From contig OZ316893.1 of the NCBI GenBank assembly GCA_973895155.1, forward strand, positions 8,394,963-8,458,962: a stretch of 64,000 nt of DNA, in the 5' to 3' direction. The position numbers were made by a program, and so were the translations under genes. Each line of letters starts with the position of its first letter. Position 1 is the first letter of the stretch. Positions 1 to 64,000 of the stretch are shown here, piece after piece. Under the pieces are notes generated by a model. The model did no database searches. It saw only the letters and a program-made list of their open reading frames with translations, and had not been told where the DNA came from. Source of the stretch: Marsupella aquatica (taxonomy: Eukaryota > Plantae > Marchantiophyta).

Positions 1-53
1 TTACTGAGTTTCGGGCAAATAGGCCAGCCAGGCAGACACACAAACCTCCCGAC

Positions 54-2995
54 ATGGCAGGGCTTGGTTGCATCTCCGCTTCTGCCTCGTCCTCGTGCAC
101 TGTGAGGACTGCTGCCGCTGCTGTCAAAGATTCCGCTGCCTCTTGCAGCAGCACGCCGTCCTACTCTGTCGTTCAACGATCGGGAATTGGGGGCAGGGGG
201 GCAGTGCGGATGATATCCAAGGGAGGGTTGTTCGGATATGAACGATTGTTGCCTCACAATTATGATCAACATCATCATCTTCTTCACCATCGAGGTTTGG
301 CTGATGGAGCAGCTGGGCAAAGGGAACAGAAGGGCGGCCTCGGGGTGCAGGCTGTAGTCAAACGGAGCCCCAAGCGATTGAAGTACGCAATGGGTGGCAA
401 CAGTCGTAAGGTGCGAAATCGTCTGTCTGACCCCTCAAGAGCCGCAAAATTCAATTATACTCTGCTCTGCTTCAGGATGTTCAATTCGATTTCCTTAGCT
501 CTAGCGTTGGAGCAAAGGAATTCTTGAAGCACTGCGGGGTGAAGTTGACTGACTGAATTAGAGAGTGAATGATGAGGGTAGCAGGAATTCCCGTTTCATT
601 TTCCTTACTAAGTGTATCTGAACTTGATTTTCTTTACTCAACCGTGTCAAGGATGGAAACATACTGAGCCGAATGTCATGATACTCTCGCTAGATTGAGA
701 TGCTATGTATTGTCACCCAGGACAAAAGAACTGGGTTCATGAGCTAAGCACTTTTCGAATAACTGATCTTTTTAAACATCATTCAGGTGTATCATCCAGA
801 AAATTTCTCACTGTCAATAAATTTTCGAGCCTTGTTTTGCGATCTTTAAAATATTCAGTGATTGACAGATCTTCGTGTGCTTCACTTTCAAGAGTTATGA
901 TATAAATTCTACTTAAAGTCCATATCGTGAGGGGAATTCATCCTTACGAGCCAGCATTGAAGCAAAGTCTTATCTATCCAATTTTGTCCAATTTTTCTAT
1001 CTTCAGGTTCCAGTAGAAATGGTTTTCAAGACTCTCTAGTCCGCTTGTGTTGATAGTTTGCTCGATCGACAGTTATTTCCGTATCCTCCTGTCAATTCCA
1101 TTCAACTCAATTCACTGGGAATCCTTTAGATGTTGGGACCTATTCTGACGTCCAGGAAAATGTCGTTTCAGGGCACAAGTGTAGTCTACGTGCAAGTCGA
1201 TCCCGCAGGATCGGATGTTTGGAAATTGGATGCGATTGTCGACTTAATAAAAGATGGCGCTGTTGGAGTTATCCCAACTGACACAGTGTAGGTTTTGTTT
1301 GATGCATTTAAATTAGCCGTTGACACGAGCGATTTGAAGTGCGAAAACTTTTATTCATGGACTGTAGCAGTTTGGAGGTTCCCTGTATCACTAAATATGC
1401 TCTGAAATTTCTCTGTTAACAGATACGCCATCGTATGTGACCTCAAGAACCGAAACTCAGTCGACCGTCTGTACAGGTGAGAAACATCAAAGAAGATGTT
1501 CCATTGACTTTGCTTGCTTAAGGTGGGTTTCCATCGTGGGCACGCTAAGATTTTAGATTTTAGATCGTTGTTAGGTTGCTCGACCGGGAGGATGGGCAAT
1601 TTTAGGCAACTTATCTGAGACATACGTTACTCGTCTCTAATTCTCCCTCAAATTTGGTCACGCAGAATTAAAGATATGGATTCAAAAAAGGTAGTGTTCG
1701 ATCTCTATCACACTGAATGGTCTCAATGCATATTTGTACATATCCAGATTGTTGGTGTCTTGAGTGTGCTGGAAGTTACCAACTCGGTATCCAATTGGTC
1801 CCTTGCTGTCTATTGACAACTGATATAAGTTTTTTTGATGCCAGCCACTGAGCATTCTTTGTCGTTCATTCCAAGACATTGATACCTACACGACCGGCTT
1901 TCCAAGAGGAGACAGCCATGGCCAAACAAATGTCTTTCGTGCTGCAAAGCAATGTTTTCCAGGACCGGTAAGTTCACTTGTTAGGCCACTTTGTCAATCT
2001 CCCGCCGAAAGCCTGCCTTAAGGACATGTTGGCCAAGAACGGGTGACTCAAGGAAGCTCTGGGCTGTTTATATCTTCACTTCCCATACTAACCTGTAGAA
2101 GCGTTGTTGCAGTACACTTTCATATTACCTGCGAGCAAGGAAATGCCAAAACAGTGTACGACCTTCGGTGGCAGTGAGGCTGTGAGCTGCGCTCCTCGCA
2201 AGAGTGTGGGTGTTCGAATGCCAAATGATGAAATCTGTAAAGCAATCCTTGAGAAGCTGGATGAGCCTTTGTTGTGTACCAGGTGAAGTTCTCCCCTAAC
2301 TTCGCTTCTGGAATTGATTATCAAGTACATCTTGTCGTAAAATCCATGAACTGCTAGTGTATGTTATGCTCCTAATCGTAGTTCATGTTGTCTGCAGCGT
2401 GAAGAGGCCGGCAGATGATGAGTGGATGCTAGACCCAGTAATCATAAGTGACACTTACGGTGCCTCTGATGCGAGGGAGGTCAGCTCTAGACTTATCTCT
2501 CCATTTTTTCTGTTCTCTGCCAATACATGAATGCAACTCTCAGCGACTCGTCTGATAGCACTTTCTCTCTTCACTTCTATTCGGAGCAGATATATATGAA
2601 AGGTACCTTGTCGCCAGTTGATTTGGACATTTGCTGCAGTGACCAGAGGTTTATAAATGGGATTTGAGATGTAAGTGTTGTCTGTGTGGTCAACAGGGCC
2701 TTGATTTTGTAGTCGATGGAGGAATCCGCGTGGCAGATCCATCGACCGTAGTTGACATGACGGGGGCGAAACCAGTCGTTCTCCGATCCGGAAAGGTATG
2801 CTGAAAAGCTTATTCCTTCACCTCGTTTATGGCTGAAAGGTGAGCAATTACTTCACTGTCTAACTCTTGTCCTAACCAGTCATTGACTTTTTAAAATGGG
2901 GGTCCCAGGGAATTGTGGAGGACTGGATGCTGATGGAAGCGCATGACTCATCAGAGCTTCAGCATGTCGGCGGACGAATAAATCCGTATGCCTAG
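54..2995 (+). CDS. YrdC/Sua5 (YciO-like) domain protein, probably plastid-targeted
   Basis: GT-AG exons at about 54-410, 1172-1287, 1423-1476, 1666-1690, 1845-1967, 2113-2282, 2398-2479, 2697-2795 and 2909-2995 join in frame. They give YrdC-family motifs GAVGVIPTDTVYAIVCDL, KKPLSILC, FPGPYTFILPASKEMP, RKSVGVRMP, PLLCTSV and DFVVDGGIRVADPSTVVDMT...LRSGKG. The Ser/Ala-rich N-terminal extension resembles a transit peptide. Confidence 0.9.
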
Positions 2996-5900
2996 TATGA
3001 AGACCCCAGTTGACATCTGTGCCACCCTCAATAATTGCAAACGATGTACATAGTAGGGTGCTTCTCTGTTTACCAATCTTTTCCGGAGTGCTGATTGAGG
3101 ATTGGATTAGCCATTTGCAGCCTTTCTTTAGGATTCTGGAATCGAATTTTCTGGAGGTTGTACTTGCCTCTAGTTTGTTTTGTTGTAATTATGTACACTA
3201 GTCGAGCTCTTGCGAAGTTAAGGACGTGTGTATCCTTCAAACGGCCAGCTGGTCTTCATGTAGTTAGCTGAGTGCGCTGAAGTGTATATTCTCGTGTTCC
3301 CGTGAGAACCGATTTTTCTCAGTTGAATGAGACTGTAATATGCAGTGAACTACACAAGATCTATGGATGGCTGAATCGGTTGATCACTTTCTGGCCATCA
3401 TGCAGCGATTCAGGCTGGTTTATGGAGAAAGCACTGCCAGACTTGATAAAGTTATGCTTTATTGTGTAAACTCACTGGCCGCCAGTCGAATTTTTGGCTC
3501 ATTTTGGTTAGAAAGAAGAAACTTTGCCTGTCTTCAGGAATTTGGCGCGATATTACTCACCTTTTGGTTGATAGTCAATTTGGATGAACTCACTGAATCC
3601 TGGTGTTATGGTGAAGTTAACGAGTACCCTGCAATGTTCATACCATTGGCCTCTTCTGTCCATTGGTGCTGTGTAACAGCTTGTTGGCTCAACTTGTGGC
3701 CTCCGCCATTGTAGAATTGTCTGATTTGGCTCGTCGGATAAGCATGATTTCACTGCCCAAGCTTCTTGATGTAAATGAAAGTTTCCAAATCTCCTGTTTT
3801 TGTGCAAACTAAGTCGTCTCTGCTCGCAATGGACCACAAATCAAGTTTCAATGAAACAGTCTACCTATTGGTGAAACAAAATTCAGGAATGACATGTGGG
3901 ACAAGCAGGGATAAGAGTGAAACACTGGGGATTACTCCAGCGTAGAAAATGATCTGCTTGTCCGTAAGTACAAACGAGACTGCGAAGAGCACGAATGATT
4001 GGATGGCAATTAGTGTCCACGACACCTGATAAGTAAAAAGAGCATACATGTTCTATTTACGCACCACAAGCAGGAATTTTTGGACCATTTTGGAATCTCA
4101 GTTGGCTGGCAGCTTTACATCACTCCACTGGAGCATAGTCAAAACACTTAGTTAACAACGACTCTAAGGCTGCTCACATTTTCTGAACAAAACAAGACGT
4201 GTTATTATCAAACCAACTCAACTCCAATCCAATTAATTTTCCGATGCCGTTAAATTTGATTTAATCTGGACTGACTTATTAACAGAATTCAAACCTAGCT
4301 TGGTCATGAGACTGTTATAAAACTGTTATAAAAACTGGACAGGATTCTCGTTCTATTTGGTGCCTTTAACCGTGTGTCCAAAAGACGGTCTTCTCTGGGA
4401 ACTCGTAGGTATTCTGAATTTCTCAGGCCCTCTTTGTCTGGCATACTAGTACCTATAAATTTGGCCAAATTGTCTTCTCTGGGAATTACTTGCTATTGCT
4501 CAATCTCTAAGACTCCCTCTGTCTGGTATACTAATAGCCTATCAGTTTGGCGAGTCTGGCGAAGACGAATGAAAGACACAAAAAGCGAAACGAATGTGAG
4601 CTAGAACAAAAATGTGATCATCTGACGAGCAAAAAGTGACGGGCTCTGAGCGGTCTCCACAGTCTACGAATGGCACAGCTGTTCTGTTCTTACTCTCGTA
4701 GTGCAACGAAGCAACTAACGAAAGCGTAGCAATGCCTTTCGCTGGGCCATGGACGCAAACCAGCCGCTCCAGCCATATATCCAACAACAGTAGATGCTAC
4801 AGTAGACAGCCACAAATAAGACTGGTTGCACCCACAGCCATACTGGCAGTTAAATACAGCACAACAGTAGATACGGAAGTCCACCGGCTAACTTTCCGTG
4901 GTACTCGGCTCTTGAATTTCTATTCACCACCGACCTCTCATCCACGACAGATCTAGAACGAAAGCAGGACAGAAAGGTGTAGAAGGACATGCAGTGTATA
5001 CAGTGTACATCAGTGTACATCAGTCCTTCCTTTGAACAGACCCATCAAAGACCAAACAACCAAAGACCAAACAATCAATGAGAGGTTTGCATTCGGATAG
5101 CAAGGGTTCCAAAGGAGGGTACAGCGTGAGGTCTCAATGCGGTGCAGATCCGGACTAGGCACCATTAACAATGATTCTATCGAGTGTATCGACTTGCGAG
5201 CTCGTAGTTGCAACAGAAAATACGATAAAAGCGACGGAAAGTACATTCACCTCAATTCACCAAACTCGGGATTCCCGCTACTCTACTTGCTTGGTTGCAG
5301 AAACAGCTTTATTAGAATTCCAATTGTAGCTTACAATTTGTACCCTAAATCTGCTCTGGGTTGTGTAATCAATCGTCGCACCCGCGAATGAAGTACAGAA
5401 ACAATAGGAAACCTCGCCAGTCTTTCACAGCAAAACACTGATAGAAACATAGTCGACCGTCTGATCTCCGAATTATACGACAGGAGACGCACAGCCCCTA
5501 CGGACCATCACTTGAATAACTGAGACGCTGATATCGTATGAAAAAATGAATGAGACGGACTCAATTCATTGTCATGGCCGTACTAACGAAACACCATGGA
5601 AATCCGAGATGACAGTTTTGGGTTCCAGGCCAAGAAAGGAGAAGATTTAGCGAATCGACTTGGAAAAGCGGGCCCAAGATATGGACATCCACAGTTGAGT
5701 AGAGAGGACACTCGTCACATACACAACACTACTGCAACTGAACGAACCAATGCAAGAATGTACGAAAACCCGAGTGACTATGCATTCATGCCCACTTCAA
5801 CCCCGGAGAGCATGAGCTCAGAGAACTCAAAACTGGTGTGGGAAACACAACCACGCTGAAAACACTTATTTCTCAAGGAATACATTGTAGTGACGAAACT

Positions 5901-6566
5901 CTCAAACACCTCTCAGATCATGACATGGAATCTGAGAGAAACCAAGTAGGGAGGATTTTACACATGGGCACATCTTCAATGACCCTACCACGGTAGCGAA
6001 CAAGTCCCGAGAAAAGCCAATCCCAGATCCAGTAGTTCTAGCATAAACAGGTTCAGTCTAGGAACTCCGAGAATTACTCGTTGGCATCAACGAATTAAAC
6101 TAAAAAAGTATTCAATAACAGAGTAAGTGAATTAAGCAACTTCTAGAAGATTCGACATGCAGGCAACAACAGTCCACAACAGTCCACAACAGAAACCTCT
6201 CATGCTTTAGGTGCGGAATGGTACTTGAAGGACACAAATGACATCCACAACAATTGTGTGTACAGATGCATGGCTATTTCAGCCCATCGTCAATTCGAAG
6301 CACCTATCAAAATCCTGTCATGGTCACACAGCAGATCTCAATTTCAGAGAGCAGAGAATCTGAATCAAAGCAAGAAACTCGATTGCATGCAAAAGACACA
6401 ATTCTGCTTTCTGCCGAAGGATGAGACGAGATGTACTGTAGCCTCGTCACGTCCATGGAAGATTTGGCCCACACTAATGGCTTAGAAGTACTTGTGAGAT
6501 TGTATTTGTTCTTTCCAAACAATGCCGCCCTTGAAACTGAATCTTGAGCATTGTTGTCACGGCCAC

Positions 6567-7623
6567 AAGGGGTGGCTTTGCAAGACTAGCTTGTTTTTAT
6601 TTCCTTTATATTAGATGTGGACCTGATAATGAGTGGAATGAGAACCTAAAGGGTAGCTTTACAAGACTGGGGGGGGGGGGGGGGAGGGGGCATTGCTTCT
6701 TTTACTTTCCTCCGTGTTAATCTGGACCAGATAATGAGTGGAAAGAGAACCTGAAGAGAACACTCTAGGTTACAAAAAAATTGTCAAGCAAAGTACAATG
6801 AAGAAAAAGCAAAATAGGTCCAAAGCAGACAAACACCAAACTCACAAGTAAACCCCAAACACCTAGGAAAAAATGTGGCTTTACAAGACTTAGGGGACCC
6901 ATTGCTTCTTTTAATTTCTTTTATTTAAATCTGGACCCAACATGAGTGGAATGGAAACCTGAAGGGTTGCTTTATGAGATTTTGGGGGCCCATTGCTTTC
7001 TTTTATTCCCTCTATGTGAAATGTGGATGGAACAACAAGTGGAATGAGAACCTGAAGGGCGGCTTTACAAGACTTAGGGGGGACCATTGCTTCTTTGTAT
7101 TCAGTCTATATTGAATTTGGGCCAAATAATGAGTGGAATGAGAACCTGAAGGGTGGCTTTACAATACTTAGGGGCCCTTGCTTCTTTTTATCTCCTGTAT
7201 ACTATTAAATCTGGACCTAATAATGAGTGGAATGACCCTGAAGGATGGCTTTACATTACGAGGTGCCTTGCTTTTATTCCCTCTGTATCAAATCTGGACT
7301 CTATGATGAGTGAAAATGGCTGCAGTCTGCTTTACCAGAACTCTGGGCCCATTCAGGTATGGTGTAGACATATCCTACATGGCAAGTAGTGGACCCGACG
7401 AAATGTTGATGTGAACTGCTTATTTGTTTTGGTTTGGAGTCTATCTATACTATCATTTGATATGGAAGTCTATCATTCACTACCTACTGTAGCCGGTATA
7501 ATGAAACCATAGGCCATTATTTTTCAGGCAGAAATTTTTAATATTTAGACCGGGAGTCAAAAACAAAAAGTGGTCACAAGTGCCCCCCTACCTCCCCCCC
7601 CCCCCCTTCTTGTAATAGGCACC
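6567..7623. mobile_element. Non-autonomous TIR-type element with its left end amplified into a ~93-bp tandem array
   Basis: About 7-8 degenerate units of GGGTGGCTTTACAAGACT..GGGG.CCATTGCTTC..AAT(C/G)TGGACC..AATGAGTGGAATGAGAACCTGAA lie at about 6567-7330. A degenerate inverted copy of the unit start (TGCCCCCC...TCTTGTAATAGGCACC) lies at about 7581-7623. A homologous copy is at 15637-16016. No TSD was identified. Confidence 0.55.
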
Positions 7624-8217
7624 AAGAAGATACCCATGGCTAAAATTCACTTCCGAGACTCAACTACTTGGCCCACTATGGTGAATTAGGCCTTTGGAAG
7701 GACGGGCTACAGGAGATAGCTCTCATGCTACCTAATACTACACTGGAGCAATAAACCACATTTTGAAATCATGTACTATATTCCTAACTATAAGGCAGTA
7801 CCTACGTTGTTGTACAATTAGTTGTTTGCTTTTTGCATTTTAATTCAACCAAAGACTTGATGGGCCCTGTAGGATTAAAAACCCACCAACAAGGCCCCTT
7901 CTTTCAAACTTGATTTGCTGGGGCTTGGGGCCCCCAACCCTGTGCACCACCTTTCTGGGTTGTGAGCACGTACTGTAGTCCGGATGCTGTTGCAGCAACC
8001 GGGTGTAAATCTACAGCATGGTTTAGGGACCACAGCCAAGACTTCCCATTGGGATGCTGCAACATGAACTTGCATTTTCGATCCTGAAGGATTTTGTGAC
8101 TTGCAAGTCTGGATTTTGGTGACCTTTGACAGGTTAATACGCAAGGCGTGATGGTGTAATGTTGTACAGGAACGGACTTTAGGGTGAGGCAAGCAGGAGG
8201 GCACATCGATCATCATT

Positions 8218-8351
8218 AGGGCGTCTCAATATGAAAAAAACTTGCATACATGGGCGGCCCAAGATGCAGACAGGCACACCACGTCAGGGTTCAGGCGCCA
8301 ATATTCCCAGGCGCAGAAATATACTCATTCTCTCTATATGTGAGACACCCT
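8218..8351. mobile_element. 134-bp MITE with PHIS/Harbinger-type TIRs
   Basis: ATT|AGGGCGTCTCAA ... GTGAGACACCCT|ATT gives 12-bp TIRs with 2 mismatches and a 3-bp ATT duplication. The terminal motif is the same as in the elements at 57616-63496 and 57629-57930. Confidence 0.8.
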
Positions 8352-9588
8352 ATTCCAGAACCAGAGTTGCAGCTGCGGGTTGTTTGCAGTTTTAAGGAGC
8401 ATCGCAACATTGCTACAGCACAGTTGCGGGGCTTGCTGAAGTAACTGGGAAGTGACTGCAACCCAGCAGGGGATACATGAGGGTTGTAAGGACCAGGGGC
8501 AGCAAGTCCCTTGCAAAAGAAGTGGCCTCTTTGGGGTCTTTTTGTGCTGCAGGGTCCCCATTGAGCCTTTCATTGAATTTTAATGTATTCAGTGAAGAAT
8601 GGACTCTAGAGATTTCTAAGAAATGGTGAGAAACAAACGGGGAAACAAACTCTGAAACAAATATTCTTGATGGGAACATTGTTGTTTTAGAGCAAAGTTA
8701 TGCAAGTTAGTAGCTTGGAGGTGGCGAAACCCCTAGGATTATGTTTTTGTAAGGAGGTGGGAAAACTTCTCAAGATACTTGCATAGATTCCAAAACACAC
8801 TCTGGTTGCCTTGAAATATACAGTACTCACATTTTGTTCTGATAATGAAAACACAAGGAAATATGGCTAGCCTGAAGTTAGATCCTTCCTAATCTTGATA
8901 AATTTGATTGTCCATAACAGGTATGCACAAAACTGAGGATCCTTAGCTTGCATCATGAGCATGAACAAGAGATCCCAACAATGACGATACAGGCATCATG
9001 TTGTTATTTCACAGCCCCTTGTCATCTTACTCAGGATTTTTGCCTGAAGGAGCCCTTAACAAATACTGACCAAGACAACTTCTTATTCGGCCACTGTTGC
9101 CAAAGCTATGGCAGGACTAAACAGTCAATATTTGCCCACTTTTTGAACTTTGTTAAAGAACATTATGGATTAATTTTGATAACCTGGACCCACCAGGATT
9201 TGCTTTGGGGATAGTGGAGGTTTAGAATAAGTTTTAGAAGTTGAGAATCATTTGCAAACCAAACTTAGAGGACCACTTTCAGCAATCTTTGAGAAGGATG
9301 AAAACAAATCATGACAGAAACATTGTAGATCTTGAGCTAATTTAGAGACTTATTATGTACATTTACAGAACAAACAAACAACTGGAGGAACTTCATACCT
9401 CGGTCAGCCAATGTACATGAGCAAAAGGACCATTGATGACCTCCTTTGTAGAGTGAAACCGTAGACCTTAATTTCTCTGGTATGGTGACCATTCATGACC
9501 TCCTCTCTCTTGTGATACCATAGACCGCAAGAACAAATTTTGATATTTAGAATGTGTTTGTGAATAGGGTTGGGCAATGGGGAGTCTG

Positions 9589-9880
9589 TGTTGGGGATAA
9601 TCCCTATCCCGAGACACCATGCACATGAGAACACCATACAAAGTAGTCGACACAGCAAGTACGTGGTTCACCTCATGACCGAGGTTACGTCCACGGGAAA
9701 GCAAGAGACCTTACTTCTCTCTTGCCCAACTCCAACAGTGAACTGAAGATCCACCAGGGATTGGCACCAGCCCTGGCTATATACACAATAACATTACCGC
9801 TAACCTTAGCTAAGTCCGAACCTGAGTTAGCCTAACTGTGGCTAGCTCAAGAGTCACAAGACTAAGAGCAATACCTAACA
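9589..9880 (-). mobile_element. Copia-type solo LTR
   Basis: It begins TGTTGG and ends CCTAACA, flanked by a perfect 5-bp TSD GTCTG (9584-9588 and 9881-9885). Its end CTAAGAGCAATACCTAACA resembles the end of the Copia LTR at 27385-27763. Confidence 0.85.
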
Positions 9881-10575
9881 GTCTGGGTACGGGCTCAGCT
9901 ACAGGAAGCCCCTTGTTAGGCCTTTATTCTTATTCTTTACCACAATTAGTTTAACTGTAATCAGGTGTTTGGTTAAAGGTTAAATGTGCTACTACTATAT
10001 TCACTAGACTAGTATGACTTAACTAGTGAGTAGAACTTGAGATTCATTGTTACAGAGCTCCATTGTGTGTTTTCATGGACGTAGCTTCTCAAGAAGTGAA
10101 CCACATATCTTTTGTGTAACTACTTGAATTGTGTGTTTATTAAATGTTGCACATTTACATGTTGTCTTTGAGTAGCTGTTGTTTGCTCAACATCACTCTT
10201 ATACATGGACAGATATTCATTTGAGGCTACTTGCAACAAAAGACTAAAGATCCAAGTTCTATGGTCTTAAGTTCAATAGTTGTGTTCCTCTTTCCATTTG
10301 GGGCTATGCTGCAAATCATGTTAACCTGAATTGACTTGTGTGTGTCTCAAGCACTTGTAAAGTTGTAAGAATTTGTATGGAAATACAAAAATATAAACTA
10401 AGCAAAGAATTTTCTTGCTTGCAAAGCCAGTTTTGTAGCTTGCTATAATTGTGCACTATCTCTTGTTGAAACATGTAGGGATCCATGTTTTTCAACTCAG
10501 GAAAGACTAAACAAATTTTGGTGATCTGATTTAATTAGTGTTTGAGCTGTAACACTATAAGAGTTCACATGTCAA

Positions 10576-10680
10576 CCCTTTCCAGTAGCACTTTGACTTT
10601 TCTTCTTATCCTTGACTCTGAAAGTTGTTAACCGTTTCCAGTAGCACTTTGACTTTTTTCTTTCCCTTAACACTGAAAAT
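10576..10680. repeat. Two-copy ~56-bp tandem duplication
   Basis: TTTCCAGTAGCACTTTGACTTTT.. occurs at about 10578 and 10634, with similar downstream sequence. Confidence 0.75.
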
Positions 10681-10839
10681 TCTGGCAATTGTTTTTCTCA
10701 CTTTGGATTTCCCTTCCTGAGCAATAAAAGTGACTTTGCATTTGAGGTTTCATCTTTGCCAGGCTGTGTTTTCCATGAGGTTCCCTACAGATGCACATTA
10801 ACAACTCACTATGTACCTGGCTATATAGGAAAAATAACA

Positions 10840-11700
10840 ATTAGTGATCTAAAAGAACAACTGAGTTTATTCTGGTATGGAAAATCCATCCAATGTGTTG
10901 GCAGGTGTCAGCCACACAGTGAACCATAACAATACTGGAAGGTACCAGAAAGCGTTCCATGACACTTGCAAATGTAAAGTGAATTCTGACAACACTTTTC
11001 TTTCTACATACTTTTCTCATCACCTGGTCCATCCGGGCTGAAAGGTTCATGGGAGTGGTTCATCAGAGCATCACTTTGCTGCATTCCTGAAAGTGTTAAG
11101 CCCCCGTGGACCCTGAATATTTGACAAAATGCCTGGTGGACCATCACAACCGAGATGGACCACAAATTACTTCTTTTTCATACATATGTGGTCCATCCCA
11201 ATATTCAGCTCTCCATCAGGGCTTGTTTTCTTGAATTTAATGTAGGAATTATAAAATAGACATTCATTTAAACATTCATTGTCACTAGAATGACATGGAC
11301 TTTTAATTAGAGTAAACAGATTGAATTTCTTGGGATCCAAGTGCAAAGGTTTGAGTTTGTTCACCAAGTATTTGAGAAGATGCTTCTCAAAGCACTCCCG
11401 CCAGTCTGCCAATGAGAGCCACTGGGAGCATGTAAGGTGGGTTTGGCTGAACTGACCACCATCCTGCCTGGATGTTCAAGATTGCGCATGAACACATTGA
11501 TCCCACAGCTGCACTTGGTCAGCCGTGAATTTGAATTTGCCAGTGGGGATCGCTCTTGAGCAGGACTCAACCCAGGTGCCTGCATTGCCTTTTCACTTCG
11601 CTAAACCTTCAAATGGTAAGGTCATTTCACGCACACAGGTGGGAATGTTCGAAGTGCAGGCTGACCATCTAGTCCCCTAGTGTTACAAGTGTCCACAATG
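10840..11700 (-). pseudogene. Possible highly degenerate TE coding fragment
   Basis: Broken Cys/His-containing minus-strand ORF pieces include LGCDGPPG..IQGPRG, which weakly recalls the D-x-P-A..KGH.G motif of CACTA-like transposases. There are many stops and the family cannot be established. Confidence 0.25.
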
Positions 11701-11843
11701 ACCTGTAAACAAGACATGACTATATTTGTATAGGGTTGCGGATTTTTGATGTGCTCTTACTTGGACATCACACATGGAGGGATGCATAAATAATCCTTAA
11801 TTATCACTTATAACATAGTACATACCGTGACAAAGTGCACTCA

Positions 11844-12462
11844 TGGGGCATCTTCCTGAGAGCCTGCACTTAGAAACATAAATGTGAGCTTGGGGCATCC
11901 TTTCTGTAGCTATTACTTAGACACATAAGTGCAAGCTTGGGGGTATTCTCTCTGAACCTTGTACTTAGACACATAATTGCAAGCTTGGGGCATCCTCTCC
12001 GAAGCATGCACTTGAACACATCAGTGCAGGCTTGGGACATCCTGTCCAGAGTACTTAGACACATAAGTGCAAGCTTGGTGCATCCTCTCCACACATTGCA
12101 CTTATACACATAAGTGCAATCTTGGGGCATCCTCTCAGGAACCAGACTTAGACATATAAATGACAAGCTTGTCCCACAGATTTTACTTAGACAGATAGTG
12201 TGCAAGCCTGGGGCATCTTCTTCACAATTGCACTTATATGCATAAGTGCAATCTTGGGGCATCCTCTACAGCACTTCCACTTAGACACCTAGTTTGGGCA
12301 TCGTCATGGGAACCTGCACTTGGATACATAATTGCAAGCTTGGTGTCCCTCCCTGGATATTGCACTTAATATTTAAGTGCAAGCTTGGGGCACGTCTTTT
12401 GAGATTGCACTTAGACACGTAAGTGCGAGCTTGGGGGCATCCTCTCGGGAAGCTGCACTTAT
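11844..12462. repeat. Minisatellite of ~45-bp units, each with an internal hairpin
   Basis: About 13-14 units have the consensus TGCACTTAGACACATAAGTGCAAGCTTGGGGCATCC plus about 10 variable nt. Confidence 0.9.
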
Positions 12463-12779
12463 AACAGAATAATAGTCTGTATGGACAAAGGCATGGATCA
12501 CATGCATGGCACAGCCGCCTTCAGAAAGTGTCTTGGCAATTGCCATACGTAAGTGAGTCCTGTACAGTAGTGTACAGTATGGTGGATGGGATCCCTTCCT
12601 CTACGACGCGTTTTGCATCTTTCCGGCTCTGAGCAGCAACAGGGGGAGAAAAAGACAAACTCAGAAAGAAGAAAAGGAGAAAGCACAGGAAGTACACGCC
12701 AGCAATGACGAAGCTTTTGGGGGAATGTTGTGAGGAGGAATAAATAATAGATGCAATGAGGAGTCCCGTATGCCACTTT

Positions 12780-14240
12780 AAAATTATACCGTGTAATAAA
12801 TGATACACTCTGTGACGAGAGAATTAGAACACCACTTTACTGAAAAAGGACCAACAAAAGAATAAAAGATTTGGGTTTTGGGGCCTTTAGACAAATTCTT
12901 CTTCTTGACTCTCTTAAAGGAAAAACACATACTTTTTACAGAAAAGGGCCAAATAGAGTACAAAAGAATAAACAAGAGAGGTCCCAAATGGACAAAACCA
13001 AACGCAAAAGAAGTGAGCAAAAGGAAACCCCTAAAAACCAAGAAAGAGTAACTAAAACTACCGCAAATGGACCGAGGTCTTCATCATTCCTAGCAAATGT
13101 GACAAAAAGCTAATGGTCTACATCAAGTGTCGAAACTAAATTGGCAAGTGGGATTGGAATGTCCTCTAGGGGGGCTAGCCGTTGTGGAGTCACACTAGCA
13201 CCCATTGTCAGAGATCGACGATAGATGGCCCGAGCTTGAGCACGCTATAAGGTGACTGAAATGCGTTGGCAAAAGTGTGTGGTCAAAATAGATAGCGGGG
13301 GTCCAGTGGGACCCATCCGGCCGTGAACATCCCGAGCAGCTTGGCAAAGAAGCCCGTCAAACTGATGATGGAGACGCCCAAATATCTCAAGAGCAAGGGG
13401 CAGGAAGCTGTCAGATGAAGCTCGTGCAGCATATTTGGCCTCCTTCGTTGTTGCTGCTCGTGATGCTGCTGCCCCTGCCGTTGTTGCCGCTGTCCCAATG
13501 ATGTCTTGGCGCAATGGGTTTGCCACCACTACATCTGCCAAAGTACGGTGACCCTCACGGACCATGGTAAGATCCACCCGTAACCGTTGTGATGGAGGAC
13601 CAGGTAACTCGAGCACCACCTCCCGCCGTGCGCAGACCAAAGAGCCAGAAAGAACCTGAGCAGTGGCATCTCTCACAGCGTCGTGAACAAAAATGGTTTT
13701 GCCGCCCAAATTGCACCGAAGAAAATGGACACCTGTGGCATCACAAGGCTTCCCACAAGTGCAAGTAGGAGGTAAACCAACAAGAAGTGGGTGGGGCAAG
13801 CCCATACGAAGACGCATGGCTGTCGCAAACTCCACTGAAGACATCTGTAGGTGAGGAATGACTGGATTGGCCTGAAGCCAGCCTCCTGCGCCCTTCCCTC
13901 CGGAAGAAAGAATCCGAGCTCGGTCCATGTCAGGTGTCTCGTTGAGGATGCTGGAGAGGGTGAAAGCGTGCATACGCCCAGCAAGGTCTGCCTGAAGACG
14001 GATGGGGTCCAAGGATAAAAACTCCTGAAATGAAGGTAACGCAGCTCGAATAGGATCTGGTAATGATGACCGCGCCGCGCGCAAATGAACCTGAAATGGG
14101 AGAATAACAACCCAAATGCTGCCTGAGAATCTCCTAACTTAGGGAGCATAGGAGTAGGGGCTAAGGCAGCCTGTAGAGCGTCAGCAATGAAAGATGAGCA
14201 AAAGGAGGCGGTACCGACTGGGGAGCCAAAGACCCTTAAT
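12780..14240 (-). mobile_element. 5'-truncated CRE-clade-like non-LTR retrotransposon (zinc knuckle + restriction-like endonuclease)
   Basis: ORF 14084-13245 contains AGGWLQANP..LQMS..EF..AMRLRMG, the CCHC knuckle CTCG..HFLRC, VHDAVRD, RVDL..LADVVV (PD..D), KEAKY and FLPLALEIFG. It ends ISVTL*RAQARAI, where a premature stop replaces Q. This is the typical C-terminus of RLE-type retrotransposons. RT is absent and the boundaries are approximate. Confidence 0.85.
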
Positions 14241-15636
14241 CTTAAAGCTAGCTTGCATGTATCTGGCCCTCAAAATTTTGGCCCTTAACATTCACTCAAT
14301 TTTTGGGGTAAAGCCTTGAGCTCATTGTCTTGACTTTTAAAAAGTCAGGACTGCAAGGGCTGGAATGTTGGGGACCTTGGCCTCGGTTTTTCCAGTTTAA
14401 GAAGCTATCAAGTCTGGCACATGAGGCGTTTCCGGCATGATTTTTCCCATAAGTAATACACTATCCAAACATCAGTTTAGGGGTACAAATTGAAGTGCCA
14501 CACATATGAAGATAGCTCTAATTCTGGAGCTTCACCAGCCAGTCAGTTTACTGCAGAGGAGGGCTTTAGATCCTTTTGCCATTTTGGGGACTCAGGCTTT
14601 TTGGCTCTTAAGTCTTCCCAGGCTTTCTCCCCGGCTTTCTCCCTTGTTTTCTCCCCTTCATTGGGTCTATGGCATTAGGTGTCATGTCTCCCGGTTGGGC
14701 ATTTTTTGTTCTTTGGCAGGGTAGTATATAGTGCCATAAGACACATGTATGTTTTGCCAATCTAAGTGAGATCAACTAGTGGGATCTCAAACATGGATTT
14801 ATTAGGACTTAAATGTCCAATTGTGGTTCCAAGGGGTTTAATTTCCCTTCGCCTAATAAAAACTTAGTGATCACAAATATCCAATTTAGTTTGGAAGGGT
14901 AAGATAGTGGTGATAGAGTACTTTGGTTGGTGCAAGGGAGATATAAGATAGATGGTTCAATCTTGTGTGATCAAGCCTCTTTGGTTGAGGACTCAGTTTA
15001 TTTTTCTCTGGGCACAAAAGGTGCACTGTCTGGTTCTTGTGAAGTAATGAAGGTCTAACTTAGACATCTGTGGTAATCCAGAATTTCCCCTGCGGGGTCA
15101 CCATGGCAGCACTCTAATTCTAAACTGCTGTAGGTGGGATTATGGGTCTCAACTAATGTAACAGGGAATAAAAAATTAGGATTTGTTTGTCATATAGGTA
15201 GATGTAAGTCACCCTCTATGAAACTCCCATCTCACAACTATGTGCAATTCAGCATATAGATGGAATATGCAAAAAGGATTGCAGTGAATATTTGTTCTTG
15301 GTAGAATACAAACCTCTTGCAAGGTAGTTGCCACTGAAATATTTGGGTGGCAAGTGTGCTCTTTCAATCCCAACTTGGAATTGCAATGGATGCAGTTCAA
15401 ATAAAGTGGTTCACATAAGGCTGGTTCTTGCATTGGAATGGTTAAGGGTTACAACTTGTGGTATTTGAGGTTAGTCAGGAATTTTACAATCATATTTGCA
15501 AATACTATGCCACTTAGGTAGCTGGGAGGGGTAGGTATACCTAAGAGAGGGAGGAAGGCAAAAGACAACTTGTTACTATTTCCATTGGCAAGTTACATAA
15601 ATATTTGGATTGGGCTGCATGGAGGTTGGCTATTGA

Positions 15637-16016
15637 TGGTGACTTTACAAAGACATTGGGGCTAATTGAGTCTTTATATTTATTTTGAGATTAACTCTGT
15701 ACCATTTAATGAATGGAAATGGCTTCAATTGGCTTTACCAGATCTGAGGGGCCCATTGATGTATGGTAACTGATCCTATATGGCAAGCAGCGGACCCAAG
15801 AAAATACCAATGGGAGTGGTTATTTTGTCTGAGATTTTATAACCTTTGGAAGACTAAAAGTGGACATAATTTACAAAACCAGCCAGACAAAGTACAATGA
15901 TGTGACGAAAAAAGAGGCCCAAAGTGGACAACACAAAATACTAAAGCAGGAACCCAGTTTGTGTTCAAGAAAAATATTCACAAATGCCCCCCTCCCAATC
16001 TCTTGTAAAGCCACCC
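15637..16016. mobile_element. ~380-bp MITE-like element, same family as 6567-7623
   Basis: The left end TGGTGACTTTACAA and right end TCTCTTGTAAAGCCACCC are inverted relative to each other. The internal segment GCTTTACCAGA..GGGCCCATT..GTATGGT..ATCCTA.ATGGCAAG.AG.GGACCC matches 7329-7396. Confidence 0.55.
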
Positions 16017-16058
16017 GGAGTGCAAAGTGGTTTGGACTGATTGAAGTGGTTGGCAAGG

Positions 16059-16330
16059 GGTTGCACCAAATTTGGGTGCTGATATCAGTTTTGGTTCAAA
16101 TTAGTATGTTAACCCAAGCGATTGGGTCACCACCTAGGAACCGTGTACCAAATTGATGAGTGTAAAAAGCATTGACCATGGATATATAAATAGAAGATAT
16201 CGCAGATGTATCAGTTGCACCAAAGTTGGGTGCTGATGACAGTTTTGGCGCAAATAATATGGTAACCCAAGCGAATGGGTCACCAATTAGGAACCGTTGG
16301 CCAACTTGATAGGTGTAAAAGTATTGGTCA
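16059..16330. repeat. Two-copy ~154-bp degenerate tandem repeat
   Basis: GTTGCACCAAA.TTGGGTGCTGAT..CAGTTTTGG...AACCCAAGCGA.TGGGTCACCA..TAGGAACCGT occurs at about 16060 and 16214. Confidence 0.8.
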
Positions 16331-16623
16331 TTATTGTTGGGATGAAATCGCACTTCACATCTTTGAATAGTATCGTTTGGACAAAAATCAAATAATAGAC
16401 ACAGAGTACTCGGGAAGGGACCCTCCTGGAACTTGCCCATCGTCATCAGCTACTGTACGGCCTGCCCTTTACTGACCGAGTCTTCACCCTCGTTATCCCA
16501 CTGACCGAGGCCCTGCCCGCCTGCTCCGCCCACTTTTTCTGCCCGGATACCCTGCCCGCACGGCTCTGGCTGCCAGTCCGGCACTGTGCTGCCCCTGCCC
16601 GGTTCTAAATCTGGGGTTTTCTT

Positions 16624-17011
16624 TTTTTTTTCCTTGAAAGGAACATTTTACTCATAAGAAAAGTAAATCCCAATAAACCAGGGAGTAAAAAAGCCAGACC
16701 CACAACAGGGCGAAGGCTGAACACCACTCATAAGCCAGACGCATCCAGAAAAGAGGGACAGGATGAAAAGGTAGAGTAAAAAGGAGACCTAAAGTCCCCC
16801 ACCAAAAAAGCTAAAAAGCAAAACAGCTGTGAGGGCTAACTCAACCAAAAGTCCAGGAAGAGAACTAGCAATGTACTAGAACTGAAAGCACTGAACCCAG
16901 GTGAAAATCCAGAAGAAAGGATAATCCAACTGAACAAAGTCACTACATCTAAACCTGTAACAACCTCACATGCGAGGCGCCAGGACGAACAGACTAAAAC
17001 AAATTCAAGGT
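16624..17011 (-). mobile_element. Short poly(A)-tailed retroposed insertion (5'-truncated LINE 3' end or SINE-like)
   Basis: A perfect 23-bp direct repeat GGTTCTAAATCTGGGGTTTTCTT lies at 16601-16623 and 17012-17034. A T-run (poly-A on the minus strand) abuts the left copy. Confidence 0.8.
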
Positions 17012-18318
17012 GGTTCTAAATCTGGGGTTTTCTTCAGTGGCGAAATTTCGGCTTTAATCAGTATAAGAAATTAACGTAAGGAATGTCCTTACCATCTCAT
17101 CATTAGCCAAACTGGATTATTTTAAAAAATCCTTAGAAATTAGATTTTTATTAGTGGCAAAAATTCTCCACATTCCACCATGACACCTCCATCAGCTAAA
17201 ATTTGTCATTGAGCATGTTTCCATTGTGGCATCTCAAACCATGAAGTTTGAGAAAAAAAAATGAAGCCTGAAACTACCAGGTTTGGTCATGGGTTAGGAA
17301 TATGCTCATCGCAAGCAGAGGTAGAAACGAGACTCCCTATTAAATTTTGAGAAGTGAGACCTCCTATTAGGACATGTGAAAGCCGTGTCATAGCAAGGTC
17401 GTATATGACTTTCTGGATGTCGGTCCACACTGGGCATCTTTACAGGTAACCCGTGAAGTTTTGTCATGACCATAAAACCCCATTTCATATGTTTGATCGT
17501 AATCCAATGTCTAGTGACCGGCCACCCTGCCCTAGTGCCCTGCCCTGCCGAGCCCAGCCCCTCCCTTTTGTTCCGGCTGCCAGTTGAGGGCTGCCCGGCT
17601 CTTTTCCATGTTGGTCGGGCTGCCCTGCCCTGCCATTGGCCTGGCTCCGTTCTCCTTCTATTCCCTTTCCATTCCTGTCGTTTGCGCCGTTCACCGTCAT
17701 TCACATCATATTCGGTCCTCTGTCTCTGTCTCTTTTCTTCTCTTTTCTTCTCCCCTCGTCTCCTCTCCCTCGAGCTTTTCTCTCTCGAGTCTTCCGGTCT
17801 CCTCTCCTCTCCTCTCCTCTCCTCTTCTCTCCTCTTCTTCTTGTGTGTCCGCGTTGGTGCTCATTAATCAACAGCGCATTGTTGTTGGCTGGCTTGCTGG
17901 CTGGCTGTGCGGAGCGAGCGTCCTCTGCTGTTTGTTGTCGCTCGAATTGCGCCATCTTCCCGTCGACTGCGCACCACCATCACTGGGTTTCTTCGTCTGT
18001 TTCTGCTCGCTGCTGCTGCTTCTTCTGCTTCTTCTGCGTCTTCTGCTTCGTCGGCTTTGCTGCATCGCATCAGGGAGCGAGACGAGAGAGATCGTCGGTA
18101 GCATTATTCTCGGGAAAGTTTGGAGTACATTCGCGGAGACAGGACGAAGAAAGGAAGGAGTGTGGGAACGGGAGAAGGGAGAAGGGAGGGAGCGATCACC
18201 GACGAGCGCCGGAGAAAGAGATCGGCAGTGGAGTCTTGAGAGCATCGAGGAGGAGGGAGGAGGAGGGAAGAGTCGAGCGAGGTCGGCTGGACTCTGCTGT
18301 TTGTTTGCGTGCGCGGAG

Positions 18319-18378
18319 TGATTGATGATTGATGATTGATTGATTGACTGACTGACTGACTGACGGACGACGGACGGG
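18319..18378. repeat. Compound (TGAT)n/(TGAC)n/(GGAC)n microsatellite in the CAF1 leader
   Basis: The sequence reads gattgatgattgatgattgattgattgactgactgactgactgacggacgacggacgg. Confidence 0.85.
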
Positions 18379-19053
18379 AGGGAGGACAGACTGGAAGAGA
18401 ACGAGAGAGATAAGGGAGTCGACGACTGGAGACGGAACGAGGGAGAGGGAGAGAGCGCTGTGAGGTGTCTCGGGCGGAGTGCTGTGCCGGAGGTGTTCGT
18501 TGCGCTGGTGTGCTGTTTAATAGACGGAGGAGGAGGAGGAAGAGGAGCGGAGTCTCGAGTGTCAATACGAGAGAGTTGGTGTGACGTACGAGGAATCGGG
18601 CGTCAGAAGTGCGAGCGGAAGCGAGAGAGAAGGTGAGAGATAAGCAGAGAGATAGAGAGGACGTTGGGGGATGTGGATGGACGCATGAAAGCCTTGTAGC
18701 GAGAGGAGAGGGTGAAAGTAAGAAGCTCGGAGGCGGAGAGAGATAGAGAGAGAGGAGGGATAGAGTGGGAGAAGCCCTAATCTGTGAGGAGAGGTGGTCG
18801 TGGGGGAGGAGAGGCCCGGGGGGGGGGGGCGAATCGGAGTTGCTCATGTTTGGTTGGAGAAATCGGGGAGTAGCGCAGGAGAAGAGAGCGAGGACAACGA
18901 CAGCAGAAGAGAAGGAAGAGGGGCAACAGAAGAAGCGTATGCGAGCACGGCCGAAACTGCAGCAGCAGAGGGTGGTCTTGGTCGAGGAGGACGTGGACAT
19001 CGTCGTGGGCACGACGAGAAGAGCAAGTACAAGAAGAGCAAGATTTTTAGTAG

Positions 19054-19872
19054 ATGTCAATTATTCCAAAGGGCGGCACCCTCCACATCCGGGAGGTGTG
19101 GGCCGATAACCTCGAACATGAATTTGAGTTAATCCGTGAGATTGTAGATGACTACCCATACCTGGCCATGGACACGGAGTTCCCCGGGGTAGTTGTGAAG
19201 CCGGTAGGCAACTTCAAGAGCAGTGCCGACTACCATTACCAAACTCTGCGCGCCAACGTGGATATGCTGAAGCTGATTCAGCTCGGTCTGACATTTTCTG
19301 ACGAAGACGGGAATCTACCGCGATGTGGGACAATGGACTACTGCGTGTGGCAGTTCAACTTCAGGGAATTCAATCTGAAGGAGGACGTGTACGCGCACGA
19401 CTCGATAGAGCTGTTAAGGCAGAGCGGGATCGATTTCCAAGCCAATGGGGAGAGGGGCATCGACTCGCAGAGATTCGGGGAGCTGCTGATGTCCTCGGGC
19501 ATCGTTTTGAATGAGAGTGTACATTGGGTGACTTTCCACAGCGGCTACGATTTTGGATACTTGTTAAAGCTACTTACCTGCCAAAACTTGCCCACTCGGG
19601 AATCCGAATTCTTCAACTTGATGAGGACTTACTTTCCCACTGTGTATGATACCAAGTATCTCATGAAGTTCTGCGACAATTTGCACGGCGGGCTCAACCG
19701 GCTTGCAGAGATGTTGGATGTGGAGAGAATTGGGCCGTGCCATCAAGCCGGCTCAGATAGCTTGCTCACGTCGTGTACTTTTCGAAAGCTGAAGGAGGGG
19801 TTCCTGAATGGGTCCACCGAGAAGTACGCTGGTGTGTTGTATGGGTTGGGTGTGGATAATAGTGAATTTTAG
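19054..19872 (+). CDS. CAF1: CCR4-associated factor 1 (CAF1/POP2/CNOT7) DEDDh deadenylase
   Basis: Single-exon 272-aa ORF containing [39 protein letters not shown] and [10 protein letters not shown]. All catalytic residues are present. Confidence 0.97.
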
Positions 19873-21551
19873 TGCCTTTGGCATGGCATCATAAAGCCTA
19901 TTAGCGGCTTTCTGTACACTGGCATCATCATGCGGACAAAGTCCGTCATTCAATCTCTTTCTAATTAGTCTTGTTTATTTTAATTCCATGTGCCCTCGGA
20001 TTGTGATTATTTTTCTACCCGCTCTCGTCTCCTGTCGGTGCCCCATGTATGTTGTGATTTTGTGCCTGAATTTGTAACCCCACTCTTGTATTCATATGAG
20101 TTGATTCGTTCCGTGGTGGGCCCGGGTGAGACCGGCAAATTTCACATCTATGGCTCCCATCTCTGTTTTGCTGCGCTTTCTTGGAGCTTTCAGTTGTTGA
20201 GATTTCACAGTGAAAGGCACAGCAGAAGGTAGCCCAATGCACAGCACCGTTGCTCCACCTCTCTCGCGTTACTATGGGGACTGGAAGCTTGAAGTGTCGC
20301 ATCTCTTTTAGCTACGAAGCCGGGTGTATCGAAGGGGTTATGTGAGTTTCTCTTGGGGAACAGGGCAGTATTTGGTGTCGAAACGGTGACGAGTGTAGGT
20401 ATTATGCCGGCAGATGTGTCGCGTTCGAGGTTTTCCATCCCTTGCTTCAGTTTGGGACGAAATTGTGCTACGAGTGGGGCTGGAAATATTTTCTTGTATA
20501 TTTAGGGTTCAGCTTCACTGCCATGATCTTCCTCCGGTTGAATTCTGAAACTCAGAGACGTCTGTTTGGTCGAGCCACTTGGAGGGTGCCCAGAGAAGGT
20601 CCTCTCTGCTGAAAGCCCGAGTTGTGTCCTATGCAGGCCCTCATGTTTTAGTGTCTGTTTGCGTCAACAGAATGGCATTTGGGACCTGAATCTTTTGTCT
20701 GCTTCTCGGTACTCATGCTAGCAACCGGGACCTCTTTCAATCACCTTCCTTTGGAGTGCACACAGACAATTGCGACAAAGCAGGACTCAGCTTTACTCTG
20801 AAAGCTGTCCACGTGAATGGTATGGCAGACAAGGTATGATCTCCAAAATGGAACATCTCTGGTACCAGTTTTAATTCGTGTTATCTCTCGGCTCGTGCAG
20901 TAGGTGTTTCTTCAAGGGTGGAGACATCGATTCATTTTCTCTCTTGACAAAATTTGAATCAATTTAATGATTAGCATGCCCTCGCCTCGGTGTGCCGATC
21001 TTGTTGTGACGAAATTGAATAATCTGGACTGAGATTAGTGTTGAACGTTCGCCTTGAAAGGTGCTTGGTATGTAGGTTTGTATGCTATGTACTACAATGA
21101 TAAGTTTACTATGAGTCAGGACCAAGGCAGGACCCTTACAGCTCAAGAAGCTGGAAGCACAAGCCTAATGCTGCTCACTTGGGTCTGAGTTTGTCTTCAG
21201 TGGGAGAATTGCCAGTTTCTTGAAGTGAAGGTGAAAACTGGACCTCGTACTGGTACATTGTGTGAATTGTGTTTAGATGCATGCCGGGGTCTTCATTGTT
21301 ACGTGAGCATGATCCGACTCGAGCTGACAACTGATTTCAGTGGTGCGTGTTTGACTGTTTTTGTATCTCGTCTATGGACGCTTAATTTGTATACTTTAAG
21401 GGGGAATTATGTTACATGAAGGCGAGTGTGATTTCTGTTGACATTTCTGAAGTATGTAGCACGTCATAAAGCTTCCAACGACATGTTACAACTCTTCTTC
21501 GCAGTCCAAGCTTGTATGGGGTCTTGTGACGCTGTTCATCCAGTAAATTTT

Positions 21552-21630
21552 GTGGTTTGGGTTGCTGTCGTGGCTCCTTATAATTCATAGTGGTTTGGGT
21601 TGCTGTCGTGGCTCCTTATAATTCATAGTG
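21552..21630. repeat. Perfect 38-bp tandem duplication
   Basis: GTGGTTTGGGTTGCTGTCGTGGCTCCTTATAATTCATA occurs twice in tandem. Confidence 0.9.
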
Positions 21631-24257
21631 TAGATTCTTCAAAAGGTTCTTGATGTCAACAATATTTTGAGTTAAGTGGAGAGCAACCTGGGAATGTTTC
21701 TACGGTGTTCACTGACTTGATTGTTCCTTGTGTAGTTTGATCTTTGAGTTGTAGGATCCCGGTTGGCCAAGAGTTGGTGATTAGTTCCGATTTGTGGTGG
21801 GGATTTCTTGAAGTGTTTACGAGTGCAACAAAGAACAATTTCATTTTGAATCTGCAGCGGGTAGTTTCCAAAGCTTCATGCTGGAAGTCTTACATTATCA
21901 GTTCGATTATGTGTCTACTTTTGCGTCTCATAATTTGTGATAATGTGATGCCCAGTCGAAGTGAACAAGCACTGTCGGTTTCTTCGTGTGTCGTTGTCAA
22001 GCTGTGAGGCGAAGCCAAACTTGTCGATGTAGTGTCCAAATGGAATGTGGTAGACTTCTACTGGTAAATGCACAAATCTCCTCCAGGTGCTGATGAAAAC
22101 TTGGGCTGGTGATGTGGTTGAGTCCTTGCTACCGATCTTGTGCCGTGAAGCAGAACTTACTGTGTGTCAGTTAGTTTGTGTGGAAGGTATCGCAGTTGCA
22201 GTCTCTACAGCTACGTCATGAAATTTACCTGCCATTAACAATGATGACTGGTTGTCGGATATCGCGACCAAGTTGAAGTTGACTAGTTTTCTGTAACTGT
22301 TTATCACCCACCCTTACTTCAGGATGTCTTGACCTGTGCACCTGTTGATGATATGGGACTAGGACGAAGCCGCCTCTTCAAATGCAGTACATCCTTGCAG
22401 TTGCTTTTGGAATGGTCAGTCCCAAGCTTATCCGAAAGTCGGCTCATTAAGAGGTTGCCATGGGAAGTTGGGACAAGGTCATAAAGGTAAGTTCCGAAGC
22501 AGATTTGTGACTGCTGAAACCTCGCTTTGGCACAATGTCGTCTCTTGGCTGTCATACCATGACCACTGTTTCTGCTACTCAATTGTACGCAGGAAAAGTT
22601 GTTTTCAGTTCGAATGCGGTCTCGCAAATGAGATTCATGAAGCTCCTGTACCACACAAGTTCTGCAGTGAGCCTGGTCTTTCATAATCAGAAGCTGTCAT
22701 GCATTGGGGTTTGAGTGATACTTTGCTTTGAGCGTTTTGAGTGTTCTATGATTTGACATAATATTGGTTAGGGATGAAACACTTTGCAAGTTTCTCCTCT
22801 TTTGCATTTTGTTTATTTTGGTGTGGAAGCTATGAGGGAACGACGGAGAGGTGTTTTTTTCCTGTTGTTGCGTTCGATGGGAATCTAACTCGGATGCCGA
22901 CGTTGCAATCATAGCTAGTAGGCGAGAGTGTTCATTGGAGAGACGAGAAGTGTTTGATTTATGCCATCAGGGGATCAAATGGATGGAGTTGTTCGTCTAT
23001 AACTTGACTCGTACTGCTATCATATTAGGGTTTTCACATCTTTTTATTCCTATGAAAATTAGGTGGTATAGAAAGTGCAAAGTAGGTCAGTCCTTTCTTC
23101 AGGGACCTTGAGTTTTACACGCCAGGTTTACCCAACTATGGCTGTTTCCCGTTCTGTGGAGTATGGCGATGGTTACAGTTTCATATTTAATGGTCCGCTC
23201 TTCACCCTAAACTTGGTCCTATTTGTCATGTACTCTTTGATTTCGGATGTCTTGTATTTTTATGATATTTTTGTTCAGCTTTTGGGTGCTTGTGACAAAA
23301 TCAAACGACAGCTTGAATCCACGCAGGCCAGAAAGGCCAGAACAAGAGCATGCAGCTCTGCATTTGCCACAGATTTTCTTCCTAGGAATCACAAAGGTCG
23401 GAAAGAGTTACAGCCTCTTGATTTGACACAAGTGGGCTTCCTCTTCCTTCATACCAGTGAATTGAAACGACAAGGGACTTTCACCAGAGACGGAAATTTC
23501 TTAAGGGAAGTAGGAATTGGGGAGATTGATTAGCCTCTGCATTGTCTTTAGATTTGTTGTATGAAGCAGGGACATAAGGACGGTGATTGCCTCTGCATTT
23601 GCACAAAGCAGGGACTGTTCTTAGCCTCTAAATTTGTGACATGCAGCAGAGAGACTGTCATCTTCTGAATCTTTCAAGACGGACTTGGGGCGAGGAACTG
23701 TTTCTAGCCTCTGAATTTGAGAGGCAAAGTAGGGAAAAAGAGACTGATTTGTCTTCGGATATGTCGTCGGATACTTGTATGTGATGCACGGGTTGGATGG
23801 ACTGAGAAAAGTAGGACTAAGAGGCATCTGATCAACCATTCTAGAGTCGTAGATCCTGATGGTTAAATGCAGGTACGATAGCGGACGGGAAACCACGTGA
23901 GCGCTGAGACTCGTAGTTGATAGCAAAGGCCTGACAGAAAATGACTTAAATGTAGACGATGTAGAGTGAAATACTGCAACACGGGAGACTGATTTGTGAT
24001 GCAAGTAGTTAAAATAATGCAAACTGAATACCGAATACCAAGCCCGAGAAACACCCATCATTGAGTCCTGAGAGGTGATGTGACATAAAGAAGAAGCTGA
24101 AACGAACCTTGGACAAAAGCATGTGGAGGGTACCTCAAGCAATGAGATCTTTTGAGGAAACAATGACCGGCGATATGTATCTCCAAACTCATCTACTGGT
24201 AGGTGAACTCAAGGACCTCCCAATTATGCGAATCAAAGATCACCGGGTATAGACCAT

Positions 24258-24464
24258 GAGTACTCATGGCTTACAATACTCGATTATGGGTCTGGACTCT
24301 AGGCGTAAATAGTTCTCTAAAAACTGGAACATGGATATAAGGATGAGATTCTTGGAAAGGAGTACTCATGGCTTACAATACTCGATTATGGGTCTGGACT
24401 CTAGGCGTAAATAGTTCTCTAAAAACTGGAACATGGATATAAGGATGAGATTCTTGGAAAGGAG
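24258..24464. repeat. Perfect 102-bp tandem duplication
   Basis: GAGTACTCATGGCTTACAATACTCG...GATTCTTGGAAAG starts at 24258 and again at 24360. Confidence 0.92.
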
Positions 24465-24715
24465 GGAAGTGGGGCAAGTGATCTATCTGAAACGTTGAAT
24501 TAAAGAATTGAAGTACACCTCCAGGAGTCACTTTGATGGGTAAAAAGAAATTCCAAGCGAGAACAGATTCTATGGTCTCCCAGCGAAAGAGCAGCCACTG
24601 GATGAACAACAGAGATACACTTATTAGATACGCACGTGGAGGCTGTTTCATTATTGTGGGGCGCTTGCTTGGACGTGGACGAGTTGCCCCCTTACAGAAG
24701 CTGTAGACTGCTACA

Positions 24716-24860
24716 ACGGAAAGAGGGAGCAACATTTATCATTTATATTTTTTGGGGCACGGAAAGAGGGAGCAACAGAATTGGGACAATAAATTTCTAT
24801 CATTCCGTTGTCTATCACGGAAAGAGAGAGCAACAGCTATCATTTATATTTTTTGTGCCC
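24716..24860. repeat. Three dispersed ACGGAAAGAG(G/A)GAGCAACA motifs
   Basis: The motif occurs at about 24716, 24759 and 24817. Two copies are followed by TATCATTTATATTTTTT. Confidence 0.7.
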
Positions 24861-25248
24861 TCAGCCAAAACCATCACGGAAAAAATGTAGCTCCATTTGC
24901 TCATTTCAGGTAGACATTCGCCATCAGGTAGAACGATTCGAGGCCCTCTTTGTCTATTTCTGCAGGCTATACCAGTCATTAGGTGTAACATTCATTCCTC
25001 TATTTGCTCAGTTTTGATTGCTTGCTGCAAAACCCATGGGGCGCAACATTCCAACAATATGTTTGCACACATTGTTCTGAAGTAGCCATGAGAGCTAAGA
25101 TTTCAAATGCTGTGTTTTCTGATTACTGCACATCAGCCCCCAGGTACAACATTTTGAATGATCCTCTGCTCATTTAGATCTGCTCATTTTGATAGCTTCA
25201 CGCGATCCATGTGCAACAGCTCACGAATCTGTCCGCTCCTTCCCATCG

Positions 25249-25650
25249 CTACGCCCGGGCCATCAAGTGATCATAAAACTTTTCGTGAACTTCTGCCACT
25301 TCCAGATGCCATGCTGCTTCTCTGATTGGCTGGGATGTTAGATCCACAATTTTATGCACCTCGATGAATGGGACGGTGTCTTTGCTGATTCTGCCATTTA
25401 CCAAAACGTACATACCAGGCTCCCAAACCTGCGCTTGATGCGATTTCTGCAAAAAGAGTTCGATGACAGCGCTGCCATCGTCCAGCACCAACGTCCCATG
25501 CTCCAATGGTGTTACCACTATGCCCTGAAGCCAAACTCGCTGGAACCTCAGCTCACCGAGAGCAAACGCCTCACTCCCTTGCAACTCTATTTGCACTGCT
25601 GCTTGCAGCTCTGCCACAAACAGTTTCGGGGCTGGTAGAGACATTTCCAT
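25249..25650 (-). CDS. RMI2: RecQ-mediated genome instability protein 2 (OB-fold, BTR complex)
   Basis: The 133-aa ORF has plant RMI2 motifs FQRVWLQGIVV, LVLDDGSAVIEL, W.PGMYVLVNG and VHKIVDLT..P.REAAWHLEVAEVHEKFY. A probable 5'UTR splice acceptor lies near 25687. Confidence 0.9.
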   Translation of the reverse strand: MEMSLPAPKLFVAELQAAVQIELQGSEAFALGELRFQRVWLQGIVVTPLEHGTLVLDDGSAVIELFLQKSHQAQVWEPGMYVLVNGRISKDTVPFIEVHKIVDLTSQPIREAAWHLEVAEVHEKFYDHLMARA

Positions 25651-26786
25651 TCCCGTCCTTCCTGTTTTGAGATTTAGGTCCGCACCTCTGCACCAACTGT
25701 AACTAGGCTAATGGTAGAGAGTTGGCCAGGAAACCTGATTCGTAAAATATGGTCAGAGGGAGCGAGATATTCATCACTGCCTTGCTATACAAACCGAAGT
25801 CTACCTCGTGAACTTGGGAATGCAGATGAAGCAAGCATGAATGATCAAGCTGCTTACATTGGCCCCAAAAAACTGATAAATCATGTTCAGCGGCTGCCAC
25901 TGCCATGCCTCGCTCGGAAGACGAAGAGAGTAGTGATCTTAGCGAGTGACAATCATTTACATCTTGCAATGCATCACTCCACGAGAGAAATTGTGTACAA
26001 GGGCGAGAGAAAGAAGTAATAGTTGTGGGCCATTGCCTTGTTGGGAGAAGAGTCCCAAGAGTCTCAAATCAAACCCGAAGCTTGGTAACGATGCTCTTCA
26101 CAACTCCCAAAGTTAATGGTGACTTTTGTTCCTTAAAATTTAAACGATAGACGACCTTCAAACCCAGCTGCGTTGTGCATGTCTTTTCGAAATGAAAGGG
26201 ATTGAAATATTCTAAATCTTCTGGCTAAAAAAGCTTCGGGACACATAAGTTTCAAGAAAAGTCAGTTCCCGGGAAGTAACAAATTCCGAGGAAAATTTTT
26301 AAAATATAAAAATCCGAGGAGCCTGACTTGGGGCTGACATGCATAAACCTTCGGCCCTTAAACAATTGGAGGTATTCTTAACGAAGATTAGGTCTCCATT
26401 CGTTGCATCTGACCTCACCCAAAAAGAATTCGATCGATTTTCCTCCGATCGTGGTTTCTCCTATCGTCCAGTCCTGTCCTCGTCTCCACTTGGCTTCCGC
26501 TGTCAGCCTCTCTCAAATGTCTTCAACTCTATCGTCCTCCTCTCGATGGATCCTTTCTGTACATCCTAAACTCCAGCCCCGTCTCCACTTCTCTTCTCTA
26601 TCAACCGCACATTATTTTCTTCGAACTCAATTTCAAATCATCCTCTCTTACAATCCTTCTGTATTCTCTATTCCTATCAAGCACTCTTAATTTTCTTCGA
26701 GCAAATCGTGCTTTCTCCTGACCTTTCTGTGTGCTGCATAATAGCTATGGTCGTCTTCCCTAAACCCTAAATCTGATAATACCGCT

Positions 26787-27115
26787 GCTCAAGAGCATCC
26801 TCCACCGTATCAAATTTGTACAGTCGGCACTGTCTAAGCGCATATTCCATAAGTGCATTATCTAGTTAAATTACCACTAGCCATGACAAAAGTTGCTCAA
26901 GAGCATACTCCACCATATCAAATTTGTACAGTCCGCACTGTCTAAGCGCATATTCCATAAGTGCATTGTCTAGTTAAACCACCACTAGCCATGACAAAAG
27001 TTACAAAGGTTTGTCTATGCGAACCACCACTAGCCATGACAAAAGTTTCAAAGGTTTGTCTAGGCGCACATTTCGTAAGTACATTATATGGTGAAACCAC
27101 CACCGGCCATGACAA
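26787..27115. repeat. ~108-bp tandem duplication plus partial copies
   Basis: GCTCAAGAGCAT.CTCCACC.TATCAAATTTGTACAGTC.GCACTGTCTAAGCGCATATTCCATAAGTGCATT occurs twice. ACCACTAGCCATGACAAAAGTT occurs 3-4 times. Confidence 0.85.
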
Positions 27116-27384
27116 ATCACCATAAATAATATCTTTCCTGAATTTGTGGAGCAATAGAGACGTGGAGAGGAGAAGAAAAAGAGTACTAAGCTGAAAAATG
27201 GAGAAGTTGTGGACACTTCCCCCTTTTATAATGGTTGTGGCCGTTTAATCACATGGCATCATGTTCATCCTTTTTAGAGATTATTTCTAAATGCACATAT
27301 GCCTGGTTCACTATTGAACGGTAACTTTATAAGCACTTACCCTTGATAAACATATATATGCACTTATGGGTTAATGCATAATCT

Positions 27385-29900
27385 TGTTGAGCAAAGACCA
27401 CATTCACAATGGCAAGCCCATGAACATCCAATGCACAAGTAGTTACATAGAGAGATACGTGACTCATCTCAACAGTGGCTATGTTCACGGGAACACACGA
27501 GAGCTTTATTGCACTCTAGTGGGCACTCTAGGCCTGTCGGCCATACTGAGTCTCCGTAATACAAGATCTCTCTGTCTCTCAATTGGCTACATAACAATAA
27601 GTCTGAATTCCCCCTATCCAAGCAAACACACTTGGGATAAAGTGTGCATGCTTTTGGAATTGAATGGAAAAAAAACCTAGTTAACCTAACCTAGTCTGTA
27701 ACTAAGGTTAGCTCTAACTAAGATTGTAATTGCAACCCTAGATCTAAGAGTAAATACCTAACAATCTCACCCTTGATTCTGGTCTAAGGGAGGGTAATAT
27801 TGCTAACCTATATGATAAGTCAGGAGGATGTCATGGACAAAAACCAAATCGGTTTCCCCTCTTTAACTAGAGCAAACCATAAATAAGTCCTAGCCCAATA
27901 CATAGGAATGAGCAAGGGCATATATCGGTAATTACATAAATGTTAAGAAAACCCTACTTGTGACGCAATTGCAAAATCTGCAATGAATAGGTTTTTGCCT
28001 AGTAAAACTCTCCAAAAAAATTACTTTGGTAAAGGGATCAAGGTTGAGTTCACAGTAAATTAATTTTGACTAACGCAAAATGATTATCAGACGTAACCTA
28101 TTTGATAAAATGAGACCTAACAAGCCCAGAGAGGCATCACTTTGTGGTAGCTCACTTGAGTAGAGACTGATAGGTCTTGGGTTCAACTGTTGTGGGCTGA
28201 CTCTTCCCTTTATGTGGGGTTTCACAGATTTCCCTTTACAAAAAAATTAAAAAATAAAAATAATAATATGAGCTCTAACATCAATATGCTTCACTATGTT
28301 GTCCATCACCTAGTTCACAACAAGGAGGAGCGCACATTAACTATCACAATGGAACTTTACATCCCCAAATGATAATCTCATCTCAGTGATCAATCTATCC
28401 ATTCAACCTTGTTTCCTTTGCTGTTTTCATTGAACATAATTCGCTTTTGTAGTAGATTGAGCTATACACTTCTACAAAGTGGACCTCCAACTTATGCATC
28501 CACCATCAAGTGTGAACACATATCCTATTGCTGATCTCCTCCAGCCCAGATCTTGAGTAGAGTTAGCATCTACATAGTCTATCAATGATCTAGCATTATT
28601 TGCATGTACATCAAACAATAGATCAAAATCCACAGTACCCTTTGAGTACTTAAGAATCCACTTTATTGTTTCCCAGTTCCCTGGATTTAAAATGTACCTA
28701 CTCATCTTTCCCGACAAGATTGGGTCAAGTATAAGTCAATCAAATACATGAGACTCTCCGCTGCCTCATCATCAAGAACCTTTGACATCAGCCCCTTCTC
28801 TGTTACATATGTGGGACAAAAATTAAGTTGATAACACTCTCGATAACAATTTGAAGTGTGCAGCCAAATGGGTACTTATTGGCTTGTTGTCGCCCACATT
28901 GAAACTAACAATTACCTTCCTTGTATGATTGTCATGCATCAACCATAGCTTACCAGCCTCCAAGTCCCTAGTGATCTCCATACCCAAAATCCTCTTAATT
29001 GGCCCTATGTCCTTCATTTTAAATATTGCACTGAGCAGTGTTTTGAGCTTAACAATCTCAGATTTATCCATGGTCACAATAAGCATGTCATCCACATAAA
29101 ATACTAAAACAATGAACTTTAAGATAGCATTATTCACCAATTTTAGATACACACAAGGGTCAAACATACTCTTGTGAAAATTTTGTGCACAAAATCACTT
29201 ATTCAACTATCTTGGTGACTGCTTTAATATTACAAGGATTTTGAAAATTTATAAACCAACTTCTCTTGTCCTTCCTTCACAAAACCTAGCGGTTGTCTCA
29301 TGAAGATCACCTCTTCCAAGGTGCCATAGAAAAAAGTTGTGACAACATCCATCTAATCTAACAGCAGACCAAACATAACAACAAGTATACACAATAGTAG
29401 TATCATATAGTACTTAGCAACTGATGGAAAAACTTCATTGTAATCCACATTTTTTTCTTGTGTGAATCCCTTAGCTACCAATATAGCCTTGTAGACCTTT
29501 GATGCACCTCCTATGGACTAATCCTTCAACTTATAAAATCCACTTGTTGTCCACCACTTGTTGATCCTCAAGAGACTTAACAAGCTCCCAAGTTTTGTTA
29601 TCCTTCAATGATTGCATCTTCGTGTGCATTGCTATAGTCTACTCCTATTTATCCTTTGGAGCACTTGTCTCATGAAATGAAGAAGGTTCCCCTTCTACTA
29701 GAATTAATGTATCAGTTTCATCATCAGCAACAAAATTCTCTTCTTACAATTTAGATGAATTAACCCATTGTCCATACCTGGGAGGAGCGAGGGGAGGAGC
29801 GTGTACAGTGCGATCATATGTTCTTCTAGTTAATAACTCTAATTTTTTTGTGTTTGCTAATACAATTTAAAGTTCAACGGTGCTCACTAGCATCAATAAA
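27385..29900 (-). mobile_element. Truncated, degenerate Ty1/Copia LTR retrotransposon (RT-RNaseH remnants + 3' LTR)
   Basis: Minus-strand fragments include DPCVYLK..LVFYVDDMLI..FKMKDIG..ILGMEITRD (RT) and IDYVDAN..RRSAIGYVF..ISWRS (RNase H). A PPT (AAGGGTGAGAT on the minus strand) directly precedes the LTR at 27763-27385 (TGTT...AACA). No 5' LTR was found. Confidence 0.9.
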
Positions 29901-30485
29901 TTCAGCTTGTTCCTTTGGCACAAGAACCACCTCCATGTTTGGAGCACCTCTTTCTCTCCAATCATGCACCCAAGCATGCACTTCATGACAATCTATTGGT
30001 CAGTCTTAAATACAGGAAGATTTGATGGTCAGGAAAATACTTGAATAGGGAATCTTTTGAGCATCTTCTCCCCAATCTTCTCCTTCACACACTTTACATT
30101 TGCCACTCTAGCAAAAAAGTAAAATCCTTAAAAATTATTTGGAAGAGAATGCAAAAAGGCAATGAGCATCAGAAGCCTTGGGGACAGAGCAAAGCGTCAA
30201 CATCATGAGCCCTAGGGACAAACTGAGGCAAGGCATCAATGTCAAGAGCTATGGACCAAGTGAGGCAGAGCAAGTGAGGACAAAATTGTGTTGTGAAACA
30301 GTATTCAGGAGGGGCTCAAAGTTTCATTGAATGGCCCTGAAAAACCTCCTTTCAATCCAATGGACACAATTTGGTCCCGCCTTTTCAGATTTTGTAGGCA
30401 GACAAAAGTGAGAAAAAAGTGAGCAAGCATATTAAAGTAGTTAGATTTCTTTTACAAAACAAATGTCATTTTCTTCATAGCATCC

Positions 30486-31090
30486 TTTGCACAATGACAT
30501 CTTTTATGCAACATCTTTTATGCACACAACAATCTTTTGTGGAACAATCTCTTTAGCACACAACGACATCTTTTATGCTAATACCTCCTCACCCTACAAC
30601 TTCTGTTATGTAACAACATCTTATGCAAAAATATATTTTTTCCACAACAGCATTTTTAACAAAACAACATCAACCATATATATTTCCGCAATAAATCTTT
30701 TACGCAGTGAAAGCTTTTGTGCAACCGTGTGTTGCAGCACAAAAGATGGTGTAGCTTAGAAGATGTTGCACAAAAGCATTTGCACAATGACATCTTTTAT
30801 GCAACGTCTTTTATGCACACAACAATCTTTTGTGAAACAATCTCTTTCTAAGCACACAACGACATTTTTTATGCTAATACCTCCTCACCCTTCAACTTCT
30901 GTTATGTAACAACATCTTATGCAAACATATATTTTTTCCACAACAGCATTTTTTGCACAATATCAACCATATATATTTCCGCAATGACATCTTTTACTCA
31001 GTGAAAGCTTTTGTGCAACAACATTTTTACACATTCATATTTTTGCATAACAACATCTTTTAAGTTACACCATCTTTTGTGTTGCAACAC
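30486..31090. repeat. ~293-bp two-copy tandem repeat built of GCA(C)AAC / CATCTTTT submotifs
   Basis: TTTGCACAATGACATCTTTTATGCAAC..TCTTTTATGCACACAACAATCTTTTGTG starts at about 30486 and 30779. Confidence 0.85.
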
Positions 31091-32084
31091 ACGGGTAATA
31101 AGCTGGAGATTGCTGAACCACTGGTTTTTCACCAATGGCAGGCAGCCATTGGAAAGTGTGCAATGGACTGTGCTATTGATGTAAGACATGTTTTGAACAC
31201 ACCGAACATTTGCTTGTCAGCTGCTATAAGGTTACAGATCGCTGGAGAGAGGTGAACAGGCTTGCGCAAGGGGCTCCGGCTTTGACCTCCTCGACCCGGA
31301 CTCTCTTTGAAGCCATCACTCAGGCTATCCGTAGGCACAAGCGGAATCCCGGTCCTCTGGTGCTGCTCATGGAAATGTGTACATAACAACATTTGGCAGG
31401 AGTGCAACTTGGCCACTTACTCCCAGTTCCTTGGGTGACTTCCCGGCTGGGTGGTTCTCAAACAAACCAAAGCATACCTGCAGGCCATGGTTGACATTTG
31501 CCATTCTGAGAAGAAAGGCATACAAGTTAGCACTGCCCTCTAGCAACTGAGTGTTGTGCTCCAGCCCTGGGCTCAGGCTGACAGCCCAATTCCCATGAAC
31601 CAAAATGATGATGATGAATGAGATTATGTACAGTCACCCTTGACCAGATGAAGGAACACACAGAAGAATAGAAATAGATTGAGCAATAGACATCTATTTG
31701 GGCTTCAAGAGGAAAATGTGGAATTAATGGCCCACTTGACACTTTCATAAATTATTTCAGTTTCCATTTGTAGTCTTTAGCAAATGCCTTACACAGGCTA
31801 CTCAAGCTTGACATAGGTGGACCATATCTAGGACTATGTGCAATATTAATTTGGTGCAAATTACTGGCCTTCTCTACACTCCCCCCTCCACTTTCTCTTC
31901 ACCCCTTTCCTTTTTTCAGTTTTTCTTTGTGTCTCCTCCTTGCTTTGGTTCCTTCCAAGATTTTTTTGGCACCACAAATTTTTAAGACTAGCTTTGCAAG
32001 AAAAAGCGAGTATAGTTTATTCTCCCTTTATTGGGTTGTTTGTGTCTGGGACCCTTCCCGGTTTGACAATTTGGTCCTTTTGCA

Positions 32085-32465
32085 CTGTGAAATATATATG
32101 TTTTTGATGTAGCTGTTCCATTTTGATGTGCACTTACCACAAGCCATCAGAAATTGGGGCTCTGGCAGGTGGTGTATAAAGGGTTGTTTTGCCTTTGGGA
32201 CCCTGTCTCCAGGTTTGGCATTTTTGGTTGAAATATATGTTTTTGATATAGGTGTTGCTGTTAGATGTGCACTTACCACTAGTCATCAGAAGTTGAGGCT
32301 CTGGCAGGTGGTGTATAAAGGGTCGTTTTGCCTTTGGGACCAGTGTGAAATATATGTATTTGATATAGGTGTTGCTTTTTTATGTGGACTTACCATGAGC
32401 CACCAGGAGTGGGGTCTCTGGCAGGGGTTGGTGGGAGAGACTTGGCGCAGGTGATGTACAAGGGT
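32085..32465. repeat. Three-copy ~120-140-bp degenerate tandem repeat
   Basis: TGAAATATATGT.TTTGAT...ATGTG.ACTTACCA...CATCAG....G.G.CTCTGGCAGG.GGTG is repeated at about 32088, 32230 and 32346. Confidence 0.8.
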
Positions 32466-33280
32466 GGGTGGCAAGGACTTGGAGCAGGTGAAGTACAGGG
32501 GTGGGTGGCAAGGACTGAGGCCCAACAAGAGAAGAATGCCTCTCAAAAAAACAGAAAGGGCCTCGTTGGGAGTTTGTTTTCCTCCAGGCCCCATCAAGTC
32601 AAGTCTTTCGATGGGACACGGTGGGTATGAACAAATCTAGGATCAAACACCCTTCGAAAATTCTGTGATGCTGCGGGACACTCGTGAGCTTTCGTGAAAT
32701 GGATGTCTTCACCACGACGCACGATGTGGGAAGTGTCGGGCCGGCTTTGCTATCCTGTCGTAGGAAATAGCAGCAATGGAGCTCGCTACATGTTTCCTGT
32801 TCGGAGTTTTCAGAAGCTTTCGGTAGCGGGGCGGGGTCGAATGCAAGAGCTTCCTTGAATTTAATTTGAGAACCAATGTAAGCATAACTCCCCCACTTGA
32901 TTGCTCGCCTCGCCATCTCTTAGTGTTCTGCGGGGGTTACTTTTGCACGTTATAGAAAGTCACCGCTTCTGCTGTTTTGAACGAGTGTGGGTGGCGCTGG
33001 TTGAGTTCTTGCCAAAGCTGTTGCCAATGGCATCTTGAGAAGAGAACGAGCAAGGATGTAGGGTTAGAGGGCGCTACTCAGTTACTGGCAGGTTTTCTGC
33101 GTATCGCGGAGTGTGAGCAGGTCCTTGAATTTGGTGGTACACGCAGAAGAGTTCTTGGCTGAGGATGTTTGAAATGCTTGCCTCTGGAAGTGTGAATCTT
33201 GACGACTGTCAGTTCGGGACGCTTCTGAAACGGTCTCGGCTAGGTTCTTATCCTTGTTCATCGATGTACTTTCATGCAGA

Positions 33281-36200
33281 ATGGATAACAAACGAAAGCT
33301 TCTCATCCTTTATGCGACGGAGACGGGGAATGCGCAAGATGTGGCCGAGCGTATTGCACGGGAAGCCATACGGCGACATTACCAGCCTGTACTGCAATCT
33401 ACACAATCATACGAACCGGTAAGCATTTGAGCCTTGGACTCATTGCACGGATCTGTAAATTTTTTCTCCCGGTTTACATCATCACCTGTTATTTTAGAAC
33501 GTGGATTCCTTAAAACTGTGGACAAATGCACTGAAATATTGTCCCTTTCTCACAATTTATTTCGTCACATTTTATCGAAGAATGTGCATTATAGTCCGTT
33601 AACTGTGAAGAAAGTATCGCTGAAATTGGGTCTGCCCTTGATGTCTTGGTGGCAGTTTCCAGTCTTGGCCAGATCAATCTACACTAGTTGTGTGGATTGT
33701 CTGGCGGCTACGTAAGATTTTGTGAAGCTGTCTTATTTAGGTTTAGCTAGGCAATTCGTGGTCTCAGCCATGTAAGTGACGTGTGGTATAACCAGTGTCA
33801 TTGCTTGCACTACTGATGTTTACTTCACCTTCACAATCCAGGGTGCACTTCCAATGGAGGATTCGGTAGTGTTTGTCGCCTCTACCTGCGGCCAGGGTGA
33901 TGCTCCAGCTGCAATGAAGGTATAGGATACATCGACTCTGTTTGACTGATCTTCAAGGATTGGTCGTCTGGCTGTAGACGTATCATGTTTTTACTTTTTC
34001 ATTGTGTACCAAGTGACAATTGGTAATTTGTTCTTGTCAGAATTTCTGGAGATATTTACTGCGGAAAAGCCTGGGTCCGTCCTGGCTATGTGGTGTTCAC
34101 TATGCCGTGTTTGGGCTTGGAGACTCAGGCTACCAAAAATATAATGTAAGTATTCGGAAGCCCAGTTTAGCAGGCACAGAGTTTAGCAGCTTCGGGAGAT
34201 ACCGACACTGTGAGCGAGTCTAGAATCTTTGCCTTCATAAAAAAGTTGACATAACTCCCAGATCAGAATAATGTGATAAAACGAAATCTTGACAGCCTGT
34301 GATTTGGGATTGTTGTGGGTACACTCGATTGAATCACCGTCGTTCCCTCTACGATTCAAAAAGTAGTAGGAGAATTATGTGTCTATAGCCATTCGAAAGA
34401 GGAGCCCTCATAGACACAAGGGTTGGCTATGGAGACTCGGATGGACACACTCAAACCTTAGTGTAACAAAACAAGAGCAAAGTACTCTTAGAAAGCTGTA
34501 AAGAGTGTTCTAAAAGTATAAGTTCCTGAATGGTTTTTCTCATTTGGGATTCTGTGGGTCCATCTGAGCATCTTGTCAAACCTTTGTGGTGCATCGAAGC
34601 TTTTCTTTCGTATCTTTTTGTTCAAATTATATTCATCAATCTTGTTGAGAATATCGGGATGGTGCTTTCAACCTTGCCAGGACAGTAGAGGAGGGGCATA
34701 ACATTTTTGAAATAAAGTGACTTAGCATACACCATACTTAGATGCCTGTAACAGATCTATAGTGAGTGAACCCTGACCTCGGTTTCTTGGTCTTGCAGAT
34801 CGTGGCTAAAAAGCTTGATCGCAGACTAGCTGATCTTGGCGGTGAGGAAATTGTCTCCAAAGGTCTTGGCGATGATCAGCATCGTTCAGGGTAGGTGTTA
34901 AATTGGATATCCAAGAATAATTCCTTCGCTACAAAAGTTCTTTCACAGCGGGCCTTTCATATTATTGTGCAAATCGTTCACAATTCTTCCCACAGATACG
35001 GCAGAATATAGGCACTCAAGTTCACAGCCCAGGTGGCGGTATATAACTGCTAACATGAAGACAATGCACCGCAGCTCCTTACCTTTTCGTGCTCAATTTT
35101 ACATGTTCGTCGATGCTTGGTGTAGGTATGAGGCCGCTCTCGACCCTTGGCTGGCAACGTTTTGGGTTGCAATGAGGGAAAGGTTTCCACTGCCCAGTGG
35201 TGTTTTTGACCCTAATCCCAAGGACTTCGGATCAACCAGTTTGGATCGTCCAAAGTTTAGAGTTACTTATCATGAACTACCAACACACGCGCAGTTGTCG
35301 ACCCTTACCACTGCTGACCATCCTGGTATGTCAGTTCCTGCATTTCGCCACGGTTGTTAGAATTCTCGTATTTGATGGTTAAGTTTGAACTGTCGAGCCC
35401 ATGTGTGGTCAAATGTAAAGGACCCGTCGTGTTCCTTATGTGCTTTTAGTTGCAGGTTATGTATTCTGTCTGGAATGTACTGTCGTTTTACCCGTTTTGC
35501 TAAATTGAGGAGAAGTTTTCGGATCTTTGGTGGTGGTGGTGTGACTGTTACCGTGAAGGTGGTGAAAACTTTTAGGAGTGATAAACCACAGTCGCACAAA
35601 CGCGCACGCACGCTCAAGCATTGTTTGCTCATATTTCACTCTGCAAACAGAAAATGTTTAATTGCTTGTCAATAGCAAATGTAAGCAGTTGGTAATGTTT
35701 TCTTGCAAACTTGACTTATGCAGCCTCACGGTCTGTACAAGAGAAATGGATGGAGTGCCAGCAAGCACGAGTTATGTTAGATTCTGCTGCCGGGGATATT
35801 CCGAATCACATTGAGCATGAGGGTGCAGGTTATAGCCCGAATCGGCCAGTATTTGCGAGAATGGTGTGTCTCCCAGTGCCATCTTCTGACTTTTGGAACT
35901 GTAGGTGTAACATGTTGATAATGGGTAAAATGTCCAAGCTCTCCAAAATTTTCTGGCAATCGGGAAGCTCATTTTACATGTGTGTCATGGTGCTGTAGGT
36001 GAAAAATGAACGGCTGACAGCAGAAGATCATGAGCAAAATGTTCGGCACATAGAGTTTGATATTGGCCAAACAGTAAGTGGAAACAAACATTCATACAGA
36101 TTCGTGTTATTCAAACTGTGAAGTTGAAAGATAGTGATCGCTCAATATCTCGATGGACACGAGGGCATCGCATAGCTGGAGCATTGTGTATGGACAGTTT

Positions 36201-38236
36201 GGAGACTAATTCCTTGTCATTCCTATTGAACTACATAGGATGTTAGGTACTCTCCGGGGGACATCCTCACGCTCACACCATGTCAAAAACGGGATGCTCT
36301 CAATTCGTTTCTGAAGCGCCTTTCTTTAGACGGTTCTGCCTATATAACTGTACGTTACTGCCTTGCCTCCTTTTATATAATGCTTGATCGATGTTTGCTT
36401 ATCCTAACAATCTTGAGCAGGCGATTTTTTTACGGACTCGCTTTGTAGTTAACGTTTAATTTGCTTTCCTCCAATCGTGCGTCTTGTTGCAATCAACGAA
36501 GTTGTCAGTCTGTGGAGGCAAGGTTAATTGGGCTCTTCTATGAAAGCACCATACTTGGGCTTCGTGCAAGCCACGTAGTTAACTAAAGTAGTCGATTTCG
36601 CCCGCTCAGGTGGAAGCTGCAAATCTTGACTGTAACTGGAACAATCCCCAACTACTGCAGTTGGGCCCTGTGCAAGTTATGTCTCTGGTCGAGGGTGTTT
36701 TGGATGTCTCGTCAGCTTCTCCACGGCGGTACTTTTTTGAGGTCAGTACGTTGTGAGAATTTTCCGTCGTTGTCGTGTTAGGACGGTCTAACTCCTGGGA
36801 GGCGTCTATTGTGAGTCTGGAGATCTAGCTGGTAAATTTGACGAAGTGTCTCCTGTGGGTTTGCCACTAGGTGATGAGCCACTTTGCCACAGCTGAGCAT
36901 GAGAAAGAGAAACTTCAGTACTTTGCATCGTCAGAGGGGAGAGACGATCTCTATCAATACAATCAAAGGGAGAGACGTTCAGTCCTGGAGGTACATTTTT
37001 TTCAGCAACTGACGATGCTTGCTTTTACTTGGAATTTCAGAACCAAAGTAGTCGCTTCAGCTTTGTCGTGATGTTTATATGAGTGGATGATCGCCAAACT
37101 TAGCGAGAAGATGAGAAGCAGTCCGTACGTTATGGTCGAGTTTAGGGTTAGTCGACAGTGAGGGTTAAATATGGGCTAAGGGTGGTGGCCCTGGTACGTT
37201 TTTGTAGGTGCTGGAAGACTTTCCGTCTGTACAACTGCCATTGGAATGGGCACTCCAGGTAGTACCTAGGCTGAAACCCAGATCATTCTCGATTGCATCT
37301 TCACTCCGTGCCCACGCCAATCAGGCACATATTACTGTTGCTGTTGTGAAATGGTTGACAAAGTTTCAGCGCCAGCGACACGGTTTATGTTCGACCTGGT
37401 TATCTGAGCTAGATCCCAGTTCAGGTCTGTATGCTACTCTTTCGCAGAAAACTAATCGTTGTGAAATGTACAATGAGAACCTGATTTGGCTTACATGATA
37501 AGAGTTGGAGACTGCCGTCAGGACTTTTGGAAATTTGATATTATTGTGGGTTGTGTGCTCAAACTTCTGTCTCACATGATCCCCGGGGCTTTTATGTGCT
37601 TCCCCAGATTTTCCGGATTATAAGAGGGGCTTGAATATGGTCATACATTTTTGAACTGAGACACAAGGAATGCTTATATTGATCCAGGTCAATGCATGTG
37701 CAGGTGAGGTACTTGTGCCGGTTTGGATTACTCGAGGGGCACTGAAACTCCCTTCTCCTTCTGTACCTCTTATTCTAGTAGGACCAGGAACTGGCTGTGC
37801 ACCATTCCGATCATTTGTGGAAGACAGGATGCTTGTGTCAGCAAGCAATCCGGTTGCGCCAATATTGTTCTTCTTTGGATGTCGAAAAGAAGCGAAAGAC
37901 TTCCTCTACAAAGATTACTGGCAATCTTGTTCTCAAGCTAAAGGGGTTTTGTCACCCGATTTGGGAGGAGGTTTGATTGTGGCCTTTTCAAGAGACCAAT
38001 CACAAAAGGTGTACGTCCAGCACAAAATTCGAGATCATAAGAAATTTGTATGGGGCCTGCTGCAGGCTGGAGCTTCCATATTCATCTCTGGCTCAGCAAA
38101 CAAGATGCCTGCGCAGGTAACCTCGACATTTGAGGAAATTATAGTCGGTGAAACTGGAATGACACGAGAATCTGCAATGCGACAAGTGAAGGAGTTCGAA
38201 AGACTGGGTAGGTTCAATGTGGAGGCTTGGTCATAG
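33281..38236 (+). CDS. NDOR1: NADPH-dependent diflavin oxidoreductase 1 (ATR3/NDOR1/Tah18), cytosolic Fe-S assembly
   Basis: Twelve GT-AG exons lie at about 33281-33418, 33842-33919, 34041-34145, 34799-34890, 35126-35325, 35724-35863, 35999-36073, 36239-36349, 36610-36741, 36871-36990, 37208-37424 and 37704-38236. Motifs are LILYATETGNAQDVAE (FMN), STCGQGD, FGLGDSGYQKYN, GLGDDQH, PRSFSIASS, GLCS, GPGTGCAPFRS, FFGCR, AFSRDQ..KVYVQH and C-terminal EAWS. Confidence 0.95.
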
Positions 38237-38366
38237 TGGCCGTCAGTGGCACACCTTCACCTCATTCTTTAAGTCTACTAGAGGCTTTACATTCTTATGC
38301 CCATCTGCAGGCATCGGTTTTGTATAATATCATTTTTGGTAGTCCGGCCAGTTGCACCCAGTTTAA

Positions 38367-38514
38367 CTGCTTTATCGCGGTACCTTCGAATTGTCAGCTG
38401 GAAGGAAGAAAGGCTTTCACAGGATGGTCCTGAAAATACATCTGCTTTATCGCGGTACCTTCGAATTGTCAGCTGGAAGGAACAAGGCCTTCACGGGATG
38501 GTCCTGAAAATACA
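38367..38514. repeat. ~75-bp tandem duplication in the NDOR1 3' region
   Basis: CTGCTTTATCGCGGTACCTTCGAATTGTCAGCTGGAAGGAA...GGATGGTCCTGAAAATACA occurs twice. Confidence 0.88.
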
Positions 38515-41500
38515 ATCCCCCTCTCATCCCCAACACCCAAAGAGCTTTTCTGCAAGAATGTTTTCTTGTCCTGTCCGAATAATTGTAGCCCTCCTGAAGG
38601 CATGGGGGATATCCATTTTTTCGCCTTTAGAAGAGGTGAGAACGGTCCACAGAATCGACAAGTCTCATGGTGATGGTTTCTCACCTTCAATTGATTATAT
38701 TACTCACCTCAAATTATGAGTGAGTTTGAGTCTCATGCATTTGTGGTACTGTTTGTTTTTGGAAGCTTCTTCTCGGTAATTTTCTCGGAGTGGCCTGTGA
38801 TAGCACGGCTAAGTCCTAATAAAAGTAAGCAACGCCCTGGTACTTAAGTCGATGATTGACAATGGTTCTACTCAACGGGAAATGTTACTTTTATCGTGAC
38901 TGGTTTTGGATGAGTTTTTTTGTGTCCATATGTCACTGGGACCTTTGCTTAATCTATCAAGCTATATCTTGTCCCTGGAGTGGGAGTGAGCCTTTTGTCT
39001 GGGGGCTGGTCATTTGATTGTGGACGCGGTGACGTAGACATCACCAGAAACTTGTGAATACCCCTTTTCATAGTTTTACTAGTTTGCTTGGGATAGGTTC
39101 AAACCTTGAATCCTCCTTGTGATCCTATGCACCTGATGCACCTTATGTCGGGATTGAATCCCATACCAGCTTGTAGCTCTTTGCCAGTAATATTGTTAAG
39201 ATCTTTCTTTTTTGTATTCTACTCTTTATTGGGCCTAGATTTAGATAGAGTTTTCTGTGAAAATGCCTATTTTGAAAGACATCTCCGTTGTGATTGGGTC
39301 TGGATGAAACTCGCATCCAAAGTGGCAACCACCTATATTAACCAATACCTTACAACCAGATCTCTGAAGGCTACTGTTAATCTGTAGATCACACTGGAAT
39401 CACCCTCCCCCTCCTGTGGAGACAGCACAACAGGCAGCCATGCCCTAGAACTCGGGATTGGACAGGCATTTGTAATTGGCCAATTGGAGCCAAAGCATTT
39501 GCTGCAAATTGTTAACAAATGGGGAGACTGCCTCCAAACTGCGTCAAGAGGGGATCACGAGATTTTTGAGATGTTCACATTTAGTAATGTACCCAATCTG
39601 CCCTATGGTGATTTTTTACCAGGCCAAGTGTAACCATGGAGATGGTTTAGGAAAGGGGAACTGGCACCCAAGTATAGGGAGAGTTAATACTTGTGTAGCA
39701 TTGTAGAAGTTGCGATTCATGATGAATATCATGCCTCCTTGCCTGAGTTTCCCAGCTGCCCAAGTGTTTGGTTGAATTTTCTAAGGTTGACACCAAAATG
39801 CTACTTGTGTATCCACTTGTGTGGTAAAAAGATATGTGTGCACCTAGTGGGATTCAACCCCTGTGACCTGTGCCTTCCCACAAAAATAATCTCCCACTCG
39901 AGGTACTGTTTGGAGTGACCAACTCCAACTATTACTGGTACCTAAAAAGCAATTTTCTGTTCACATGGGCTTGAGCGGCTGTCCACTGTTATGGACATGT
40001 TAGCAGCATTACCTCATTTGATATTGGGGTTTGTCTAAAATGGTTTTTCAAGCCGTGGGGACCAAACTACCAATCAATCAAATCCTTAGTCATCAACTGC
40101 CATCCAATTTTGCCACCATCTTTATGCGCAAGATTGAATTGGTACAAGACGGATTCGAAGACTTTTGACCCCTTATTAACTGAACCCCCTTTTGAGTACC
40201 TTTGTGACAGCTTAATTTGCCCCAATGAGCAACAAATGGTCACTTTTGTGAATGGTGCTTAGCTTTTGCGGAGGATGCCCTGAGAAATTTGGGCATGAGT
40301 TGCAAATTACTGCTTTTGTCAAAAACTTTCTGAGTCCTTTGGGCATGAGCAACAATTTACCAATGGGTGAATTAATTAGAGCCTGTTGCAAACCACGAGG
40401 AGCATTTACCAGTCAAATTTTAGTCAAAGTATAAAAGGTGCTACCTCAGTCTTTTTAGACATTCTATGCTAGTCCATCCAAAGGTCACGTTTCAGTCGAC
40501 TGTAAAAGGTAATTACCAAAAAGTTTAGGACACTATATCAGTCCATCCAAACTTTGGAAATCCATCCCAGTTTCAGAGCAAACCCTTGGTCCGTCTGGGC
40601 TTTATTTCCAGGGCATTAAGTATACTTTGAAGTCATGTTTTACAGGGTACTGTGGGTCAAATCCGGCCATAAAGAGAGCCAACCCAATTTTTAAAGTGCT
40701 ATTATTGCCCATTATGATGTGGTAACAGGAACTGAATACGCAGGTTTGGCACAGGCATATTGGGGGTCTCGACCCGGTCAAACCATCGTCATCAACCGGT
40801 CCCGACCTGGCTGACCCTGACCTCGGCCTTCCCTGGCCCTGACCTTTCCCGGTCCCCCACCATTTTTGACCCGGCCTGGCCCGACCCCGACCCCACCCAG
40901 TCCTCCCACCCACCCAACCCGGCTCCTACCCTGACACTGACCCCGCCCGATCGCAACCCTAAACCAAGGGACCGGCTCACTAGACTGGGGAGTCCGGGAG
41001 AATCTCGGGAATGGCTGGGGAATCAGTTGGAATTTACATCAAATTGTCTGTTTTGGGGTCGTCCTTTTATGGGTTTACGTGCCCGGCAAGACATCAAGTT
41101 GTCCATCAGGTTAAATCTGGCGGAATACACATAAAGGCTAAAGTGACTAATATAGTATATTACTAGTAAAAAGCAAAGGAGAATCTTGATAATGAGTTTA
41201 TCCAAATCATGTCAAAGAAATCAATATTATTAGTAGTGAAAGCAATGGAGAATCTTCATGATGAGTTATCCAAATCTTGCCCATGCGTTCTTTCTCCAAT
41301 AATGCCCTCTGATAGGAAACTCACCAAGGGAATTAAGTATACAGTAAAGTACTATTTTGAGGGCATTATACAATGCCCACAATATGAGAGCTTTAAGCTC
41401 AAGTTTTGAATGGTTAATATTGCCCTCTAATGCTCCCAAAATAGGACCTTATTACACTTAAAAACCTAAGAGATTTTAGCTTTTTTTAAACTTTACTAAA

Positions 41501-42009
41501 ATTAAAGAAGAATCTTAACTAAAGAGGGTGGGCATTATGAATAGGATAATGCCTTGGTTAGAGGGCATTATTCGCATAATGGAAGTAACTAGGACATTAA
41601 TGTGCGTAAAAACTTGAGTGATTTTTCAATAACAAACAAGAAAAAATGAATCTCTGAATAGAAAATCCAAGCCAAAGGGCCTGCAATTGGCCAAAGGCAT
41701 GAAAGAAGTTAAAAACAAATCTAGTGATTTTGATAGATGTTATTTTATTTAGTAACACTATATTTGTGTTTTATCTTTCCTATTTTTGTGATAGTTCACA
41801 TAATGTCCTCCTCAAAAGAAGAGAGGATGTATGGGAAATTTATGCACTTAAAAATATGAAGAGAACAAAAATCTTTACGCTCCTAGAATGCCCCGTTGAA
41901 TAGAAAAAAGGACATTAAGCTTAGGAAGCGCATTATGTACTAAATAAAACATCATTACATTACACTAACACCTAAAATACTGTCCAGCAGTAAAAGAGCC
42001 CGGGCTGTC

Positions 42010-42145
42010 ATGGAAAGATGTGGGAGAGAACGAAGGCTGATAATGGAAAGATGTGGGAGAGAACGAAGGCTGATAATGGAAAGATGTGGGAAAGAACGAA
42101 GGCTGATAATGGAAAGATGTGGGAGAGAACGAAGTTCGGAAAGAT
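42010..42145. repeat. 33-bp minisatellite (about 4 copies)
   Basis: ATGGAAAGATGTGGGAGAGAACGAAGGCTGATA is repeated almost perfectly. Confidence 0.92.
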
Positions 42146-42329
42146 ACACACTCCGTCATGAAAGAAGAGAAGAGAAGAGAAGAGAAGAGAACTCTTTTCT
42201 GCGTTCGCTTCACACATCAGATTGTTATGATTGACACATTCACACGGGACATTTTTTTAGTCGGAGCTCTGCAGTCTGCATTCCGCATTTCTATTCCGCT
42301 GCTCCACCATAGTCATTCCCTCCATTCCT

Positions 42330-42640
42330 CCATTCGCTCGCCTTTCCTCCAATTCACAATCAATGCTCGACCAGCGCGAACTTCGATGCTGCGAACTCCG
42401 CTGCTTCCGAACTCCTCCACCATAGTCGTTCCTTCGCTCCTCGTCCTTCTTCCAATTCACCATCAATGCTCGACCTCCGCGAACTTCGATGCTGCGAACT
42501 CTGCTGCCGCTGCTGCGAACTCCGCTGCTGCCTGCTTCCTCACTCCTCCACCATAGTCGTCCCTTCGCTCCTCGGACCTCGTCCTTCCTCCAATTCACCA
42601 TCAATGCTCGCCTAGCGCCAACTTCGATGCTGCGAATTCG
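42330..42640. repeat. Three-copy ~105-135-bp degenerate repeat
   Basis: TCCAATTCAC(A/C)ATCAATGCTCG....GCG.AACTTCGATGCTGCGAA occurs at about 42348, 42451 and 42589. Confidence 0.85.
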
Positions 42641-44297
42641 GCTCATCATTGGTCATCATCTGTAACACCGTTGTCGGCATCGGAGTTGTGGACCGGTTCC
42701 ATAGTTCCGTTCCTCGGAGCTCTGCGCTGTCTGCGGTCGTGGTTGCTGTTGTAGTTGAACTGCTGTTTGTTTCTGCGATCGAGCTGCACGTTTGGATTGC
42801 TCACGGCGTCGACCGGGGATGGGAGAATGATGATGATGATCATCATCATCATGGTTTGGAAATGCGGCGCGAGGAACGACTCCGATAGTCCGATGCGTGA
42901 GTGAGGGAGGGATCGAGTGATGATTCAGGTCTGTAGTAGCTGCCTGCTGCCTGTCCGATACATCATTAAATGAATCATTAGTCGTTAGCGGTAGTCTCGT
43001 CACTCACTCGTAGCGACCACCGCTCCTTGCCTCCTTTTTTCCTTCCTTTCGTCTGAGACTCTGAGTCCTTCCGTAATGATGATCAGGTCGCTCGCTTCGT
43101 GATAATTTTGTCAATCGCTGGGCAATCGGGCGTCGTGTCATTTTGTTCTCTGGTTGTTCTCATGTTCTTCGCTGCGTTGTTCTCGTCCCTCGAACATTTT
43201 CTAGTATCTCCATTTTTCATGAAACGCGGGTCCGCTGCGTAAGAGGTGCTTTGTGTTTCGTTCTGCCCTCGGATATTGTTTACTCTCTGCTTATTTTATG
43301 AAACACTCTTCTACTTTTGAGAAGACTCTTCTGGAGAAAGTCTATGGTATCTGCGATTTCTAAAGCATAACCTCCTTTCACTGATGAAGCACCAGTAACG
43401 CAGTGCTTTGTAATCCCCCACTCGCGGCAGTAAGTTGTAGCTGTCATTGACTCGTGACCCACTCACTGCGGAACAACTATACTCAGTTCTGTTTGCATGC
43501 AAGGCAGCTGCAGACATAGGTCAGGCTGCGGGCATAGCTCTGGCTGTGTACGTAGTTTAGTCCGCATTATTATTCCGAGAGTTAATTTGAGCTGGACTGT
43601 TGAATGAACTGAGTCTCGCACGCACAAGCAGTGAGTGAGTGGCACAGAGTGTCTTACTTTTTTGCGTGGCACGGACTTGCCGTCACTCTGTCAATTTTGT
43701 TCGAGCTGGGAAAATGAGCACGGTATGTAGGTATAACTTTTCCTGCTTAGCTGCTCTCACATCCGCCGTAGCACGGTATGGCTCCACTACAAGCTGGCTG
43801 GCTGGCTCTTCTTTCTTCGTTTGAGTTCGAAAGTTTTAGGAAATTTCCTTCCTGTCCTTCGAAAGTGAGTGGAGAAACCCGTGTTCCCACCGTGTGGACT
43901 TCATCTCACATGTCACTTGCATGATCACTCCAAGAATCAGAGTATTTTAATTGGATACGTTTAGGGGACAAGATGTATAGCTTTCAGGATATCTATCTGT
44001 CTGCCATGTCTTTCATAAGTCTTGGAGCTGCTGTCTACGACTTTGTTCGAACCCGGATTAGCCCCCCGGCCCAAGAACAGGTTAGCACTAGTCATTTTGC
44101 CTTGAATAAGTCCAAAGAAGGGCACTCTTGATCGCTGAAGATTTTGTCTCCATGAGGAAATTTGCTGCATCTTACGTAGACAGGACGGTGTTCCTCTCCA
44201 TCACTCTTGAAGTGCGGCACAGACAACCATAGAGCAGACTAATAAACACTAATACAACTACGAATCTTTTGTTATGCCTGATCAGGTTGTACTTACC

Positions 44298-47200
44298 ATG
44301 GATACGCTGGAGCTAGTGCCTATGAAAGGCACGCAATTACAGCGCGTGGAAGATTTCGATGCTTCCAAGTTCCACATCAAGGTCTGGTTCCATTTTGCAT
44401 GATTGCAAAACCCTCTCCCCTCCCTACTTGAAAGCCACAAAGGCGATGTGAGCAAGGAAGAGCATTCTTCGGGTCGCACTTAGATAGTTTGTTTGTTTTA
44501 AATGTGTGCCTCACCCTTCACTCGTTCGTCTGTTACTGCCTGCCTTAGCGAAGCTCTCACCTGAAACTAACACAAACCTCCTGCTATCCAGGAATTGCGC
44601 ATTAAAGATTTACACAAAAATCTTTGTAAGAAATCACCATATTTTCACGTTAGACTTGTAAGTTCTTCTATCTCTCCCTTGTCAGCTTTGAGATTATTTC
44701 CGGTTGTTGGGTGTCCTTAGTTGTTGTGCCGTTTAGGTCACGCCTGGGGCTGTGTCAGTGACCTTCAATAATGGTGATCACTGAGTTTTTGCTTTCAGAT
44801 ACAAAGAGTGGGAAATTTGTTGATGTGGGGAAGATGGGATGGGCTCATGAACAAACAGGATTCACACAAGAGGACCTCTGCGGCTGAGCCAGCTGAACCG
44901 AATGGCAAGCTGCGTCGATCCAGTCTTGGAACCTCTGACGCAGATTATGAATCCTGCGAAGAGGACGGTGTGGCGTCTGTACCACAGGGGTCGACTTTAC
45001 CCGATCCAAGTGAAGCTCAGAGAGAGTTCTCAGCAGCTGAGGAGCAGCCCTCCAATCGCACGTCGAAGAGGAAAACACGGTTGCCTGGCAAGTTCCGCCT
45101 CGATTCCAATTCCTTTTCAGACTTCCCTGAAAGTTATTCGCGGTACTATAGACGTAGCACTTCAAAGCCCAAGGTAAAGCACCCTCGTTTGAAAGGAAAT
45201 CTTGATCCCGTTGAAACTCAGTTCTTCGAAGTTCCCATAGAAGCCCATGAAGTAGACTTACCGCAATGTGATACTGCTGCTACTGCCAGCAGTGGGGACC
45301 GCATTGATTTAGGTTCTTCCAAAGTTGCTGATTCCTACCCTTCTACACCTTCCGAGCGAAAGAAGTCCACCAGACCACTGAAACAAATCTTTCATTCTCC
45401 ATCGTCCAGCCAAAAACGACACCCAACACCTAAACAATCCAGGGTCAGCGTTGATTACTCCGAGGTAGGCCCCCTCCTGCTCGTCATTCATATTTTTAAA
45501 TTTTGCGCTTTGAGCTCTCCGGCAATTATTACCAGATATTTAGACACTGAATTGAAATTTGACTGCTTTCCCTCTTAGAAACGCCATGCAAGTGAGTCTA
45601 ACATTGCACATGAACTGAATGCAGTGTATGCAAGTCAGTACCGACACCGAGCCTCATGAAGGGTATTTTTACTACTATGTCGTTTTCGTTGGCATGCGTA
45701 GCACTATTTGACAAACTTCCATTTCAGTATCATTTTGAAAATTCGTGAGAATGCACATGAAGAGTTTATTCACGTTCTAGTTATTGTGAGATGGTTTCGC
45801 ATTGCCTTCTGATGTTATTCTCGTAACATGCAGTCCGAGCAAAACTCCTATAACCAGCAGCACGAAATGGAAGCATAGCTCTTCTGATGCCAACCCAAAG
45901 GAGATTCTCCCGAATGGAAAGAGGAAACTTGAGAACGGATTTAAGGGAAAGACAAGCAGTAGCGGGAGTAAAGGTCCAGAAAGGAAGAGCAAGCCTCTTG
46001 AGAGAAAATTGCAACGAACCTACAACGCTCCGAATGGAAGTACAGAGGAGATATTGCCCGTGAGATGGATGCTTGATTCACCTGATGTCAGTGTGGAGAG
46101 GATTCTGTCCACAGAATTGAAGAGAATTCGTGAGAGCAAACTGGAAGAGAAGAAACGCAGGATTATGGAGAGCAATCTGAAAGAAAAGAAAAGTAAGATT
46201 CTCGAGAGCGAATCGAAACGGAGCTATCATGCTCCACAGGCCAGCACGGAGGGCACCCTTCCCATGGGACGGAAATACCAAACTTCTGATCCCAGTATTG
46301 CAAAGAGGACACTCGATAGCAAATCGAAGGACAAGAAAATCAGGACTGTTGAGAGCAGAGGGAAAGAAAGGAAGAGCAGGACTCTGGAGGGCGAATCGAA
46401 ACATGGACACAATGCTCCAAATGCTAGTAGAGAGGACACTGTACCCATGAAGTGGAGACTAACCAAAGAGAAGTCGGCCCTTGAGAGAAAATGGAAAGGA
46501 AAAAGTAATAGGACTAGTGAGAGTCAATTGAAAGAAAAGACGAGAACTGTGGATAAGGGATTGTTGAAACTGTGCTATCATGATCGTGATGGCAGCACGG
46601 AGAACATTCTGCCCCTGGAGCGGGAACACCGCTATTCTGATGCGAGCATGGAGGAGATTCTGCCCACTGAAAAAAAAAAAATTCCTGACAGGAAATTGAA
46701 AGAAAAGACGAAGCCTGCCGAATTTAAATCGAAGGAAAAGAAACCCAAGACGAAGCCTGCCGAATCTAAATCGAAGGAAAAGAAACCCAAGACGAAACAG
46801 AGCACCGATGGTCCTGACGCCAAAGATGCGAAACCATCACGGAGAGTTAGTACTCCAATCAGGAAACTGAAAAGTGGTTATACCTCTGAGGATCGCTCGA
46901 GTGACTTGGAGCGAGATACGGATGGTCCCGGGATCAGTCATCCTACTTTCGCCACTGAGATGAAATATTCCAACGTAGTCAAGTGCTTCTGGATGGTAAG
47001 GAATTGCCGGGATAAACACACACTCCTCTTGTTCCTCTTATTGGAGCTTCTAGTTTTGCACAATCACCGGAACTGATTGTGGTTTTGGCCTTGCAGGGTA
47101 TTCCAGCAAATTTCAGTACCAGGCATATGCCAAATCACGATCAGTTTATAGTTCTTCAAGATGCTGAGGGTCTGAAATGGGAAGCCAACTACCTGGCTAG

Positions 47201-48325
47201 AAAGAAGGGTCTCAGCGGTGGATGGCGCCGGTTTGCATTGGACCATCATTTGGAGATGGGAGATATTGTCGTATTCGAGTTGGTCAAGCCTCTAAAGTTC
47301 CTGGTTTGTAAAACTTTCCAATAACGACCAGGAAAGGTTACATGTAGATGAGCGGTCCTCGTAGAATTTCAAAGTTTCTATTTGGATGCTAAGAAAATTT
47401 ATGGAGGGATGCTAGAAATCATTCCTGCCTAGAGCTGTTGGGCTCATTTATTCTGTACTTAGGAAACAACGCTCTTTTCCCCTACTGTTTGTTCATTAGG
47501 CCACTGCGAATTCAGGCAGACAGTCTCACTTCAATCAGGATTTGTGCTCGTAGATTCTCACCAGAAGTAGCCGCTGCATAACACATTTGCAAAGTTCCAG
47601 CTTTCCACACTCGTCTGCCGTACCCTGTCTGAGGCCTTGACAATTGATCGTGCTCTGATTGACAGGTACATATTACTAAAATATCTGGAGGTGAAAGTCC
47701 AACTGCCCCAACTCATCACCCAGTTCGAGAAACTCCGAAGAAAGTGCTCAAACCTCAGGCTTTCGTTGGCACTAAGAGGTTCTCTTCCTTTGAGTCTGCC
47801 CTGTTTTCTAACAGGAAGAGGGTGAACAAAGATGCTGAAGGCAAGCTTCCCAGCAAGAAGTCCCGTTTGGCTGGTGACGATAAGAAAGATCGAGGAGGTA
47901 AAGAGCGGGAATCTGTGGCAATGGCACCAGCAGCAGAACCGAATCGCCTGTTTTACCCCGGAGCGTTAAAAAGAAACCGGAAGGTTGCCAGAAAAGCGAC
48001 TGACCACGATGAGGATCAGGGTGCTCTGCTGACCTTTGAAGACAGTGAAGGTGAAGAGGCGCTTGAGACTAAGAGAGGGCCGTTAGCCCCCAAATTCAGG
48101 CGTCTGAGCAGTACGGAGGATGATAGGAGAGACTCCAATGCAGGGATCGATGTACAAGAGTTGCGATTGACTATTTATGAGGAACCTGCAATTGTGTCCA
48201 GCTTGGAGCCACAAAAAGCAAAAGCTGAACCTCACTCTCCCAAACCAGGACCTAAAAAGAAGCTCAGGCGGGTGAGCTATTTTTATTCCACAGATGAGGA
48301 CCAAGGCAATTCCATTAGTGCGTGA
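44298..48325 (+). CDS. B3 DNA-binding domain protein (REM-like) with long Lys/Ser-rich disordered regions
   Basis: Phase-consistent exons lie at about 44298-44381, 44799-45464, 45579-45625, 45834-46995, 47097-47303 and 47666-48325. The B3 domain reads HPTFATEMKYSNVVKCFWM|GIPANFSTRHMP..IVLQDAEGLKWEANYLARKKGLSGGWRRFALDHHLEMGDIVVFELVKPLKFL|VHI. The first exon is less certain. Confidence 0.85.
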
Positions 48326-51300
48326 CAGTGGACAACCTGGGAAACTCAGGGACAATCTCAGAACAAGTTGTAAAAAAGGCTTCAAACGCTCTCCAGGAGA
48401 AACGGGATTTTGTACAGTAATTCTAGCAGTTCATCAAGGTATGGAGGTAGGTCACCTGAGAGCGACATCCCTACTGACCAGGAGTCTGTCTGACGTCCAA
48501 TCAGTTTTCTGCTAACTTATTTCAAGAGATAGACCTGTGACGCTCTTAAAGACCATCAGGTGAAGCAGTATGTCTGGTATATATTATAAGTTTCTGTTCT
48601 TAGGGATTGAAATGTCTACACAAGCTGGTGGAACTTCTCTACACTGAAGAGCAACATATTGGCTCCGGATACCAGTTTGATAAGGGTTGGTTGCTGACAC
48701 ATAGAAGGTGACATAGTTGTCAGGTATGTACAACAGGTTGTAGTCGGTTTGTTCATGACACAGTAACTTATTGGCCCCAACTATTGGTCTTCAAAGAATT
48801 GTTCGGTGTACTGGGACACATAGGTTTTGAGGATGAGGTTGAAGGGTTGGTCCACGCAAGAGTAGCTTATAACAGTAACTTATTAGTCTGACAAGAATTG
48901 TACAGGGATGGAGGAAGTTTGTCAGAAGATTGTCGCTGGTTCTGGATAGTAGTCTGAAATCAATTTTCTTAGCCATGATTTCGACTTTACGGGGATGTGG
49001 ATCTATTTGAATAGATATAGAATCAGTTTCAATTGCTGTGTTATATTCCAATTGTTGTGTTGGTTGATGTAGTGGGTTCGCACGTTTTCATATGATTCCA
49101 GGTTACCCTGTCGTCTGATTGAGCGTTCTTGAATGAAGAAAGTCTGTCCGTCATTAACCTAATGGCGGGAAATCTACAACCCTAGTAGGACAAAAGAGTG
49201 ACCAAAGTTATCATTTCCAATATAGTATTGGAATTGAAAATTAGGGGTGTTGAAGAGGTTCTTTACTGACTTGCGTTAATACAACAGTAATTGAGAATAA
49301 GTATGCTGATTTTGTTAATTATAGGTCAAATGGTAGGTTCTTGACTAGCTTAGTAAAACACATTATCCAAAATACATCCCATCCAAATATGAAAATCAGA
49401 CGAGTCTATCGAGAGAGAGGCCATGGGATCGTTACCCTTGCAACCAAAATCCAAGCCACATTCGAAGGGTCAGTGAGAGATTCCAACACATGTTGCAAGA
49501 TTGCCACCTGTTTGTATCCTTATTATGGCTGGCTTACAACTCCTTAAGGTAGCTCATAGATTTGCAGTTCACCAACAGATCCAAGGTCCGCAATTCAAAT
49601 CTCACTCAAGGTCTCAAAACAAAACAAAGAAATTTTTAAAATACCAGTAATGCACTGTCTTTGGTATAGTCATGCAGAACTCAGGGCTCGACAGTAGGTC
49701 AACTATTTTACTACCGTACGTGCGAGTACTAGGGGGCGTAAGTACCAAACTCCAAAATTGGTGGGACCTTGCAGTAATATCCTATTTATTGCGGAGGCTT
49801 AGACACAAGATGCGTTAGTGAAAGATGCCTGGCGTGGACCATAAATCTTGCACTAAGAGGTGTTCTTGGTGTGTGGAGTCCAGTCTGACCGCCCTTAGTT
49901 CGTAGGTTCTTAGTTGCAGTAAATAACTGGGAGTGACACAATACCTCCAAACATTCAGGCTCCTGTGCCAAATCGAAGGAGAGTATGCAATCCCCAGCCG
50001 AGACTTACCATGGAAGTTCTCGTACACTGCCTACAAGTTCAAATGAATTGGATTGGCTTTCTACGAACACTGCACCTAGAAAAGTAAGACATAAGCCAAC
50101 CTTATCCGCTGACACAGGCTATCGATCAATATCCCATACCACTAAAGTTGCTTCAGATAGGTTAACCGCATTTCCCACAAATCTAGCACATTGTGTATAC
50201 AGAAGGACTTAAACACTACAACCTTAATCCTCTGACAACTCAATTCCTAGACTCTTAAAATATTTTAAGTCAACCGGTACTCAAATCAAAACTTCACATT
50301 TGCAGGCACTTAACACTGACACTCATTCCAAAATTGAAATTCTAACATGATCAAACTCACGTTCGTGGTCCCCAGTACCAATCAAGTACTTAAGTTCATA
50401 CCAGCCTTCAACAGTTGGTCAGGATGGCCCAAATCATCAGTATACCCTACACAACGAGAAGAAAGAGAGTGAATTAAGCAAGCTAAGGGAATTCGAGTAA
50501 TACTGGAAGCGTCCAGGTATTCTAAGAATGCTACTAAACAATATTCGATTTCAGTCCAGTACTGAAACGGCTTCTGATTAACGAAAACAGAAGGACAAAT
50601 GAATACCACTGCTGACAGCTACGACACGTACGGTTATTAGGTCACATCATTGAAGACGTTGGCATACCTCCCAGGATAAATTTCAGAATGGCCTTACTTT
50701 CAGCATAAAGTGGACATCGTGCAGCATTAGTACCAGTTTTCTGCTTGGCGTAAATGATCAAATGATAAAAGGATCACCTTGACTGGGAATAGTTAGAGCT
50801 GAACTTGAGCCAAGAGCGACTCAGAAGTTCTTTCAGGGAAAACATCATCTTCCCTGAAAGATCTCTACACAACTGTGCAAAGAAGCAAGGTAGCGGAATG
50901 CCTACAGAATCTTGCATTTCACGGCATGATTGTCTACGTTCTGATGCATTTTCTCTTAGGAAAACGTCTTTGGATGACAAAATGAGATCAGGTCTTGATC
51001 GAAAACACAGCATACCACAAATCCTCCCACAAAAACAAAACAAAATCGATCATGCGCTGGTAAGGAGCATCACCCAGCAGTTTTCACCTACCAGTGTAAA
51101 CAAAGCAACATTTATGTGGACCAAGCCAATGAGTACTGCCAGATGAATATAGGCCAGAGACCAGAAAGTTCCAATACCAGCCATAAACCTTCAAGGATCA
51201 TTACACCAACAAACAAAACAAAACAAGATCGAAGCTTTCTTACTTTCCATGCCCATTGACATTCAACGGCTAAAATGTGGATTAACCCAGGAGCATCTTA

Positions 51301-52423
51301 GTGATATCAGCGGAAAATTTAGCACAAAGGTCTACCACTTTGCAAGAGACGTAAACAAATTTAGCACTTTGAATAGAACTTTGCCTCGACGTAAACCCTT
51401 CAACTTCCCTGAGTCGGAAAAGATTCAATGCGAGAAACACATTCATGAATTCCTAAACAATTTCAAATTTCAAATGTTTTCATTGGCTTGAGAAAAAGAC
51501 AACATTGTCCAAGCTTCCAACACATGGAACTGGAATTGCGATGGAATCCCTGAGATTAAAAAAAAACAAATACTTGAAAGAAGTGAAACCCACGGGTTAC
51601 ACTTCAACTCGCGTATGTTACACAGAAAGAACAGATCCTCCACCCAAATCTTAATGAACTCCAATTGCTTGAAACTTGGAACTGTGACAGACTATGATCC
51701 AAAGTAAAGGTCTCCTTCAGCAAAAAGTCCATGCTTCCTCAGCTCCAGGATAATTGAACAATGATAATGACCATGTCAAGAGGTGTCTCCTTCACTAATA
51801 TCTTCATTTTGAGGGACACTCCTAGATTCTATGTCTAGGGCATGTATTACTCTTCGCTAGTATTGACCCTCCTTCAGAGGACAGAGGCAGAATGGTCATA
51901 AACCTGCTACTGATATCGAAGCAAATTATAGATGGAGCGTTTCAAAGACCCTACCAGACAAAAGCATGGAAATTGCTCATTTGAACAGCTTGCTGATGCA
52001 ACCATGGCCCTGTTCTTTCCACAAGGTAAGAGAACTGCACCTTGAACATGTCTCTGGTAAGTAAAGTGAACATATATAACAAAGAAATCAGCTACCGATG
52101 ATGAAACCAAAAAATTGCAAAAGCCAGTAAATTTACCAGCGAGATGGGCACCTCCAGGCGTAAAGGTGGAGCCAGAAATTTCCTGTCAGTTCAATTCTTG
52201 GACGAGCACTTTAAGTTGTCCCTTCGGTGCTGCTGCATATCAGTCCTGCCGCCCAGAATGGACAGAATGTAAAGAGAGGCAAAATGCTGTAAACACGTCT
52301 AAAACGATACAACCTTTCAGATCCACTTTGAAACTCCGAAAGTCTAGAGGAACAAGCTGTGGTGGTTAAGGTTCGCAAGTGACTTCATTGCACGGCGCAA
52401 TTTCTTCCGTTCACTTCAGAGAT

Positions 52424-55400
52424 TTAGTAAGCAATTCCTTTCTTAGCCCTAAGTGACTCCAGAGCTTTGTTTCGAAGCTCTCTCTCAATCCGCTTCTGTT
52501 CATCCTCGCTTTCGTCGTCCTTCCTCCTGTACACCTCTGGCGAACCCAAAGCCTCCCTTGGGTCGGATCGATTATCTTCCAATCTTTGTCGTTTATTTTC
52601 AAGATCTTCAATGTTGTCATCAGGATCTGGCCCTCCTTTAGCAGCCCTTAATGCACGCTTTGCCTCTCTTTTCCTATGTCTTTCTTCACGTCTTTTACGC
52701 CTCTCCTCTTTACGTAGACGCTTTTCTTCTTTCCGCCTCCGTTTGGCCTTACGTCTTTCGTCATTACTCCCAGGAGACTCACTTCCATCTTCATCCCCTC
52801 CACCGTCAGAGACATTCCTCACTCTCTTGACTGCCTTATGGCCTCTCGATGTGTCAACATCCTCATCTTCAGAGTCACTTGCAGCCTTAGCAGGTACTTC
52901 ATTCATTTCGTCAGTTTTTTTAACTTCATCACTGCCAGTTGGCCCTAGCATTCGAGGTACACTCTTTCCAGGAGGGCGAATCACTTCTCGATGATTTGAT
53001 CTCTCTCGTTCAGCGGACTCTGAATCCACCCGATCATCCGATTGACGTTGTGACCGTTTCTCCACGGATCGGCGAGTATCGTATACTTCCTTGGAAGCAG
53101 CACGATCATGCTCTCTATTTGAAAGTGGTCTCTGATCAGACAGATCACGCTTATCCAAACGATCAGACCTCCTCTCCATGAGGTCACTGAAAAACCACCA
53201 GAGGGTATATTTTTCAGTACAAGAGTCTCAAGAAGAGCCACGACAAGGTGCTGTTGCAGAGTACGACATAATCATACTGTCAATCTAAGTACAGTAATGA
53301 AAAGCCAACTAACGCGCAAAACCAATTAAGGAATTTTATTTTTTCAATGAAATGTGAGCACATACCTCTCTCTATTAAGACGGTCGCGATCTCTAGCATC
53401 CAATCCATTCTGCCGACCTCCTCGCTCTCGACTAGCGCTCCTGTGATTCCTGTAAGGACTCTTGATTTTCGGCCCTCCCAATTCTCGACTTGGACTCCTC
53501 CTTCTATGGTAAGGACTTCTGCTTGGGCGAAATCCTTGCTCTCTGGTCAGGCTTGGTCGCCTTTTGGGTGGGGGAGGACTTCTACTCCGGCGTACAACCC
53601 GGTCTCTACTTGGACTTCTGCTTGGTCCAACTGCCTGGCCTTTGCTCGGGCTTGGTCGCCTTTTGGGAGGGGGAGGACTTCTACTCCGGCGGACAACTCG
53701 ATCCCTACTAGGAGTTCTCCGTCTTACATAGGGACTCCTGCTTGGGCTGCATAGACAACAAATCCATTTAGCTTGGTAGTTGACATCCGGCGCCAGTAAT
53801 TTTGATGGAAAAAAAATTATGTGCAGCAGATACCATAGATCGGATCAAAATGGAAAGCATCATTTCGATTCGATGTAACGTGAACAATTTATAAACAAAA
53901 GACCTTTAGAACACACCTCCGGCGAATACCAGGTGGTGACCCTGATCCACTGAGAGATCGTCGCCGCATAGGAGGAGATCGGGGGGGTCCCCCACGGCGA
54001 CGTGGAGGAGAGTGGAAACCTGGAGACCTCCTTGGATTTCTTGGGGGAGACCTACTTCGCAAACGTGGCGGTGTTCTACCTGGGGGTGACTTTCGCCGCC
54101 TAGGAGGAGAGCGGGAATATAGAGGCGATCGTCTCCGGCGAGGAGGTGAGCGTCTCTGTATGGGTGAACGTCGCCTAAACGGAGAAATAGATCGTCGTCG
54201 CCTCCGAGGTGATCTAGATATGCTACGAGGTCGACGGTGCCTCACAGGTGGAGGAGAGCCTCTGTAAAGTTGGACAGGCGTCAGAATTTACAGCATTTCG
54301 CAGGACACTCAAGATCTCAGACAACCACCGTACTCTATGGGAAAAACACAATTACCTACTTTGCATGTACCCTAACCATGTCCCAACAAGGAAGTGCTGG
54401 ACTCTAGCCTCACTCATCAGTACAAGGATATGGATGCCTCATAAAGTATCTCAAATATTGAGAACTTTTCCCATCAATTCCACACCAGGAGGATACGATT
54501 TGACATTTATATCTCTCATCGAACCGGCAAAAACTATCAATTTGAGAAAATGCTATAACTTTTCTGTACTTATTTGAAATCGGCTTTGGTTTCACTCACA
54601 ATCACAACTATAGCATTTGACGACTCCCAGAACATACCCAAAACGATCCTCATCTGGCAATAGAGCAATAACAGGAAGATGAACCACATTGGGGTCTTAT
54701 ACAGACATCCCACGCACGAGTTTCGAATTGATGATTTAAATGACGACTAATACTCGCTCACTGCAACCCTTCAGGACAGAATTGCGTTACCACCAAACTT
54801 CCAGGGAACATGAAATCTAAAATGCGCAAACGGGATGAGTGAGCAACTACCGTGGGGGGCTTGATGCTGGAGATCTTGAACTTCGAGGTGAAATTGAAGT
54901 CCTGCGTCCACCTCTCCTGCATCCCACATAAGAAGGATTTTGATAAAGCATGAAATGAGTGATACCTAGCCGGACTCGTATCACCTCTTCACAGCGATTT
55001 TCTCCCGCGATTTCACGTAAGAAAACTGTGCATTCATCACATAGTTTGCAAGCAAAGGAATATGAACGATTAGAAAGGTTTCTGAAAGATTTCAAAACTG
55101 ATGCTGACCAGTCCATGAACCCTGACCATCTACAGTAAGGTACCCAAGCTCCAACGAAGCCAAAATGTCCACCATCCCATACCACGAATAAAGCAAAATG
55201 TTCAACCAGAAGTCACAAATTTGAGGTAAGATCTCTAGGGAGACGCATTAGAAAAACCTACCAAATGTAAATGGAAGACCCACAAGGTCTACATTCAGAA
55301 GTTAGAACATTTCTTCATCGAATAAACTACTTTCTCAGCCAGCTACCTTCTGAGTGTTCAGGGGATATCCGAACTCTTTTAACCGGCTCAAAATTTGGAG

Positions 55401-57037
55401 AACGAGATGCATATTCCCCCACATGCCTACGATGTTTGAATTCCAACATCTACAGCTGGAGAGCTGAAAGCAATTACCACGAACCTGAAGGGACACTCTC
55501 ATTGTAAGTGCGTGACAGGCCAAATCAGTAACCTTGCAATGTAGGCCAGAGCAACTGATAATAACGGTCCTATTCTTTGTTATTTCTCGTTCAATTCTTA
55601 CATACCCATTCCTGCCTACTGCGGATTTTCCATCAACGCCTTTGACAGGCGAAGCACTTGAACCCCGTTTCTCTGCATTCGCTTTGTTGGACTCTTCTCT
55701 TGCAAGCTGCAGCAAACACGCAACAGAAAGTTAGACGAACGACGAAGTACAAAAGATAAATTTGTAATTTGCAGTTCAAGGGTGAAGCATCACAAGACTT
55801 ACTTGTCTACGCTGACGCTCTTCCTCTGCATCTTTCTCCTGCTCCTCTTTCTTGCGCATAACCTCAGATAAGATTCTGTCTTTCTCTTCCTGCAGCAGTA
55901 CCAACATTTAATCAAAGCTTACATTTGACAAGCAGACCAACTCCGACTCTAGAATGGCAGGCCTCTGAAAGTAAACTTCCACCCTCTAACCTTCTTCTTC
56001 TTTGCCTCTTCTGCCTTGGCATCGAGGAACTGCTGAGGAACACCGCTGAGGTTGTTCTGCGCGCTAGTGAGGAGGCCCCAGAGCTCCTTCATGAATCTCC
56101 CCGTATTCTTTTCCATGAAACCCGTGAGCTGAATCTGAAGGTGCTTCCCATCTGCCTCCTGCCAAACACAAGGGCTTGAATGAGATCGCAAGGGAGGACA
56201 AAGTGGGGATCCCCATATCTTCGGGCCAGGATAGAATAACTACCTTCACATCAAGTAAGCCGTAGATAAAGTTAATCAACACTTCGTCTTCGAACCCCAG
56301 AAGCTCAGTTACTCTGGTAGCAATCCATGGCTTGATTACGTCAATTTTAACTTTAGACATCTCCACCTGCACACGCATCGCAATATACCCAAAATGCCCA
56401 TAAGATGCGAGTGCGCTCTTACAGTCACGCGTCCTCCACCCGCGTCGACATGAAAGCTCGGACAACACAGGCCGCAAAACAGAAAATGTTCGAAGATCGA
56501 TTTGATGCAACCTCAGACAAACGTGAACCCTAATCAAGACAAGGGATAGAGAATTGCACTAACCAGAACATCCAGCTCAGGAGCAAATTTCTGGCTCTTC
56601 AAAAGTTTCGACATCTTGTTGGAAAATCGAGTGTCCTGGTCCGCAGACGTCCCCTGGAACAATAACAAAACGAGGAGCCACGTGCGGTACACGATGAGCA
56701 CCTCGTCAGCAATCCGTCCGTTATAACTCCAAAATTCTCCGCACAAACGCAAACAGGCACCACAATTCCACGGAATCTCAACTGCACACTGCGCCCCACA
56801 CAAACACCAAATCTCACGGGCACAATTTGCCCCTTTCAACGACACTTTCCCCGCTGACCAGACTCGAGCCCCGGGTGAAAATATCAACCAGCCACGCACA
56901 GACGATCCATCCACAGTCTACCAACACAAGAGTACACAACCTCAAACCAATCGCACCCTGCGCCACATCTCCACTTCTCTCCAAAGAAAGCAAATAAATT
57001 CGGGAGCAGAACAAACCCTAAAGAAACCGCCCGACAT
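52424..57037 (-). CDS. SRRM1: SRm160/SRRM1 PWI-domain serine/arginine repetitive matrix splicing factor
   Basis: The PWI domain reads MSGGFFR (57037-57017) | GTSADQDTRFSNKMSKLLKSQKFAPEL | VEMSKVKIDVIKPWIATRVTELLGFEDEVLINFIYGLL | DGKHLQIQLTGFMEKNTGRFMKELWGLLTSAQ. RS/RSP-rich exons follow (about 54916-54851, 54261-53917, 53747-53365). The C-terminus is ERELRNKALESLRAKK. Confidence 0.93.
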
Positions 57038-57445
57038 GGTGGCTACGCCCTGGGTGTCTGAGGCCCTCCCTGCCAAAAGAATCCTCCTCCTCCCCCCAAA
57101 CTCACTGAGACCCGGAGCAGAAACAGAAACAGAGACGAGAGACGAAATTTAAAACGATTCCACGCCCCGACAACGACGCAGAACGCAATGATGGGCCTGG
57201 CGCGGGACGACGCGATGAAACGAAGACGATAATCTCCTTTCCGATGGGGGAAGCATCTACGCCACTACCATTTCCATCTCCTCCTTCACCACCGCTCTCC
57301 TTCTCCTCTCATCGCCATTCTCCCACGAATCCATTTCTCTCTTCAGCAAGAAGGCTCCTCCTCCATCGCTGCCTCTCACCCTACCTCTCTCGAGCTCCCC
57401 CTCGCTCCCCTTCAGTATCTCCACTTTCCCTCGACCCTCGACTCT

Positions 57446-57482
<37 letters not shown>

Positions 57483-57628
57483 TCGGTCTTCTCCTGACTC
57501 GAGCAGCTGCTGACGCAGACTGCGCCACTCTACCAACCGCAGTGACCACTTCGACTACGGTTCGTACTCTACTGCGCGGTGAAGGACCGCAGCTCGCGAA
57601 TCCGGTCAGAACATTAGGGGGTCTCAAT

Positions 57629-57930
57629 AGGGCGTCTCAAACTTAAGCATTTGGAATTCCGAATGGCACCCGGGATTTCACACTCGCGGGCCGCCCGGAT
57701 CAGGTGGTCGGCCCACCGATTTGGTGACCGGAAAGTTTTTACCGGGTTTTTTTGGTTACAATTTTGCTTTGGAAAAACCCCGTGTCGGGACTCCTTTTAG
57801 GTGCGAGGTAAAGTTCAGACCCCGGTTTTTTGGGACCCGATATTGGGTACCGGTGTTCAATATCGGGCGGCGACCAGAGACATTCGGGTGACCGGAAGGA
57901 GTCCTAGAACGCGCAGGGTTGAGACGCCCT
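57629..57930. mobile_element. 302-bp MITE nested in the left TIR of the Harbinger-like element
   Basis: AAT|AGGGCGTCTCAA ... TTGAGACGCCCT|AAT gives perfect 12-bp TIRs and an AAT duplication. The interior is GC-rich with repeated ACCGG/CCCG motifs. Confidence 0.92.
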
Positions 57931-59142
57931 AATTATTCGCCCGCGTGCCCATACGGGCTGCCCAGTTAAGGCCCAAAACGGACGTCCGCCAAAAGGGTGC
58001 AGGCGTCCGAAACCCTGGTCGTCACAAATCCGGCCCGGGAGCCAACGAAGTCCCGTGACCGTTTGGCACCCGATTTAGTTGCGACTTGCCGTGCCCTGCT
58101 CCTGGGTCCAAGGGCAACGTCGAGCACACTATGCGAGCTGCTTCGCCGAACGCTGCTCTGTCGATCCACCCTCTAGCTATGGCTGCTCATCGCTCATGGA
58201 AGACGATGAGACATTCGCGACTTCGCGGCTCCTGAAGGGAAGGGTAGGGAAGGAGGGAGGGAGGCAGCGCCAACACAGCTGCTCGAGAGCTCCGGTGTTC
58301 ATGATCGATCGTCAAAGGAGAGAGGTGGACAAAAGAAGGACTCGATCGCTGCAGGTGCGATTCTGCTGAGACTTTATCAACTCTGAGAGGTGCTCTTATG
58401 TTTCATTTCATAAGCCAATTAACAGATTAGGTCTTTCTCCCTTAAATTTGATAATACATGGATTGCTTTTCACTGCCATCGACATAACAGAGAATTGAAT
58501 TTCTTGTGCTCCCTATTATTTTGTCGATTGGGGAGGTGCTACTGTAGGATTCGTTAATGCTCGCTCCTCTCCTCTCCTCTCCTCCCCTGCATTTTGGTCA
58601 TATGCCTTGCTATTTGTGGGTTCGATTGGAGGGCCAGCATCTTCCCATTATATTGTTCAGGCTCCCGCCCCCGCATGAGCGCTATTGCTACCTGCATTTT
58701 GGTCGTCTACCTTGATAAATTTGTGGGTTCGATTGGAGGGCCAGCTTCTTCTCCAAATTTACGTGATTGAGGCTGTTGCATTTTGAATAGTAGGTTTGCT
58801 ATCTTGATCAAGAAGTGTAAGGCAAATCGTGAAACAAAACTGTCGCGTGGTGAAGTGTTTCCTCTATCAGAATCAAGATAGTATCTATAGAGTAGTGTGC
58901 GTAGTTGGCTATGGCATGAAGATGAGATTGGGGTCCCCTGCCGGCCACTGCAAATGTAACGCAGTGGCCACAAGTTTCGTACTTGGCTATGGCATGACAA
59001 TGAGATTGGGGCCCCCGTTCCCGCCGCTGGCCACTGCACACGCAAATCAGTTGACAGAACATGGGGACAGGCCTTGTAAATCCTTTGAACTTGACTTTAA
59101 ACGTACAAGATTAGCATGATTTTACACATTCTAATGGAACTG

Positions 59143-59312
59143 CAGGAGCAGAAGCAGACGAAGCAGGAGCAGACAAAGCAGCTACAGCAGGAGCAGACAA
59201 AGCAGCTACAGCGGGAGCAGACGGTGTAGGAGCGGGAGCATGGAGCAGGAGCAGACGAAGCAGCTGGAGCGGGAGCGGGAGCAGGAGCAGACGAAGTAGC
59301 TGGAGCAGGAGC
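59143..59312. repeat. GCAGGA/GCAGAC-type low-complexity repeat inside the transposon
   Basis: The sequence reads gcaggagcagaagcagacgaagcaggagcagacaaagcagctacagcaggagc... Confidence 0.8.
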
Positions 59313-59490
59313 AACAGTCTCTATTCGAACCCAACTGAATTTGGTACTTTGAGTCTCACTGGATATACAATTTATATGCAAGCTACAGGGTCCTCTCAGT
59401 TTACACATGAGCCAGAAGTTATGAACTTGAGATTTATCATTTACAATACAAACTTTTGTTGTTGCAGGATTATAGAGTTGTTGGTCCACA

Positions 59491-60991
59491 ATGCCAAAAG
59501 TTTCCAACTGGCAAGATTGTTTGAATTGGGTCAAACAGCAACTCCATTTGAGTATTCTAGTGCAATCGGATAGTGACAGTGATGGCATGTCAGTTTATGA
59601 TGATAGCATGTCTTCTATAAGTAGTGGATTCTTAGCAGAGGATACCAATTTGGAGTTGGACTCTTCCAGTGATTCTAAGAGAGGAGCTTTGACTGATCCA
59701 CTTGATGTGGATTCCACTCCAACAGAATGGTTGGAATTAAATGCCCTTCTAGACAGTGAAAGATATTTCAGTAAGCAAAGCAAGCGAGTGCAATCCAAGG
59801 AATTTCAAGCAGATTTTTTTAGATACCTTTGTCCACCTGACTTGTTTAGGCAGATGCTTCGGATGGACAGGGATGCCTTTTGGAATCTACATGGATTGAT
59901 TGAAATGCATCCTGTGTTTTCTAACAACTCTTTCCATGAGCAAGCTCCTGTATGTCTGCAATTGGCCACCTGTTTAGACAGGTTAGGCCATAATGGGAAT
60001 GGAGTGTGCCTCAAATGAACTTTGTTGATGTGGGGCATCAGCAATGGCTCCTGTGTTAACTATACCAACAGAGTCATTACTGCACTTGAATCCGCCCTTG
60101 GTGATATTATTAGTTGGCCTGGAAGGGAGGAACGAATGATCATTTCTACAGAATTTGCTAAGAAAGGATTTCAAGGGTGTGTCGGTTTGATTGATGGTAC
60201 CACAATGCCATTGACGCAGCGTCCCAAGGATCACGTTGAGTGTTATTATGACAGGAAGTCTTGCTACAGCATCAATGCACAAATCGTTTGCGACCACAAC
60301 AGAAAGATAATTTACCTAGATGCTGGTAAGTTCACAAACTCAAACCATGATTTATATGTGAATTCCAAACTAAGTTGAGGTTTAATGCAACCATGTTAAT
60401 TTGTTTAGGGTTCACTGGATTGCAGGGAATGTTGGCTCATGTTCGGACATCACCTGCTTGAAGCGGTGTATTCTATGGGACAAACTTCATGGGCAGTTTG
60501 CGTTTGATGAAGGGCAGTATATTCTGGGTGATTCTGGCTACCAAAGCGCTCCACACACGGTGTCAGCTTACAAAAATTGGTATGGCTGCAAATAGAAAGA
60601 GGATTTCAATTTTTGTATAGCCAAAACAAGGTATGTTAACGAGCATTGCATTGGAGTGCTGAAGTCCCGCTGGTTCTCTCTTAAAGAGATTCAAACTCAG
60701 CTGAATCGGAAGAAAGACAACATCTGGATGTGTCGATGGATTAGGGCCTGTGCAATGTTGCACAACTTTGTTCTTAGTCAGCATGATGAATGGACGGAAG
60801 CAGACTTACTAGAGAACCCGGTAGATGTCCTTGAAGATGAGACTCGCAATCTAGACCCATGTAGATCGACGAGCCTAGCAAGAAATAGGAGGGCTCGAGT
60901 TGCAGGCCGGAATCTGTTGTGTGCAGTCATGGCTAGAAGTTTAGAATTCAATAGAGCCCAAGGTGGTTGCCTATGGGAAGCTAGGCAGTAG
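59491..60991 (+). pseudogene. Harbinger/HARBI1-type DDE (DDE_Tnp_4) transposase, inactivated
   Basis: Motifs are FRQMLRMDRDAFWNL, QAPVCLQLATCLDRLGHNGNG, GLIDGTTMPL (D), YYDRKSCYSINAQIVCD, YILGDSGY (D), RYVNEHCIGVLKSRWFSL (E) and ACAMLHNF. A GT-AG intron lies at 60326-60425. In-frame stops are TGA at 60016 and TAG at 60593. Confidence 0.92.
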
Positions 60992-61412
60992 AGTCATGAG
61001 TAATTTCATGACTAATTTCATTGTTACAAGCTTGTAATTTAGAGAACTGAAATTAGAAAGGCAGAGTTTCCCCTTAGCCTGATACTCTCATTGTTGAGAC
61101 CCGATTGTTACTACATTGATTCCCGACTGCTGAAAAGTTATCATTTCATACTCAAAAACAGACAGGATCCTAGCAACAATTCTATCCACTCCAAAGCAAG
61201 TAAGCACTTGACTTACGACTCTTCTTTCTTGCACAGAGCAAGAACAAATGAAAATTCATTCAACAACAATCCCAACAGATGAAAGAAACAATATAAACTT
61301 GCTTTATATAAAAATGTTTACAAGTATAATACACTAGGTGGAAATTTATAAGTGTCGTGCCATTAACTCATATTTGGCATGTTTATGCTAATATACCAAA
61401 TGAGAAAAAAAT

Positions 61413-63080
61413 CTAAAGGAAAGTGTTATCTGTTGCAAAGATATCAGGTTGCGGAGGAGGGGAAGGGTCGACAGATTTCATTAAAGATCCAATCTGGGCT
61501 TCTGTTTTTCCGCTTCTAAACAAATCGGATAGCAACTGAGTTTTCATGCTCAGGTTGGCCATAAATATGGCATGCTGCTGATCAGCACGTTGTCTTTTTG
61601 CAACCTGGGATGCAGTGAATTTTTCAAGCTTCAATTTGTGCTGCCGGTCAAGTCGCTTGTCCTTCGCAACCAATCCTCTGGCTACATGACGATAGTCTAA
61701 TTCTTGTTTCTTCCATTGCATTTTGCTGTTGATTAGGTCCTTCTGGAACTCACTTTTCTCCTTGCGCTTGTCTGCATACATAGACGTCAAAGTGCCCTTT
61801 GAGGTGGCACTTCCTTCTGGGGTCATCCTCTTTTTTTGCACAGACGATGCCTTAGTATTTGAGGCATGGCCCACTTGGGCAGTACTCGGAACATTAGTTC
61901 GACCTGATACTGGTGCTGGTTGTCCTGCAACAGAATTGGGAGGCACACTTTGTGGTGTCGCATGTTGTGCTAGCCGGTTCTGAGGCACCCTCACCTCCTC
62001 TGATGGTGGGGGTGGTTGGGGCTCAGTATGGAAGCAGTCATCATCACGCATTGGAGAAGGGATGGTGTAATCGGGAAACTGTGCAACAAGTCGTCCTCTA
62101 GAGTTGTTGGGGAATTAGTGATAATTGACACTCATAAATGAAATCAGCCATAGAAGATTAAAGGAATAAATTAAAGAACTCCAAAAGTGAAGTCTTTTTG
62201 GACAATGAAAATAAAGTTTGCTATTGGCAATGAAGTCGGTAATAATCATCAAAAAGCTTGCAGCATGAAGCATCAAATGCATTCAGGCACGGATATGTAT
62301 ATCGTGTAACTCTGGCAATCTCATTATTACCAGCCATGATGTGGGTTGGAGAAGCCGGTTGAACCATTTCGCAATCACTGTCTTCGATGTCTGCATTGTC
62401 GTCCTCGGCATCTATGCTGATTGTAATTCCAGAATTGTGAAAACCTGACGAGACTGTAGTGGGTGGAGCCACGTTGGCTCGTTCACCAAGAATGCTATGC
62501 ATCCAATCAAAATGTGGACACATCTTGTCCAATTTCCCTCAATTGTCATTCCAATCACGATTTCCTCCTCAGTCAATCCACCCCCGCTCTGGTTCTTCAC
62601 CAACAATGCCTTCCGATACATCTCCTGATATCTACCACATTGCTTGCCCAGATTTGCTCCATCCATAGCTGGAAATCCGTGTTGAGCTAAGATGACGACC
62701 ATAGATGCAAAAGCTGTCTTCTTGTTATGATACTTGGCCCCTATCCGAGTTTTCCTACCTGATCCATGGATTGCATCGAAGTGCTCTGGAACCTCTATGT
62801 AATCAAGAATCTTTGAATAATCATCATACTTCAATTTCATGCCGCTGCCCCCAGGAAATCTAGACATTGAGCTTCTCCATGTAGTTTGTAACATTTCGCC
62901 TTCAATTAGAGTTGTTGGTTGAACAGGACGTGGAGGAATAAAAGCCCTAGTTGGAGCTCTATGACAAGACGAATTAGTGGGAGTGGGAGACTGAGGTGAC
63001 TTGAGAGGGCTTGCATTCAGGTCATGGATTTCCATAGAGCATTGAGAAGAAAGAGGAGAGTTGGAATTGATGTGCTCCAT
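61413..63080 (-). pseudogene. Harbinger accessory (Myb/SANT-like DNA-binding) protein, frameshifted
   Basis: The sequence reads LKYDDYSKILDYIEVPEHFDAIHGSG..KKTAFASM..RYQEMYRKAL..SGGGLTEEE..GMTIE[1-nt frameshift at about 62535]KLDKMCPHFDWMHSILGERANV. A probable intron lies at about 62100-62300, followed by a charged coiled-coil-like C-terminal exon. It is convergent with the transposase inside the TIRs. Confidence 0.75.
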
Positions 63081-64000
63081 GTTTGAGTCTTGAGATGAAA
63101 TGCAATAATAAAAGAGGGAAGAGTGCTACGTTGTTTTTCCCTGGCCCATCCCTTGAGGTTCGTTAAAAAATGGGGCCCTATACATATTACCATTTTAGTG
63201 GTTCTTCAGGTTGTTGCCCATCCCTCGAGGTTTGTTCAAAAACGTGCCATGTACATATTCCATTAATAGTGCAGAAGGACAGTGATGGCAGACCGTCTCA
63301 AAATTCCCCCCCCCTTTTTAGTGGGCGTCATCCTTGGTCCGTAATAGGCGTCATCGCGGCTTCCTCTTGGCGGGCCTTCTCAAAATCTCCCCCCCCCCCA
63401 CTTGCATAGAGTCCATACTGGAAGCTCGGGGCCCTTGTAGTGGCCTTGCTCCCGGCCCCGTCTTGGCAGACCGGGGTCTCATAATTGAGACCCTCTATTG
63501 ACGAACCCTTGACTGCAACTACGGCAGACCAACCGGCTCTTTCCTACAGCGTTGATGTACCGGTATCTCCCAGTAGTGAATTGTATGATACCATGGACTG
63601 CGTTAATGTCTACCACATTTGTTCTTTCCACCATAGTAGTACCCCAGAGTGTGTGGTTAAACTACCACTATCCATATAAATATCGCTTGCGCCAAGACCT
63701 GGGCGGTTCATTTTCTCCTTGTGCCCGGCGAAGGCTCAGCAAACGAGTTCCAGCCCTAGCCAGAGGGCTCTATAATACCTGTTGGGTTAGCGAGTTTGCC
63801 AAAAAGTTTTTTGCTCCTATGCATTTGTCAGGTAGGTTTGTGACTGCCTTTGTGAGCATGAAAGTTGCTATGCTGCCATAGCCATGGGGGTTCCTCGGTG
63901 AGCTGGGCTCAAAAATCTTCTACCTTAGACGTGTTTGATACCTACAGATTTCATTGCTGTCATGCAAACCCTCGTCGACGCTTAACCACGTACTTGGGTT

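What the first reader, a model, noticed from the sequence alone, without database searches (positions are those of the whole stretch)
57616..63496. Complete PHIS transposon with non-canonical AWT target duplication and fungal/oomycete-like proteins (candidate Pangu-type element in a land plant)
Seen: both TIRs, an ATT duplication, a DDE transposase and a convergent accessory ORF. Canonical plant PIF/Harbinger/Pong elements make TAA/TTA duplications, and that reading fails here (TTA on the left, TAT on the right). From memory, the Pangu group of the PHIS superfamily makes ANT duplications and was reported mainly from fungi, stramenopiles, red algae and invertebrates. The accessory motif GGGLTEEE..I..KL..MCP.F..M..ILG.R.NV and the transposase motif RLGHNGNG resemble, to my eye, rust-fungus and oomycete TE proteins more than angiosperm PIF. 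Inference: this is a PHIS lineage that is poorly described in land plants, either retained from ancestors or horizontally acquired.
Basis: partly seen in the sequence, partly recalled or inferred. Interest (0 to 1): 0.8.

Follow-up and report, generated by a model that had tools for sequence, protein, structure and literature searches.

The report
Pangu-type transposon in a land plant
This is a broken 5.9-kb two-gene cut-and-paste transposon that, like two miniature relatives nearby, duplicates ATT or AAT rather than the TTA/TAA of familiar plant elements; it likely belongs to the Pangu group, known from fungi, algae and animals, and its closest named relatives are in liverworts and then water moulds.

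Summary
Observation confirmed and strengthened. The element spans 57616-63496, is flanked by ATT, and carries a DDE_Tnp_4 transposase (466 codons, one intron, two stops) and a convergent, frameshifted accessory gene. A second MITE (8218-8351) has ATT. All 7 of 7 terminus-motif matches in the window abut ATT/AAT (shuffles: at most 1). An empty allele in three public runs leaves the window exactly at 57615. The transposase groups with liverwort proteins (Calypogeia, Riccia; 100/100), then Phytophthora-type proteins (99/97); no seed plant is among 47 species-named hits of 120 listed. A distant complete relative also has ATT and the same accessory family, whose predicted fold best matches Myb-derived trihelix domains. 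Ends, target and gene layout fit Pangu (Repbase Harbinger2), whose 34 published families include no land plant. Not tested: a tree with named Pangu, PIF, Pong or Nuwa references. Horizontal transfer versus ancient retention is unresolved (AU p 0.055, 0.46). Verdict: new member of a known group, apparently in a new host lineage.

The parts
57613..57615 (.). left target-site duplication ATT
   Evidence: sequence; empty-allele contigs in X1, X4, X5 match up to 57615 and leave there
57616..57933 (+). left TIR (16 bp when uninterrupted: 57616-57628 plus the 3 bases after 57933), split by the nested MITE and its duplicated AAT
   Evidence: 15 of 16 match to the right TIR after removing the MITE and one AAT; other copies lack the MITE (loose ends before 57931)
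57629..57930 (.). nested 302-bp MITE, 12-bp perfect TIR AGGGCGTCTCAA, AAT duplication (57626-57628 and 57931-57933)
   Evidence: far higher summed contig depth than the flank
59142..59313 (+). degenerate tandem repeat upstream of the transposase ORF, role unknown
   Evidence: family D1
59491..60325 (+). transposase exon 1 (acidic N-terminus, RLGHNGNG region, first D at codon 235); stop at codon 176
60326..60425 (+). 100-bp GT..AG intron (inferred from homology; several relatives' predicted proteins run off at the same Gly)
60426..60991 (+). transposase exon 2 (D314, E351); stop at codon 335
61413..62114 (-). accessory gene, C-terminal open frame (Pro-rich linker, charged helical tail); splice sites between about 62300 and 62080 not resolved
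62221..62538 (-). accessory gene, middle piece after the frameshift (KLDKMCP...GERANV)
62541..63080 (-). accessory gene, N-terminal piece with predicted Myb/SANT-trihelix-like domain; frameshift near 62540
   Evidence: fold inferred from the L001 homologue
63144..63396 (+). subterminal direct repeats (27 and 29 bp pairs), candidate accessory-protein binding sites, untested
   Evidence: families D7, D9
63481..63496 (-). right TIR
63497..63499 (.). right target-site duplication ATT
8218..8351 (.). second, separate 134-bp MITE with the same terminal motif and an ATT duplication

Best explanation
It is a degenerate copy of a two-gene PHIS (PIF/Harbinger-type) cut-and-paste DNA transposon with AWT target duplications, likely of the Pangu/Harbinger2 group and likely in a seed-free land plant. 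Shown: ends, ATT duplication, DDE transposase and convergent accessory gene, both broken; related MITEs with the same ends; other copies and an empty allele. Inferred mechanism, by analogy with PIF/Pong/Harbinger3: the accessory protein's Myb/SANT-trihelix-like domain binds (sub)terminal repeats and recruits the DDE transposase, which excises the element and inserts it by a 3-nt staggered cut at A-W-T; gap repair gives the duplication. This copy cannot encode working proteins; the MITEs, and an internally deleted derivative seen in reads, were likely moved in trans by an intact family member, and one MITE landed on the AAT inside this element's own TIR. The lineage is likely long resident in liverworts and sits among oomycete and fungal elements.
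For: AWT: three insertions; 7 of 7 motif matches abut AWT, shuffle maximum 1; TIR restored to 15/16 on removing the MITE plus one AAT; empty-allele contigs stop at 57615 in 3 of 4 runs and rejoin at 63554 in 2 of 4 runs, about 55 letters apart against 54 expected for a single ATT and 57 for no duplication; flank consensus of MITE-free copies is ATT in 4 of 4 runs, and ATT, ATT, AAT in the 3 of 4 runs that list it. Family trait: L001, 38.5% identical, is a complete 4.6-kb element with ATT duplication, GGGGGGTTTCAA ends and a homologous convergent accessory ORF; L029/L030 (26-29%) have ACT. Pangu definition: ANT, TIR 11-40 bp starting AG/GG, two ORFs, second without known motif; Melampsora families AWT, TIR 13 and 24 bp, transposase 487 and 438 aa. 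Relatives: liverworts 100/100, with Phytophthora-type rows 99/97. Accessory fold: top three of 48,161 chains are Sap1 (Z 7.7, rmsd 4.5, 104 aligned), GT-1 trihelix (6.8, 3.8, 77), Zeste (6.7, 3.1, 70). Host: B3 domain at 47016-47321; contigs bridge both junctions with 0-1 mismatches.
Against: No named Pangu, PIF, Pong, Nuwa or ISL2EU transposase is in any tree here; rows were top hits of a liverwort-built profile, so exclusion of canonical plant clades is indirect (202 of 322 hits were not listed). Atlas ranks a Streptophyta 'ALP1-like' cluster level with diatom and basidiomycete clusters (all 0.97). The letters of the empty site were not shown and the count is off by one. Flank data are consensuses, not per-copy tallies; no genome was available. 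The fold model is of a homologue, pLDDT 66, and Z under 8 can be a common helical arrangement; Foldseek gave nothing at E<=0.001. The host is placed only as a green plant by a tool; land plant and seed-free are inferred.
Confidence: 0.8

Rival explanations
1. An AWT-targeting PHIS lineage of its own (or a branch of canonical Harbinger/Nuwa) that reached ANT preference independently of Han's Pangu clade; same mechanism, different name.
For: No Pangu reference was placed; the ACT-duplicating elements L025/L026 sit on a very long branch far from the window's clade; accessory fold is Myb-like as in PIF/Nuwa; PHIS deep nodes are weakly supported in print (passage).
Against: Han et al. define groups by target duplication and found ANT elements to form one clade, including AWT families from Melampsora, Tuber and Talaromyces and ANT families from Phytophthora and Puccinia; Phytophthora and rust fungi are the relatives found here; two Pangu families also carry Myb_DNA-bind_4.
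Confidence: 0.14
2. An ordinary plant PIF/Pong element whose TTA/TAA duplication has mutated or whose ends were misplaced by one base.
For: Left flank can be read TTA; Pfam family PF13359 is shared with PIF/Pong; plant ALP1-like clusters score 0.96-0.97 in the Atlas.
Against: Right flank would be TAT; empty allele leaves at 57615, not 57616; 7 of 7 ends abut AWT; 0 of 47 species-named hits are seed plants; no DUF8040 or DUF8418 hit in 16 proteins scanned, families that mark the plant clusters.
Confidence: 0.03
3. Fungal or oomycete contaminant sequence assembled into a plant contig.
For: Proteins resemble fungal and oomycete elements; bryophytes host such organisms (own knowledge).
Against: Contigs bridge both junctions (X5 57497-57654, X3 63196-64000, X4 and X5 63196-63612); an empty allele of the same locus exists; MITEs with the same ends lie elsewhere in the window; relatives are on 3-67 Mb liverwort scaffolds.
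Confidence: 0.02

Closest known systems
Pangu group of the PHIS superfamily (Han et al. 2015, PMC4482050; = Repbase Harbinger2 per PMC12730594), especially Pangu-1_MLP/Harbinger-1_MLP and Pangu-2_MLP/Harbinger-3_MLP of Melampsora
   Same: 3-bp ANT/AWT duplication, short TIR starting AG, two ORFs, DDE_Tnp_4 transposase of 440-490 aa, second ORF without Pfam hit, 4-6 kb
   Different: Host is a green, likely land, plant (none among 34 families in 15 species of Table S3); copy is pseudogenised with a nested MITE; sequence relationship to the named families not tested
Canonical PIF/Harbinger and Pong with Tourist-like MITEs
   Same: DDE_Tnp_4 transposase, Myb/SANT-like partner (predicted), 3-bp duplication, MITE derivatives moved in trans
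   Different: Duplication is AWT, not TWA; partner has no Pfam Myb hit; no seed-plant protein among species-named top hits
Uncharacterised DDE_Tnp_4 proteins of Calypogeia fissa, Riccia sorocarpa and R. fluitans
   Same: One clade with the window's transposase (100/100), 47-54% identity over the longer alignments
   Different: Annotated only as unnamed or hypothetical proteins; their ends and duplications could not be read here
NuwaI/NuwaII, PHISTA, ISL2EU, Spy
   Same: PHIS-type DDE transposase
   Different: Their targets are CWG, C|TNA|G, TA, AT and none; no YqaJ or TET/JBP gene seen here

Membership tests
PHIS superfamily | DDE transposase alignable with PIF/Harbinger/IS5 catalytic region | tested here: met
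   PF13359 above cut-off on three pieces; D235, D314, E351; weak IS5-family hits
Pangu (Harbinger2) | 3-bp ANT target duplication confirmed by empty site | tested here: met
   ATT, AAT, ATT; internal empty site; empty allele boundary at 57615 (intervening letters not shown)
Pangu (Harbinger2) | TIR 11-40 bp beginning AG or GG | tested here: met
   16 bp, 15 matching, begins AG
Pangu (Harbinger2) | two ORFs, second usually without a known motif | tested here: met
   convergent ORF with 0 Pfam families; tail-to-tail layout as in Ectocarpus Harbingers (passage)
Pangu (Harbinger2) | transposase falls in the Pangu clade of a DDE tree | not testable with these tools
   no named Pangu/Repbase sequence could be fetched; tree of 75 rows places it with Phytophthora and fungal proteins whose group is not established
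canonical PIF/Harbinger and Pong | TWA target duplication | tested here: not met
canonical PIF/Harbinger and Pong | Myb/SANT accessory protein | tested here: inconclusive
   no Pfam hit; Atlas Myb/SANT rows at 0.81-0.82 only; fold of homologue best matches Sap1, GT-1, Zeste at Z 6.7-7.7
canonical PIF/Harbinger and Pong | transposase nests among plant PIF/Pong clades | tested here: inconclusive
   0 of 47 species-named hits from seed plants, but no canonical reference in the tree
NuwaI / NuwaII | CWG or C|TNA|G target | tested here: not met
   AWT at all ends
ISL2EU / PHISTA / Spy | 2-bp AT, 2-bp TA or no duplication | tested here: not met
   3-bp repeat at three insertions; removing one AAT restores the TIR

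The most novel reading that the evidence does not exclude
A Pangu-type lineage crossed kingdoms from an oomycete (or fungal) associate into early liverworts, diversified there with its own MITE families, is absent from seed plants, and was mobile recently enough to leave filled and empty alleles beside a splicing-factor gene; its 'motif-less' second protein is a cryptic trihelix DNA-binding partner, giving plants a native AWT-targeting two-component transposon system.
Probability: 0.3. Interest if true: 0.7.

Novelty: new member of a known kind. Interest (0 to 1): 0.45.

Why it matters
It would extend the Pangu/Harbinger2 group to land plants, where annotation by the TWA rule (own knowledge of common pipelines) would miss or mis-trim these elements and their MITEs. 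The liverwort clade's position next to Phytophthora elements makes it a concrete candidate for old cross-kingdom transposon transfer, testable with bryophyte genomes. The predicted trihelix fold offers an answer to what Pangu's second ORF does, which Han et al. left open. The mechanism itself is not new.

Tried and rejected
No genome held, so no genome-wide TSD table. Generic TIR-plus-duplication scan not above chance. No relatives in viral contigs, prokaryote genomes by the single-protein scan or PDB sequences; no Rfam match. Foldseek: no match at E<=0.001. Accessory C-terminal comparison with L001 not significant (E 0.18). Accessory search of longer proteins gave 1 hit among 445 candidates; near-length and shorter proteins were not searched. 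Host lineage look-up by the CAF1 protein found no exact record. Donor tests: plant plus fungal clade not rejected (p-AU 0.055); the four Phytophthora-type rows as one clade not rejected (p-AU 0.459), so nesting inside oomycetes seen in the first quick tree is not claimed. Both groups were named after seeing the tree. Of 35 metagenome loci only L001, L029 and L030 gave convincing paired ends; 13-bp candidates in L006 and L021 were set aside as likely chance. The Newick tree of PMC12730594 was cut on display, so plant Harbinger2 entries in it could not be seen. One accessory piece was translated in the wrong frame; conclusions there rest on P0122 and the middle piece. The tree used 57 of 153 rows plus 18 locus rows, chosen by hand to thin Riccia and unnamed clades.
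Full report
Observation. The element runs from 57616 to 63496 with ATT on both sides. The transposase starts at 59491, has a 100-bp GT..AG intron at 60326-60425, 466 codons with stops at 176 and 335, and keeps D235, D314 and E351; PF13359 matches three pieces. The convergent gene starts at 63080 on the minus strand and is frameshifted near 62540; no Pfam family matches it. The copy is structurally complete but dead.

Target duplication. A 302-bp MITE (57629-57930, 12-bp perfect TIR) lies inside the left TIR between two AAT; removing it and one AAT extends the TIR match to 15 of 16 bases, an empty-site control within the element. A second MITE at 8218-8351 has ATT. All 7 matches to the terminal motif in the window abut ATT or AAT; 200 shuffles gave at most 1. 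A generic TIR-plus-duplication scan was not above chance (8 real, 2-10 in 12 shuffles), so the case rests on the shared motif and the empty sites. Public contigs (5 runs listed; 4 laid in each) show an empty allele: in X1, X4 and X5 a contig follows 57490-57615 (10 differences, 6 gaps) and leaves exactly there; in X4 and X5 a joint goes from 57615 to 63554. Taking these as the same contigs (equal depths, 31.5 and 84.5), 114 letters follow 57615, of which the last 59 map to 63554-63612, leaving 55 against 54 expected for one ATT and 57 for no duplication; the letters were not shown. The boundary excludes the TTA register. MITE-free copies have an ATT flank consensus in 4 of 4 runs (2-5 contigs each), and ATT, ATT, AAT in the three runs listing it. 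A joint 58090-63286 in 2 of 4 runs indicates an internally deleted derivative. Contigs bridge both junctions, so the element is in the plant locus.

Host. A B3 domain (E 2e-14; a green-plant family, own knowledge), with CAF1, RMI2, a diflavin reductase and a PWI (SRRM1-like) gene, marks a green plant. Seed-free land plant is inferred from the relatives and from recalled likeness of the host genes; no tool placed it. The element ends 579 bp upstream of the SRRM1-like start codon at 57037.

Relatives. The single-sequence search gave 6 hits, 4 with species names, all liverworts. A profile built from these gave 322 hits, 120 listed; 47 carry a species: 36 liverwort (Calypogeia 5, Riccia 31), 8 fungal, 2 Phytophthora, 1 tardigrade, no other plant. 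Of 29 representatives looked up by choice, 10 had species names: 5 Phytophthora, 4 fungi, 1 Riccia. Identity is 47% to Calypogeia P0009, 49% to Riccia P0017 and 35-39% to Phytophthora rubi, Entomortierella and Puccinia. In the careful tree (75 rows, 286 columns, IS5-family outgroup) window plus liverwort rows form a clade of 12 (100/100) inside a clade of 16 with three Phytophthora rows and one unnamed row (99/97); a mostly fungal clade of 15 lies nearby. AU tests do not settle the donor (p 0.055; p 0.459). An N-terminal tree has 31 rows in the plant-type clade (99), many unnamed and diverse, so the lineage is not a recent single transfer. No named PIF, Pong, Nuwa or Pangu protein could be fetched, and the Atlas ranks plant ALP1-like clusters level with diatom and basidiomycete ones.

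Family trait. Of 35 metagenome loci, L001 holds a complete 4.6-kb relative (38.5% identity) with ATT duplication, similar G-rich ends and a convergent accessory ORF homologous through P0122 (E 2e-11); L007 has the same layout; L029/L030 (26-29%) have ACT. The L001 accessory domain, modelled with window pieces in the alignment (pLDDT 66), best matches Sap1, GT-1 trihelix and Zeste (Z 7.7, 6.8, 6.7); Foldseek was not significant. This is a consistent but moderate sign of a diverged Myb/SANT-trihelix domain.

Mechanism. Shown: cut-and-paste anatomy, 3-bp AWT duplication, derivatives. [quoted passage not shown] A staggered cut at AWT and gap repair give the duplication (own knowledge). MITEs were likely mobilised in trans.

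Comparison with print. Han et al. 2015 (PMC4482050; parts 1-3 of 4 of the text and all 34 Pangu rows of Table S3 read) define Pangu by ANT, TIRs of 11-40 bp starting AG/GG and a motif-less second ORF, in 15 species; the abstract says 'plants', but the table holds only a red and a brown alga. PMC12730594 equates Pangu with Repbase Harbinger2 (passages; its tree file was cut). PMC12477816 reports ANT Harbingers in Ectocarpus (passages). Nine searches (listings only, apart from the papers named) found no report of Pangu in land plants; Repbase and subscription journals were not searchable and may hold one. An earlier scan note on a Naegleria Pangu-type element was not checked and is no support.

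Verdict. New member of a known group, apparently in an unreported host lineage; Pangu-type 0.8; cross-kingdom transfer 0.3; interest 0.45.

Noticed in passing
window 13248-14138 (-): 297-aa open frame with Cys/His knuckle and restriction-like endonuclease-type motifs, resembling from memory the C-terminus of a CRE/R2-like non-LTR retrotransposon; no convincing Pfam hit.
   Followed up: partly
window 17330-17365: Solo right end with the same terminal motif followed by ATT, plus a second motif-like copy 26 bp upstream; no partner left end within 9 kb.
   Followed up: partly
window 28826-29194 (-): Copia-type reverse transcriptase fragment, RVT_2.
   Followed up: no
window 57490-57615 and 63196-63612: In X4 and X5 filled and empty alleles have about equal contig depth (30.3 vs 31.5; 86.9 vs 84.5) and the empty one differs by about 8%: a hint of two diverged subgenomes or haplotypes; depth is not copy number.
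   Followed up: partly
window 63528-64000: Right flank is itself repetitive (summed depth up to several hundred and many loose ends near 63958), probably another element.
   Followed up: no
window 44778-48322 (+): B3-domain gene with long charged low-complexity exons, REM-like by recall.
   Followed up: no
L029 659-5651; L030 737-5732: Complete 5-kb GC-rich PHIS elements with 18-bp TIR and ACT duplication, only 26-29% identical to the window's transposase.
   Followed up: partly
L001 4126-4671 (-): A further 181-aa frame with Cys pairs inside the L001 element, upstream of its accessory gene; possibly a third gene.
   Followed up: no
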